From Candidatus Eiseniibacteriota bacterium (GTDB lineage Bacteria; Eisenbacteria; RBG-16-71-46): 64,000 bases of DNA. This document shows positions 1-64,000 of the stretch, one piece after another; position 1 is the stretch's first letter; each line of letters opens with the position of its first letter. The position numbers and the translations under genes are program-made. The notes under the pieces are model-generated. The model was not told the DNA's origin, ran no database searches, and was given only the letters and a program-made list of their open reading frames with translations. Location of the stretch: the NCBI GenBank assembly GCA_963717505.1, contig OY970342.1, positions 2,144,001 through 2,208,000 of the forward strand, in the 5' to 3' direction.

Positions 1-247
1 CCGCGCTCAGACGTCGCTCGGTTTCATGCTCACCCAGGGCGGGCGGACCGACCTCACGGTGTTCGACGCTCAGGGTCGTCGCGTGCGCACGCTCTTCTCG
101 GGCGACCACCCGGCCGGCCGCGGGTCGGCAACATGGGACGGAAGACGCGAGGACGGGACCCCCGCGATGGCAGGGGTCTATTTCGCGCGGTTGTCGGGGC
201 CGGATGCCGTGTCGCCGGTGACGCGGCGGGTGGTGCTCGCGCGCTGA
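1..247 (+). CDS. 3' end of a secreted protein with FlgD-Ig-like C-terminal domain (partial)
   Basis: Translation VFDAQGRRVRTL...WDGR...GVYFARL matches the FlgD_ig/T9SS-like CTD pattern. The gene runs off the window start. Confidence 0.8.
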   Translation, partial: RAQTSLGFMLTQGGRTDLTVFDAQGRRVRTLFSGDHPAGRGSATWDGRREDGTPAMAGVYFARLSGPDAVSPVTRRVVLAR

Positions 248-272
248 GCGCCAGCCGACCACCTGCGTCGCG

Positions 273-1091
273 CTACTTCACGACCACGACGACCTGAGCC
301 AGCATCCCGGCGTCCACCGGGCCGCGGCCGAACCGCTTTGCGATCGTTTCCGCCGCGACGTCCGTCGCCGCACCCAACAACGCGGGATTGAGCGCCTCGA
401 TCTCGTTGCGTAGAGGCGTTCCCAGGCAGTACGCGATGGCGGGGTCGCGGGGCGTTGTCGCCCGACTGCGCGCCGCCACCGAGGTGATCTCGGGCGATCG
501 GGAGAACCCGCCGGACACGAGATCCCGCGCCAGGATCGCCGGGTCGCTGTAGCCGTGGGGCGTGCGTGCCAGGAACCGGGGCGGATCCTGGGGGAACACG
601 GACTCGAGCGAGGTCGTTACGACGTCGGCGAACTCGTTGTCTTCGATGCGGTCCCAGACACTGAAGATGAACGTGCCGCCCGGCTTCAGTACTCGATGCG
701 CTTCCGCAAACGCCTTCGGCTTGTCGGGGAAGAACATGACTCCGAATTGGCACGCGACCGCGTCGAACGTTTCGTCGCTAAAAGGTAGCTGCATCGCGTC
801 CGCCTGACGCCATTCCACCGGACGCTTCGTCCCGCGCGCCGACGCCTGATCCAGCATCGGCTGATTCAGGTCCGTGGCGACGATGGCGACACCCTCGGGC
901 AGTATCGCGGACAGCGCGCGAGTCAGGACCCCGGTGCCCGCCGCGATCTCGAGGATGTTACGCAGTGGCCGCGAAGCCAGTCGGTTTGCCAGGTCGATGG
1001 CGTAGGACTCGAAGATCAACGGAACCAGATACTTTTCGTAGATGTCGGGGACCGAGCCAATGAACGCGCTGTCGACCTCGGACTTGCTCAC
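273..1091 (-). CDS. Class I SAM-dependent methyltransferase (UbiE-like)
   Basis: Motifs LEIAAGTG, ATDLN, ADAMQLPF..ETFDAV and RVLKPGG. Confidence 0.9.
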   Translation of the reverse strand: MSKSEVDSAFIGSVPDIYEKYLVPLIFESYAIDLANRLASRPLRNILEIAAGTGVLTRALSAILPEGVAIVATDLNQPMLDQASARGTKRPVEWRQADAMQLPFSDETFDAVACQFGVMFFPDKPKAFAEAHRVLKPGGTFIFSVWDRIEDNEFADVVTTSLESVFPQDPPRFLARTPHGYSDPAILARDLVSGGFSRSPEITSVAARSRATTPRDPAIAYCLGTPLRNEIEALNPALLGAATDVAAETIAKRFGRGPVDAGMLAQVVVVVK

Positions 1092-1104
1092 GATTCGCCT
1101 CGAA

Positions 1105-2589
1105 CTAGCGCAGGAAGACCAGCTTGTGCGTGAGGGTTCTACCCGCGAACCGAAGTCGCGCGTAGTAGACGCCGGCGTCGAGCCTGCGTCCGGCCTGGTC
1201 CCGGCCGCGCCACGAGACCTGATGCCAGCCCGGCTGCTGAACGCCTTCCGCCAGTCGCACCACGCGATGGCCTGAGACGTCGAAGATGTCGAGTTCGGCC
1301 GGCGCGCTCTGCTCGAGATAGAAGCTCAGGTTCGTCACGCCCGAAAACGGGCTCGGCGTCGGGGCGGAGAAGCGCACCATTCCCGCCGGTTCGTCGACGG
1401 CGACCGGCGTGCCGAAACAGGTGCGGCTCGCGGCGAAGCTCGTGATCGCCTCGATGCCCATGGGTTCGAAGTTCGGCAGGCCCATTCCGTCGCACCCGCT
1501 GTCATTCGAGCACATGATGTTGCACGGCGACACGGCGTCGCAATGATTGGCGTTCCAGTTGTGTCCCAGCTCGTGGGCGGTGAGCGCGACCCGGCGGCCA
1601 TTGTTCGTCGTGAACTTGCTCTGCGACAGACCGTAGGCCCGCGACCGATTGCAGACCGCTCCCAGCGCGGCGATTCCGATGGTTCCGCCGTCGAGGTTCT
1701 TTCCGGTCATCAGGTGGGCGACATCGCGCGGCGCCGCGGTCTGCGCCGAATTCCAATGGTCCCGGAACTGGTTCAGCAAGGCGCCGGCATCGGTGGTCGT
1801 GTACGGATCGGCGGCGGTCGTGCGAATGAGGACCAGGGTGAGGTGGTGCGTGATCCCGCAGTCGCGCTCGTAGACGGTGTTCACCTGGCTCATGATGTTC
1901 TGGATGTCGTTGACCGTGTTGCTGTAGTTGCCGCCGTTCTGGGTGAAGTACTCGAAGTCGGCGTCGAACGCCAGCTCGGCGGTGAGCAGTCCCGCGACTC
2001 GGGGGCCGACCTCGGAATCGAGACCGGGTGGGACGATCACTTGAGGTTCATTGGCGGCGCATGTGCCTTGCCCGCCGATCACGTCCGCCGCGTCGTAGAC
2101 CACGTGCTGATCGACGTCCGACTCGGGATCGAGTTCGTTCAGTGGCTGAACGAAGAACAGTCGGCCGTCCCCGAGCGCGATCGTCGCCCTCAGCCTTCCG
2201 TCCTGGATCGTGCCCCCGACGACCGAGCCGGGAATCTCGGGCACCGTGCCGCGATAGGTGGTCGGCTCGGGTGCGGGCACCTCGCGCACACCGTCCGCGG
2301 TTTCGACCAACACACGGAAGCCGGGTGCCCGCAGGTTGGATCGTTCCAGCTCGAGCGTCAGGCGCTGGCCGTTAACCTCGATCGTGAGGGTCGGGGCCTG
2401 CGTTTCGAAGCGAAGCGACTGGACGCTCATCCGCGTCACGCCGAGACGCTGCTGCACGGCCGCCATCTCCACGGTCCGCGCCAGCGCGGCTGGGGCGGCG
2501 AGCGCGAGCAGCGCCCCGGCCGCAAGGGCGATCGAGGTGGGGGCCTTCAGACGAACGGAACGACCGAGGGCGAGCGTGATGGGCTCCAT
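1105..2589 (-). CDS. Secreted M12 (reprolysin-like) zinc metallopeptidase with C-terminal FlgD-Ig-like domain
   Basis: Signal peptide, propeptide, HELGHNWNANH zinc motif, Met-turn (NIMC) and FlgD-like tail. Start set at ATG 2589, just downstream of the permease stop. Confidence 0.85.
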   Translation of the reverse strand: MEPITLALGRSVRLKAPTSIALAAGALLALAAPAALARTVEMAAVQQRLGVTRMSVQSLRFETQAPTLTIEVNGQRLTLELERSNLRAPGFRVLVETADGVREVPAPEPTTYRGTVPEIPGSVVGGTIQDGRLRATIALGDGRLFFVQPLNELDPESDVDQHVVYDAADVIGGQGTCAANEPQVIVPPGLDSEVGPRVAGLLTAELAFDADFEYFTQNGGNYSNTVNDIQNIMSQVNTVYERDCGITHHLTLVLIRTTAADPYTTTDAGALLNQFRDHWNSAQTAAPRDVAHLMTGKNLDGGTIGIAALGAVCNRSRAYGLSQSKFTTNNGRRVALTAHELGHNWNANHCDAVSPCNIMCSNDSGCDGMGLPNFEPMGIEAITSFAASRTCFGTPVAVDEPAGMVRFSAPTPSPFSGVTNLSFYLEQSAPAELDIFDVSGHRVVRLAEGVQQPGWHQVSWRGRDQAGRRLDAGVYYARLRFAGRTLTHKLVFLR

Positions 2590-2596
2590 GGCCCGA

Positions 2597-5302
2597 CTAT
2601 TCGTAGCGCAATGCCTCGGTCGGGGCAATACGAGACGCCTTGAACGCCGGGATGTACGCGGCCACCAGGGTCGCCAGGAACATCGACGGAACCACAACGA
2701 AGTAGGCCAGGAGGTCCACGCCGCCGGCATTGAACAACATGGAATTCATGAGCTGCTCGACCGCGAAGCCCATCGCCAGTCCGACCACGGTTCCGGCGCC
2801 CACCAGCACCAGGCCCTTGCCCATCACCATGCGCAGCACGTCGAACGGCCTCGCGCCAATCGCCATGCGAATGCCGATCTCCCGGGTCCGGCGGCTGACG
2901 TTGTACGCCACCAGCCCGTACAAGCCGGCGATCGCCAGCAGGAGCGCCATCGCGCCCATCGTGCCCACCAGCTTGATCGCCATCGCGGGTCCTTCCACCG
3001 CCGAGTAGCTGTACAAGTCGCGGTACGATCGGGTCTCGACGATCGGCATGTTCGAATCGAGGCCGCGAACCACTTCCTTCAGAGGTTCCACCAGTTGCAG
3101 GGGATCGCGATCCGATCGCAGCAGCAGGACCATTCGGACCTGCGGGCGTTGGGCCAGCGGCACATAGACGAAGTCCCTCGGCCGCTCGCCGGTGTCCGTG
3201 TAGGTGATGGTCTGGGCGACCCCAACGACCTCGACCGGCGTTCCCGCGCGGCCATCGAGCCAGAGGCGCTTGCCCACCGCATCGGCGTCCGGCCAGTAGT
3301 GATTCGCGAACTGCTGGTTGACGACCACGACGCCGGGGGTGTCGCGCGTGTCGGACGCCAGGATTCCGCGGCCGCGCAGGATCGGGACACCCATGGTCTC
3401 GAAGTAGTCTTCACCGATTGTGTCCATGGTCGACGTGAACGCCTCGCGATCGGGCGGCATGTCGACGCCGTCCGGCACGAATGCGACTGTGCCGAACCCG
3501 TCGAGCCCGAGCGGCGGTTCCTGGGTGAGTGCCGCGCTCTGCACGCCGGGCACGGCTCGCACCCGCTCGACCAGTTGCTGGTAGAACCGCTCGGTCCGCG
3601 CCGCGTCGTACTGGATGAGGCGCGGATCGAATCTCGCGATCAACACACGATCCTGCGCGATGCGCGCGAATTCGGAGGTTTCACCCAGGGTCTGCCGGAA
3701 TCCCCGGAGCATCAGGAACGACGCGGTGAGCAGCGTCAGCGACATGGCGACCTGCGCCATGACCAGAAGGTTTCGCCCCCACAAGCGCTTTCGACCCGGC
3801 GCATCGACGTCGGCGGTCTTGAGTCCGGTCACCAGATCGTCGTGAGTGCTCTGGAAGGCGGGCGCCAGACCGCACAGGATCGCGCTCAGGCCCGACAGCA
3901 CGAGACTGGCCAGCAGAACGCGGCCGTCGATCTGAAACGGAATGGTGATCGGCAGCGAGGTGGGGATGCGGAACGTCTTGAACAGCTCGACGGTGATGTA
4001 CGCGACGACGACGCCGGCCAATCCGCCCAGGAACGCGAGGATCAGGCTCTCGGTCAGGAGCATCCGGATCACGCGGAACCGCCCGGCCCCCAGCGCCAAG
4101 CGGACGGCGATCTCACGGGTGCGCGTGCCGGCGCGGGCCAGGAGCAGCCCCGCCACGTTGGTGCACGCGACCAACAGCACGCCCAGCCCGAGGAGGGTGA
4201 AGATGACACCGAACTTCCACTCGGTCTGGTCGGGGCGCGTGCGCATTTCGAGCCGGGTGCGCACCGCTGCGCCGCGGTTGCGATTGAATTGCGGGTATTC
4301 GTGCGCGAGGTCCTGCGCGATCACCGCGAGTTCCTCCTGCGCCTGCTCGCGGGTGACGCCCGGCTTCAGGCGCGCCTTCAGGTTCAGCTCGCGATCATCC
4401 CGGTCCTCGAAGAAGTTCTTGGTCGGGTGGGTCGGAAACAGTGGCGCCATCGCGAGCGGGACGTAGAACTCGGGACGCGAGAAGATGTACATGCCCGGAA
4501 ACGACTCGGGCGCGACGCCGATCACCGTGAAATCCCTGCCGTTCAGGCGAATCGTGCTGCCCACCACCGATACGTCGCTCGCGAATTCCTGCTTCCAGCA
4601 GTCCCGCCCGATCACCACCACCGCGTCGCGGCCGGGCACCTGGTCTTCGTCCTCGCGAAACGCGCGCCCGAGCTGCGGCGTCACCCGCAACGCGCTGAAG
4701 TAGTTGCCCGAGACCATGATCGCGCTCTTGACCCGCGGAGTGGTCTCGGCAGTGACGCTGAAGCCGACCGGCCCGACGTCGGCGTTCGCGATCACGCCGT
4801 CGTAGCTCTTGGCGTGCTCGCGGATGTCCCGGTACTCGCGATACGAGAAGTTCTCGAAGCTGCGATCGCTCGAAGTACTCACCAGATTGACCACGCGATC
4901 CCCATCGGGCACCGGATAGGGCCTGAAGGTGATCGAATCGAGCATGCTGAAGGGCGCCGAGGTCATCCCGATCCCGAGCGCCAACGTGAACACCACGAGC
5001 CAGGCGATCCCCGGCGTGCGGCGCAGGCCACGGATCGCGTAGCGCACGTCGTCGACGAAGTCGGTCCACCAGTTGACGCCGCGCAGGTCGCGCATCTCCT
5101 CTTTCTTCTGCTCGATCCCGTCCATCGCCCGCAGTGCCGCGAGCCGCGCTTCGTCGGGGGAGAGACCGCTGGCGATGCCTTCCTCGATCTTGAATTCCAG
5201 GTGGAGCTTCAGCTCGTCATCGAGCTCCCGCTCCATCTGGCCGCGCCGCAGGAGGGATTTCAGCCTGAGGGGCAGCGCGAACCACCAGTGTTCGATCCGC
5301 AT
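2597..5302 (-). CDS. ADOP-family duplicated ABC permease (MacB/FtsX x2) with permease prefix domain
   Basis: ERELDDELKLHLE prefix, two RTREI(A/G)xRxAxGA FtsX motifs and multiple TM segments. Confidence 0.92.
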   Translation of the reverse strand: MRIEHWWFALPLRLKSLLRRGQMERELDDELKLHLEFKIEEGIASGLSPDEARLAALRAMDGIEQKKEEMRDLRGVNWWTDFVDDVRYAIRGLRRTPGIAWLVVFTLALGIGMTSAPFSMLDSITFRPYPVPDGDRVVNLVSTSSDRSFENFSYREYRDIREHAKSYDGVIANADVGPVGFSVTAETTPRVKSAIMVSGNYFSALRVTPQLGRAFREDEDQVPGRDAVVVIGRDCWKQEFASDVSVVGSTIRLNGRDFTVIGVAPESFPGMYIFSRPEFYVPLAMAPLFPTHPTKNFFEDRDDRELNLKARLKPGVTREQAQEELAVIAQDLAHEYPQFNRNRGAAVRTRLEMRTRPDQTEWKFGVIFTLLGLGVLLVACTNVAGLLLARAGTRTREIAVRLALGAGRFRVIRMLLTESLILAFLGGLAGVVVAYITVELFKTFRIPTSLPITIPFQIDGRVLLASLVLSGLSAILCGLAPAFQSTHDDLVTGLKTADVDAPGRKRLWGRNLLVMAQVAMSLTLLTASFLMLRGFRQTLGETSEFARIAQDRVLIARFDPRLIQYDAARTERFYQQLVERVRAVPGVQSAALTQEPPLGLDGFGTVAFVPDGVDMPPDREAFTSTMDTIGEDYFETMGVPILRGRGILASDTRDTPGVVVVNQQFANHYWPDADAVGKRLWLDGRAGTPVEVVGVAQTITYTDTGERPRDFVYVPLAQRPQVRMVLLLRSDRDPLQLVEPLKEVVRGLDSNMPIVETRSYRDLYSYSAVEGPAMAIKLVGTMGAMALLLAIAGLYGLVAYNVSRRTREIGIRMAIGARPFDVLRMVMGKGLVLVGAGTVVGLAMGFAVEQLMNSMLFNAGGVDLLAYFVVVPSMFLATLVAAYIPAFKASRIAPTEALRYE

Positions 5303-5308
5303 CGGTCT

Positions 5309-5644
5309 CTAGGCCTCCGAAAGCCCGATGACCCGGGTGATCGCCGACGACAGCAGCTGCCAGCTCGCCGACTCGGATTCGAGCTGCTTTCGGCCGAGTC
5401 GGGTGAGCGAATAGAACTTCGCGCGCCGGTTGTTCTCGGTCTGCTTCCATTCGGCAGTGATCCAGCCCTCCTGCTCGAGCTTGTGCAGGGCGGGGTAGAG
5501 GGAGCCTTCGCTCACCTGCAGCACATCGCCCGAGATGGTCTTCAGGCGACGACTGATCGCCCAGCCGTGCAAGGGCTGTAGAGCCAGGATCTTGAGCAGC
5601 AGCAGATCCAAGGTGCCTTGGACGAGGTCGCTGGGCTTGCTCAT
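5309..5644 (-). CDS. PadR family transcriptional regulator (Acidobacterial type)
   Basis: QGTLDLLLLK...GSLYPALHKLEQEGWI...RRAKFYSLT. Lies directly upstream of the ADOP permease, the typical pairing. Confidence 0.93.
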   Translation of the reverse strand: MSKPSDLVQGTLDLLLLKILALQPLHGWAISRRLKTISGDVLQVSEGSLYPALHKLEQEGWITAEWKQTENNRRAKFYSLTRLGRKQLESESASWQLLSSAITRVIGLSEA

Positions 5645-5664
5645 ATCGGTATCCTAGGGGAGTC

Positions 5665-5685
5665 TCCCCTCGGTAAGCAAGGGGA
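5665..5685. promoter_or_regulatory. Inverted repeat upstream of padR, candidate autoregulatory operator
   Basis: TCCCCT-N9-AGGGGA about 20 bp upstream of the padR start. Confidence 0.45.
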
Positions 5686-5768
5686 AAGTTCCTGGGCTCT
5701 GCAACTCCCGGCTCGGCCCCTACGTTCTATACCCGGAGCTTTGCGATGAGGCGGCCAATGCAGGCAGC

Positions 5769-6998
5769 ATGTTGTCCCCCAAGGAGGTGTCCGTGAACGC
5801 ATCGAACGCAGTCCCGGTGCTGGTTCTGGGACTTGCCCTGGCCAGTCCCGCCACCGCTTCGGACGTGGGCTACATCTACGGGCGGATCCAGACGGACGGC
5901 GGAGAGGTCTACGAGGGGCAGATCCGCTGGGGCACCGAGGAGTCGTTCTGGGACGACATCTTCAACGCCACCAAGGCCGAGAACGAGAACCTTGCCGACG
6001 TCGATCCCAAGGTGCTGGAGCGCGTGCGCGCCCGAAACTGGAGCGGGTGGGACTTCGTCGGGATGGTGAATCCGGACCTCACGCACCTGTTCGCCATCCG
6101 GTTCGGTGACCTGAAGCGCATCGAGGTTCGCGACGAGGACGATCTGGTCGCGGAGTTTCGTAACGGCGAGAAGCTGAAGCTGGAGGGCGGGTCGAACGAC
6201 GTCGGTGCGCGGATCACGGTGCACGACACGAAGGTCGGCACCCGCGAGGTCCGCTGGAGCCGGATTCGCACGGTCGAGTTCAAGGACACACCCACCAAGC
6301 TGGTAAACAAGGACGGCGAGCCCATCTACGGGACCGTCAAGTCCGGACGCTACGATTTCACCGGGCGGATCCAGTGGGATCACGATGAGTGCCTGACCAT
6401 CGACGAGCTCGATGGCGAAACCGAGGACGGCGATGTCTCGCTCGAGTTCGGCGAGATCACGGCGATTCGCAAGCACCGAAGCGGTGCCATGGTAACGCTC
6501 AAGTCCGGATCGAATCTGTACGTCAAGGGCACCAACGACGTGAACAGCGCCAATCGGGGCGTGGTGGTCATCGTGCCGAAAGTCGGATCGGTGAAGATCG
6601 GCTGGGACGATTTCGACGAAGTCAGGTTCAGTCCGGCCCCGACCTCGGGTCGCGCGTATTCCGAATACGCCAAGGCGGTTCCTCTCCAGGGAACCGTGGT
6701 CACCCGCGACGGGCGTCACGAAGGCCGAATCGTGTTCGACCTCGACGAGTCCCGTGATTTCGAGATGCTCCATGGCAGGAACGGCGACACCGAGTACATC
6801 ATTCCGTTCCGCGACATCGCGAGCATCAAGCCGGAAGGCCGACTGCGCTCCCTGGTCGAGTTGCGCATCGGTCTGACCATCGAGCTGGAAGAGAGCCAGG
6901 ACGTCACGCGCCGGAACGACGGCCTGCTGGTCTACGGCGCCAGCGGAGAGCCGCAGTACATCGACTGGCGGAACGTCACCGAGGTCGTGTTCCGCTGA
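5769..6998 (+). CDS. Secreted hypothetical protein with three internal beta-rich repeats
   Basis: Signal peptide (ALASPATA), repeated G(R/T)(I/V)..G.I.(W/F) and F.(D/E)(L/I)..I units, coding-like codon use. Confidence 0.75.
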   Translation: MLSPKEVSVNASNAVPVLVLGLALASPATASDVGYIYGRIQTDGGEVYEGQIRWGTEESFWDDIFNATKAENENLADVDPKVLERVRARNWSGWDFVGMVNPDLTHLFAIRFGDLKRIEVRDEDDLVAEFRNGEKLKLEGGSNDVGARITVHDTKVGTREVRWSRIRTVEFKDTPTKLVNKDGEPIYGTVKSGRYDFTGRIQWDHDECLTIDELDGETEDGDVSLEFGEITAIRKHRSGAMVTLKSGSNLYVKGTNDVNSANRGVVVIVPKVGSVKIGWDDFDEVRFSPAPTSGRAYSEYAKAVPLQGTVVTRDGRHEGRIVFDLDESRDFEMLHGRNGDTEYIIPFRDIASIKPEGRLRSLVELRIGLTIELEESQDVTRRNDGLLVYGASGEPQYIDWRNVTEVVFR

Positions 6999-7107
6999 AC
7001 TAGACCGCATGCGGCGAAGCATCCGGCCCTGGAGTACGGGCCGCATTTCCAAAAAAATGGCCCTGACCTTGCCGTTGGACCGGACCCCAGTGTTTACTGA
7101 GAGTCTC

Positions 7108-8832
7108 GTGCGACGCGCAATTGGAATCATGGCGCTGACGCTGGCGGTCGTTCTCCTGCCCGGCTGCGCGCGGAGGAACTCGGAGGTCTCGGCCGAGTTT
7201 CGCGCGCTGGCCGAGCGCTACTACCAGGCTCGATTCGACTTCGGTCCGAGCGATGCGACCTCGATTGGCGTTCACGATCGCGACGGCAAGCTCGAGGATT
7301 TCTCGGAGTCGATGCAGCAGCTCGAGCGCGCGTCGCTGAGGGCCTTCCTCGACACCCTGACCACGAAGATCGATTCCACGGCGCTGCCGCTCGACGATCA
7401 GGTCGACTACACCATGCTCGGGCGCGACGCACGACAGCGGCTCTTCCAAATGGACGAGACCCGGATCTTCGAGCGCAGCCCGGACCTCTATCACTCCACG
7501 GCGAGCAATGCGGTCTACACGCTCTTGCTCCGCGACTTCGCGCCGCTCGAGGAGCGGCTGGCGCACATTGCGGATCGCGAAGAGAAGATCCCCGCGCTGC
7601 TCGAGCAGGCCAAGGCGAATCTCGAGAATCCACCGAAAGTCTGGACGGAAGTCGCGATCGCACAGGCCCAGGGGACGGTGCAGTTCTTTTCGACAGTGGT
7701 GCCGGAGGCCGCGAAGAAGTGCAAGGACGCAACGCTGCGCGACCGCCTGAACCGGGCCAACCAGGGCGCGATCGAGGCCGCCAAGGACTACATCCACTTC
7801 CTCGAGAAGGATCTCCTGCCGCGCTCCAACGGCAGCTTCGCCCTGGGCCGCGAGAAGTTCATGCAGCGTTGCCGCGAGGAGGAGGGGATCACCGAGACTC
7901 CCGAGGCGCTGCTGGCGAAGGGACTGGCGGCGATCGCCGAGAACCATCGACAGATGGCGGAGGTGGTGCGCCAGATCGACTCGACCGCGACGTTGGAGCA
8001 GGTCCTGGCCAGGACCTCGGCCCGTCATCCGAGCCCGGCGGGATTGTTGGATTCATGCCGGGCCGCGCTCGGCGGCCTGCGACAGTTCGTCGTCGACCGG
8101 GGCATCGTTCCGTTGCCCGGGGGCGAGGATCTGCGCGTGGCCGAGACGCCGTTGTTCGCACGCAGCCTCATCGTGGCGGCCATGGATTCTCCAGGGCCGC
8201 TCGAGACCAAGGCCAACGAAGCTTACTACTACGTCACGCCGCCCGATCCGAAGTGGTCGGCCGCGCAGAGCGAGGAATACCTGCGCTCGTTCTGCTACGG
8301 CTACATCTACACGACCTCATCGCACGAGGCCTATCCCGGCCACTACGTGCAGGGCCTCTATCAGCGTGAGGCGCCCTCTCTGGTGCGGAAACTGGGCCGC
8401 TCCTACGCCTACAGTGAAGGCTGGGCGCACTACTGCGAGCAGATGTTGCTCGACGAGGGCTTCTCCAGCGATCCGGAGCTGCGCCTGTATCAACTCAACG
8501 ACGCTCTGCTGCGGCTATGCCGGCTCGTAGCCACGATCCGGATGCACACCCTGGGATGGACCGTCGAGCAGACGGCCGAGTTCTTGGTCCAGGAGGGTTA
8601 TCAGCCGCGCCCCACGGCGATGATCGAGGCGAGGCGCTACACGAGCGATCCTCTGGTCCTGTCGTACACCTGGGGGAAGTGGCGAATCCTCGAGTTGCGC
8701 GAGGAGATGAAGCGGCGCATGGGATCGGACTATTCGATCGGCGAGTTTCACAAACGATTCCTGGCGCTTGGCAACGTGACGATCCCCGAAGCCGAGCGAA
8801 TCCTTCTCCTGCAAGCAACGCCGCGGCGATGA
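7108..8832 (+). CDS. DUF885 family lipoprotein
   Basis: Lipobox LPGC, HEAYPGHY and EGWAHYCE motifs typical of DUF885. Start uncertain (GTG 7108 or ATG 7129). Confidence 0.88.
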   Translation: MRRAIGIMALTLAVVLLPGCARRNSEVSAEFRALAERYYQARFDFGPSDATSIGVHDRDGKLEDFSESMQQLERASLRAFLDTLTTKIDSTALPLDDQVDYTMLGRDARQRLFQMDETRIFERSPDLYHSTASNAVYTLLLRDFAPLEERLAHIADREEKIPALLEQAKANLENPPKVWTEVAIAQAQGTVQFFSTVVPEAAKKCKDATLRDRLNRANQGAIEAAKDYIHFLEKDLLPRSNGSFALGREKFMQRCREEEGITETPEALLAKGLAAIAENHRQMAEVVRQIDSTATLEQVLARTSARHPSPAGLLDSCRAALGGLRQFVVDRGIVPLPGGEDLRVAETPLFARSLIVAAMDSPGPLETKANEAYYYVTPPDPKWSAAQSEEYLRSFCYGYIYTTSSHEAYPGHYVQGLYQREAPSLVRKLGRSYAYSEGWAHYCEQMLLDEGFSSDPELRLYQLNDALLRLCRLVATIRMHTLGWTVEQTAEFLVQEGYQPRPTAMIEARRYTSDPLVLSYTWGKWRILELREEMKRRMGSDYSIGEFHKRFLALGNVTIPEAERILLLQATPRR

Positions 8833-10358
8833 TCGCGGTTCTGCTCGCTGCGGGGCTGGCGGTGTGGCCGCTAGCCGCCAGGGGTGATGCCGAGCTGATC
8901 CAGCAGGTCGACGCGTACCGGCAAGCGCACGAAAAGGCGATCGTGGGTGCGCTCGATACGCTCACCCGGCTAAGAAGTGTCGCGGCCGACACGGCCGGCA
9001 TTGCCGCCGCCGCCTCTCATCTCGAAGATCTCCTGAAGGCGCGCGGCTTCGAGACCGCGCAGCTCAGTGTGCCGGGCTCGACGCCCGTCGTGTACGGCTC
9101 GCTCGCGGTCAAGGGTGCCAAGCGAACCGTCGTCTACTACGCGCACTACGACGGTCAGCCGGTGACGCCCTCGGAATGGAAGTCCGACCCATTCGTTCCG
9201 GTCATGCGCTCGGGCCTGCTCGGTTCCGGGGAACGGTCGATCGACTGGAGGAACGCGCAATCGCTCGATCCCGAATGGCGGTTGTTCGGGCGTGCGGTCG
9301 CCGACGACAAGACGTCGATCATCGCCTTCCTGGTCGCATTCGATGCGCTCAAAGCCGCGGGGCGCACGCCGTCGGCCAACATCAAGGTCTTCTGGGAGGG
9401 CGAGGAGGAAGCCGGCTCGCCTCACCTACCTGCCATTCTCCGGAGCAACGCCGCCCGCCTGAAGAGCGATCTGTGGATCATCGGAGACGGTCCGGTTCAT
9501 CAGTCGCGGCGGCGGATGATCTCGTTCGGCGCGCGCGGCGTGGTCGGCTTGGAGGCCACGGTCTACGGGCCGCGGCGCTCGGTCCACGATGGGCACTACG
9601 GCAATTGGGTCCCCAATCCGGCGGCCATGGCGGCCGAGCTGATTGCCGCGATGCGCTCGCCCGATGGCCAAGTTCGCATCCCCGGTTTCCTGGACGACGT
9701 CCGTCCGCTGACCGTGGCCGAGAGCGAAGCGGTCGCGTCGCTGCCGCCGGTGGAAGAGTCTCTGCGGCGCGAACTCGGGATCGCACGGGGCGAAAGTGAC
9801 GACGGGCTGACCGCGAGCATTCTTCGCCCGGCGGTCAACGTCCGCGGAATCCGCTCGGGGCAGGTCGGCGCTCAGGCGGTCAACGCCATTCCGACCGACG
9901 CCACGGTGTCGATCGACTTCCGGCTGGTGCCCAATCAGACGCCCGCCCGCGTTCGCCAGACCGTCGAATCGCACCTGAGAGCGCAGGGATGGACGATCGT
10001 CGCACAAGCTCCCGACTCGGCGGCGCGCCTGGCCCACCCTCGCATCGTGAAGCTCGAGTGGGAGGGCGGATACCCCGCGTTCCGCAGCGACATGAGCACG
10101 CCGGCCGCGCGCGCGGTCCTGGCCGCGGCCCAGGCGGCCGCGGGTGGACCGACCCAAGGACCCATCGCCGTGATGCCGATGATGGGCGGCAGTGTCCCGA
10201 TCTACATGTTCGACGAGGTGTTCAAGGTGCCGGTCATCGGGCTTCCGGTGGTCAACCACGACAACAGCCAGCACGCGGCCAACGAGAACATCCGGCTGCA
10301 GAATCTGTGGGACGCCGTTACGACTTATGCGGCCATGATGGCCATGCTGGATTGGTAA
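8829..10358 (+). CDS. M20/M25/M40 family metallohydrolase (secreted)
   Basis: YAHYDGQP, GRAVADDK, EGEEEAGS and QHAANEN motifs. ATGA overlap with the DUF885 stop. Confidence 0.92.
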   Translation: MIAVLLAAGLAVWPLAARGDAELIQQVDAYRQAHEKAIVGALDTLTRLRSVAADTAGIAAAASHLEDLLKARGFETAQLSVPGSTPVVYGSLAVKGAKRTVVYYAHYDGQPVTPSEWKSDPFVPVMRSGLLGSGERSIDWRNAQSLDPEWRLFGRAVADDKTSIIAFLVAFDALKAAGRTPSANIKVFWEGEEEAGSPHLPAILRSNAARLKSDLWIIGDGPVHQSRRRMISFGARGVVGLEATVYGPRRSVHDGHYGNWVPNPAAMAAELIAAMRSPDGQVRIPGFLDDVRPLTVAESEAVASLPPVEESLRRELGIARGESDDGLTASILRPAVNVRGIRSGQVGAQAVNAIPTDATVSIDFRLVPNQTPARVRQTVESHLRAQGWTIVAQAPDSAARLAHPRIVKLEWEGGYPAFRSDMSTPAARAVLAAAQAAAGGPTQGPIAVMPMMGGSVPIYMFDEVFKVPVIGLPVVNHDNSQHAANENIRLQNLWDAVTTYAAMMAMLDW

Positions 10359-10967
10359 TCACTTCACCATCGTCGAGATCTTGAAGTCGTTGTTGACGCG
10401 GGACCACGTGCCGGGCCCGCACTCGGTCTCCTCGCCGGTCGCGTCGAAGCGGCAGCCGAAGAGCGTGCCCTCTGTTTCGCGGTAGTCGGTGGTGTCGCGC
10501 GTGGTCGCGTAAGCCCAGAAACCCGAGCCGTACGGGCGGTTCATCCCGTTCCCTTCGCCGAACTGAGCCACGACCAGGCCCTTGTCCGCGATGGCCCCGT
10601 CGTCGAGCGTGACCGGATCGTAGGTGTAGGCGTACATCACCTTGTTGGTCGCGTCCCACATGAAGCCGACCTTCTCATGACTCCCGCTGCTGTCGATGTC
10701 GAGCATCTCGAACCAGGAGACGGCATCGGCAGTCGGCCTCACGCCCAACGCTCCCTCGCCCAGCGCAACGCCCCGCTGCGCGTCGAGACCCGGACGGCGG
10801 TTGGTGAGCCCGATCATCCAGGTCTTGACCAGCGTCGAGCGGATCTTCCCCATCGACTTTTCGGCGGCGGGTGTCTCGCCGCCCGGCGTCTCGGAGGCTT
10901 TCCTGCCGCAGGAGACGATGGCCACGGCGATGAACGCGAGGACGACGAACAGTCGGTACTTCTTCAT
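10359..10967 (-). CDS. Hypothetical lipoprotein
   Basis: MKKYRLFVVLAFIAVAIVSC lipoprotein signal with a GGAGAGG RBS upstream. Confidence 0.7.
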   Translation of the reverse strand: MKKYRLFVVLAFIAVAIVSCGRKASETPGGETPAAEKSMGKIRSTLVKTWMIGLTNRRPGLDAQRGVALGEGALGVRPTADAVSWFEMLDIDSSGSHEKVGFMWDATNKVMYAYTYDPVTLDDGAIADKGLVVAQFGEGNGMNRPYGSGFWAYATTRDTTDYRETEGTLFGCRFDATGEETECGPGTWSRVNNDFKISTMVK

Positions 10968-11141
10968 CGAAACCTCTCCCGTTGTGTGTTGGTCTCCATG
11001 TCCACTTCGCCGGCGCAGTCTCTCACATCTGGAGGACCCTAGGCCCCCCGACGGCCGACGGTTTGATCCCCGCTTCGGCGGGCCGCTAAGCTTCCGCCCG
11101 CGAACCCTTCCAGGATCTGGGTCTGACCAAAGGAGAATCCG

Positions 11142-11885
11142 ATGCGGCTGCACAACGCCTTGGTCCGCATGACCACCCTCGTGGTCTTCCTCTCCGCCGC
11201 AATGTTCCTGATCGGCTGCGCTTCGAGCCAGCAGAGCGCACCAGCCGGGACCACGATCACCGAGCAGCCCAAAGGTGCTCTGCCACCTCTTTCGGAGTTG
11301 TCTTCGCCCACCACGGTGATCGCGTTCACCTGGTTCGACCAGGATCAGGGCAGCACCGTCTCGAGTGACTGGGAGAAGGCCAGTGGCGCGATGAAGGCCC
11401 TGGAGGGGTTCCGATATTCGGCGGTGTTCACCGCCTTGGACGAGCGGCAGTCGAACGTGATGGCGCTCTCGATCTGGGACGATTCGAGCGCGGCGAATCG
11501 CGGCCTGCTGGCGGCCGAAGCGCAGATCCCGGCCCGCGGTTGGGCGAAGAGCGGAGTGTTCCACCGGATCGCCGCCGACGGCAACATGGGGGATTCGGTG
11601 CTCACCTCGGTGGTCATGGTGATGCCGATCACCTCCGAGGTGGACAGCGCGCGGGCGGTGGCGGATTTCATCGTCGCGAACGGCTTCATGAGGACCCAGC
11701 CGGGCTACCTGGCGTCGTCGATCTTCAAACGCGTGACAGGCGATCCCAGCTACGGCTATCTGATCGCCGGACGATGGACCAGCCGCGAGAACCTGCAGCG
11801 GGTGAGCGGGCTTCCGGAGTTCCAGGACCTGCAGAAGATGCTCGCGCTCGCGGGTCAGCCCACCACATACATCCAGATGCACTGA
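11142..11885 (+). CDS. Lipoprotein with two antibiotic-biosynthesis-monooxygenase (ABM)-like halves
   Basis: AGGAG RBS, lipobox LIGC, ABM-like segments MKALEGFR..SIW and MRTQPGYL..GRW. Confidence 0.6.
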   Translation: MRLHNALVRMTTLVVFLSAAMFLIGCASSQQSAPAGTTITEQPKGALPPLSELSSPTTVIAFTWFDQDQGSTVSSDWEKASGAMKALEGFRYSAVFTALDERQSNVMALSIWDDSSAANRGLLAAEAQIPARGWAKSGVFHRIAADGNMGDSVLTSVVMVMPITSEVDSARAVADFIVANGFMRTQPGYLASSIFKRVTGDPSYGYLIAGRWTSRENLQRVSGLPEFQDLQKMLALAGQPTTYIQMH

Positions 11886-13505
11886 ATGGCAGGCGTGCTG
11901 GACAAGGAAAGAATCGTCGCGCAACCGGGTTTCAATCGATGGCTGGTGCCGCCGGCAGCGCTGGCGATTCACCTCTCGATCGGCATGGCGTACGGCTTCA
12001 GCGTTTTCTGGCTGCCGTTGTCGCGCGCAATCGGGGTCAGGCAGCCCATTGCGTGCCCCGAGGACATGAGCTTCCTCGCCAAGGTCTTTTCCACCAGTTG
12101 CGACTGGCCGATCTCGATGCTGGGCTGGATGTACACGCTGTTCTTCGTGTTCCTCGGTTCCTCGGCGGCGGTATTCGGTCACTGGCTCGAGACGGCAGGC
12201 CCGCGCAAGGCGGGCGTGGTGGCGGCGATCTGCTGGGGAGGGGGCCTGCTGATCTCGGCCTTCGGTGTCTACTCGCATCAGATCTGGCTGATGTGGCTCG
12301 GCTCCGGAGTCATCGGTGGTATCGGGCTCGGGCTGGGCTACATCTCGCCGGTGTCGACGCTGATCAAATGGTTTCCCGACCGCCGCGGAATGGCGACTGG
12401 AATGGCGATCATGGGTTTCGGCGGGGGCGCCATGATCGGCTCGCCGCTTGCCGACCGGCTGATGAATCTCTATGCGACCGAAGGGTCGGTTGGGGTGTGG
12501 GAGACCTTCGTCACCATGGGGTTGATCTATTTCGCGGCGATGCTGATCGGTGCGTTCGGCTATCGCATTCCTCCCACCGGTTGGAAGCCCGCGAGGTGGA
12601 CGCCGCCGACCGCGAACGCGAACCGAATGATCACCAGCCGCCACGTCCACGTGAACCAGGCGCACAAGACCCCGCAATTCTGGCTGCTCTGGGGTGTGCT
12701 GTGCCTGAACGTCTCGGCCGGAATCGGCGTGATCGGGATGGCCTCACCGATGCTGCAGGAGGTCTTTGGCGGCCGGCTGATCGGAATCGAACGGCAACTT
12801 GCCGAGCTGAACCAAGATCAACGGGTGCAGATCGCGACGATCGCTGCCGCGTTCACCGGCCTGCTGTCGCTGTTCAACATCGCCGGCCGAATCATGTGGG
12901 CATCGTTCTCGGACTACATCGGCCGCAAGGCGACCTACGCTACGTTCTTCATTCTTGGGGTCGCGCTGTACGCCTCGGCGCCGTGGGCCGGGTCGATCGG
13001 CAGTGTGGCGATCTTCGTCGGAATCTTCTGCGTGATCCTGACCATGTATGGCGGCGGCTTCGCCACCATTCCCGCCTACCTTGCGGACATGTTCGGCACG
13101 CAGCACGTCGGCGCGATCCATGGCCGGCTGCTGACCGCCTGGTCGGTGGCCGGCATTCTCGGACCGGTGGTTGTCAACTACATCCGCGAGTATCAACTGG
13201 CGAGCGGCATCCCACCCCACCAGGCGTACAACGTCACGATGTATGTCCTGGCGGCGATGCTGCTCGGCGGGTTGTTGTGCAATCTGCTGATCCGGCCGGT
13301 GGCCGACAGGCACTTCATGTCCGAGTCGGAGTTGGCGGCAGAGCGGGCAATGGCTCATGAAACCGCGCCGGCGGCTGACGGCGCGCATATGAGCTTTTCG
13401 GGACAGAACCGCGCGATGGTGGCGGTCGCGTGGATCGCTGTCGGCATCCCGCTCGCCTGGGGCGTGTGGAGCACCCTTATCAAGGCGTTCGCACTGTTCC
13501 GCTGA
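11886..13505 (+). CDS. OFA family MFS transporter (oxalate/formate antiporter-like)
   Basis: FNRWLVPPAALAIHLSIG, IKWFPDRRGMATG and IHGRLLTAWS motifs, 12 or more TM segments. Confidence 0.93.
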   Translation: MAGVLDKERIVAQPGFNRWLVPPAALAIHLSIGMAYGFSVFWLPLSRAIGVRQPIACPEDMSFLAKVFSTSCDWPISMLGWMYTLFFVFLGSSAAVFGHWLETAGPRKAGVVAAICWGGGLLISAFGVYSHQIWLMWLGSGVIGGIGLGLGYISPVSTLIKWFPDRRGMATGMAIMGFGGGAMIGSPLADRLMNLYATEGSVGVWETFVTMGLIYFAAMLIGAFGYRIPPTGWKPARWTPPTANANRMITSRHVHVNQAHKTPQFWLLWGVLCLNVSAGIGVIGMASPMLQEVFGGRLIGIERQLAELNQDQRVQIATIAAAFTGLLSLFNIAGRIMWASFSDYIGRKATYATFFILGVALYASAPWAGSIGSVAIFVGIFCVILTMYGGGFATIPAYLADMFGTQHVGAIHGRLLTAWSVAGILGPVVVNYIREYQLASGIPPHQAYNVTMYVLAAMLLGGLLCNLLIRPVADRHFMSESELAAERAMAHETAPAADGAHMSFSGQNRAMVAVAWIAVGIPLAWGVWSTLIKAFALFR

Positions 13506-13642
13506 GCCCGGGCGGGCGCGGCGCTCGGCCGGAATGGGGCTCGAGGCGCGGCTAGCGTCGATGCGCCATTTGACACCCATTCTCGGCTCGCTCAGCTTTG
13601 GACACTCGCTCCCGAAAGGAGTCCCGCCGCGCCCGGCACGTG

Positions 13643-16291
13643 ATGATCGGTAAGACTTTGTCGCACTATCGGATCGTCGGGGAGATCGCCGCCGGCGGGA
13701 TGGGTGTGGTTTACCGCGCCGAGGACACCAGCCTCGGCCGCGAGGTCGCCCTCAAGCTCCTGCACGGGAATGCCCAGCTCGACCCGGCCGCGCGCGAGCG
13801 GCTGGTGCGCGAAGCGCGCACCGCCTCGCAGCTCAGCCACCCCAACATATGCACGATTCACGAGGTGGGCGAAGCCGATGGCCAGCTGTTCATCGCCATG
13901 GAGCTGGTGGAGGGTCGACCGCTCAATACGCTCCTCGCCTCGGGCGGCCTGCCGATCGAGAGCGTGATCCGCTATGGCGTTCAGATCGCGGACGGCCTGG
14001 CAAGCGCCCACAAGCTGCGCGTGGTGCATCGCGACCTCAAGAGCGCGAACGTGGTGATCACGAGCGACGGACGCGCGAAGATCCTGGATTTCGGGCTCGC
14101 CAAACAGGTCCGCGATGACGGGGCCGGCGGGGCACGCGCCTCGAGCGATCTCACCGGCACAGGCATCGTCGTCGGCACGCCTCAATATTTGGCGCCGGAA
14201 GTGCTGCTCGGCGCCGCCGCGGACGTGCGCGGCGATCTGTGGGCTCTGGGCGTTCTGCTCTACGAGATGGCGACGGGCACGCTCCCGTTCTCAGGACAGA
14301 CCTCCGCGGGGCTCATCTACTCGATCGTGAACGCACCCCCAACACCGCTGCCCGCGCGCGTGCCGGCCGGCCTGCGCGCCGTGGTTACGCATTGCCTCCA
14401 GAAGGAACCTGGACAGCGCTTCCAGTCCGCAGCGGAGGTTCGCGCGGCGCTCGAAGCGCTCGAGCACGAGCTACCCGCGCAAGCGCCAGCTCCGCCGGCC
14501 AAGTCGAGATTCCCGGGCTGGGCCCTGTGGGCGGCCGCGGTCGCCGCGATCCTGGCGCTCGTCGCAGGCGGGGTCTGGCTATTCTGGCGCAAGCCACCCC
14601 CATCCGGACCGCTCCAGCAGCGCCAAATCACGTCGGCGGTTTCGGAGGGCGGCGCAGCGTCGTTTGGAACAATCTCTCCCGACGGCAAGTACTTCGCCCT
14701 CGCCAGCCCCGCCGGGATCCAGGTGCGCGCCATCGACTCCGGAGACTCACGCACGATGCCGCTTCCCGATGGCTTCACGCCTGCGGGGCCCTTTATCGGC
14801 ATCTGCTGGTATCCAGACGGAAGTCACCTGCTGCTGAGCGGCGGGACGATGGAGGGCAAGCCTTCCCTCTGGTCCATCCCTGTAGTCGGCGGCATCACTC
14901 GCAAGATCCGCGCGGATGCAGGCCTCGCCACGATGTCTCCGGACGGCAGCCTGATCGCCTACCTCCGGGAAAGCACCGTGGGCACGGAAGTCTGGATCAT
15001 GAGCGCGACGGGGGAGAGTCCACGGATGCTCGTCCCCGCCGATTCCGGGCGGGTGATTCTCGCCTGGCCGGTCTGGGCTCCCGGAGGGCGCCGCCTGGCC
15101 TACAGCCTGGTGGATGCGATCGGCTCCGACCCAACCCGCATCGAAACCTGCGATCTCGAAGGCCACCGCCGCGTCGCCTTCACCGACGACCCGCGGCAGT
15201 ATCTGCACTCATTCGCGGCGGTGACGTGGCTTCGCGACGGCCGCCTGCTGTTCGGCCTCAGCGATCCACCACCGGGCCAGCGCGACATGAACCTCTGGTC
15301 GCTTCGGGTCGATCCTCGCAGCGGCGCACCGTCCGGCCCGCCGCAGCGCATTAGCCAGTGGGTCCGCCAAGCGCTGGTGATGCCGGCCGCCGCATCGGCG
15401 GATGGAAAGCGCCTCTCGGTCGGCATGCTCGAATACCAGAGCGATTGCTACGTCGCGCGCATCGCGGGCGGTGACTCCGCCCTGCAGGACGTGAGGCGCG
15501 TGACACAGAACGACCGAATGGACCTGGCCCCGACCTGGACCCCCGACGGGAAGGCCCTCCTGTTCTGCTCCGACCGGAATGGAAGCGTCGACATCTTCCG
15601 GCAGTCGCTGCTGGCGCAAGACGCGGAGCCATTGATCACCGACGCAGGCGACCAGATCTCACCCCGCTCGACTCCCGACGGAGCCTGGATCATGTATCGA
15701 GATGGAACCGCCAGTCGACAAGCGGCGACCACGCGGTTGATGCGCGTGCCGACCGGCGGCGGACCGGCCGAGAAGGTGATGGATCTCGAGGAACCCTCGG
15801 TCATCCGTACCAGCTCGGCCGCGGGCTCGCAGTGCGTCATATCCGAGCCCGAGGGACCTGGCATGGTGTTCTCGACGCTCGATCCACTCAAGGGGCGCGG
15901 CCGCCGACTGGCACGCGTCGAACTCCCGGCGATATCGCTCTGGGACCTTTCGCCTGATGGCTCGAGGGTGGCGGTGGTGGACTCGAGAGACTCCATTCCG
16001 CGTATCGAAGTCGTGCCGCTCGCGGGGGGCCCCGGGCGTGAAGTGCGTCTCGACCGGATCTTTCAAGTGTCGAGCATCACCTGGGCCGGGGACGGGCAGT
16101 CCTGGTTCGTCGTCGGCTCGAACCAGGGCTCGGAGTGGACCGTGTTCCGTGTCCGCGGGAACGGACGGACCACGAACGTGCTGCCACGGCAGTTCTGGAT
16201 GTACTCCGCCGCCGTTTCCCCCGATGGCCGCCACATCGTCTACACGAGCAACACCGGCCAGGGCACCACCTGGCTGCTCGAGAACTTCTAG
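13643..16291 (+). CDS. Hanks-type Ser/Thr kinase with TM segment and extracellular TolB-like (PD40) beta-propellers
   Basis: GGMGVVY, VALK, HRDLKSAN, DFG and APE motifs, a TM helix, then repeated SPDG/WxPDG motifs. Confidence 0.93.
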   Translation: MIGKTLSHYRIVGEIAAGGMGVVYRAEDTSLGREVALKLLHGNAQLDPAARERLVREARTASQLSHPNICTIHEVGEADGQLFIAMELVEGRPLNTLLASGGLPIESVIRYGVQIADGLASAHKLRVVHRDLKSANVVITSDGRAKILDFGLAKQVRDDGAGGARASSDLTGTGIVVGTPQYLAPEVLLGAAADVRGDLWALGVLLYEMATGTLPFSGQTSAGLIYSIVNAPPTPLPARVPAGLRAVVTHCLQKEPGQRFQSAAEVRAALEALEHELPAQAPAPPAKSRFPGWALWAAAVAAILALVAGGVWLFWRKPPPSGPLQQRQITSAVSEGGAASFGTISPDGKYFALASPAGIQVRAIDSGDSRTMPLPDGFTPAGPFIGICWYPDGSHLLLSGGTMEGKPSLWSIPVVGGITRKIRADAGLATMSPDGSLIAYLRESTVGTEVWIMSATGESPRMLVPADSGRVILAWPVWAPGGRRLAYSLVDAIGSDPTRIETCDLEGHRRVAFTDDPRQYLHSFAAVTWLRDGRLLFGLSDPPPGQRDMNLWSLRVDPRSGAPSGPPQRISQWVRQALVMPAAASADGKRLSVGMLEYQSDCYVARIAGGDSALQDVRRVTQNDRMDLAPTWTPDGKALLFCSDRNGSVDIFRQSLLAQDAEPLITDAGDQISPRSTPDGAWIMYRDGTASRQAATTRLMRVPTGGGPAEKVMDLEEPSVIRTSSAAGSQCVISEPEGPGMVFSTLDPLKGRGRRLARVELPAISLWDLSPDGSRVAVVDSRDSIPRIEVVPLAGGPGREVRLDRIFQVSSITWAGDGQSWFVVGSNQGSEWTVFRVRGNGRTTNVLPRQFWMYSAAVSPDGRHIVYTSNTGQGTTWLLENF

Positions 16292-16440
16292 CGCGGGTTG
16301 GCTGCGCTCCTACTATCGCGTGAAGCAGCGAGCCGCCCACCCCCACGCGACCCCGACGATTCCGCCCGCGAGACCGGTCATCATCGCGCCTTGGACAATC
16401 CGTATTGCAGGTTGCAGCACATGATGTTAGAAACGCCGGC

Positions 16441-16532
16441 GGAGAGGTGCCGGAGCGGTTGAACGGGGCGGTCTCGAAAACCGTTAAGGCTCGTAAGGGC
16501 CTTCGAGGGTTCGAATCCCTCCCTCTCCGCCA
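16441..16532 (+). tRNA. tRNA-Ser (anticodon CGA)
   Basis: GGAGAGG/CCTCTCC acceptor stem with GCCA end, anticodon arm GCGGT-CTCGAAA-ACCGT, long variable arm, GGTTCGAATCC T-loop. Confidence 0.96.
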
Positions 16533-16594
16533 GGCGGAACCCGCAAGACTCACGTGCCGCGATTCAATCGCCCGGGTCGTGGGCTTGCTCGAGG

Positions 16595-17821
16595 CTAGTC
16601 CAGCAGCGACTCGATCTGCGCCTCGATGATGTGTTCGATCCCGTCGGCCACGCCGACGTTGCGGTAGCGAATCTTCCCCTCGCGATCGATGACGTACGCG
16701 CTCGGGAAGCCCTCGACCAGGTAGGCGTTGGTCACCACCTGCTTCGGGTCGATCACGCTCGGGAACGTGATGCCGTTCTGCTTCACGTACGCGCGCGCGG
16801 TGGCCAGGTGCTGGTCCACGCTCTCGGTGCGTTCCCAGTTGACTCCGAGGAACACGACCTTGCCCTCCTTCTTGTACCGCTTGTGGAGGGCCTCGATCAG
16901 CGGCATCTCGTAGCGGCAGGGACCGCACCACGATCCCCAGAAGTCGAGCACCACGACCTTGCCTTTGTAGTTTTCGAGCGCCATCTCGGTGCCGTCGAGT
17001 CCTTGCAGCTTCCAGGTCGGAGCGGTGCGCTCGTGGCGGCGCGGCTCGAGTGCGACGCGGTCGGACGATGTCTTGCGCGCGGCGGTGATGCGCGCGTCCA
17101 GGCCCTTGAGTGATCCATGGCGTGCGGTGTAAGCAGCACCCAGCTCGCCCGTGCCAATGGTGTCGCCCGGCGGAAACACGCCGAGGGCTCGCACGAAGTG
17201 GTTGATCGCATCGTCCTGGCGGCCCATGCGGGTCTCGGTACGTGCGATCGCGACCAGCACTTCCTGGCTGTCCGGTGAGTAGGGGAGCGACGCGAGCAGC
17301 CAGACGTGCGCGCTGTCGAAGCGCCCGGCCTCGAAGTGCACGACCCCGACACTGCCGTAGGCGAAGCCACGCATGCCCGGCGTGCGTTCGTCGTTCGCAG
17401 GTAGCGACTTCACTCCGGCGCGAGCGAACTGGAGTGCCCGCGGCAGCTCTTCGCCCCGAAGCGCCAGCAGGCGGGCCACCGATCCATAGAACGACGCCGG
17501 CGTGCGCGTGATCAGATAGAGGTAGGGCACGGTGCTGTCGGCGGCATTCGCGATCTCCGCGGTCGAGGCGTCTGTCGCCACCAGCCCCTTGAGCAACATC
17601 TGGCGCAGGAGCCCGGTGTAGCCGGAATCGGTCCCCGCCGCGAGCAGCGAGCGTATCCGGGGGATCGCGAGATTCACCTGGTCGGGATCCTGAAGTTGCT
17701 GGTTCAGGTTCTGGAGCTCGATCGGATTCGGGGTCTGGGCCCGCACGGGTGCGGCCAGGGCCAGGAGCGCGATCGCGATGGCTGCCGGGCAGGGGAGAGG
17801 GCTACGCAGGAAGGGCTTCAT
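16595..17821 (-). CDS. TlpA-like disulfide reductase with N-terminal TPR-like helical region
   Basis: Signal peptide and C-terminal VVLDFWGSWCGPC thioredoxin fold. Confidence 0.9.
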   Translation of the reverse strand: MKPFLRSPLPCPAAIAIALLALAAPVRAQTPNPIELQNLNQQLQDPDQVNLAIPRIRSLLAAGTDSGYTGLLRQMLLKGLVATDASTAEIANAADSTVPYLYLITRTPASFYGSVARLLALRGEELPRALQFARAGVKSLPANDERTPGMRGFAYGSVGVVHFEAGRFDSAHVWLLASLPYSPDSQEVLVAIARTETRMGRQDDAINHFVRALGVFPPGDTIGTGELGAAYTARHGSLKGLDARITAARKTSSDRVALEPRRHERTAPTWKLQGLDGTEMALENYKGKVVVLDFWGSWCGPCRYEMPLIEALHKRYKKEGKVVFLGVNWERTESVDQHLATARAYVKQNGITFPSVIDPKQVVTNAYLVEGFPSAYVIDREGKIRYRNVGVADGIEHIIEAQIESLLD

Positions 17822-17971
17822 GAGGAGCGGACATTCTACCAGCCCGGAGCCAGGCGAGCAGCCGGAGAGAATTCGTTCCGCCTACAGGCTGAACGGAGCG
17901 TTGGTCGCGAACTAGCCGAGGCTCTACACTAGCCGGCCGTCGCCTTTACCACCCTCGCGAGGCACAAGGCC

Positions 17972-20670
17972 CTGACGACCCCTTCGTCGCACGCTCCCGG
18001 AAAGACACTCGCGCACTACAAGCTCGTCGAGAAGATCGGCGAGGGCGGCATGGGCGTCGTGTGGAAAGCCCACGACACGACACTCGGGCGCGACATCGCG
18101 ATCAAGGTCCTGCCCGACCTGTTCGCATCCGATCCCGAGCGCCTGGCCCGCTTCGAGCGTGAGGCGCGGCTGCTCGCCTCACTCAACCATCCGCGCATCG
18201 CCGCGATCTACGGCTTCCACGCCGAGGGTGGGGTGCGCTTCCTGGCCATGGAGCTGGCCGAAGGCGAGAGCCTGGCCGCGCGCCTGACGCACGGCCCGCT
18301 GCCGGTCGCCGATTCGCTGCGCGATTGCGCGCCAGCTCGCCGAAGCGCTCGAGGCGGCGCACGAGCGCGGCATCATCCACCGCGATCTGAAGCCCGGCAA
18401 CATCATGGTGGCGCCCGATGGCACCGTGAAGGTGCTCGACTTCGGGCTCGCCAAGGCGCTCGAAGGCGATCGCGGCCCGGGCTCGAGCCCCAACCTGTCG
18501 CAGTCGCCGACCATCACGCAGGCGATGACCAGCGCCAACGTGATCCTCGGCACCGCCGCCTACATGAGCCCCGAGCAGGCGCGCGGCCAGGCGGCCGACA
18601 AGCGCGCCGACGTTTGGGCGTTCGGCGTGATCCTGTACGAGATGCTGACCGGACGGCAGCTCTTCCAGGGCGACACCATCTCGGACACGCTGGCCGGAGT
18701 GCTGCGCGGCGATCCCGACTGGAACGGCACTGCCGCGCGACACGCCGGCCCGCGTGCGCCGGCTGATCGAGCGCTGCCTCACGCGCGACGTTCGCATGCG
18801 GCTCCGCGACATCGGCGAGGCGCGCATCCTGCTCGATGCGGTTGCTTCCGGCGGCGCCGAAGAAGCGGTGGCGGCGGCCCCGGCGGCGGCTCCGGCCACT
18901 CCCTATGCCCGATACGCGATGCTCGGGGTCGCTGGCCTCGCGGTCGGCGTCGCCATCGCCCTCGGACTCGGGCGCCTGTCCGCGAAGCCCGAGAGCGTGC
19001 CGCTCCGGCGTTTCGTGGTCGCGAGCCGCGACAGCGGCAACGTCGTTCCGACCGAGCCCGTGATCTCGCCCGACGGACGGACGATCGCGTTCGTGAGGGG
19101 CAACACGCTGTGGGTGCGCCCGCTCGACGCCGTCGAGTCGCGCCCGCTCGCCACCGCCGCGGGTCTCACGCATCCGTTCTGGTCGCCCGACAACAAGCAC
19201 GTCGGCTTCCTCGCCGGCACGCGCATCATGAAGGCGGCACTCGCCGGCGGCGAGCCCCAGCTGGTGAGTGATGCGCGCAAGGCGTTCACCGCCGGCGCCG
19301 GCGCCACCTGGCGCGACGACGACGTGATCCTCTGCTCGCGCGCCGAAGAGGACGGGTTGCTCGAAGTGCCGGCGATCGGCGGCGATCCCCGCACCATGGT
19401 CCCGATCGACACCACCCTCGAGGGCGATTTCCACGAGCCGAGCGCGCTGCCGGGCAACCGAGGCGTGGTTTACGTCGTCCATCGCAAGCCGGGCATCGAT
19501 ACCATCGAATTGTTCTCGCGTGGCAAGCGCAAGGTGCTCTTCCGGCTCGAAGGCCAGACGCTCGCGCGACCGGTCTACTCACCGACCGGACACATTCTGT
19601 TTCGGCGGTCGCCCGCCAACGCCGGCATCTGGGCGCTGCCGTTCTCGCTCGACCGTCTGCAGGTGACGGGAGCCCCGTTCCTGGTGACCTCGAACGCCCT
19701 CTCTCCGTCGGTGGCCGGCGACGGAACTCTGGTGTTCCGCGCCGGGAGCGGATCGTCCACGCGCCAGCTCGCCTGGCTCGATCGCTCGGGCAACACGATC
19801 GCCACGATCGGCGACCCCGAAGAGGGACTCGATGCCATGCTGGGACCGGCGCTGGCCCCCGACGGCGTTCACGTTGCGATCGGGCACTACGGCGAGAGCA
19901 ATACCGAAGCCGACGTCTGGATTTTCGACACCGCGCGCCAGACCAAGACGCGTCTCACATTCGATCCCGGAACTGAGGACGATCCCATCTGGACCCCGGA
20001 CGGGACTCGAATCATCTACACGGCGGCTCCGCCAGGCTGCGCGAGCGTCTCGTGTTTCTCGTTGTTGATCCGGGCTGCGGACGGAACCGGAACGCCGGAC
20101 ACGCTGGCCCAGGGCCTCGGGGCCAATCTGACTCCCGACGGTCGCACGCTGGTGTATACGGCCGAGGGTCAGGGAGTCACCGATGTGGCAGCGCTATCGC
20201 TCGAGCCCGGCGCGACGGGCCCGACGACGGTGCGCGAGGACGAAGTCCAGATCACCGGTAGGATCTCGCCGAACGGCAAGTTCGTGTCCTACATTTCGTT
20301 CGAGTCCGGTCGCGCCGAGGTTTACCTCAAGCGCTTTCCCTCATGGTCGGGCAAGTGGCAGGTCTCGATCGCGGGCGGCGGCTGCCCGCGCTGGAATGGA
20401 GCCGGCGACCGCCTGTACTACGCGCACGACGACGACTTTTACGAAGTCGAAGTCAGCGGCCAGGACTCGCCGGTACTCGGCACGCCGCGCAAGCTCTTCA
20501 GCTTGAGGCCGTCGGCCCGGGGATTCCGGGACCTTCCCGGACACTTCGACGTCTCCCGCGACGGCCAGCGCTTCCTGGTGATTCGCCCGGTCGGCGCCTC
20601 CGGCCAGGGAGCGGACGTGATCGCCGTCCAGAACTGGTTTGGGGAGTTCCGCGACGCCAAGAAGAAGTAG
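17972..20670 (+). CDS. Ser/Thr kinase with TM and PD40 beta-propellers (two frameshifts, near 18325 and 18730)
   Basis: IGEGGMGVVW, HRDLKPGN, DFG and SPE motifs spread across three frames, then the typical C-terminus VQNWF. Start uncertain. Confidence 0.85.
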
Positions 20671-20708
20671 GCGCGGCCAGTGCGTGGCAACAGGTTCGTG
20701 ATGTGCTC

Positions 20709-21547
20709 ATGAGTCGGCTAGCTCGACTTTGGCTTGGGACCGCCTTCGTCCTTGGCGGGTGCTCCAATGCGAGCCAACCGCGCTACACGGTCGCGGACAG
20801 CACTGGTGTCATCGTTGGCCGTCTGAATGTGGAGCCCATCCACGGCAGCCCACCATTCTTCGGCACAGCCGTTTATTTGATTCCGGTCGCGCCATCGACG
20901 GAGGAATGGTGGGTGAACCTCTCCAGGCGTAGGTATCCACTCGTCGACCCCAGGACCAGCAAAGCTCTCGGATACTCGGCCCGCACAACCTGCGATGCGG
21001 GGGGGCGGTTCGAATTCAGTTCCGTCTGGCCCGGGGACTATACCTCTATGCCCCGCTCCTATGGACCAACGTTACGAGCGACTCCACGAGCGTGTTCGGG
21101 GGGATGGCCACCGTGGACACGGCGATAGTGGCGGCGCGCGAAACCGTCAAGGTCAGCTTGAGATCCCCCGTGGGATTCTTCAAGGGCACACCACCGGCTC
21201 GCAGGTTTGCCTCGACAGTGCAAAGGGTCTCGCCGCCTGAAGAAGACATCGCCGATCTCCCCAAGTTCGGTGAGTATGTCTATGTCGAGGAGCTGCCCGA
21301 AGCTGTCTACCGGATGCCGCCCAAGTACCCGATTGAAGCCTCCCAGGCCGGCGTCACCGGGACGGTGATCGTGCAAGCCCTCGTCGACAAACAAGGAAGG
21401 GTCAGGGATACAAGGGTCACGAGGTCGATCCCCTTGCTCGACGAAGCCGCAGTTGCGGCAGTCCGCCAATGGGTCTTCAAGCCGGCCCTGGTGGACAACA
21501 AGCCCGTCGCTGTTTGGGTGGCCGCGCCGGTGAGGTTCCCGCGCTAG
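20709..21547 (+). CDS. Lipoprotein with carboxypeptidase-regulatory-like domain fused to TonB C-terminal domain (frameshift near 21045)
   Basis: Lipobox LGGC, CDAGGRFEFSSVWPGDY, then TonB_C (PKYP..A..AGVTGTVIVQALVDKQG...AVRQWVFKPA). Confidence 0.7.
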
Positions 21548-21631
21548 GCAAGCTCGACAGTCTTGCCGGCCTGGAGCCGTGACGGCTAGAGTGCTCCGGA
21601 TTGGTTTCCCGAACATGCACGAAGCCGTCGC

Positions 21632-21722
21632 GGAGAGGTGTCCGAGTGGTTGAAGGAGCACGATTGGAAATCGTGTAGGCGCTTATACCGCCTCGAGGGT
21701 TCGAATCCCTCTCTCTCCGCCA
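21632..21722 (+). tRNA. tRNA-Ser (anticodon GGA)
   Basis: GGAGAGG acceptor with GCCA end, CACGA-TTGGAAA-TCGTG anticodon arm, long variable arm. Confidence 0.96.
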
Positions 21723-21881
21723 GTTTTCCGAGTGACCGCGGGTGTTGACCCCCGGTCTTGCGCCGCGATACGATCCTGCCTCAACAGAGCCCTCAAGTGG
21801 CCGAAATGGCCCTAGAATCCCTCCGTCCAATTCGCATCCCGCAGGGACGAGAGGTGCTGAGTCCCCCGGCAGGAGTCAAAC

Positions 21882-22361
21882 GTGGCCGACTATCCGATCC
21901 TCTACCGAATCACCCATGTCGTTCGATGCGTGGGCTTCGAAGCCATGGTCGTGATCGACGGTCGAGTCCTCCTGGCTCCGGAGGATGGAGAGTGGTGGTG
22001 TCATGGCGTCGAGCCCGGAGCCCTGACCGAAGGGGGAGTCGCTCCCTTCGTTGCCTTCGAGAAGTTCCGTTCCTCGCTGCGTCATGTGTTGGACGATTTG
22101 GCAGAGGAGTGTCAATCGGTCGAGGAGTTCGAGCTGAGCGCGCGGAAGTTCTTCCATACGGATTCGGTCGAAGAAGTGCGATGGAATCGCGCTTTGGATT
22201 CCGTGCGCGAAGGCATCGCTCTCGAAGAACCGTTCCAGGACATGCAGCGCATGAAACCCCGGCCCTCGGTCCTGACGGTGAAGATGCTGGCGACCTACGC
22301 GGATGTTCCCATGCGTGAGGTCAACGATTCGGAAACCATAGCCCTCCCGACCGCCGCCTGA
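21882..22361 (+). CDS. Hypothetical protein, divergent HicB-like antitoxin
   Basis: AGGAG RBS. EDGEWWCHGVEPGALTEGG..FVAFEKFRSSL resembles the HicB motif EDGxxxAxxPxxPGxxTxGxTxEEAxxN. Confidence 0.55.
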   Translation: MADYPILYRITHVVRCVGFEAMVVIDGRVLLAPEDGEWWCHGVEPGALTEGGVAPFVAFEKFRSSLRHVLDDLAEECQSVEEFELSARKFFHTDSVEEVRWNRALDSVREGIALEEPFQDMQRMKPRPSVLTVKMLATYADVPMREVNDSETIALPTAA

Positions 22362-22373
22362 AGCGAGCATTCC

Positions 22374-22649
22374 TTGGGCGGCCGCGTCGATGTTGCCGAT
22401 GTCGTGCGCATGCTTATGGCTTGTGCCGAGGGTTTCACGACCCGCATCACCAAGCACTCGGTCATGGTTCACTATGGAAACAGAATGGGATTGCTTCCGA
22501 AGGGTCCGGGAATCCCTCGTGATGCGAGTCCGGACGCGCTGAGAGGTGTTGAGGTCGAGCTTGCCAAGGTTCGCAAGCTGGCTCAGAACCTCGGGCTTTC
22601 AAAGGAGTGTGTCGACCAGTTTTTCCCAGGTCTTCTGAGATCGAGCTGA
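22374..22649 (+). CDS. Hypothetical protein, divergent HicA-like toxin
   Basis: About 90 aa. Helix-GF-xxR-xxxH-beta-beta-P...helix (VRKLAQNLGLS) pattern of the dsRBD-like HicA fold. Confidence 0.5.
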   Translation: MGGRVDVADVVRMLMACAEGFTTRITKHSVMVHYGNRMGLLPKGPGIPRDASPDALRGVEVELAKVRKLAQNLGLSKECVDQFFPGLLRSS

Positions 22650-22765
22650 ATCGGCAACCCGCGTCAGCCGCAACGCTTGACCGTCCTCACTTCACTGCTA
22701 ATATCCGCCCTTCCGGTTGGGACCGGTCGCCCGGATGCGGCGCCAGGCCAACCCCTCGACTCCGT

Positions 22766-22841
22766 GGGGATGTAGCTCAGCTGGGAGAGCACCTCGTTCG
22801 CAACGAGGGGGTCGGCGGTTCGAATCCGCTCATCTCCACCA
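22766..22841 (+). tRNA. tRNA-Ala (anticodon CGC)
   Basis: 76 nt, G3:U70 pair, CCTCG-TTCGCAA-CGAGG anticodon arm, CCA end. Confidence 0.96.
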
Positions 22842-22899
22842 TTCTGAAAAAGGCGTTCCTGCGACGTCGCAGTGGAAGCGGCGAAAACAGGCGCAAAGT

Positions 22900-22998
22900 G
22901 GGCCAGGGCCAGCGCAACCCGGACGTGTGAACCCCGTCAGGACCGGAAGGTAGCAGCGGTAAGCAAGGCTTCGGGTGTGCCGCTGATTCCCCTGGCCC
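22900..22998 (+). ncRNA. ffs: Signal recognition particle RNA (4.5S)
   Basis: Conserved GTCAGGACCGGAAGGTAGCAGC domain IV, terminal GGGCCAGGG/CCCTGGCCC stem followed by a T-run, upstream of dnaX. Confidence 0.95.
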
Positions 22999-23028
22999 TT
23001 TACTTTTTGCGGAGGCGGGTCCGACGAC

Positions 23029-24950
23029 ATGGCGCATCGCGCACTGACGCTCAAGTACCGCCCGCAGGTGTTCGCCGACCTGATTGGGCAGGATCACGTC
23101 AGCACCGTCCTGATGCGGGCGATCGAAGGCAACCGCGTCGCCCACGCCTACCTGTTCACCGGGGCGCGCGGCGTCGGCAAGACCACCAGTGCTCGGATCC
23201 TGGCCAAGGCGCTCAACTGCACCACGCGCGCGGCCGGCAAGACCAAAACCGCCGATCCGTGCAACACCTGCACCAGTTGCACCGAGATCACCAGTGGCAT
23301 CTCACTCGACGTCGCCGAGATCGACGGTGCTTCGAACCGCGGCATCGCCGACGTCCAGGCGCTGCGCGAGCGCGTGCGCTTCGCCCCGACCGGCGGGCGC
23401 TACCGCGTCGTGATCATCGACGAAGTTCATCAGCTCTCGAACGACGCGTTCGCCGCACTCTTGAAGACTCTGGAAGAGCCGCCGGCGCACCTGGTGTTCG
23501 TGTTCGCCACCACCGATCCGCAGAAGCTGCCCGAGACCATCCGCTCGCGCTGCCAGCGCTTCGACTTCGCGCGGGTACCGTTGCGCAAGATCGTCGATCG
23601 CCTGGCCGACATTCAGAAACGCGAGGCGGCGGACCCCGAGGGCACGCGCTTCACGCTCACCGAGGCGGCGGCGTTCCTGATCGCCCGCGCCTCGGAAGGC
23701 TCGATGCGCGACGCGGTCGGAGCACTCGACCAGGTGGTGTCGGCCGGCGAGAGAGACTTGAACGAAGAGCTTGTACGCCGCGTGCTTGGCATCCCCGATC
23801 GCGAGGCTTTCTTTGCGATTGCGGGTGCGATCGTCGGGCGCAATCCCGCCGAGGCACTGCAGGCCTTGCACAGGGCATTCGAGAAAGGGCATCGACGCGC
23901 GCGAGCTGGCCGACGGGTTGGCCGAGCACATTCGCCATTTGCTGGTGCTTCGGGTCGATCCCGAGGGCGAGGAGCTGATTCCTGCGAGCCGCGAGGAGAT
24001 CGTGCGCCTGCGCGAGCAGGGCTCGGGCTGGACGGAAGGCGACCTGCTGCGGCTGCTCAAGCTGATCTCCGAAACGCCCCAGGTCATGAAAGACAGCCCG
24101 CAGCCGCTGGTTCATCTCGAGGCCGCGGTCATGCAGATGGCGACCCTCGAGCCGGGCGAGACCCTGGCGCAGATCCTCGAGCGTCTCGAGCAGCTCGAGC
24201 GCCGCCTGGGTGGGGCGCCATCGACACCGTCGCGCCCGGCGCCCGACCGCGCGCCGTCATCCGGTGGTCCGACGCCGCGCGCCCGCTCGAACGAGATGGC
24301 CACCGTCACGCGCACGGCCGCTGCACCTTCAGCTCCGGTTTCAGCACCCCCGCGTACGCCGGTCGAGACCCCGATGCGCGCCGAGGCTCCGATGCGCGCC
24401 GAGGCTCCGATGCGCGCCGAAACTCCGATGCGTGCCATAGCCGACACCTCGATCCTCGCGATGGTCGAGAGCGCCACGGCGACCGCCGTGCTCGAGGTCG
24501 AGCCTGAGATCGGTTCCCGAAGTCGCGCCGACTCCGGCGACGCCGCGGCCCGCTGGCTGCAGGTCATTCAAAGCATAAATTCTCGTAAGCGCATGCTCGG
24601 CGCATTTCTAGAAGAAAGTCGTTTCGGCGGCATGAACGGCGCCGAAGTTCTGCTCGAGACCGACGACCTGCACGCGAATGTGATTGACGAGAAAGAAAAC
24701 CGTGCGCTGGTGATCGAGGCCCTCACGCAGCGTGTTCGGCGTGAACGTCGCGTTCCGCTGCGTGCGCCCGGGAAGCCCGATCGCGCGCCCGATCGCGACC
24801 AATGCCGATGTCCGGCCGATGATCGAGGAGGCGATCCGCTTCTTCGACGGCGTGCCGATCGAAGTCGAAGCGACCCGCACCGAACCGCAGCGCACCGGCG
24901 CCTCCCGCGCCGGGGGCTGGGGCGGTCGAAAGGAGAGATCCGGCGGATGA
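23029..24950 (+). CDS. dnaX: DNA polymerase III subunit gamma/tau (frameshifts near 23888 and 24730)
   Basis: LKYRPQ.F..LIGQ, GARGVGKTT, zinc-binding cysteines, IIDEVH and SRCQ. Located in the ffs-dnaX-ybaB-recR cluster. Confidence 0.95.
24365..24436 (+). repeat. 4 x 18-bp tandem repeat in the dnaX linker (E[T/A]PMRA)
   Basis: GAG(A/G)C(C/T)CCGATGCGCGCC-like units, in frame. Confidence 0.9.
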
Positions 24951-25253
24951 AAAGTTTCGGCGACATGGTCAAACACGCCCAGAAACTTCAGAAGCAAATG
25001 AAAGAGCTTCAGGACCAGTTCAAAGAAGATCGCTACGAAGCCAGCGCCGGCGGCGGCATCGTGTCAGGTGGTGGTCGACGGCAAGCAGATGCTGGTCGAG
25101 ATCAAGATCCAGCCCGCGGCCCTGAAGGACGGCGACGTCGAGCTGCTCGAGGACTTGATCGTGACCGCGATCGGCGAGGCCCAGCGCACCTCCGAAGAGA
25201 ACATGAACGAGGCCCTCAAGAAGATCTCCGGCGGCTTCGGGCCGATGTTCTAG
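24947..25253 (+). CDS. ybaB: YbaB/EbfC nucleoid-associated protein (frameshift near 25065)
   Basis: MVKHAQKLQKQM...ASAGGGIV...DVELLEDLIVTA, positioned between dnaX and recR. Confidence 0.92.
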
Positions 25254-25272
25254 AAGTACCCGGCGCCCCCGC

Positions 25273-25872
25273 ATGTACAGCTCGAGATACCTGGAGCTCC
25301 TGATCGAGGAGCTGGTGAAGCTGCCGACTATTGGTCAAAAGTCCGCCCAGCGCCTGGCGCTCCATCTGCTGCGCGCTCCCAAGGAGGAGGCGCTCAGGCT
25401 GGCCGAGGCGATCCGCGCGCTGCGCGAGCACGTCGGCTTCTGCGGCACCTGCGGCAACTTCAGCGAGACCGACCCGTGCGCGATCTGCACCGACTCGCGC
25501 CGCGACGCGACACTGGTGTGCGTGGTCGAGCAGCCGGGCGACGTGATCGCGCTCGAGCGCACCGGGCAGTTCCGCGGCAAGTATCACGTGCTGGGCGGGG
25601 CGCTGGCGCCGCTCGAGGGTACACATCCGGATCAGTTGCGCATTCGAGAATTATTGGTTCGACTCAATGACGGCTCAGTCAAAGAAATTATTCTGGCGAC
25701 CAATCCCAACGTCGCCGGAGAAGCGACGGCGCTTTACTTGTCTAAGCTACTGCAACCTATGGGACTGAAAGTCACGCGTATCGCCCGTGGCGTGCCCATG
25801 GGCTCGGACCTCGAGTACTCGGACCTGGTGACTCTGGCGCGCGCCCTCGAAGGCCGGCGCGAAGTGGACTAG
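25273..25872 (+). CDS. recR: Recombination mediator RecR
   Basis: LPTIGQKSAQRLA HhH, C4 zinc finger, CVVE TOPRIM, ARGVPMG. Confidence 0.97.
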   Translation: MYSSRYLELLIEELVKLPTIGQKSAQRLALHLLRAPKEEALRLAEAIRALREHVGFCGTCGNFSETDPCAICTDSRRDATLVCVVEQPGDVIALERTGQFRGKYHVLGGALAPLEGTHPDQLRIRELLVRLNDGSVKEIILATNPNVAGEATALYLSKLLQPMGLKVTRIARGVPMGSDLEYSDLVTLARALEGRREVD

Positions 25873-25890
25873 CGGCCACGCCGCCGCGCC

Positions 25891-27017
25891 ATGGACCCCT
25901 ACGTAGCAGACTTACTGAGAATCGCCGGCGTACTGGTGCTGGTCGCACTGAACGGCGTGTTCGTGGCCGCCGAGTTCGCGCTGGTCTCGGTGCGCTGGAC
26001 GCGGGTCGAGGAGATGGTCGAGGAGGGCAAGTTCGGCGCGCTCGCGGTGCGCGAAGCGGTCGAGAACCTCGACGACGCGATCGCCGCGGCACAGCTCGGG
26101 ATCACCCTCGCGAGCATCGCGCTTGGCTGGCTGGGCGAGCCGGCGATCGCGCACCTGCTCACGCCGGTGTTCTGCCGCGATTCCGGCGCCGTGGAGTGCC
26201 GCGGTGACCCACGGCATCGCGATCGCCGTGGCTTACTTGCTACATGACTTACTTGCATGTCGTTCTTGGCGAGCAGGCTCCCAAAGCCGTCGCGATCCAG
26301 CGTGCCGAAGCCGTGGCGCTGCTGGTCACCGGCCCGCTCATGCTGTTCAGCCGGTTCTCGAGGCCTTTTATCTGGGCCATACGAGAATCCAGCAACTTGG
26401 TCATTCGGCTCCTGCGCCTTCCGCCGCTCAAGACTCACGAAAAAGTTCATTCGGTCGAAGAGCTGGCCATGCTGGTCGAAGAGACCGAGGAAGCCGGCGT
26501 GCTGCCCGCCGAAGAAGCGACCTTCGTACGCAACGTGTTCGAGCTGTCCGACAAGACCGTACGCGACGTCATGGTGCCCCGCGAAAAAGTCGTCACCGTG
26601 GCCTTGAATGCCTCCGAAGACGAAGTCCTGGCCACCGCCCGCGATACCGCGCACACGCGCATGCCGGTGTGGGAGAGTAATCCCGATCACATTGTTGGAA
26701 TAGTTAATACCAAAGACCTGTTTCACTTGTTTAGCTTGAGAGGCATAGTAATACTTATGGACGCGATCTATCCGCCGGTGTTCATCCGGCCCGAGAACCG
26801 CGTGGCCGACCTGCTGCGCACGTTCAAGCGCGAGAAGCGCCAGATGGCGGTGGTCCGTGACGATCACGAACATTTCCTTGGCATCGTGACTCTGGAAGAT
26901 ATCCTGGAAGAAATCGTGGGCGAGATCGAAGACGAGCACGACTTTCCACGTTCGGCGTCGCGCAGCCACATGAAGCCTGGTGGGACGCCGGCGCCGCCTG
27001 CGCCGACCAAGCTGTGA
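25891..27017 (+). CDS. Hemolysin-family CNNM/CBS domain protein (frameshifts near 26175 and 26240)
   Basis: NGVFVAAEFALVS, QLGIT, HVVLGEQAPK, CBS pair and GIVTLEDILEEIVGEI. Confidence 0.92.
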
Positions 27018-27693
27018 GCGACGAGGAACCCGACCCAGGCGGGCCGTCTGTGCCCACAAGCGACCCCGGCACGACGCCCGCTCAACCGAGAAGTTCCGTC
27101 GGGCCGCTGGTCCGACTGGGTATCCCGATGGTCGTGCTCCTCGCCCTCGGCTGGTGGATCTACCAGAAACCAGATCCCGTGCCGCAAGAGTCTGGCGATC
27201 CGGTGCCCTTTGTCGCCGACTCGGACACCGCCTCGTGGGATTCGGTCGCCTCTTCGGTCACGCTGGTCGATGCGTCGGAGCCCGGAACGCCATTGGTGAT
27301 CTACGGGCAGGTGTTCGCCGCCGATGGTCAGGTGATTCGCAAGGCGCAGATTCTCGTCTACCACGCCGACGCCAGTGGCGAGTACGGCACGAGCCCCAAG
27401 ACGCAATGGGCAAGGCTCTCGGGCCGGCTCAAGACCGATTCGCTCGGTCGCTACCTGGTCCATACGGTGAGACCCGGATCGTCAGGCGGGCCGGCGCACG
27501 TTCACTTCGCGATTGGCCGTGCGTGGAAGGCGCAGGAGGCCTTCGAGCTGCGCTTCGCGGACGATCGCCAGAGCTCGGCGTCAAGATTCCCGGCCTTGGG
27601 GCTGCCGACACCGGCACGTTCGCCACCGTGCGCGGCGTGGTTCGCGAGCCGAGCGGGGTGCTGCGGGTCAGGCGGGATTTCAGGCTGCCGTAG
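27014..27693 (+). CDS. Membrane-anchored intradiol-dioxygenase-like protein, copy 1 (frameshift near 27570-27600)
   Basis: TM helix, then PLVIYGQV, YHADASGEY, TDSLGRY..TVRPG and PAHVH. Confidence 0.7.
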
Positions 27694-27790
27694 TCGGTCG
27701 TCCCGACCCGGTGTCCGCGCGCAATTCTCCGGGTGCGCTTTCCACCCGTCGAGCGATATGCTTATGGGCGACGCACCTGCTGGAGGCGCC

Positions 27791-28886
27791 ATGTTGCCGC
27801 ACTGCCACTATTCCCGCCCGCGTTTCGCTCGAGTCTTGTGGATCCTGCTGAGCCTCGCGCTCGTGTGCGCCTCGTCGCCCGTCCATGCCTACACATTGGA
27901 CGTGAACGTCCTGGGCTTGGGAACTGTCGCGAAGGCTCCGGATAAGGCGTCGTACGACCCTGGCACCACGGTCGTGCTGACCGCGACGGCGGCTGAGTGT
28001 TGGTCGTTCACGGCCTGGAGCGGCGATGCCAGTGGCATCGCCAACCCGTATGCGCTGACGATGGACGAAGACAAGGCCATCACCGCGATTATTCACGATC
28101 AAGAAATTTACTCTGAACATAAACTTAACTGGCTGTGGCACGGTGGTGAAAGTGCCGGACCGCCCGATCTATGACTGCGGCACCGTGGTCCAGCTGATCG
28201 TGGTCCCATGCCGGGCTGGAATTTCCACACGTGGAGCGGTGACGTGAGCGGCTCCACCAATCCGATTGAGCTGGTGATGAATCGCAACTGGACTATCACG
28301 GCGGCCATTGACGTTGTGACTGCTGTTCTGGTGGCGCGCTTCGATGCCGAAGCTGTCGACGGCGCGATCGAGGTCCGTTGGGAGCTGAACGGTGTCGAAG
28401 CGACGTCTGCTCAGCTCGAACGCGCGCTCGACCAGCAGGGACCGTGGACGGCGGCGAGCGTGGAGGCCCACCTCGAGGGATCGCTCATGGTTGCGCGCGA
28501 CCGTTCGGTCGAGCCGGGACGCGAGTACTGGTACCGGCTGGCTGTCACGATTCCGGGAGCCGGAACGGTTCGGTTTGGGCCGATCCACAGCGGCGGGGAT
28601 GGCGGCGGTCGAGGAGTTCGAACTGTCGTCGATTGCGCCTAACCCGTCGTTCGGGCCGGCCACGGTGCGGTTCGCAATCGCGCAGGAGGCGCGGGTGAGC
28701 ATTGCGGTGGTCGACGTCCAGGGGCGGCTGGTCGCCACGCTGATCGACGGTCCCATGGCGCCGGGTCGCTACCAGGCAGCCTGGGATGGACGGAGCGCGA
28801 ACGGCCCGGCTTCGGCGGGTGTCTACTTCGCGCGTATGAGCGCTGGCCGGTTCACCAAAGTGCAGCGCTTCGTACTCACACGCTGA
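27791..28886 (+). CDS. Secreted protein with InlB-B/Flg_new-type repeats and FlgD-Ig-like C-terminal domain (several frameshifts)
   Basis: GGAGG RBS, signal peptide, two YTL.V...F..WSGD.SG..NP repeats, CTD VDVQGRLVATL...GVYFARM. Confidence 0.8.
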
Positions 28887-29120
28887 GGTCGCATCTCCGG
28901 GACGCCCGGATCAGATCGCACCTATCGCCCGGTCCTGGTGACCGGGCGATGGCTTTGGGGCCGCGAGGAATTGAACTTCTTCAGGGCGGGAGCAATGCGC
29001 CGATAAACCAGTCGAAGAAGTGGGTCGCCGATACGGACCCGGCGTCGAGCACCACTTCGGCTGTGGTGCCTGGCCAAAAGCGACCTTCCGGGCCCGCGTT
29101 TCGAAGGGAGGAACGTCCTC

Positions 29121-29744
29121 ATGTCGAACGGCAATCCCGACGCCACTCGCATCCTGCTGCGCGTGGGTGCGCCCCTGGTGGTGCTGACTGGTGGTCGGTT
29201 GGACTATGGGACACAGGCTTGGACTGACGTCGAGAGCCGAAAGCCGGTCCATGGTCAGCGCTAAGCAGACGCACGAGCATGCGAATGAGTTCATGTGGAG
29301 TCGCTGCCGACGAGCTGTCGCTGGTGGACGACACAGAACCTGGGACCCGCTCGTGATCTACGGTCAGGTGTTCGGGCCGGATGGCGAAGTGGTGCCGGGT
29401 GCCCGCATCACGATTTCGCATGCCGACGCCAGCGGCGAATACGGGAAGAGCGCGACGAATCCGACATGGCCTCGGCTCTCGGGAGTGCTCGGTACCGACG
29501 CGAATGGCCGCTACGAAGTGCACACGGTGAAGCCGGGAACGAGCGACGAGCCGCCGCACGTGCACATCGCGGTCGGCAGGCCGGGAGGCGCGGACGAAGT
29601 GTTCGAGATCAAGTTCGCGGCAGACTGGAAGGACGTGACGCCCGCCGGGGCGCCGGCCGACACGAGACGTTTGGGACGATGCGCCCGGAGACGCTGGATG
29701 CTCATGGTGTGATCCACGTGCAGAGAGACTTCAGGCTGAAGTAG
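29121..29744 (+). CDS. Intradiol-dioxygenase-like protein, copy 2 (frameshifted)
   Basis: GGAGG RBS, PLVIYGQV, HADASGEY, TDANGRY..TVKPG, PPHVH and C-terminal RDFRL shared with copy 1. Confidence 0.68.
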
Positions 29745-30126
29745 TGGGACGGTGCGGTCGGTCTTGGATCAGACGTCGGGATCCGTCGTGTGCGGCGCGC
29801 ACCACGGCCCTCGAGCTGTGACCATGGTTGCTGGCGCGAGTGGCACCTATGTGCCCGGTCTTGAAAAAAAGTTCTTGACTAGCTTTTGAGGTGGCAGTGC
29901 CGAGACATCGCTGATGGCGCCTGGACGTCGCTCTTGCGCGCGCAGGATGCGCGCTGCCTCGCGATAATCGCCGTCACGAAAGAAATTTCATGAAGCCGTG
30001 ATTCGTGCGTCGACCGGGGCTCACAGAGAGCCGACAACGCGCGTGCGATAATGTGTGTGTCCCAACGGGCCGGATCGCAGATCCGGCCGCAGCAGCAAGC
30101 GCGCCCCCGAAGAAAGAGTTGTCGTC

Positions 30127-31374
30127 ATGCGCGCGTATTCCTGCAAGGGCCTCAACAATCGTGAGGTCCTGGAGAAGCTCTGCGAGCAAGCTGGCCCAGA
30201 ATCGTGGAAACACGGCCGAGATACTGGCCCTGATCGCCGAGGCCGAAACCCGCCGGCTCTTCGTACCGGCCGGCTATCCGTCGATGTACGAGTACTGCGT
30301 CCGGGAACTGCACATGTCGGAGCACGAGGCCCTGCTGCGAATCCGGGCGGCCCGGGCAGCTCGGCAGCATCCGGCGATCTTCGGCGCGATCGCCGCAGGG
30401 TCGGCTGCATCTGACGGCCGTGGTCTTGCTCAAGCCGTGCCTGACCCGCGACAACGCCCACGAACTGATCGCCGCCGCCACACACAAGACCAAGGCCGAG
30501 ATCGAGCTGCTGCTGGCCCAGCGCTTCCCGGGGCGGGACCTGCCCAGCCGGATCCGGGCTATCGCTCCGTCGCCGGCGACGAACGGTCAACTCGCTCCAG
30601 AACGAGTTGATGAACGGGGTGGCCGCCGGCGAACTCGCTCCAGAACGAGTTGGGACGCAGGCCGGTGAACTAGCTTCAGAACGAGTTACGACTGGCCAAC
30701 TAGCTCCAGAACGAGTTGAGACGCCGGCCGGGGAACTAGTTCCAGAACGAGTTATGCCAGCAGGCCAACTAGCTCCAGAACGAGTTACGAACGGTGAACT
30801 AGCGCCAGAACGAGTTGAGATGTCGGCCGGCCAACTAGTTCCAGAACGAGTTGCCGAGCCCTATCCCAGGGTGAAGCCATTGTCGCCGCAGCGTTTCGGG
30901 ATCCAGTTCACCATCGACCAGGCGACCCACGACGACCTGCGCTGCGTCCAGGCGCTGCTCGGCCACCAGGTTCCTTCAGGGGATTTGGCCCAAGTGTTCG
31001 CTCGGGCGCTCAAGGCGCTCAAGAAGGAGCTCGAAAAGAGCAAACTTGCGGCGACCGACCGGCCGTGCGCGAAGCCCAGGCCTGCCACCAACAAGCGCAC
31101 GATTCCAGCGCACGTGAAACGCGCCGTCAGAGAGCGCGACGGAGACCAGTGCAGCTTCGTGGGCACCAAGGGCAATCGATGCCCGGCGCATGGTCGGCTC
31201 GAATTTGATCATATCGAGCCTGTCGCAAGGGGCGGCGAGTCGACGGTGGAGAACCTGAGGCTACGCTGCCGAACGCATAACCAGTACGAGGCGGAACAGG
31301 TGTTCGGCGACGGATTCATGCACCAGAAGCGCGAAGCCGCGCGGAGCGTGGCGCAGGTTTGGCACCCCGTGTAG
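30127..31374 (+). CDS. HNH endonuclease with DUF222-like N-terminal helical domain and repeat-containing linker (at least 3 frameshifts)
   Basis: N-terminal LIAEAETRRLF..GYPSMYEYC and C-terminal VRERDGDQC...C...LEFDHIEPVARGG.STVENLRLRCRTHN. Confidence 0.88.
30589..30852. repeat. Array of 8 near-palindromic 20-bp repeats AACT(C/A)G(C/T)NNCAGAACGAGTT inside the HNH gene
   Basis: Copies start at 30589, 30632, 30668, 30698, 30734, 30767, 30797 and 30833. Spacers are 23, 16, 10, 16, 13, 10 and 16 bp. Confidence 0.95.
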
Positions 31375-31375
31375 C

Positions 31376-31652
31376 TCAACCCACGTGGCGCTTGAGCAAC
31401 ATGTCCATGGCCTCGATCGAGAACTTGTTCAGCCCGATGATGTGCGCCTTCGCTCGGAACGGCGGAGGCACCGTCATGCGCGCCTCTTCCTTGGTGTCGC
31501 ACTCGATCACGATCCAGGCGCGATGGTCGCCATCCATGCAGCCAAAGTCAGCATGGGTCAGAATGAGAGCGAGTCCGAGCAGGACTTTCGACGGCCCGGG
31601 CGCACGCGATAGTCTCGGCTTCGTGCGGGACTTCGATCATGAATCTAGCCAT
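31376..31652 (-). CDS. Small hypothetical protein (frameshifted, absent from the ORF track)
   Basis: AGGAG RBS. Manual translation MARFMIEVPHEAETIACARAVE...LTHADFGCMDGDHRAWIVIECDTKEEARMTVPPPFRAKAHIIGLNKF. Confidence 0.65.
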
Positions 31653-31786
31653 AGTGACTTCTCCTGTTGAAGAGCCGAACTCAGTGCGGCCAGGATACGT
31701 CCGCGGCCGGGCCGCAAACAAAGCGTGTTCTGGGGCGCCAGCTCAGGAAGGCTACGGCCCGGATCGCCCCGCCGCTTCGACCCGCG

Positions 31787-33506
31787 TCACGGCATCATGG
31801 CGGACCGCGATGGCCACGAAGCCCTGCGGGTCGCCCGGCAGTCGGTAGCCCAGCAACGTGTATGGCTCGAGCACACCAGCCTGCCCACTCGGGCTTGAAG
31901 TCGAGACCGAGCCGCAAGGCCCTCGAGGGTCGGCGCACTTCGGGATGGCCAAGTAAGAATTGTGGTGGCCGCTCGAGGAGCGCTGCGCCCGACAAGTAGT
32001 ACGCGTGCCCGGGTCGTGTCGTCGCGCGACGCCGGTAGCGCGACAAGTCCGGCGCAGTCGAGTCCGTAGGAATCTATCCGTATAAAGCTGGTCATGTAGG
32101 GAATGACTTCGGCGGCGGTGATCGCGAGCGTGTCGCTCGGCAGCGAGAGCTTTCGAACGCGCCGCCGACACGCGCCCAGTCGGCCGCGTTCTGGCGGGTA
32201 AGTCCAATTGATTCTATGTCAGCCATGTGTCCACGGTGCTTGCTCGCGGCGCGATGAACTTAGGTTGAGGACAGCGAAGGCCCCCACCAGGAGGCCGCCC
32301 AGCAAGACATAGGAGGCGTTCTTGAGTCTTAGTCTGCGGGCCAGCGCGTCGATCGCAGCACCTGCAGCGAGCGCAATCAAAGGCAGCATAGGAGTCACAA
32401 ATCTAAATAGCGGCATGAAGTCGCCGCCGGTCGTCATGACGTAAGCAAAGTAAGGAAAGACAATGGCGCCGAGCAGCGCCCACGCCTCGCGCTCGGTGTT
32501 GGTCCGCGGCGTCGACGGGCCGCTACGCGCGGTTATCAGAGCGAGCACTGGAATTGCCAGCATGTACAGGTGCAATCGAAAGACTGACTCGGCAACGTAC
32601 GCGGCGCCACTTGCGATCGCCACGAATCCAGGGGTCTTGATGGCGAACGTGTTCGGCAGCGCCTGTCCGTAGTACCAGAGCCGCCACACAGCATGGCCTG
32701 CCGCGAACACGGCCCACGACAGTGGCGCCGGTCAACACCCCACGCCGCGTGAGTCCGAGCTGGGCGCCGCGGAGTCCCAAGTAAGTGAGAACTAGGAAGC
32801 TTATTAATAAGCCTTCGGGTCGCGTCAGACTTGCGAGGCCCAAAGCGAAACCCGACAAAAATTACTCGGCCCGGTACCGGCACCGCGAGATACGCCAGTG
32901 TCACGAGCATCGTGAACAAAGCAGTCTCGAGGCCGCTCGTGGCCCACGCGGCGAACGCTGCGCTCCCGGCCAGCAGGAAGCCCGCCCACGGCAGGGCTGT
33001 CGCTCAGCGGCCGGTCCGTCGGCTCTTCAAGGGCGCTGGCGCGTCGGTCAGGCTGGGGAGCCCCGAGAACATCACGGCGGCTACGGTGGCCAAGGACAGG
33101 CCGCACTGATCACCGGCATCACGTTCTCGGGCGCGCCACCGACCTTCAGGACCAAGCAGACAGCACCATCCAGAGAAAAATTGGTGTTGCCCTCGAGTTT
33201 TTCTCCGGGATTGAAGATTGGCCGGTAGTCCAGCAGCCAGGTTCGCGTCGTAGCGAAATGAAATAAAAGATCGTCGCAGACCAACCGGAGATAGCGGAGT
33301 GGGCGAGGCTCAGGATCAGCGCGATCGCGACCCATACCGGCTTCCACGGCCGCGGTGGTGACGCAGCGCCGCAGGGCTCGGGCTCGATGATGGGGTCCAC
33401 CGGGCGGTGTCCCGGGCGAGGGCGATCCAGGCGACATCGCGACCGGGCGGTGCCCGGGCGAGGGCGATCCAGGCGACATCGCGGCATCCGAGGCGTGGGC
33501 CACCAC
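31787..33506 (-). pseudogene. Heavily frameshifted GT-C membrane glycosyltransferase (arabinofuranosyltransferase-like)
   Basis: Fragments CDD, FNPGEKLEGNTNFLW, WATSGLET.LF, LTRPEG, YYGQALPNTF and GGDFMPLFRF in different frames. Ends approximate. Could be sequencing error rather than true decay. Confidence 0.65.
33400..33483. repeat. 2 x about 42-bp direct repeat
   Basis: CCGGGCGGTG(T)CCCGGGCGAGGGCGATCCAGGCGACATCGCG occurs twice in tandem at the GT-C 5' end. Confidence 0.85.
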
Positions 33507-33779
33507 CGGCGATACCGCGATCGTGGTCGGTACGGGCTCATCGGTCCAATCTGCCCTAGGCCCGCTCCCTTGAGCCAGTCGCCCGGATTTCGGTCCGGGC
33601 GTAGGGCCATCTGCTGACTGTCTGACATTGCGGCAGGGGATAGTGACAAAAGGGCGCGGGGGCCACTCGTACAGGCCCCACGCGACGCGCCGCCACTGCC
33701 TGTTGCGCCTCCTGCCGAAGGACTGAGACTTGCAGGGAGTGCATGGGGGCTGCTTTTTACCTACGCGGAGGCCCGCGCG

Positions 33780-34284
33780 ATGAAGTGGTGATCAACCTCG
33801 CCGTCCTGGTGGCAGCCCTTGCCGGGGCCGCGTTCTACTTTCAGTCCCTGCCGGCGCAGGAGAAGGTCGAGCAGCCGATCGCTTTCAACCAGAAGCCCAC
33901 GTCAAGGGCGAAGAGATGGACTGCACGGATTTCCACGACGCCGACGAATCGTCCGCGCCGGGTTCGCCGATTCGCAGCTGCTACGAGTGCACAAAGAAGT
34001 CCAAGGCGATGAGGACACGCGCTCCAGCAGTCGGTGCGTGAGTAGGGCAGGCCCGGTCGCCAGATCCCATGGGTTCAGGTGACCCACAATCGCGGCCACG
34101 TGTACTTCTCGCATCGCGCGCACGTCACCTTCGGCGGCATGAAGTGCGAGGACTGCCATGGCGACATGGGCGCCCGCACGACGCCGCCGACCCGCCCGAC
34201 CGCCGTCTGAAATCGATGGACCGTTGCATCTCGTGCCACCGCGAGCGCAACGCGTCGCTCGAGTGCACCAGCTGTCATGGCTGA
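33780..34284 (+). CDS. Membrane-anchored multiheme (about 5 heme) cytochrome c, QrcA/ActA-like (frameshifted)
   Basis: GGAGG RBS, TM anchor, QPIAFN, HVYFSHRAHV, clear CEDCH, CISCH and CTSCH motifs plus two garbled CxxCH motifs. Confidence 0.8.
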
Positions 34285-36719
34285 CCCAAGAGCTTTCATG
34301 AATTCCGGCGCTCTGGATCGGCGCGGCTTTCTCAAGGCATTGGGCGTGGGCGTGCTTGCCGGGGCCGCAAGCTCGTGCCGACCGGGCGAAGACCCCTACG
34401 CGCTCGAAAAGCCGCCCGTGCCGGGCGCCGACAAGTGGCTCCCGCACGAAGAGCGCTGGATCACCACGGCCTGTGCCCAGTGTGCCGCCGGATGCGGCGT
34501 ACGGGCGCGCGTGGTCGGCGGCCGCGCGGTCAAGCTGGATGGCCAGCCGAGCAATCCGATCAACCAGGGTGGAATCGGTCCGCGCGGGCTCTCGGGCCTC
34601 CAGGTGCTCTACGACCCGGATCGCATCACCGGCCCGATGCGCCGCAAAGGCGCGCGTGGCTCGACGGAATTTGAACCTATTACTTGGGACGCGGCACTCG
34701 ACGAGGTCGCGACGCGGCTGCGCGCGTTGCGTGACGCGGGCAATCCACATCAGCTCGGAGTGCTGTCGGGGCGCGACCGCGGCCGGACGCTCGATCTGCT
34801 GCGCCAGTTCTGCAAGGCCTACGGCACGCCCAACCTGAGCGAGGGGCTGTCGCGCCGGCTGGGCGCCGTCGCCCAGGCCGCGCTGCTCACCCAGGGCATT
34901 CACGAGATCCCCGCCTACGACTGGACCTCGACCCGTTACGTGCTGAGCGTCGGCGCCGGCGTGCTCGAGTCGTCGTGCCAGGCCATCTACTTCACCCGCG
35001 GTGCTGCGTTCATGCGGCAGGGCCGCGGCGGGGCACGCGCCAAGATCGTCCAGGTCGAGCCCGTCCGCTCGCGCACCGGGGCCCAGGCCGACGAATGGAT
35101 CGGCATCGCGCCGGGAACGTACGCCGCGTTCGTGCTCGGCATCGCACACATCCTGGTGCGCGACGACCTGTACGACGCGGCGTTCGTGCGCGACCACACG
35201 TTCGGGTTCGACGCCTGGAACACTCCCGACGGCCGCTCGATTCCAGGCTTTGCCGACATGCTCATGGCCGACTACGGCCCCGAGCAGGTCGCGGCCACCT
35301 GCGGCGTGCCGGCCGAGACCCTCGAGCGCATCGCGAGCGAGATCGGCCAAGAGCGCCCGGCGTTCGCGGTGGTCGACGAACGCGCCACGCTCGCGAGCAA
35401 CGGACTGCAGGTGGCGGTCTCGCGGTGGCGGCACTCAACGCGCTCCTCGGAGCCATCGATCGTCCGGGTGGCGTGCTGACCCAGCGGCCCGCACCCGTGG
35501 AGCCCTTGCCGCCGCCCGAGCTGGACGCCACGGCCCGCGGCGGACTCGCGCGCCCGAGGCTCGACGGCGCCGGAAGCGCGCGATTCCCGCTGGCGCCGAC
35601 CGTGACCGAGGCGCTCCCCGAAGCGCTGCTCGAAGGCGCGCCCTACGGACTGGAGATGCTGTTACTTCACTACTCGAATCCGTTGTACGCAGGCATGAAC
35701 ACCGTGCGCTGGGCCGGCGCCCTCGCCAAGGTTCCCTACGTCGTTTCGTTCACGCCGTTCATGGACGAGACGAGTGTTCAAATCGCCGACCTGATACTTC
35801 CAGACCACACCTATCTCGAGCGCTGGGAGGACGCGGCCTCGGCGCCGAGCGTCGGCTATCCGGTGTACGGCGTGCGGCAGCCGGTGGTCGAGCCGCTGTA
35901 CGACACGCGCTCGAGCGGCGACGTCGTGCTCCAGATCGCGGCCAGGATCGGCGGCCCGGTGGCGGCCGCTCTGCCCTGGGAGAAGTTCGAGGCGGTCCTC
36001 GACCGGGACATCGAAGCCCTGATGGCGACCGGCCGCGGCACGATCGACGAGGACGAATTCAAACCCTACAAGCGCAAGCTGGCTCAGGAAGGATTCTGGG
36101 CCGAGCCCGGCTACACCTACGAACGCTGGGCAGAAGTCCTGCGCACACCGTCCGGCAAGTTCGAGTTCTTCTCGCAGGCGCTGTGGCGCAAGTTGTCCGA
36201 GATCGCGGCCGCCGAGGGGCGAAGCGTCGAGGACGTGCTGGAGGTTGCGGGTCACGAGGGGCCCGCCCACCTGGCGTGCATGGCGCACCACGTGGCTCTG
36301 CGCTGGATCGGAGACCCCGCGCAGTTCCCGCTGGCCCTCGAGCCGTACGAGCCCGGCACCTACGCCGAAGGCAGCGGGGCCAACCTGCCCCTGCTCCAGG
36401 AACTGACGACGGTGCGCGGCCAGAAGCCGTGGACGACGCTGGTCGAGATCGGGGAAGAGACGGCACACGCCCACCACATCGACTCGGGAGACCTGGTCGA
36501 GATCCGGAGCCTGGTCGGTTCCGCGCGCGTGCGGGTGCGCGTCAAGAAGGGCCAACGCCCGGACGTGATTCGCGTCGCGCGCGGTGGCGGACATTCGGCA
36601 TTCGGTCGCTGGGCGGCGGGTGGGGCATCAACGTGATGTCCTTGCTGGCCCCCACCACCGCAACGCTCGCGGGCGTGCCGGCGCTGACCGCCACGCGCGT
36701 TTCGGTCGAGAAGGTCTAG
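34277..36719 (+). CDS. Tat-exported molybdopterin-oxidoreductase-family subunit, QrcB/ActB1-like (frameshifts near 35420 and 36620)
   Basis: DRRGFLK Tat motif plus lipobox AASSC, CAQCAAGC, YDPDRI..P, ADLILPDHTYLE, RTPSGKFEF and C-terminal domain IV. Confidence 0.88.
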
Positions 36720-36721
36720 CG

Positions 36722-37646
36722 ATGAGCGCGATCGACGTGCATCAGATCGCCGAGCCGAGCACGCCGCGGGTCGATGGCCACGACTCGGGCCGCCGGGGGT
36801 TCATGGCGCTGCTTGCCGGTGCGGTGTCGGCGCTCGCGGCACCCATGCTCTTGCCTCGCCTATTGCGCGCGCAGGATGAGAGCGCCGTGCCCGACACCAC
36901 CGAGGCCGAGGAAGCTCCCAAGTACCCCAAGGGACCCCAGCGCCGCTGGGGCATGGCGATCGATCTCGACACCTGCACCGCCTGCGGCGCCTGCGTGATC
37001 GCGTGTCGCACCGAGAACAACGTGCCGTGCTCCGGCCCCGACCACGAGCGCGCCGGCACCGGCGGCTACTGGATGAACATCCTCCCGGCCGACGAAGACG
37101 CCGAGATGGGCGAGCGCGCCGCCGAGACGCTCCCGGTTCCGTGCATGCAGTGCGACGACCCGCCCTGCGTGAAGGTGTGCCCGGTCGGGGCCACATACGC
37201 CACCGACGATGGCATCGTCGCGCAGATCTACGACCGCTGCATCGGCTGTCGCTACTGTCAGGTCGCCTGCCCGTACTCGGTGCGTCAGTTCAACTGGGGT
37301 GAGCCGCAGTGGCCCGCGAGCTACCGCAACTACATCAACCCGGACGTGCCGACTCGGCCGCACGGGATCATGGAAAAGTGCACGTTCTGCCACCACCGGA
37401 TCCGCCGGCGCGAGGAGGAAGCGCGCCTCGCCGGCGAGCCGCTGGGTGACGGAGTCGCTGCAGCGGCTGACCGCGTGCGCCGAGGCGTGCCCGGCCCAGG
37501 CCATCACCTTCGGCGACCTGAACGACCCGGAGAGCAAGGTGTCGCGGCTGCATCGCAGCCCGCGCGCCTTCCGGCTGCTCGAGCACCTGGGGACCAAGCC
37601 CAAGGTCGTCTATCTGGCGCGCGATCGCCGGGAGGGCTCGGCATGA
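36722..37646 (+). CDS. 4Fe-4S dicluster (four-cluster) subunit, QrcC/NrfC-like (frameshift near 37450)
   Basis: [48 protein letters not shown]...ACAEACP and LGTKPKVVY. Confidence 0.92.
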
Positions 37647-39221
37647 CCACCATGTCGAGCCGCCTCGGCCGCGCCGGAACCGTGTGGCTCACTCTCGTCG
37701 TGTTGTCTCTCACGCTGCTCGGCGTGGGGATCTCGGGCTATCTCGTCCAGCACCACCACGGCGAGATTGCCACCGGCCTGCGCACCATCGGACAGGGTGG
37801 GGTGGCCTGGGGGCTGTATATTATTTTTGTAATTTATTTCATAGGCATCAGCTTCGCCGGGATCTCGACCGCCGTGCTCGTGCGTCTGTTCAATCTCGAG
37901 GAGCTGCGCCCGCTCACGCGCATCGCCGAGCTGCTGACGCTGGTCACGCTGCCCATGGGCGCGCTGTGCGTCCTGGCCGACCTCGGCCGACCGCTCCACG
38001 GCATGATGCTGCTCCCGCGCTACGCGCGCCCGTTCTCGCCCTTCTTCGGCACGTTCACGCTGGTCGTGTCGGGCTACCTGTTCGCGAGCCTCGTCTACTT
38101 CTATCTGGCCGGGCGGGCCGACGCCGCCCACTGCGCCGAGCACGGCCCGCGGTGGCTCAGGCCGTTCTACGTGCTGTGGGCCTCGGGCTGGCGCAACACG
38201 CCGGCCGAGCGGCAGCGCCACCACAAAGTCGAGTTCTGGCTGGGACTGTTCGTGCTGCCGCTGCTCGTGATCGCGCACTCGACGCTCGGCTTCGTGTTCG
38301 GCATTCAGGGCGGCCGGCCCGGCTGGTACGGATCGCTCCAGGCGCCGGCCTTCGTGGTCCTCGCCGGTGCTTCGGGCATTGGCATGCTGGTCGCGGTCGC
38401 CGCCGCCGTGCGCCGCGCCTTTGGGCTCTACAAGGAGATCCCCGACAAGGCCTTCGGCGTGCTCGGCAACTTCGTGTGGGTGCTGTCGCTCGTCTATCTC
38501 TACTTCATGATCGTCGAAGAGCTGACCGCCAACTACGCCGCAGGTCACGCCGAAAGCCATACCGCCCACGCCATCGTCGCCGGCCGCTACGCGCCCCTGT
38601 TCTGGACCGCCATCGCCGGGCTCGCGATTCCGGTGGCGATCGGATTCCTGCAGTTCGCGACGCGGCGCGTTCACGTGGGCTGGCTGGTGGTCGCCGGACT
38701 GCTGGTCAACGTGTCGGCCGTGCTCAAGCGGTTCCTGCTGGTGGTGCCGTCGCAGACCGAGGGCATGCTGCTCTCGTATTCCCGCGGCACCTACATCCCG
38801 ACCTCGGTCGAGCTGAGAGTGGTGCTCGGTCTGTTCGCGTTGGCCGTCGCTCATGTATCTGGTCTTCGTAAAAGTCTTTCCGATCATGCCGCTCCCGGAA
38901 GCCGAAGGCCCTGATGAGCCGCTGCCGGCCCCGGCGGGTGGCCGAGACCTGCGCTCGGTGTTGTTCGCCCTGACGTTGGGCCTCGGCCTCACCATGGTCG
39001 TGGCCGGCTTCCTGCTGTGTCTCAGGTTTGGCACGCTGCCGTTCCTCGACCCCATCGTTCCGTTCAGCCCGGTCGTGTTCATCATCGGCGTCATGCTGAC
39101 CTTCTACTCGGCGGCGGTCTACGAGACCGTGCCGGACCGGCACTCGGTCGTACCGCCGCCCTATCGATTCACCGAAATCCACCCTTACCGCCCATCGGAA
39201 AGGAGAAACCCAACACCATGA
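37643..39221 (+). CDS. NrfD/PsrC family membrane subunit with extra C-terminal TM pair (frameshift near 38850)
   Basis: [31 protein letters not shown] and KRFLLVVP. Confidence 0.9.
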
Positions 39222-39646
39222 GTTCCAGCGCGCGCATCTCTGCCCTGTTCGGCAGCGTGTTGGTCGCCGTCGCCTTGATGGCCGTCGGCGCCCACACCGA
39301 AGAAGCCAAGAAGGAGGCCAAGCAGGAGATTCCTGCCGGCCAGCAGGTGTTCCTCAAGTACAAGTGCAACTCGTGCCACACACTCGAGGCGGCCAAGATC
39401 GCGAAGGTCGAAGTCGAGGAGGAGGAAGGCGAAGAAGCCCCCAAGAAGGACCAGAAGCCCCCCGATCTGTCGGGCACCGGCAAGAAGCACACGGCCGCAT
39501 GGATCGAGAAGTGGCTGACGAAGAAGGAGATGATCGAAGGCGAGCGGCACCCCAAGAAGTTCCGGGGCACGCCGGAAGAGCTGAAGACCGTCTCGGCCTG
39601 GCTCGAGACCTTCAAGGTGGAAGCCAAGAAGGCGAAGAAGAGCTAG
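39218..39646 (+). CDS. Monoheme cytochrome c
   Basis: AGGAG RBS, signal peptide, GQQVFLKYKCNSCH and PPDLSG. Confidence 0.9.
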   Translation: MSSSARISALFGSVLVAVALMAVGAHTEEAKKEAKQEIPAGQQVFLKYKCNSCHTLEAAKIAKVEVEEEEGEEAPKKDQKPPDLSGTGKKHTAAWIEKWLTKKEMIEGERHPKKFRGTPEELKTVSAWLETFKVEAKKAKKS

Positions 39647-39786
39647 GTGACGAAGCCGTCAGGGCGCGGGTGGCTCGTGGCAACGGGTCACCCGCGTCTT
39701 TGCTGGAGGTGCCAGTTCGCTCGAGGCCAACGCCGAGGTGCACGAACGGCGCGACCAGCCTACTCGTTAGACTGCTGGAGGTCTTC

Positions 39787-40116
39787 ATGGCCTTTGACGA
39801 AAAGCTCGCCGAGCGTATCCGCCGGGCGCTGGCCAGCCAACGCGGGCTTGCTGAGAAGCGAATGTTCGGCGGTTTGGCCTTCATGCTGCGCGGCAACATG
39901 TGCTGCGGCGTACTGGGAGACGATCTGGTGGTGCGCGTGGGGCCGATTGCCCATGAGGCCGAGCTGAAGCGTCCGCACGCGCGGGTAATGGATTTCACCC
40001 ACCGACCCATGAAGGGCTATCTGTACATTGCCCCAAAGGGCGTTGCCACTGCGGCATCGCTACGGTCCCGCTTGAAGCCCGCACTTGCCTTCGTCGCCAC
40101 GTTGCCGCAAAAGTAG
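39787..40116 (+). CDS. TfoX/Sxy N-terminal domain family protein
   Basis: MAFDEKLAERIR...EKRMFGGLAFMLRGNMCCGV...MDFTHRPMKG. Confidence 0.88.
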   Translation: MAFDEKLAERIRRALASQRGLAEKRMFGGLAFMLRGNMCCGVLGDDLVVRVGPIAHEAELKRPHARVMDFTHRPMKGYLYIAPKGVATAASLRSRLKPALAFVATLPQK

Positions 40117-40144
40117 GTCTTGGATTTCAATCACGGAGGACAAC

Positions 40145-40378
40145 ATGAAGATGATGACCTGCAAACAACTCGGCGGGGCTTGTGACAAAGCATTTCATGC
40201 CAACTCGTTTGAAGAGATTTCTGGAATGAGCAAACAACACGCCATGGAAATGCTTCAGAAAAAGGATGCTGCGCATCTTCGGGCAATGAATGAAATGCAA
40301 GAGCTGATGAAGAAACCAGAAGCGATGAAACAATGGTTTGAGAACAAGAAGAAGGAGTTTGAGGCGTTACCCGGGTAA
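40145..40378 (+). CDS. DUF1059 family small protein
   Basis: GGAGG RBS, MTCKQLGGACD..F.ANSFEEI...S..H. Markedly lower GC than its neighbours. Confidence 0.85.
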   Translation: MKMMTCKQLGGACDKAFHANSFEEISGMSKQHAMEMLQKKDAAHLRAMNEMQELMKKPEAMKQWFENKKKEFEALPG

Positions 40379-40867
40379 CAATGATTTCGCGGCGCATGGC
40401 CACGTCGGGCTTCAGCCCGAGGTAGATCCGGAAGAGTTCCAGACCTTCGAGGCGCCCGTCCGCCATGATCCGCTTGGTGAGGTCTAGGACGTCCTCAGCG
40501 GTCGGGAATCGACCAAGCAACCCCCTGAGCTTCACCTTCACGAATCCGCTCATCGAGCAACAGTGCCACCCGGGCTGACATCGGCGTCTCTTTCCCAGGG
40601 GCAAAAGGCGGCCTCCCAGTCACGCGAGGCTTTCGCCTACTTGGATAGGAGCGTAACTAGGAGGCCTTGTAATGCCCGACTAGTATCGGCGCCGGCCAGG
40701 GGGCAGTCAAGCCCCGGCGCCGTCCCGGGCGGCCTGGCGCCGGCCCCGGAAGCGCCAGAAAACAAAGCGCTTGCCGCGCGCGGGCCCCCCGTGATAACTC
40801 TCCCGGCTGGAACACGGACGTGCCACAGAGTTCCGGGGGATGGTTTGTGCATCTCCGCGGGGGATCC

Positions 40868-41368
40868 ATGCCACAGTGGACTCTGTTCGAAAATGACTTT
40901 CGAACGATCGACCAGGTGCTCAACGAACTCCTCGAGCGCACCAACGCGCTCTCGGTGCACCTCGTGGATCGCTCCGGCCAGCTGATCACCTCGGCCGGAC
41001 GCACCGGCGATTTCGACGCGACTTCGTTTGCCAGCCTGATTGCCGCCGACTTCACCGCCAACGCCGAGATTGCCCAGCTCTTGGGCGAAGAAGGCGTGAA
41101 TGCCGTGGTGAGCGAGGGGGCCAAGCGCTCGGTGTACTCGGTGATGCTCGCCGGACGCGTGATTCTCGGCACCGTCTACGACCGGCGCAGCACGCTCGGC
41201 CTGGTGCGGTTTCGCGCCAATCGGGCGATCGGGGCACTCGAGCCCGTGTTCGAGGCCCTGTTCGTGAAGGCGGGCATCGGCCAGCCGGCGCTGCAGTCGC
41301 CGGAGTTCGCGCCCGAGGAATTCGCGGACGCTGCGTCCAACCAGGTAGACGCGCTGTTCGGCGACTGA
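40868..41368 (+). CDS. mglB: Roadblock/LC7 protein, MglB-like GAP
   Basis: LVDRSGQLI..AG...D.TSFASL.AADFTA...IAQLLGE and STLGLVR, directly upstream of mglA. Confidence 0.85.
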   Translation: MPQWTLFENDFRTIDQVLNELLERTNALSVHLVDRSGQLITSAGRTGDFDATSFASLIAADFTANAEIAQLLGEEGVNAVVSEGAKRSVYSVMLAGRVILGTVYDRRSTLGLVRFRANRAIGALEPVFEALFVKAGIGQPALQSPEFAPEEFADAASNQVDALFGD

Positions 41369-41391
41369 CGCGCCGGGCTCGGGGGGCGATT

Positions 41392-42081
41392 GTGGCACTG
41401 ATCAACCACCGGGCACGCGAGATCCATTTCAAGATCGTCTACTACGGCCCGAGCCTGGGCGGTAAGACGACGAACTTGAAAGTCTTGCATGAGCGCCTCC
41501 CGGCCGACCGCCGCGGCCGGTTGATGTCGATTGCCACCGACAACGAGCGAACTTTGTTCTTTGATTTCCTGCCGTTCTCGCTCGGGCTGATCCATGGCTA
41601 CACGACGCGCATTCACTTGTACACGACGCCCGGGCAGAGCTACTACCGGCTGTCGCGGCGGGCGGTCTTGCAGGGTGTCGATGGTTTGGTGTTCGTCGCC
41701 GACTCGCACCCCGCGCGGGAGTCGGCGAACGTCGAGTCGCTGCGGGATCTCGAGGAGCACCTGAAGGCCATTGGCGTGCATGGGGCCGAGCGCGCGCGGC
41801 TGGCGTGGGTGGTGCAGTACAACAAGCGGGACTTGGCGTCGGCGGTGGGTTTGGAGCGCATGCGGCGCGTGCTGGGCGTTGGGGGCGCTGTGGAGTTCGA
41901 AGCTGCGGCGGTTCAGGGCCGTGGCGTGGCCGAGACGCTGCGCGCGGTGTGCAAGGGCGTGATTGCGGCGGCGACCGGAGTCGGCGGCGTGGCGGGTTCG
42001 CTGGGGGCTGCGCCGGCGGCGAGCGGGCCCGTGGCGCCGCACGGGGTCGCGGTGGCGCCCGGCCGGACTGGTCGTGCGTGA
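41392..42081 (+). CDS. mglA: MglA-family small GTPase
   Basis: KIVYYGPSLGGKTTNL, RTLFFDFLP, YTTPGQ, GVDGLVFVADS and NKRD. Confidence 0.9.
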   Translation: MALINHRAREIHFKIVYYGPSLGGKTTNLKVLHERLPADRRGRLMSIATDNERTLFFDFLPFSLGLIHGYTTRIHLYTTPGQSYYRLSRRAVLQGVDGLVFVADSHPARESANVESLRDLEEHLKAIGVHGAERARLAWVVQYNKRDLASAVGLERMRRVLGVGGAVEFEAAAVQGRGVAETLRAVCKGVIAAATGVGGVAGSLGAAPAASGPVAPHGVAVAPGRTGRA

Positions 42082-42537
42082 AGCAGCTCTATCGGTGGAT
42101 CGCGACCCTCGGGCCGATCGGGTACGTGCCCATTGCGCCGGCGACCGCGGCGAGTGCCGTGGTGGTGGCTGGTCGCGTGGTTCCTGCCCGTGCCGCCGCT
42201 GTGGGTGGCGCTGGTGTGCTTGTTCGTGGGCATCGGGCTGGCCGGCTGGATTGCCGGCGAGGCCGAGAAGGAGCTGGGCCACGACGCGCACCCGATCGTG
42301 ATCGACGAGGTGGTGGGGCAGAGCGTGGCGCTGCTCTTTGCGCCGCATGACATGGGGGTGTTCGCCGCGGCGCTGGTGCTGTTCAGGATCTTCGACGTGT
42401 GGAAGCCGCTGGGGGCGAACGAGGCGCAGAAGTTGCCGGGGGGGTGGGGGGTTGTGGCGGATGACGTGATTGCCGGGTTGGCGTCGTGTTTGGTGTTGCA
42501 GGTGGGGTTGTGGGCGGTGTCGATGTGGACGGTGTGA
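42078..42537 (+). CDS. pgpA: Phosphatidylglycerophosphatase A (frameshift near 42165)
   Basis: GYVPIAPAT, HD..PIVIDEVVG, FRIFDVWKP and GGWGVVADDVIAG. Confidence 0.9.
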
Positions 42538-42657
42538 AAGACATGATCCGAATCAACCCACTCGCTCTGCGTCAATGGCTCCGAAAATGATGCTCAGGCA
42601 ACTTCTCTTAGCTGTCTCCAATAAGATACCTGGGTGTAAATCGATCACACTGCACGC

Positions 42658-45600
42658 CTAGCTTGGTGCGCGAAATCGATCAAGCGCCTGGCGCACTTCG
42701 TCGACCTTCCTTGCAACGACGTAATGCCACGTCCCCATGCGGCCGTCGGCGTTCACCGCGGCAACCCAGCGGTGCGCCGCGCCGTCTTGACTTCAGCGAG
42801 GTCGTCGAATCCCTTTGTTTCGACGATCAGATTCGTGTTCAGATCTCCCTCTAGTCGAACGATGAAGTCCGGCACGTAGTCGTGCGGCTGGCCGTTGTGG
42901 ATGTAGGGGATGGCGAAGCCGAGGCCGGCGTTCTTGACGAACGCCTCGACGGACGGGTGCGTGTCGATGATGTAGGCCGCCTGCTGCTCCCACTTCGCTG
43001 GTGTCGGCGACGACGTAGTTCACGTGGCTCTTGACCACCTCGCGCACGTCCTTGCTCGTCCAGAAGTCGACGTCCGCCGTGGAACCAGGTCCGCGGCTGG
43101 TTTCGTAGCGCGGAACCTCGGGCGCTTCGCCCTGCGACGTGTCCGGACGAATGGACTCGACCAGACGCTCGATCGCCCAGCCGTAGTACGGCGACAGGAA
43201 CAGATCCAGACGTTCCGCCGGCTTGATCGGCGTGACCTTCTCTTCGACGTACCGCTCGCACGATGCGGACGAGCTGCGGAAACAGCACGTGCGCGGGCGC
43301 CTCGCACGATCCGCTCTTGACGTACTCGCGCGTGAGGTCGCCGGCCATCTCGAAGACGAGCTCCTGAATTCGCCGACCCGACCGAAATGGGTTGAGGTCG
43401 ACGCGCTGAATCGCTCCCGGGCCGCGTGAGCGATGGGCCGGCCCGGTATTGGTCTGCAGGGAAGCCTTGACCTCGACCTCGGGCGGAATCTTGAACGGAT
43501 CGAGGAACAGCGACGGCACCGACGCCCAGTCCACCGTGACGCGATTGCGGATGGCCTGCGATAGCCTTCGACACGCGGAAAGGTGATCTCGAAATGAGCG
43601 CGCCCAGGCAACGGCGTGCGACATGGTGGCGCTTCTGCGGTCGGCTTCGGTGCGCGGCTGGATTGGCTTTGAATGGAATCACCTGGAACGGCACGCCGAA
43701 GACCTTGGCGACTTCTTCGGTCATCAAGCCGTTGTCGCCGAGCTCGTACGTCCGCCGCCGCAGCCCGCGGCCGACCACCTGCTCGCAGAGCAGCTGCGAC
43801 ATGAACGGCCGCAGCCCGACGATGTGCGTGACGGTGTTGCAGTCCCAGCCTTCGGTGAGCATCCCCACGCAGACGATGCAGCGGATGTCGCGTCCCGGCG
43901 GATGGAGCGGCCGCCCGCGCTTCTCCGCCAGCTCCTCGAATCCCTCCGGATAGATCGGCCGCCCCTGCTGATCGCGTGGCCAGTCGGTTCGGCCAACCGT
44001 GTCGAGCGTGAACCGCATCCACTGCGACCTCGTCGGTCTTCGCGTGTCCGGTGTCGGTCTCGCGCACGACTCGGAGTCCACGCGAATCGTGTTGACGCGA
44101 CCGTCGGCGTTGCGGAAGCCAGCGATCTTCGACGGCGGGATGCCCATCGGCGGCTTGTTCTCGCGCGAGCCACTCGTAGACCACCTTGGCGATCGCGGTG
44201 TTCTTGCAGACGAGGATGAAGACGGGCGGCCGCGGATCGTCCTGTCGACTGCTCCCACACCGCCCGCAACTCTTCCCACAAGCCGCCCAGCATCGTGATG
44301 GGCGTGTTCGCCCACTTCAGGACCGCCTCGGGCTTCGGAGAGCTCTTCTTGCCGCCTCGCTCGGCCGGCGTGAGCTGCGGAAGGATCCAGCGCCAGATGT
44401 TGAAGTAGCCCGGAATCTCCGCGCCGGTCGTGTCGCGCACCGCGAGCTGCGGGATCTTCACGAGGCCCGACTCGATCGCGTCGGTGAGCGCGAAGTCGCT
44501 GACCACCCACGGGAACGGCCGATTCGTTTCCTGACCCACCCTGCCCAGGAAGTACGGCGTCGCCGACAGGTCGACGCAGAAGTTGATGCCGCGCAGCTTC
44601 TGGATGCGATCGAGCCCGTCAATCCAGACGGTCGCCTCCTTGTAGAACTCTTCCGCCTCGTCCTCCTCGCCGAGCAGATCCTCTTCTTCCTCGTCCGGCT
44701 CGTCCTTGCGGATGCGGTAGGCGTGATGCGCCTCGTCGTTCAGGACGAGGATGTTCTGCTTGCCGCCGACCTCGCGACCGAGGATCCGGCTGACGAGCGC
44801 GGTGTCGCTTTCCACGTAGCGATCGCGCGTGACCCGCGCGTGCTTCACGTTGCCGTCGTTGTCCTCTCCTCGTCGATCACCTCAATCAGCCCGAGGCGAT
44901 ACCTGACGACTGTACTCCTCGCTGCGTCAGATAGCGCCGTCCTCGCGCGGTCGTCGTCTTCGGGCCGATGTGGATGATCTCCGGCACCGTCTCGCGGCGG
45001 CCGGCTTTCACGACGCGCCCGCTCACGCCGCCGGCCTGCGACGTCTGCGGCTCGAACACGTGCCAGTTCGTGACGAGCACATGCCCCTGCGTGAGGTCGG
45101 GCATCAGGTGCGGCGGGCACGAGGTCCGCCTTCCGGTAGAGGCTCGCGTCGCCGAGCTCGCGGATCCAGCTCCGCGAGCCGGCTGCGAATCGTCACGTTC
45201 GGGCAGACCACCAGGACCACGTCGGAGAAACGCGCATTCGCTCGGTCGTGGACCTTGTTGAGGATGCTCCACGCCGCGAGCATCCCCATGACGGTCGTCT
45301 TGCCCGAACCCGTCGCCATCTTGCAGGCATAGCGGCGGAAGGCCTTGTAGCCCGCGTTCGGCCTTCTGCTGCTCGCTCGGCTCGTCGAGCGGGATGTCGA
45401 TCCCCTGCGCGAGATCGCGCCGCGCCTCGTTGAGGAAGATGATCGTCTCGACCGCTTCGAGCTGGGCGAAGAAGAACCGGAAGCCGCGACCATCGCGCCG
45501 CCAGTAGTTCAGCAGCTCCAGCGTCGTGCGCGTCACGCCGGGATAACCCGCGGCTCGCCACTCCTTGACGCGGGATCGAATCAGGTTGACGAGCTTCAGC

Positions 45601-45788
45601 TCGATCGCGGTGCCCTTGGGACGCCGCGTGCCGGCGGAATCCTGCGAAAGGGGATCCGGGTAGTAGTAGATCGCGGGCCGGCGACCGGGCCGCTTCTCCG
45701 GCTCGGCTCCCTCTTCGAGACGCCAGTGGTGCGTCGGCTCCTCGAACGGCGAGCAGATGATCGCTTCGGGGACTTCGAAGTCGCTCAT
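42658..45788 (-). CDS. res: Type III restriction enzyme Res subunit (BPTD_3080-like, multiple frameshifts)
   Basis: [38 protein letters not shown] and C-terminal YVPDF...VETKG PD-(D/E)XK nuclease. Confidence 0.9.
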
Positions 45789-47439
45789 CGCCCGAACGCC
45801 CTCACGATCACGTCGAGCGTCTCACGACGTCCGGATGGATCTCCTCCGGCACGCATGACCGCCGCGATCTCGTGGTAGCGGGTGTAGGGCAGCCCGGGCA
45901 GACCCGGCGGCTGACAGGGCCGGCGGCAGGATGCTCCGTTCGCGCCTTCGTGGTGTTGAGATACGCGTGGTTGTCGAGCGGCCGCTCAAGCACTGCCGGC
46001 GGGAGATTCGCCGTCAGGTAGGCGTGCAGGTCGGCGACGTGCGGCGCCGCGGCCGCTTCGCCGACCGTGCGCGCGACGAACCGCGCGAGCGCTTCCGGAT
46101 GGACCAGGTAGCTCTCGATCTCGTACCGCCGCCAGCGCCAGCGCTGAAAGCCGGCACCGGTAATCGGCGCTCGACGGGATCCCTGGATGGCTGTCGCCGT
46201 CGACGAGCTCCAGCGCCGGGATGTCCCGCACCAGCCTCAGCGCGTCGTAGTGATCTCGCGCCTTGATCCCGGGCCTGCCGGGCTGCGTCTCAGCAACGGT
46301 CGGCTTCCAGAACAAGTCGCGGGTCAGCAGGGCCTCGGCCGGGTGCCCGAGCACCCGGGCAAACGCGCGCAGGATCTCCAGATCGGTGTGTCCCTCGAGA
46401 TACGAGCACGCCCGGCGCCTGCAGCGCCCGCATGATGTCATCGTTCGACAGCACCCGCAGCGACTCAATCAGCGCTTCGCGTTCTGCATCGTCGGCCAGC
46501 ATCCGCGGGTCGGTCCAGGAGCACGCACAGCTCGCGCGCATCGACCGAATTGATGATGACTTCGGAATGCGTGGCGATGACGAGCTGCGCGCCTGTCCGC
46601 GCGGCGGTCGACCGCAGCTCGCCGTAGATCGCGTCCTGCAGGATGACGTGCAGGTGCGCGTCGGGCTCGTCGAGCAGCAGCACAGCACCCGGCCGGGTGT
46701 TCAGCATCGTCAAGCAGCATCAGCACCTGCTGGAACCCGCTGCCGGCGCTGGCGATGTCGAAGCGCGGACCGTCCGCCGTGCTGCGGTACTCGGCCACGA
46801 TGTGCGCGCCGGTCGCATCGGGTGGCTCGAGCTCGTAGCCGAACAGCCGCCGAATCGAATCCTGGAGCCGGTCCCACGCAGTCGGACTGGTGCGCCTCGA
46901 CGAGGAGATTCCGGAGCATGTCGCCCGGCTTGCCCTGCCCGAGCAGCTGATCGAGCTTCGGCCGAGTGTAGACCGGTTCATCGATGCCGAGCCCGCTCAT
47001 CGGCGGCACGAACACCGTCGTGAGCCCGGCGCCGCGAACAATCTGCGGGCTCGACCGGCGCGGGCCGCACGTAGATCTGCTCGGTGCTGTCCGCCTCGAG
47101 CTTCATCGGCAGCGTCCAGCCGTCTGTCGTCGATCGTGATCGTGAAGCTCGCCGGTGTACGTCCGGTTCCGCCACAGCAGGTCGAAGGAGCGCAGCGGCA
47201 CGGCCGAGAACGCCTGTCTCGCGATCGGCGCCTTGCGTGTATCCACCGCCGTGCCGCTGGAAGTCGTTGAGCTCCTTCCACCGCGTCAGCGCCAGACTCC
47301 ACGCCGCGATGGCCTGAAGCAGCGTCGTCTTGCCGGAGTTGTTCGGCCCGGCAACGACGATGTGCCCGGGCAGGACGAACTCGACGTCGTCGAACCGCTT
47401 GAACCCCTCGATACGAACCTTGCGAATGGCGGTCGGCAC
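45785..47439 (-). CDS. ABC-type ATPase fused to TOPRIM-like nuclease domain (OLD/DUF4435-like, multiple frameshifts)
   Basis: Walker A GPNNSGKT, signature-like SAGSGFQQ, Walker B LLLDEPDAHLH, H-loop ATHS, then YLEGHTD, VDGD and RYEIESYL. Confidence 0.8.
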
Positions 47440-47449
47440 AGGTACAGCC

Positions 47450-50237
47450 TCAGGGAAGAGGTTTCACGACCAGCAGCTCGTTGCCGCGGTCGTCGATGAC
47501 CTTGACGGCGACCTGCTTGTGCTCGCCCGCCTCGAACGGCGCGCTGCGCGCGCCGGCGAGGTGATCCCAGACGCTCTCGTCGTAGTCCGCCTTGAGCGCC
47601 TTCTTCAGCGAGTCCCACGCCGCCGTGCGCGGGAAGAAGACCTGCGAGGCGCGGAAGCAGAGGCCGTTGTAGTCGGCGTCGAGCATCCAGCACGGCACGT
47701 CGTCTCCGCGGCCGATGCTCGGTCGCCATCGTCATCGGGTCGAACATGTCCAGGCCGACCAGCTCGACTTCGTAGCGCGGCTGGCCTGCTCCTGGCCGAC
47801 TGCTGGCTTCGCCTCGTGGATCTTGACTTCCGGCAGGCCGCAGACGCTGAAGATCTGGCTCGACCGCATGTTCTTGAGCAGGTCGCCCATCATCAGGTCC
47901 GGCGTCGCCTGCACGTAGGTGGCCGGCACCAGGCCCATCTCGGCCGACTTCTCGATCAGCTGTCGCGCGTGCGGCTGGATGGCGAAGCCGATGACGTAGA
48001 GGTGCGTGTAGCTCTTGAGCTGCGCCTCCTGCAGCGCGGCGTGGACGAGCTTCTCGCTGATCGCGCCGTTCTCCGGCCCGAAGACGAACGCGACCGGCTT
48101 CGGCTCGCCGTTCAACGCCACGCCCTCCGCCGACAGCGACAGCGACTTCGCCGGCGGCCGGACGTTGCCCAGCTCGACGGTCTTGCCGCCGCCAACGTGC
48201 AGCACCGGCGACCGGCGCAGCACCTCGATCATCCGGTCGACGAACGAGCCGTACGACTGGACAGACTCGGCGCCCGAGTCCTCGACGCCGTCGCCCTCCC
48301 AGTCGACCGGCGTCGGAATCGTCGCCTCGACGACGAACGGCCCGGAGACCCGGACGAACTTGCCGTCGAGCTCCGGTCGATCGACGAGGACTTCCTCGTC
48401 AGGCGGCTCATTGTTCGCGATGCTCTTCAGCGTGACGTGCGGGACGATGCCGCCGACCTCCTCGCCCTTGCTGTTCTGCTTGCGCTTGTAGACGAACCCG
48501 CCCGCCGGCCCGCGCGCCGGCTCCTTCAGCTCGTAGTAAGTGAAAGGTCGCGGTCAGCAGCCGCTGGCGGGCGAGCGCCAGCGGCACGCGGCTCGTGTCG
48601 ATCGTGATCCAGCGCCGGCCCCACTGCTCGGCGACGTAGGCCGTCGTCCCGCTGCCGCAGGTCGGATCGAGCACGAGATCGCCGGGGTCGGTGGTCATCA
48701 GCAGGCAGCGCTGCGACGACTTCGCGCGATGTCTGAACGACGTACAGCTTGGTCCGTTGACGCACTCGCCTGTGTCAGTCCACATGTTGTTCAGCGTCCG
48801 CGACTGGAAAATCGTCGAAGTATCGCTTGAACATCGAGTCGTGAGTTCGCCCGATCGAAACGATTCTAGCTGCTCGCAGCCGTTGCAGCATCCTTCGGGT
48901 TTGGTCTTCCAATGCTGTTGTCTCCGGGGTGCATACTGATCCCGTCACCGAAGTCGATCGCAACAGGTCAGCTGTCTCGGACGCCGTCCGGCGACAGCGC
49001 GGATGTCTGTCGAAACACGCTCGCGCCCTCTGGCAAGCAGCCGTGGCCAGTCGTCTCATCGCTCGGTCAGTTTCTGCGCACGTAGCCGTTCGCGAGCTCA
49101 GCCACAGATACTCGTCGACACTCGCCGCCGAGCTGCCTTCTCGACGTAGAGCTGGCCGGAACTTCACGTCGGTCCGTGTCTCGCGCGTACCAGAGGAGGT
49201 AGTCGCAATCGCTAGGCAGCGTCAGTCGCTGGCTGGCCGCAGTCGTCTTGCTGAAGGTGATCTGACGCAACGAAATTCTCCGCCCCGAACACCTCGTCCA
49301 TCAACTCCCGCACGTGATGCAGGTTCTCATCGCTGATCTGCACGAAGACGCTGCCGCTCGGCGTGAGCAGCTCGCGCGCGAGGAGCAGCCGGTCGCGCAT
49401 GTACGTGAGGTACGAGTGCAGGCCCAGCTCCCACGTGTCGCGGTAGGCCTTCACCATCTCCGGCTCGCGCGTCAGGTCCTCGTCGTCGCCGTGCGAGACG
49501 TCGCGCTTGCGCACGAACGGCTGGAAGTTGCTGCCGAACTTCACGCCGTACGGCGGGTCGATGTAGATCATCTGCACCTGGCCGCCGAGGCGCTCGTAGT
49601 GCAGGAGCGAGTTCATCACGACGAGCGAGTCGCCGAGGATCAGGCGGTTCACCCACTTGTCCGGATACTCGTAGGCCTTGAGCACCTGGTCGGTGATCGA
49701 GTGCCGCGGGATCGCCGAGCAGCTCCCAGAAGTCGGTCTGCTTGTCGCGCTTGTGGCCGACGAGCGTTTCGACGATGGCCTTGGTCGAGAGGCGCTCGTG
49801 CACGAAGAGCGGCAGCGTCGGCACGTCGAAGGACAGGCGCTCGGCCTTGCCGGTCCAGTTGAGGAACGGGCGGCCCAGGCGCTTGAGCTGATCGACCGCC
49901 TCCTGGAGCGAGCGCACCGAGACGACGCACGCGGCCGTCGGCGTGTCTTGAACTCGGCGGGAGAGGGAAGCACGTGCGGCGCCGGCAGCGCGGCGGCCCG
50001 CTCGATCACGCCGAGCAGCCATTCGCCCAACTCGCGGGCGCCGTTGCCGCCGTCCCAGTCGAGCGCGGGCGAGAGCGACGAGTCGTAGCGGTAGGTCTGT
50101 GGCGGCTTCTTCTTTCGGAACTGCGCCTGCGTGCCCACCTCGGGCCGCATGAGCAGCGTCTGATCCGGATGCGTGTAGCCTTCGGCGACTTTGCCGGCAC
50201 CGCTCTTCGCTGGCTTCCTTCCCTTGGATTTCGCCAT
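47450..50237 (-). CDS. mod: Type III R-M DNA methyltransferase Mod subunit (multiple frameshifts)
   Basis: [16 protein letters not shown] catalytic motif, [13 protein letters not shown] motif and C-terminal [11 protein letters not shown]. Confidence 0.92.
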
Positions 50238-50617
50238 CTGGCGCGCGATCTTAGCAGACGGAGCGACACGCTCGCCCTAGTCCTCCAAGTCGCGGTCTAG
50301 AGAAGCTCGTTCCGCTCGTCGCCGAGATCAGCCGACGGTGGCTACACCGGATCGGCCCCCGCCCCGCGGCGTCGATGCCCAGCCGGCGCTCGGACCGGTT
50401 GGCGGCAGATCCAGTAACCGAGATGGCCACTCCACGATCTACGACCGGATTCGCGATCAAATGGCGTTGACGCGGGTGCGGGTCTCGAACTCTCGGGATT
50501 ACACCGGGTGCAGCCTGAGCGACACATGGCGGGACGGAACGCTGCCAGCTACTTTGATCCGGCGCTGAGGAGTGCGCGAGGGCGAGCATCAAGGGCTGGA
50601 TCATGGGGATCAGGTAG

Positions 50618-50759
50618 TAGAGCCACTTCAGTTGAGGGCCAGGATCGTGAGGCCTCTTCATTTATCCCCGCCTACGCTAGTAATGCGCCCGGTTGCGCCC
50701 CCGCAAACAAAGGAGCCCTAATGACGCCAGAATGCCCAACCTCTCAAGGTCCTCCTTCG
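50618..50759 (+). repeat. Degenerate chimeric copy of the Fic leader (about 59917-60052) fused to the DUF2779 gene start (62065-62094)
   Basis: By-eye alignment. The last 30 nt match the DUF2779 start at 26/30. Confidence 0.8.
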
Positions 50760-50807
50760 CAGCATTCACGGCGTGAATAGCGCTCGGCGGCGCCCCAAAA
50801 TCCGGGA

Positions 50808-50862
50808 TTGACTGGCCCTTCGCCCATGTGCTAAATATCCAGCACATGCAGGAATTCTAGCA
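50808..50862 (+). promoter_or_regulatory. Putative sigma70 promoter with inverted-repeat operators for the blaI-like gene
   Basis: TTGACT at 50808, CATGTGCT-N8-AGCACATG (50825-50848) and an adjacent TGCAG..TAGCA repeat. Confidence 0.6.
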
Positions 50863-50873
50863 GGAGGCGCGTC

Positions 50874-51257
50874 GTGAAAATTCTCCGATCCCTGAGCCGT
50901 CGCGAGCGGGAGATGATGGACATCGTCTTCGCCGCGGGCCGCGTGACCGCCGGCGAGGTGCGCGAGCGCATGGCCGCCCCGCCCAGCTACTCCGCAGTGC
51001 GCGCGACGTTGAGCATCCTCGAGCGCAAGGGCATTCTGACCCATGACCACGAGGGCAAGCGCTACGTCTACCGTGCCACCGTCGGGCGCGAGCAAGCGAG
51101 GCGCCGCGCGCTCGACCACCTGCTGGCGACGTTCTTCGATGGTTCCGCCGCCGGGGCGGTAGTGACCTTGCTCGAGCGGCGCGGGGCTTCTCTTTCGGAC
51201 GAGGACCTCGACCGCATGGAGCGCATGATCGCGCGCGCGCGCCGGGAGGGCCGGTAA
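50874..51257 (+). CDS. BlaI/MecI/CopY family repressor
   Basis: LSRREREMMDIV...SYSAVRATLSILERKG...TFFDGS. Confidence 0.93.
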   Translation: MKILRSLSRREREMMDIVFAAGRVTAGEVRERMAAPPSYSAVRATLSILERKGILTHDHEGKRYVYRATVGREQARRRALDHLLATFFDGSAAGAVVTLLERRGASLSDEDLDRMERMIARARREGR

Positions 51258-53650
51258 TGGAACCCCTGGCAACCGCCGTCTGGACCTGGGTCCTGCAACT
51301 CACCTGGGTCGATCTTGCGTGGTTCTTGATTCGGGTGACGCTGGTCGCGCTTCTCGCGCACCTGGCACTCGCTCTCGCCGCACGCGCCTCGTCCGCGACG
51401 CGGCACCACATCGCCTCGACTGCGCTGCTGGTGCTCGTCCTGTTGCCGGCGGCAACCGTGATTCTGCCGACGTGGCCGCTTCCGATCCTGCCGCCTGAGC
51501 GGCGTTTGGCTGTGTTGGCGCAAGCGGCGACGAGCCCTGTGTCGTCGGTCGAGCCCGTGAACGGAGCGGCCGAGGCACCGGCTGCCATCGAGTCGGTCAC
51601 CCCGAAGTCGAGGAGTGCTGCTCCCGGCGCGACTCCACGTCTCATCCTGGACGAATCCCTTGCGCCGCTGCCCGTGATTTCCCCGATGCCTCGGTCAGCG
51701 CACCCGCTCGATGGCGCCCGTCCGCGCAGCACCCCACCGATACCGGCGCCAGCCGCAGTTCTGCTGGCGGTGCTGCTCGTGACGGCCGGTTTGCTGCTCC
51801 GCTCCGCGATTTGCTTTGGCCTGGCCGCCAGGCTGGCTCGGCGCGCCACCGTCGTCGCCGACCCGGCGCTTCGGCGCGAGTTCGAGCGAGCCCGCGAGAT
51901 GCTCGCCGTGCGGCGTCCGGTCGAGCTCAAGATGAGCGCTGGCGTCGCGGTCCCGGCGATCATCGGCTTCGCCCGGCCGTCGCTCGTGCTGCCGGTTTCG
52001 GCATCGACCTGGGATCTCGAGCAACTGCACGCCGTATTTCTCCATGAGCTGGCACATGTTCGACGCCAGGATGCGCTCGCCGTGATGTTGGCGTCCGTCG
52101 CGACTGCGATCTATTGGCTCCATCCGTTGGTGCGTTCCCTGGCGCGCGAGGCTCGGCGCGAGGCCGAGCGCGCTTGCGACGATGAGGTGCTCGAATGCGG
52201 CGTCCGCCCGTCGGCCTATGCGGGGCACTTGCTCCAAATCGCTCGCGTCGCGACCGCGCGCGACCCGCTGGACGGCGTGATGCTGGCGGTCGCCCAACGG
52301 TCGAGCCTCGAGAAACGGCTGCTGTCGATCCTCGAGCCCGGCTTCAAGCGCGAGCGCCTCACTGCCCGCACGTTGGCGGCGGTGGTCGCCGTTGCCGTGG
52401 CCTGTCTGGTGCCGATCGCCGCGGTCCAGGTCATCGCGGGGCCATCCGCGAAACACGAGACGCAGGCGGCGCCACCCGCTAATCAAGAGACGCCGGCGGC
52501 GCCATCCGCGAAACACAAGACGCAACCGTCGCCCGTTGCCGAACGATTCGACGACTCGGAGGGCGCAGCGCGGTCTGGAGAAGAGTGGTACTCAGAAGCG
52601 CGCTCGCACTACAACGGCGAGAGCTACAATGCGGCCGGCAACGCCTACGAAAACGCCGCGGAGGCCGGCTACCGGCGCCCGATGGCGCTCTACAATGCGG
52701 CCTGCAGCTATGCGCTCGATGGCCAGCGCCTGCGGGCGATCGGGGCGATCGAGGCTGCCATCTCGGCGGGCTTCCGGGATGTGGGACTGCTATCGCGGGA
52801 CTCGGACCTGGAGAGCATTCGTTCGGACCCGAGGTTCGTGCTGATGATGCGGGGTCTCGAGTACATGGAATCCGATGTCGAGTACGCGGAGCGCACGCCC
52901 GCGCCGGTGGCCCCCGCGCCGATGTCGCCCACGCCGGTGCCGCCCACTCCGATGTCGCCCGCGCCGGTGCCGCCCGCGCCCGTGGCGCCCGCGCCGGTGG
53001 CCGCCAAGGCGGTCGAGGCCGAGCTGGTGCACGAGCCCAGTGCGAGCGGGCTCTACAACCTGGCCTGCGCCCGAGCGCTGTCCGGCGATGTACCTGGCGC
53101 CCTTTCCGCGCTCGAGAAATCCGTTCATGCCGGATTCGGCAGCGCCGACCACATGGTCGAGGACGACGATTTGGCGTCGCTCCGCGGTGAGCCGGAATTC
53201 CGGCGACTCGTGCAGCTCACTCGCGACCTCCAATACTACGAACCCGGCACCAAAGACGAGGATCCGTCTTCCTGGCGCAAGTCGGTGACGCGCCTCGAGC
53301 GTGTTGCCCGCGAGCATCCGGACCTTGGACGCGCCTGGTTCAGCCTTGGCTTCGCCCGGCTCCGCGCGGGCGATGCGCAAGGCAGTGGCCAGGCATTCGC
53401 GCGCGCGCTCGAACTGGGCCACCGTCCGCCGACCACGATGTACAACCTGGGCTGCGCCGCGGCGCAGGCCGGCGATCGGGACGCGGCCATCGACTGGCTC
53501 GAGCGTGCCGAGGTGGCCGGCTTCGATCTCGAGATCGCGTTGAAAGACGGCGACCTCGATCCGCTCCGCTCGGACCCGCGGTTCAAGGCACTGCTCGATC
53601 GTGTGCGGCAGCAGAATGAGAAAGAGAAGCTGAGCGCCAAGAAGCACTAG
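51257..53650 (+). CDS. BlaR1-like M56 metallopeptidase with TPR-type C-terminal sensor region
   Basis: TM helices, HELAHVRR.D, WLHPL and EAERACD, followed by three YN.(A/G)C...D.DL..(L/I)R..P.F TPR modules. Confidence 0.92.
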   Translation: MEPLATAVWTWVLQLTWVDLAWFLIRVTLVALLAHLALALAARASSATRHHIASTALLVLVLLPAATVILPTWPLPILPPERRLAVLAQAATSPVSSVEPVNGAAEAPAAIESVTPKSRSAAPGATPRLILDESLAPLPVISPMPRSAHPLDGARPRSTPPIPAPAAVLLAVLLVTAGLLLRSAICFGLAARLARRATVVADPALRREFERAREMLAVRRPVELKMSAGVAVPAIIGFARPSLVLPVSASTWDLEQLHAVFLHELAHVRRQDALAVMLASVATAIYWLHPLVRSLAREARREAERACDDEVLECGVRPSAYAGHLLQIARVATARDPLDGVMLAVAQRSSLEKRLLSILEPGFKRERLTARTLAAVVAVAVACLVPIAAVQVIAGPSAKHETQAAPPANQETPAAPSAKHKTQPSPVAERFDDSEGAARSGEEWYSEARSHYNGESYNAAGNAYENAAEAGYRRPMALYNAACSYALDGQRLRAIGAIEAAISAGFRDVGLLSRDSDLESIRSDPRFVLMMRGLEYMESDVEYAERTPAPVAPAPMSPTPVPPTPMSPAPVPPAPVAPAPVAAKAVEAELVHEPSASGLYNLACARALSGDVPGALSALEKSVHAGFGSADHMVEDDDLASLRGEPEFRRLVQLTRDLQYYEPGTKDEDPSSWRKSVTRLERVAREHPDLGRAWFSLGFARLRAGDAQGSGQAFARALELGHRPPTTMYNLGCAAAQAGDRDAAIDWLERAEVAGFDLEIALKDGDLDPLRSDPRFKALLDRVRQQNEKEKLSAKKH
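52441..52530 (+). repeat. 3 x 30-bp in-frame tandem repeat in the M56 linker
   Basis: GCCA(T/C)CCGC(G/T)AA...AGACGC units at 52441, 52471 and 52501. Confidence 0.85.
52895..53002 (+). repeat. About 7 x 15-bp Pro-rich tandem repeat in the M56 protein
   Basis: Encodes PAPVA/PAPMS/PTPVP units. Confidence 0.8.
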
Positions 53651-53684
53651 GTGTGGCTGGCGGGGCACTAATAAGAAGAGAGCC

Positions 53685-53728
53685 TTGACCGTACCCAGAA
53701 TGGGTACTATCGTACCCAATATGGGAAC
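53685..53728 (+). promoter_or_regulatory. Promoter with two TACCCA-N3-TGGG(T/A)A operators, MNT copy 1
   Basis: TTGACC-17bp-TATCGT with palindromes at 53691-53707 and 53712-53728. Confidence 0.8.
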
Positions 53729-54365
53729 GAAGTTCGCGGCCCCGAAAACCGCCAAGAGGCCAGCCCGCAAACGAAAGCAGCTACGCCTCGCGGACGCACT
53801 GTTCTCGAAGGTCCAGCAGCGCGTGCTCGGCGTCCTCTTCGGGAACCCCGGCCGGAGCTTCTTCGCGAAGCAGATCATCCGCCTGGCGGAATCGGGGACC
53901 GGCGCGGTGCAGCGCGAACTCACCAGCCTCTCTGGCTCCGGCCTGGTCACCGTCAAAGAGCTAGGCAAGCAGAAGCACTACCAGGCCAACCCGGATTCTC
54001 CTCTGTTCGAGGAACTGTGCCGGCTCGCACTCAAGACATTCGGGCTGGCCGACGTCTTGCGGGAAGCGCTCGAGCCCATGGCTCCCGAGATTCGTGTGGC
54101 GTTCGTCTACGGCTCGATCGCCAAGGGCACCAACACGGCCTCGAGCGACGTCGACGTCCTGGTGATCAGCGAAACCATTGCCCATGCCGATCTCGTCGCG
54201 GCGCTCGAAGGCGCTTCCAAGCGCCTCGGGCGTAAGCTTGCTCCGACCGTCTATTCGTCGAAGGAGTTCAAGACGCGACTGAGTCAGGGGAACGTCTTCG
54301 TCAAGAGCATCCTGGCTCAGCCCAAGTTTTGGCTGATCGGCGACGAGAGTGTCCTCGCCGCTTGA
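53721..54365 (+). CDS. wHTH-fused minimal nucleotidyltransferase (MNT) antitoxin, copy 1
   Basis: ALFSKVQQRVLGVLF wHTH and YGSIAKG....SDVD. Confidence 0.88.
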   Translation: MGTKFAAPKTAKRPARKRKQLRLADALFSKVQQRVLGVLFGNPGRSFFAKQIIRLAESGTGAVQRELTSLSGSGLVTVKELGKQKHYQANPDSPLFEELCRLALKTFGLADVLREALEPMAPEIRVAFVYGSIAKGTNTASSDVDVLVISETIAHADLVAALEGASKRLGRKLAPTVYSSKEFKTRLSQGNVFVKSILAQPKFWLIGDESVLAA

Positions 54366-54392
54366 GGGGAGCCAGAAGCGCCCTCGCTAGCC

Positions 54393-54435
54393 TTGACCAT
54401 ACCCATATTGGGTATTATCCTACCCAACATGGGTA
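54393..54435 (+). promoter_or_regulatory. Promoter with two TACCCA-N3-TGGGTA operators, MNT copy 2
   Basis: TTGACC-17bp-TATCCT with palindromes at 54399-54415 and 54421-54435, same geometry as copy 1. Confidence 0.8.
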
Positions 54436-55064
54436 TGAAGAAACGAGCCCCTAAGAGAGGTCCCCGGAAGCCGCCGACGGCCGGACTCGCCGATGCCCTG
54501 TTTTCAAAGGTCCAGCAGCGAGTGCTGGGTGTTCTCTTCGGAAACCCTGGCCGAAGCTTTTTTGCCACCGAGATCATCAACCTCGCCAAGTCGGGCAGCG
54601 GGGCGGTTCAGCGGGAGTTGGCCAGCCTCGAAGCTTCTGGCCTCGTCACAGTGACCATGAGAGGGAAGCAGAAGCATTACCAGGCCAACGCCGAGTCGCC
54701 GTTGTTCAAGGAGCTTCGTGGGCTGTCCCTGAAAACCTTCGGACTGACTGACGTTCTGCGCTCGGCACTCGAACCTCTCGCCCGCGAAATCCAAGGGGCT
54801 TTCGTCTACGGGTCCATCGCCAAAGGCACCGACACCGCCTCGAGCGACGTAGACGTCATGGTGGTCAGTGACACGCTCGCCTACGCCGACCTGTTCGCGG
54901 CGCTGGAACCTGCATCCGCACAACTGGGGCGCAACGTCGCTCCGACCGTCTACTCGCTGAAGGAACTCCAGGAACGAGTGCGACAGAAGAACTCGTTCGT
55001 TACGCGCATTCTGGAGCAACCCAAGATGTGGGTGATTGGGGATGAACGTGTCCTCGGAGCTTGA
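54429..55064 (+). CDS. wHTH-fused MNT antitoxin, copy 2
   Basis: Close paralog of copy 1 with the same GS-x10-DxD motif. Confidence 0.88.
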   Translation: MGMKKRAPKRGPRKPPTAGLADALFSKVQQRVLGVLFGNPGRSFFATEIINLAKSGSGAVQRELASLEASGLVTVTMRGKQKHYQANAESPLFKELRGLSLKTFGLTDVLRSALEPLAREIQGAFVYGSIAKGTDTASSDVDVMVVSDTLAYADLFAALEPASAQLGRNVAPTVYSLKELQERVRQKNSFVTRILEQPKMWVIGDERVLGA

Positions 55065-55470
55065 GGGTCTCACGGGTCCGACGGGGTCCCTAACTCGCGA
55101 ACCACCTGACGCGATGGAGTTCGCCGGATTGGTCAGGTCCGGTGAGGCACGCCTCGTGGATGCCGAGCGGGCAGTGAACTCTCTGGATAGCCGCTTCGAT
55201 CTCGCCTACAACGCGGCCCATGCTCTATGCCTCGCGGCCTTGAGACACAAGGGGTATCGGCCCAACAAGCAACGCTACGTGGTCTTCCAGGCGCTTCCCC
55301 ACACTCTTGGACTTGGTCCCGAGGTGTGGCGAGTACTCAATCGCGCACACAGCGAGCGCAACCGAACCGAGTACGAAGGCGACCGGACATTGGATGAGCG
55401 CCTGCTTGCCGATGTCATCGCTGCCTGCAAGACCGTGCTGGCGGCCATCCGCAAGCTTCCATCCCTCTGA
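55042..55470 (+). CDS. HEPN-like toxin partner of MNT
   Basis: Overlaps the MNT2 stop. All-helical, with RFDLAYNAAH and RNRTEY (Rx4Y). Confidence 0.72.
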   Translation: MNVSSELEGLTGPTGSLTREPPDAMEFAGLVRSGEARLVDAERAVNSLDSRFDLAYNAAHALCLAALRHKGYRPNKQRYVVFQALPHTLGLGPEVWRVLNRAHSERNRTEYEGDRTLDERLLADVIAACKTVLAAIRKLPSL

Positions 55471-55515
55471 GTGGATCGCCCCGTCAGGGTATCGAGGAGC
55501 CGCCATGCGGTTCCG

Positions 55516-55557
55516 AAACGTCGGGGATTGCGCTCAACCCCCGACGTTTTGTATCAT
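55516..55557 (+). promoter_or_regulatory. AbiE operon promoter with inverted repeat operator
   Basis: AAACGTCGGGG-N12-CCCCGACGTTT overlapping TTGCGC...TATCAT. Confidence 0.65.
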
Positions 55558-55566
55558 CCCGACGCC

Positions 55567-56170
55567 ATGCCGAAACCCAGCAAGGACCAGACGCTCCGGC
55601 TGATCGAAACGCTGGGCCTCGCGCGCCCGCGGGATCTCGAGGCGCACGGAGTCTCGCGCGCGCAGCTCTCTCGTCTCGTGAACGAAGGACTGGTGCTCCG
55701 GCAGGCGCGGGGGATCTACGTTGCGGCCCGCCACGCGCCGACGCGAAGCTCACACGCTCGCGCAGGTCGCCAAGCGTGTGCCGGAAGCCGTGTTCTGCCT
55801 GTTCACGGCGCTGCGGTTCCACGACCTGACGACCCAATCGGCGGCCGAGGTCTGGATCGCGCTGCCCGAGAAGGCGCGTCGTCCGCGGCTCGACTATCCC
55901 CGCCTCCGCGTGGCCCGCTTCTCCGGACCTGCCCTGACCGAAGGCGTCGAGGAGCACCGCGTGGAGGGCGTGGTCATCCGCGTGTACTCCGCGGCGAAGA
56001 CCGTCGCCGACTGCTTCAAGTATCGGAACAAGGTCGGCATCGACGTCGCGGTCGAAGCGCTGCGCGACTTCAGCCGGAAGCACCGCGGCGGCGCCAACGA
56101 ACTGGCTCGGTTCGCGCGCATCTGCCGGGTCTCGCGCGTCATGCAGCCCTACCTGGACGCGATCGCATGA
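55567..56170 (+). CDS. Type IV TA antitoxin AbiEi (frameshift near 55745)
   Basis: N-terminal wHTH (RGIY), TALRFHDLT, KTVADCFKYRNKVG. Confidence 0.9.
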
Positions 56171-57079
56171 CCGGCAAGGCCAATCTCGCCGCCTCCGTCG
56201 CCGCGCGCCTGCTCAACCGGGCGAAAGAGACCGGCGACGACCACCAGACCCTGCTGACGAGCTACTGCCTCGAACGGTTCCTCTACCGCCTCGGCGTCTC
56301 GGACCGCCGCGACCGCTTCGTGCTGAAGGGTGCGATGCTCCTGCGGCTCTGGTCGGATCGGCCCTATCGCGCGACCCGCGATCTCGATCTGCTGCGCCGC
56401 GGCGACGGCGCGTTCGAGGCGATCCGCGACGACCTCCGTGCGATCGTCGCCACGCCGGTCCCGCCGGATGCCGTCAGCTTCGACGGCGAGCGCATCGGCA
56501 TCGAGGCGATTCGCGCCGAGGACGAGTACGCCGGCACGCGCGCCACGCTGCTCGCTCGATGCGGCAAGGCGCGCCTGACGCTGCAGATCGACATGGGACT
56601 TGGCGATGCCGTCTGGCCAGCGCCGCAGGCCTGCACGTATCCGACGCTGCTCGATTTCCCCGCGCCGGACCTGCTCGCCTATCCGCGCGAGGCGGTGGTC
56701 GCGGAGAAGCTCGAGGCGATGGTGGTGCTCGGCGACCGGAACAGCCGCATCAAGGACTTCTTCGACCTCCACCATCTCGCGAGCCGCTTCGAGTTCGATC
56801 GCGCGACCCTGGCCGAGGCCGTGCGACGGACGTTCGAGCGCCGCCACACGCCCGTCCCCGCCGAGGACCCGATCGGGCTCACACGCCGCGTACTGGGAGA
56901 ACCCGTCGCGGCCGGCGCAGGTGCGGGCGTTTGCGCGCCGGGCCGGGCTCGAGGTCCCGGCGAAGCCGGCAGAGGAGTTCACGCGCCTGCTGCACGCGTT
57001 CCTCGCGCCGGTGCTGGAGGATCTGCGCACGAAAGAAGCGGGGGAAGGGACTTGGCGTCCGGGTGGACCATGGAAGTGA
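56167..57079 (+). CDS. Type IV TA toxin AbiEii nucleotidyltransferase (frameshift near 56885)
   Basis: ERFLYRL, FVLKGA, RATRDLD, AEKLEA and NSRIKDFFD. ATGA overlap with AbiEi. Confidence 0.92.
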
Positions 57080-57192
57080 GCGCGCGGCGGTTTAGAGAGT
57101 AACCGGCGTACAGGGACTTCGGCTGCTTTGCGCCCCCGAAAGCCAAAGCCATGTAGTTTTGCTCAGGATATTGAGTAAAAATACTCAACGTC

Positions 57193-58036
57193 ATGAGCAA
57201 ACGTGCAACAGCTTATAGGCGCCCGCAGGCCGACCTGCTCGCCCGGCGGCTGGCAGAACCGCGCCGATTCGTCCAGGTCGTCGCCGGTGCGCGGCAGGTG
57301 GGCAAGACGACCCTCGTCCAGCAGGTGGTCGAAACCGCCGAACTGCCGGTTCGCTTCGCGAGCGCCGACGAGCCGACGCTGCGGGGGCGCGACTGGATCG
57401 GCCAGCAGTGGGAGGCCGCGCGGCTGCCGCAGGCCCCGACGGCGCGATCCTGGTGCTCGACGAGGTGCAGAAGGCCCAGGGTTGGTCCGAGTCGGTGAAG
57501 CGCCTGTGGGACGAAGACACCCGCGCAAGCGACAGCTCCGAGTCGTGCTGCTCGGCTCGGCGCCGCTCCTCGTGCAGCAGGGTCTGACTGAGAGCCTGGC
57601 CGGGCGTTTCGAGATTCTCCGGCTGCCGCACTGGTCGCTCGCCGAGATGCGTGCTGCCTTCGGGTTCTCGCTGGACCAGTTCCTCTACTTCGGGGGCTAT
57701 CCCGGCGCGGCGCCGCTGGTCGGCGAGCCCGAGCGCTGGCGACGCTACATCCTGGACGCGCTGGTCGAGACCACGATCTCGCGCGACGTGCTGCTGCTCA
57801 CCCGGGTCGACAAGCCGGCGCTGCTGCGGCGGTTTTTCGAGCTGGGCTGCCGGTACTCCGGACAGGTGCTCTCGTACACCAAGATGCTGGGCCAGCTCCA
57901 CGACGCCGGGAACACCACGACTCTCGCGCACTACCTGGAGCTGCTGAGCGGCGCCGGGCTGCTCACCGGGCTCGCAAGTACTCGGGCGGTGCCGTTCGCC
58001 GGCGGGCTCGAGTCCGAAGCTCCAGGTCACACGTGA
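57193..58036 (+). pseudogene. AAA_14/DUF4143-type ATPase, frameshifted and 3'-truncated
   Basis: GARQVGKTT, LDEVQ, LLGSA and GGYPG. Ends at ..SSPKLQV without the C-terminal nuclease part. Upstream operator TTGAGTA-N4-TACTCAA. Confidence 0.8.
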
Positions 58037-58169
58037 CGGCTCTCGGCCATTGGCTCCACGGCCATGGCGATCTCGGCTGGTCGACATCGCGAGGCTCGGC
58101 AGCGCGAAGCCGCGCGACATGCCGAGCGACTCGGAGCGCGCACGGCCGACCGGAACTCGGTACGAATCG

Positions 58170-59737
58170 CTGAATGACCAGGGGCCGCTCGCGCGCGCAG
58201 CGATCGCCAGGGCCACCGCGACCGCCACGTGATAGCCCGTCGAGCGCGTGGCCTCGGCGCGCAGGTAGGCGGGATGCGCGGTGTTGATCCACACCGTGTT
58301 CTCGATCAGCCGGCCCAGCTCGATATCGTCGGGGCGCTCCTCGAACTGAAGCGAGAGCCCGTAGCGCTGGGCACGGGCGCGACGCGCTCGGGCTTCCTCG
58401 GCGCCCTCGCGTTCCGGGTCGGCGCCCCGTTCGGCATCGGCGGCCGAAGCCTGCAGCGGTTGGGCCTCGAGCCCGGTGTCGGGTTCGGCGGCCGCGCGGG
58501 TCTGCCGCGGCCGTGCTGGCGCCGTCCGTCGGCGGTTCTTGGGACAGCGTTGCGGTCCCGGCGATCGAGCCGCCCTCGGTCATCGCGGCGGCCATCTCGC
58601 CGCGCCCGTCGCCTCCGCCACGGGCGAGCGGAATGCGGCGCTGCCCTCCCTGCTGGCGCTCGACGAGCGAGGCGAGGAGCGGGAAGTCGGCCGTCAGCTC
58701 TTCGAGCACGCGTTCCAGGTCGCGCTCCAGGGGACGAGCAATGCGCCGCCTCTCGTCCTGGACCACGTCGCGCGCGTCGCCCCAGCGCGTGAGCTGCGTC
58801 TGCACCGCCTCCTGAATGGCGCGGCGGTACGAGAGGTAGAGGGCGCCGCGCGGGCCGGTGCGCACGAAGTCGCCCTTGTTGAGGGTGAGCGACTGGGCGA
58901 GCGAGGGTATCTCGAGAATGCCGGTGATGCGGTCCGGCGCGGTCGGGAGGATGCCGAGCCAATCCCAGCCGCGGCGAATCACTTTGCCGTACGTGCTGAC
59001 CGCGATGCCTCGCAGAGATTCGGGAAGCGGCAGGGCGTGGCGTTCCACGTAGCCCCGGCCCGAAGGCTTGCGCTGTCGCTCGATGCGGACCTCGAGCTGG
59101 GCGCGCTCGACCGCCGAACGGCGATTCGCCTCGAGCGTGCGGCCGTTGATTTCGAAACGGATCCCGCTTGGGTAGATCGGGGCGAGCGCCGCCGAGAACT
59201 CCGGCTCCAGCAGCGGCGGGTAGTGCGTGCGTACCACGTGCTCGATGAAGTCGGCGTCGAGCAGCGGCGAGAGGCCGTGCTGCAGCGCGAGCGAGACGGA
59301 GGTTCCGTTCGCCTGAATTCGACCGGGCGGCGCGATGGGTTCGTACGGCGCAACTCGCGCGAGGCCAGGTGCCATCGCGACGCCGCGTGCGATTTGCCGC
59401 GACGCGACTCGGTGACCACCTCGTGTGCCGCGAGCAGCGCGAGCTTGATGCCGACGCCCGCGAACCCGATGCCGTCGCCGCGCGTCTTGGTGCTGGCCGC
59501 TAGGTTGTGGAACTGGCGAAGCTCCTTCCAAACCATGCCGCGGCCGTCGTCCTCGAACCGGAACATCGCGCCCGCCGGCTCGGCCGAGATCTTGATCACG
59601 GTCGCGCCGGCGTCGAGGGAGTTCGCCACCAGCTCGGTGAGGATGGTTTCCTCGAGCCCTGCGGGATAGGCGTCGCGCAGGTCCTCGAGCAGGTGCCGCA
59701 GGTCCACCTTGGTGAATCCGCGGCCACGAGGCGGCAT
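58170..59737 (-). CDS. GHKL (MORC/Hsp90-like) ATPase, frameshifted, 3' end uncertain
   Basis: ELVANSLDA, DDGRGM, GFAGVG and NGT Bergerat motifs, S5-like middle region and late WINTAHP motif. Confidence 0.8.
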
Positions 59738-60041
59738 GGAGGGGCTCCGGGTTGGGTCCGGGAGTATAGTGCGTCCGAGGCTTCGAGCATGATTCCCGAC
59801 ATCCGTGCAATGAAGGTGATCCCCGAGCCCGTGCCGAACACGCGGACCGTCCTGGAGCCAACGAGCCGAGCAGCTAAAGACAAGCTCTGCTGGTCTTACT
59901 TAGGGTCTCCGCAACTAAAGCCAATTCAGCAGGGCAGGAACCGTTCAGGCCGACTCCGGGGCCCCGTGGCCTCTTTTCATTTGGCCCCATCTACGCTAAT
60001 AATGCTCCTGGTTATTTGCGCCCCCGCGAACAAGGAGCCCT

Positions 60042-60775
60042 ATGACGCCAGAGCGCAGGCCCCACGGGCGCAACCTCCGCGCGTCCGGCGGGTACCGAGC
60101 CTACGTGCCGGAGCCGCTCCCGCCAGCGATCGCGTGGAGCGGGGAGATGGCGGCCGCGCTCTCGGCGGCGGATCGGGCGGTGGGCCGACTGGCGGGCGAA
60201 GGCCGCGGTCTCCCGAACCCCCATTTGCTCATTCGTCCATTCGTCCGACGCGAGGCGGTGCTCTCGAGCCGAATCGAGGGCACTCAAGCGACGCTCGGTG
60301 AGTTGCTGGCAGCCGAGGCGGGTGCTGCGGTCGAGCGCAGTCCGGCGGATCTTCGCGAGGTCGGCAACTACGTTGTCGCCTCGAACACGGCATCGATCGC
60401 CTGGCACGCCTGCCACTCTCGCTGCGGCTGGTGCGCGAGCTTCACGACAAGCTCATGCGCGACGTGCGTGGCAACACGGCGACGCCCGGGGAGTTCAGGC
60501 GCAGCCAGAACTGGATTGGTCCGCCGGGCTCAACGCTGGCGACGCGACCTACGTTCCACCGCCCCCTGATCGGTTGGCGGAGTGTCTAGGCGCCTGGGAG
60601 CGGTTCCTGCACGACGATTCCATGCCGCCGCTGGTCCAGGCGGCCCTGATGCGTTCGCAGTTCGAGGCGATCCACCCGTTCCTCGACGGCAATGGGCGGG
60701 TGGGCCGGCTGCTGATCACGCTGCTATTGATCACCAGGGCGTGCTGCCGTCGCCGCTCCTCTACCTGAGCGCGTC
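60042..60775 (+). pseudogene. Fic family protein, frameshifted and 3'-truncated
   Basis: EAVLSSRIEG inhibitory helix, PGEFRRSQNWIG and HPFLDGNGRVGR. Homology stops after LLYLSA. Confidence 0.82.
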
Positions 60776-60879
60776 GTGGGGAAGATTCTCGGACCGACGA
60801 TTGCTCAGGACATTGAGTGAGAATACTCAGAGCCTTGAGTACCCAGCCTTCTTCCCCATCAGCGGGGCCACAGGCCGGC

Positions 60880-60931
60880 CAACTAAAGCGAAGGTCTCTT
60901 GGCTTTAGTTAGCGCCTCCGCAACTAAAGCC
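60880..60931. repeat. Palindromic element GGCTTTAGTT-N11-AACTAAAGCC, best copy of a family of about 5 degenerate elements
   Basis: Perfect 10-bp arms at 60901-60931 plus an extra half-site at 60880. Related copies near 50690, 57120, 59892 and 60010. Confidence 0.7.
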
Positions 60932-60991
60932 CCTTGTTCGGAGCCTGAGGCTCAGGGAGCCGCGGATCCCAGCAAGAATACCGTGGACGAG

Positions 60992-61036
60992 CAATAGATA
61001 GCATCTATTGACTATGACTGCTGACCGGCCGATAAT
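60992..61036 (+). promoter_or_regulatory. parDE promoter with operator
   Basis: CAATAGAT-N3-ATCTATTG palindrome overlapping TTGACT-17bp-GATAAT. Confidence 0.7.
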
Positions 61037-61060
61037 TCTCAGCGTGGGAGGGCCAACATC

Positions 61061-61336
61061 ATGGTCAATCTGAACGTGTCGCTTACAGAGTCGCAGCGCG
61101 ACTGGGTGGAGGCGCAGGTCAAAGCCGGGCGCTACGGGAACCTGAGCGAATACGTGCGAGATCTCATTCGCATCGACCAAAGTCGGGCCGCCGAGCGTCG
61201 GCTTGAAGAACTATTGCTTCAGGGAATTGAGTCGGGGCCGGCGCGGGAGGTCACTCCCGAGTTCTGGGACGAACTGAAGAGTCGTGTCGAGGACCGCCTC
61301 CGGGTCAGGAAAGGCGGTGCCCGGAAAGCGCGTTAG
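61061..61336 (+). CDS. ParD-family (CC2985-like RHH) antitoxin
   Basis: LNVSLT....WVEAQV..GRYGNLSEYVRDLIR...LL.GIESG. Confidence 0.92.
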   Translation: MVNLNVSLTESQRDWVEAQVKAGRYGNLSEYVRDLIRIDQSRAAERRLEELLLQGIESGPAREVTPEFWDELKSRVEDRLRVRKGGARKAR

Positions 61337-61637
61337 GTGGAAGCCTGAGGCGGAACGGGATCTCGAAGAGCATGTTGTCTATCTGGGCCAAGAGGCCGGT
61401 CTCCAACTAGCCTTGCGATTTATTCGAGCGGCCGAGCAGGCAATCGCGCGCCTCGTCGAATTACCTGAACTCGGAGCGCCGCGCGTATTCGAGATCCAGA
61501 AGTTGGAGAGGGTCCGCATGTGGCCGATTCCGGACTTCCCGAACCACCTCATTTTCTACCGGCCGATTGCGACCGGAGTGGAGATCGTGAGAGTGCTTCA
61601 CGCCGCGCGGGACATACCGCCAGTCCTCGAGGAGTGA
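61317..61637 (+). CDS. RelE/ParE family toxin
   Basis: AERDL...P.LG...HLIFYR....VEIVRVLHAARD. Overlaps parD. Confidence 0.9.
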   Translation: MPGKRVRWKPEAERDLEEHVVYLGQEAGLQLALRFIRAAEQAIARLVELPELGAPRVFEIQKLERVRMWPIPDFPNHLIFYRPIATGVEIVRVLHAARDIPPVLEE

Positions 61638-61672
61638 TCACGGGGTCGCAGCGGGTGAGGCAAGCGCAAGAG

Positions 61673-61701
61673 TTGACAGTATGTCCGATCCGACATACTG
61701 T
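61673..61701 (+). promoter_or_regulatory. Promoter with 10-bp inverted-repeat operator upstream of the XRE gene
   Basis: TTGACA-17bp-TACTGT with ACAGTATGTC-N6-GACATACTGT. Confidence 0.8.
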
Positions 61702-61709
61702 GTCCTGCC

Positions 61710-62039
61710 ATGAACACGGCGAAGAGAAAGAGACTCGAATCGGCCGGATGGAAGGTCGGGACCGCGGGTGAGTTCCTTGGCCTTTCGCGCGAAGAGGCGC
61801 AGATCGTCGAGATGAGACTTGCCTTGGGCGAGAGCCTGAGGCGTCATCGCATGAAGCGGCGGCTAACGCAGATCGAGCTAGCCAGGAGGATTGGATCCAG
61901 CCAATCCCGGATCGCGAAGCTCGAGTCAGGCGCGACCGGAGTTTCTCTGGATCTTCTGTTCCGCGCGCTATTCGCAATCGGAGCCACCACGGCGGAAATC
62001 GCCCGAGAGATGCGTCCGAGGAAGCGCTCCGCGGCTTAG
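61710..62039 (+). CDS. XRE-family HTH protein (HigA-like antitoxin)
   Basis: KRKRLESAGWKVG...EFLGLS and HTH LTQIELARRIGSSQSRIAKLE. Confidence 0.88.
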   Translation: MNTAKRKRLESAGWKVGTAGEFLGLSREEAQIVEMRLALGESLRRHRMKRRLTQIELARRIGSSQSRIAKLESGATGVSLDLLFRALFAIGATTAEIAREMRPRKRSAA

Positions 62040-62066
62040 ACGAGCGCGGGAATACGAGGCAACGGA

Positions 62067-63527
62067 ATGCCCAACCTCTCGAAATCATCCTTCGTCACCG
62101 GCTGCCAGTGCCCCAAGCTCCTCTGGTGGACGGTCCACGAACCGCTCGCCGAGGAACTCCAGCCCGACAAGGTCCTGCTCGATCGCTTCGACCAGGGGCG
62201 CATCGTCGGCGAACTCGCTCGCCAGCGGTTTCCCGGCGGCGTGCTGGTCGCCGAGCCGCACCAGATCCGTGACGTGCGCCTTGCCGCCACGCGCGCCGCA
62301 CTCGATTCCGACGCCCCTGCCATCTTCGAAGGCGGCTTCCAGGCGAACGGCGTCTACGTCGGCGTCGACGCGCTGGTCCGCGGCAACGACGGCCTCACGC
62401 TGATCGAGGCCAAGTCGACCACCTCGCTCAAGGACGAGCACATTCCCGACGCCGCGATCCAGGCCTGGGTGCTGCGCGAGGCCGGCGTTCCGCCCGCGCG
62501 TGTCGAGGTTATGCACCTGAACAAGGACTACCGGCACCCGGACCAGGGCGATCTGTTCGTTCGCACCGACGTCACCGAGGCGGTCGCGGCGTTCATGCCC
62601 TCGGTGCCGGGGAAGGTGGCGGAGTTTGCGGAAGTGCTCGCGGGCGCGCTGCCGCGAGCACGAGATCGGCGCTCACTGCTTCGAGCCGCGCGACTGTCCG
62701 TTTCTCAAACGCTGCTGGCCCGATGATCCCAACCACATCTCGACCCTCTACAACACCGGCCCCAAGAAGACGGTCGCGTTCATGGCCGCCGGGATCCATT
62801 CGATCTGGGATCTCCCCGCCGGACCAGAAGCTCCCCGACGCCGCCCAGCGCCAGCTCAGGTCGCTGCGCGAGAACCGGCTGATCGTCGAGCCCGGGCTCG
62901 CGCGCGCGCTCGAGCCGTTCGAGAGCCCGCTCGGCTACCTGGACTTCGAGACCGTCGCCCGCGCGGTGCCGGTGTGGGAGGGGCTCGCGCCGTGGGGCCA
63001 GGCCACCGCGCAGTTCAGTTATCACGAGGAGCAGGCTGACGGGACGTTCACCCACGTCGGCTGGCTGGCCGAGGGGCCGGGTGATCCGCGTCGCGAGCTG
63101 GCGGAGGCGATGATTGAGGCGACGCGGGGGGCGCGGAAGATCGTGACCTACTCGGCGTTCGAGAAGACGCGGATCGCCGAGCTACAGCGTCTGGTGCCGG
63201 AGTTGGCTTCGCCTTTGGAAGAGCTGTTGGGGAAGCTCGTGGACTTGCTGCCGGTGGTGCGGGAGCATGTGTACCACCCCGGACTTCAAGGGCAGCTTCA
63301 GCATCAAGTACGTCCTGAATCCGCTGGTGCCGGACCTGACGTACAACGACCTGGTGATCGTCGACGGGCTGGTGGCGAGTGTCGAGATCGCGCGGCTGTT
63401 GTTCGTGGCGCACAAGATACCGGTCGAGGAGCGGGACCGGCTGCGGGCGGATCTGCTGGCGTATTGCGAGCGGGATACGTGGGCGATGGTGAGGTTGATG
63501 GGGAGGCTGAGGGAGTTGGGCGCCTAG
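62067..63527 (+). CDS. DUF2779 domain protein: Cas4-like PD-(D/E)XK nuclease plus RNase H-like domain (3 frameshifts)
   Basis: LSKS...QCPK..W, D...IEAKS, C..P.DCPF...C, YLDFET and YCERDT. Confidence 0.85.
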
Positions 63528-63547
63528 GGTCTGAATTCAGACCCTAC
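63525..63547. repeat. Perfect 22-bp palindrome, GTAG-type REP-like
   Basis: TAGGGTCTGAATTCAGACCCTA. On the minus strand it reads GTAG-GGTCTG-AATT-CAGACC. Confidence 0.45.
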
Positions 63548-63789
63548 GAAGGAGATAACCCCATGGCCATTCGAGCTGGCCAAGAGGGGCGGACTTAGCC
63601 ACTCCCGCCATGCCAAGGTGGAATCGGGCCTGCGTCCCCCTCCGAGTCTGATTTCTCTGGACTCCGACTTCCGGCAGGCGTTCAATTGCGCCGGGCCGTC
63701 GGCCGCCCCTCGGCTCCAGCCCTCCCGAACCTGTGCTGTCGTTCAATTCGCGAACGTAGTCCCGTCGCGCACGGAAAGTGGAGGTTGTC

Positions 63790-64000
63790 ATGCGAGTTCA
63801 CTCTCTTGCACTCGCCCCCCGCGCCTGGGCACTTGCTCTTCTGGCATTGGGCTTCAGCCCACCGGTCACAGCGACGGGATCCGATCGCACGGAGCCGGGC
63901 GCAATGGCTGATGAGGTCCTCGTTCGGCTGAAAACATCACCCAACGGAAGCGTCCAAGGAAGCGCCGCTGTTGCGACGGAGCACGCACGGACAGTCGAGG
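63790..64000 (+). CDS. 5' part of a secreted protein, possibly an S8 protease propeptide (partial)
   Basis: GGAGG RBS, MRVHSLALAPRAWALALLALG signal peptide, DEVLVRLK, frame open to the window end. Confidence 0.5.
   Translation, partial: MRVHSLALAPRAWALALLALGFSPPVTATGSDRTEPGAMADEVLVRLKTSPNGSVQGSAAVATEHARTVE

Follow-up and report, generated by a model that had tools for sequence, protein, structure and literature searches.

A solitary HNH nuclease gene with dyad sites in its own linker and a ParB-like N-terminal domain predicted to bind them

The 13E12 (REP13E12) genes, which encode DUF222-HNH proteins (PF02720), are solitary, multicopy, and dispersed, and their products combine a helical N-terminal domain with a C-terminal HNH domain. 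According to the accessible parts of two reports, these genes are LexA bound or induced by DNA damage in M. tuberculosis (PMC3381160) and are over-represented at inversion breakpoints, which was ascribed there to homologous recombination (PMC13157036). Recognition of a palindrome by a two-fold dimer, with about four residues setting specificity, is typical of ParB-parS, Noc-NBS, and KorB-operator pairs. The accessible part of one study describes parS and NBS as 16-bp dyads and a switch of specificity between ParB and Noc by four residues in or after the recognition helix, i.e., R173, T179, A184, and G201 (PMC7383237). Free-standing HNH homing endonucleases and IscB are solitary HNH nucleases as well and are likely selfish. 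In Bacillus, a parS site lies inside parB, and initiators such as lambda O and plasmid Rep proteins carry their own iterons in the interdomain linker of the initiator gene.

Here, we analyzed a solitary HNH gene found in a 64-kb stretch of DNA (hereafter, the window) and its relatives. The family resembles 13E12 in layout, but its PF02720 match falls below the cut-off, its hosts are mostly Ca. Eisenbacteria, and the accessible part of the 13E12 literature mentions no sites within the gene itself, recognition code, ribbon-helix-helix (RHH) unit, or RuvA-C-like tail. It shares with ParB, Noc, and KorB the predicted fold, a predicted two-fold dimer on a palindrome, and about four specificity residues, whereas the HNH fusion, the 20-bp gene-specific site, the dozens of specificities, and the lack of a CTP-binding domain and of ParA set it apart. 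Like lambda O and Rep genes, it carries putative sites of its own in its own linker; unlike theirs, these are dyads, usually in one or two copies, in a chromosomal gene that encodes a ParB-type fold and a nuclease domain and has no replicon genes beside it. The analogy with lambda O drawn in the first-pass annotation is less close than that with ParB/parS or KorB/operator. In contrast to homing endonucleases, the putative recognized site is inside the gene and not in an empty allele. No description of self-sites, a code, a split promoter, or a RuvA-C tail in this family was found in the literature covered, chiefly papers free of subscription.

The window gene and its relatives

The features of the window gene are listed in Table 1. 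Relative to an intact relative (P0002), the gene consists of four pieces separated by three frameshifts. Because the reading frame of dnaX (23029-25303), another gene of the window, is disrupted as well, the frameshifts probably stem from assembly; a CBS-domain gene (25891-27017) and a molybdopterin oxidoreductase gene (34277-36719) are frameshifted too, pointing to an indel-rich assembly. A Fic-like gene recognized by eye at 59865-60931, likewise frameshifted, lies between 58-bp direct repeats of 78% identity, has the CGCCCCCG motif ahead of its start as the HNH gene does, and may be another solitary cassette. In-frame tandem repeats unlike the dyad occur at 52436-52533 (30-bp units), 52881-53030 (15-bp units), and 24364-24435 (18-bp units).

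Table 1. Features of the HNH gene and its upstream segment (window coordinates)
Feature	Position	Strand	Basis or remark
A/T tract + TTGAC (29875-29879), -35-like, conserved left edge	29864..29879	+	Family comparison
Spacer of fixed length and variable sequence, periodic	29880..30042	+	Family comparison
Extended -10-like motif GTGCGATAAT	30043..30052	+	Conserved RTGNTANAAT
CGCCCCCG motif, about 20 nt ahead of start codon	30102..30109	+	C-run conserved in pre-ATG profile
Solitary gene: predicted ParB-type DNA-binding domain, linker, RHH, HNH	30127..31374	+	Without RuvA-C-like tail
N-domain: long predicted dimerization helix + ParB/KorB-like helix-turn-helix; weak DUF222 match	30127..30530	+	Models from intact relatives
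Putative recognition helix, residues 64-76; H66, L69, R73	30317..30355	+	Covariation
T96, fourth putative specificity position	30414-30416	+	Covariation
Eight 20-bp dyad sites AAC-N14-GTT, tandem	30589..30852	.	Predicted targets of the N-domain dimer that the gene encodes
RHH-like domain	30892..31044	+	Strand-helix-helix in model; weak fold matches
Zn-binding HNH nuclease domain, D-H and C-x2-H-N residues intact	31096..31296	+	PF01844, E 6e-6

A search with the C-terminal ORF identified 1,529 proteins out of 8,000 scored candidates, and a profile search returned 8,817 clusters (50% identity) with E <= 1e-30. Of the 190 GTDB loci that were confirmed, the best 80 came chiefly from Ca. Eisenbacteria, and a single genome contained as many as 8 of these. 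Look-alike Atlas clusters were chiefly from Myxococcota and Bdellovibrionota, with DUF222 in 13-42% of their members. Four loci with a missing or frameshifted linker were dropped from the locus set, and L008 was left out of alignment A2. Several known element types were considered and rejected. An iteron-bearing replication initiator is not supported, since plasmid and phage collections gave no family match and PHROG matches were confined to the HNH part. IscB/OMEGA was set aside for lack of RuvC, omegaRNA, or any upstream RNA structure, with an NF040563 score of 28.6 bits against a cut-off of 175, and an insertion sequence was set aside for lack of a transposase family and of a conserved right end or terminal repeats shared across loci. 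A ParABS partition system was rejected because the N-domain begins with a long helix, Pfam scans gave no ParBc match, and no neighbor gene is shared.

In the model of P0002, a confidently predicted N-domain is followed by a disordered linker, a strand-helix-helix unit, and the HNH domain. Modeled alone, the N-domain reached a pLDDT of 96.6, opening with one long helix. Its top four fold matches were ParB-parS (Z = 7.4), KorB-operator (7.4), KorB (7.3), and Spo0J (6.8), with rmsd values of 2.8-5.8 over 91-117 aligned residues, followed by Raf1 (6.6); all are below 8, i.e., moderate and in the range about which the tool warns. At this moderate level, the fold matches place a helical domain of ParB topology, with a helix-turn-helix, in the N-domain. 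A PDB sequence search with the N-domain gave no match to ParB, returning designed helical proteins and an ABC transporter only, and Foldseek gave no match at E <= 0.001. DUF222 was matched at model positions 4-113 of 306 in 13/45 members (best E, 4.4e-5), and the best PF02720 score, covering a third of the model, was 23.4 bits against a gathering score of 24.4. By this cut-off, the family is a distant relative of DUF222 rather than a member.

The N-domain homodimer model scored 0.91 (best control, 0.00), with a pLDDT of at least 94 and contacts agreeing at no less than 98% between runs; in calibration, 20/30 solved dimers and 1/23 monomers attained the mark. The modeled interface is formed chiefly by helix 11-41, and dimer formation is supported by these predictions. 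Residues 252-305 weakly resemble the RHH proteins TraM, MazE6, and pCXC100 ParB (Z, 4.7-5.0). In the nuclease domain, which matches the folds of IscB and McrA (Z, 6.9-7.5), residues C337, C347, D356, H357, C376, H379, and N380 are invariant in 67/67 proteins. A RuvA C-terminal-like tail was recognized by pattern in 102 of 221 full-length proteins; it is missing in the window copy and in P0002. PF07499 (RuvA_C) matched 8 of 20 proteins and 16 of 30 in a second set selected for having tails, at E values up to 1 (best, 2e-6).

The linker dyad and its covariation with the N-domain

The array of eight 20-bp cores reported in the first-pass annotation is real. The cores start at 30589, 30632, 30668, 30698, 30734, 30767, 30797, and 30833, and the measured periods of 43, 36, 30, 36, 33, 30, and 36 bp agree with the spacing of 30, 33, or 36 bp plus one of 43 bp given there. 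AACT and CAGAACGAGTT are kept in 8/8 cores, and the frame change suspected at the 43-bp period was located at 30607/30608. The dyad character ascribed to the core held in part: just 6-8 of 10 positions pair per copy, making these palindromes weaker than the sites of most relatives, but mean pairing (7.25) exceeds that of synonymous recodings (4.74 +/- 0.40) and was matched by 0/5000 of them, i.e., the symmetry is above the level given by the peptide. Similarly, measured against a crude set of long ORFs, the codons described as rare are so for CTA (1.6% of Leu), GTT (6.7%), CCA (9%), and CGA (12%), and less so for GAA (27%). The core pattern occurs nowhere else in the window, where 0.01 occurrences were expected by chance. 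At a higher order, a 99-bp unit is duplicated, cores 6-8 repeating cores 3-5 with mismatches at 2/60 core positions versus 11/33 spacer positions, and by this comparison, the array has expanded by tandem duplication while the cores were conserved.

Across the family, one site was found in 43/70 loci and two in 13/70, and long arrays were also seen in the relatives P0002 and P0243. These counts weaken the framing as an iteron array and identify the eight copies, on comparison with relatives, as a local tandem amplification of a site present once or twice in most of them. In a scan blind to the peptide and to the site ends, 20-mers with at least 9/10 pairs reached 6.8 per kb in linkers, whereas the flanks and the two domains had 0.08-0.19 per kb. 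Dyads of the AAC-N14-GTT type at this threshold were present in 59/70 delimited linkers, a density about 40 times background. When sites were picked by peptide pattern instead, 85/124 had at least 9 pairs, compared with a mean of 0.09 and a maximum of 2 after synonymous recoding, and peptide constraint was rejected as the origin of the dyads. Linker peptides such as LAPERV, LAPGQV, LVPEPV, LSPGTV, and HAPGHV are translated dyads, read in a single frame by all except 2 of 96 sites, and the bases inferred for the left and right arms agree in 127/129 protein motifs.

Perfect dyads occur in 21 different versions that match or nearly match AAC-N14-GTT; site interiors vary among relatives yet stay symmetric, and the AAC/GTT ends are fixed. 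Pairs 4-9 each covary above all 2000 shuffles, whereas the central pair does not, and pair 9/12, whose members are 2 nt apart, covaries (96/102 versus 73 shuffled). Mismatched pairs are more often C.A (n = 34) than G.T (n = 17). Together, these patterns indicate that the linker dyad is a double-stranded DNA site under constraint at the DNA level. The earlier proposal that constraint acts on DNA or RNA rather than on the LAPERV peptide is therefore upheld for DNA, given the recoding and pair covariation, and not for RNA, given the excess of C.A over G.T. The commonest central defect is a change of CCGG to CCAG or CTGG (24/96 sites), as expected from deamination of methylated CpG. Outside linkers, 9 profile matches were found in 668,496 positions, with none elsewhere in the window; around these loci, the dyad therefore does not constitute a dispersed repeat of the REP type.

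We then related site bases, extracted by profile alignment, to residues of the N-domain. Of 134 N-domain columns compared in 62 loci, column 69 ranked first for base 4, column 73 for base 5, column 66 for base 6, and column 96 for both base 8 and base 9. The same four residues also led when about 295 columns of the N- and C-domains were compared in 137 full-length proteins whose sites were inferred from their peptides; in the remaining 94 of 231, the strict pattern recognized no motif. Among 71 cluster representatives (50% clusters), the four residue-base pairs gave Fisher p values of 4e-9, 1e-6, 4e-5, and 7e-9. Small residues at position 69 accompany A at base 4, and aromatic ones accompany T; at base 6, G is associated with D66 and T with E, Q, P, or T at that position; at position 96, T is associated with the bases T or G, and either S or A with the base C. 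Q at position 73 goes with T at base 5, but since R goes with either G (21) or C (10), the code is incomplete. Also speaking against a clean code, the sites within a gene are not alike at bases 4-6 in 10/21 multi-site genes. The window copy has H66, L69, R73, and T96, and its invariant right arm AACTCGTTC fits the code, base 5 being of the minority class. Residues 66, 69, and 73 have the spacing expected of positions that share one face of the putative recognition helix (here, 65-80), and residue 96 is presumably equivalent to G201 of ParB/Noc.

Shared descent was addressed with a tree of 198 rows built without columns 66, 69, 73, and 96. For residues other than 73, independent tree pairs ran 10.2:0.0 (p 0.002), 7.4:0.0 (p 0.016), and 14.2:1.0 (p 0.001) in the predicted direction; for residue 73, they ran 6.9:0.7 and 7.4:1.0 (p 0.04 and 0.07), and control residues 62, 77, and 80 gave no signal. 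The same test on the 62 loci, underpowered at 3-5 pairs per trait, was not significant. Inheritance in blocks is an unlikely cause of the code because single residues map to single bases. Only 16-17% of pairs with N-domains more than 70% identical share a site type and, as judged from these comparisons, site specificity turns over fast. In L015/L021 and in L007/L016, whose members occupy matching chromosomal positions in separate genomes, both the sites and the specificity residues differ; the code therefore changes in place. As the first-pass annotation had anticipated for a recognized site, the repeats thus differ between homologs, stay palindromic, and covary with the N-domain. Covariation and modeling together suggest that the N-domain of each protein most likely binds the dyad in its own gene. 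We consider it highly probable that this domain is a two-fold dimer of the ParB/KorB type in which residues 69, 73, 66, and 96 read bases 4, 5, 6, and 8; the system would then work like a ParB-parS or KorB-operator pair contained within one gene and fused to an HNH nuclease.

The upstream segment and the flanks

An A/T tract followed by TTGAC lies 210-276 nt ahead of the start codon in 53/60 loci with upstream DNA. The distance from TTGAC to RTGNTA is 167-170 in 49 of these 53 (used for alignment A3, with 4 outliers left out) and 168 in the window, where the paired motif occurs once. This spacing is about 149 bp beyond the limit of a sigma-70 promoter. No canonical sigma-70 -35/-10 pair was found in a scan of the window, and visual inspection of 9 listed loci without the long spacer revealed no collapsed TTGAC-17-(-10) arrangement. 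Median pairwise identity of the spacer is 41% (28% by chance), its length being nonetheless fixed. Its A/T and CG/GC steps have a period of 10.0-10.1 bp, near antiphase (p = 0.007 and 0.001, respectively, in the 9.5-11.5 band), although the sequences are related and the signal is partly one ancestral one. Since a fixed length with a 10-bp periodicity is the signature expected of protein-wrapped DNA, the spacer is probably wrapped or bent. As RNA, it showed no consensus pairs or covarying stems (mean folding z, -0.4), and five Rfam matches were all at chance level; an inverted repeat, TTTTCGG...CCGAAAA, seen in a few loci was not supported. A short repeat, CTGTTACCAGTGTGCCCGGTCT, adjoins the left edge in the window (~29845-29862) and in L022, L057, L062 (in tandem), L072, and L074, and this CTGTTACCAGTGTGCCCGGTCT context is possibly a preferred insertion context.

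Neighbors mostly differ between loci, and no neighbor gene is common to all. Among 71 loci with flanks, both flanks were common to two pairs and one flank to eight pairs; two locus pairs were inherited vertically. No empty site was found among the 80 loci and the window, with one genome per species. Direct repeats of 64-151 bp and 83-88% identity surround the element in 3/55 usable loci and are missing in 52/55, after removal of 4 loci with mis-set starts. In L010, 151 bp resembling the 3' end of a host gene are duplicated at 83% identity, one copy lying 453-303 nt ahead of the start codon and the other 36-178 nt past the stop codon. In L034 (2296-2359 and 3931-3993) and L039 (about 1568-1639 and 3240-3310), repeats lie on both sides of the element, and in L025, a similar repeat of ~70 bp lies downstream (about 878-935). 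Those of L034, L039, and L025 are nested palindromes, with GTTGAG-N4-CTCAAC dyads beside a 20-bp AAC..GTT dyad, which we take to be loosely attC- or dif-like. No sign of recent movement was found among the loci compared. Because same-genome paralogs are mostly 66-84% identical among the alignments listed and two pairs are inherited vertically, movement of the element is, on this comparison, slow at best.

Proposed mechanism and competing explanations

We assign a probability of roughly 0.5 to the reading that the gene is a selfish element consisting of a single gene, which its own protein marks. The linker carries a 20-bp double-stranded dyad under DNA-level constraint, amplified to eight in the window copy, and protein and site would change together, giving rise to many specificities. 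The bound dimer would anchor the HNH domain at the locus that encodes it, probably acting in cis, as the site comes shortly past the N-domain coding sequence; the first site usually lies 43-130 nt past its end, which, speculatively, would permit cis binding during coupled transcription and translation. The HNH domain would nick nearby DNA, host recombination would repair the break, with the RuvA-C-like tail present in about half of the family aiding it by recruitment of RuvB, and repair would occasionally copy or convert the gene into new chromosomal places. For this step, from anchoring to recombinational copying, the odds appear even; it is favored because the genes are dispersed, keep an intact active site, and in part carry the RuvA-like tail or flanking duplications, and the damage induction and inversion breakpoints of 13E12, as far as the accessible reports go, point the same way. 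Counting against it are the failure to find an empty site or a conserved right end, the missing matches in plasmid and phage collections, the tailless window copy, and the 52/55 loci devoid of flanking repeats. More weakly, the wrapped periodic upstream segment may time transcription or define the left end that is acted on. A fuller version, namely, a mobile element without a transposase that combines a ParB-type dimer, a rapidly reprogrammed four-residue code, a dyad in its own frame, a nick, RuvB-aided copying, and a split promoter whose -35 and -10, 149 bp too far apart, would be aligned only when the spacer is looped or removed, is tentative.

The strongest competitor, though a doubtful one, is that the dyads form an intragenic operator for autorepression of a toxic or stress-induced nuclease, through a roadblock by the dimer or an RHH-mediated loop to the upstream segment, with new specificities escaping resident paralogs. 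KorB-type and RHH domains are known repressors. The residue-base covariation, the ParB-like fold, and the dimer model suit autorepression equally, and the fast turnover of specificity and the promoter-like upstream motifs with conserved geometry are consistent with it. However, paralogs of the same genome are not more divergent in site than others (shared site in 3/43 pairs, a small number, versus 105/1787 between genomes), and comparison of RHH and N-domain columns with upstream DNA gave nothing coherent, no column clearly covarying. PADLOC defense models had no match except one HNH fragment in 8 proteins, and autorepression leaves the RuvA-C-like tail and the dispersal unexplained.

It is improbable that the dyads act as cruciforms or single-strand hairpins processed by the nuclease or by RuvAB-type machinery, with symmetry mattering more than sequence. 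Symmetry is indeed near perfect even at weakly read positions, sites within one gene differ at bases 4-6 while remaining symmetric in 10/21 multi-site genes, and the RuvA-C-like tail is common; these observations are outweighed by the covariation of single bases with single helix residues and of pair 9/12, and by the fixed AAC/GTT ends. A functionless tandem duplication of the linker peptide, its palindromes perfected by template switching, is very improbable: the 99-bp unit of the eight-copy array and the nearly uniform reading frame fit it, but it accounts for copy number only and leaves the conserved cores, the family-wide dyads, and the residue-base covariation unexplained. Least probable of all is the mRNA hairpin array suggested at first, or a guide-RNA array as in TIGR/CRISPR, for although the window array folds at z = -2.76, the dyads show no G.U preference, stems would have 0-2 nt loops, most genes have a single site, and there is no Rfam match.

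If the N-domain binds as predicted, each gene constitutes its own protein-site pair, and the family would be a natural table of matched helix-turn-helix specificities from which a residue-to-base code may be read. The nearest named relative, 13E12/DUF222-HNH, has no known mechanism in the accessible part of its literature, and binding to the gene's own linker would offer a concrete first assay for the role of these nucleases. Should the 168-bp promoter geometry or the recruitment of RuvB prove functional, either would represent a novel mode of gene control or gene mobility.
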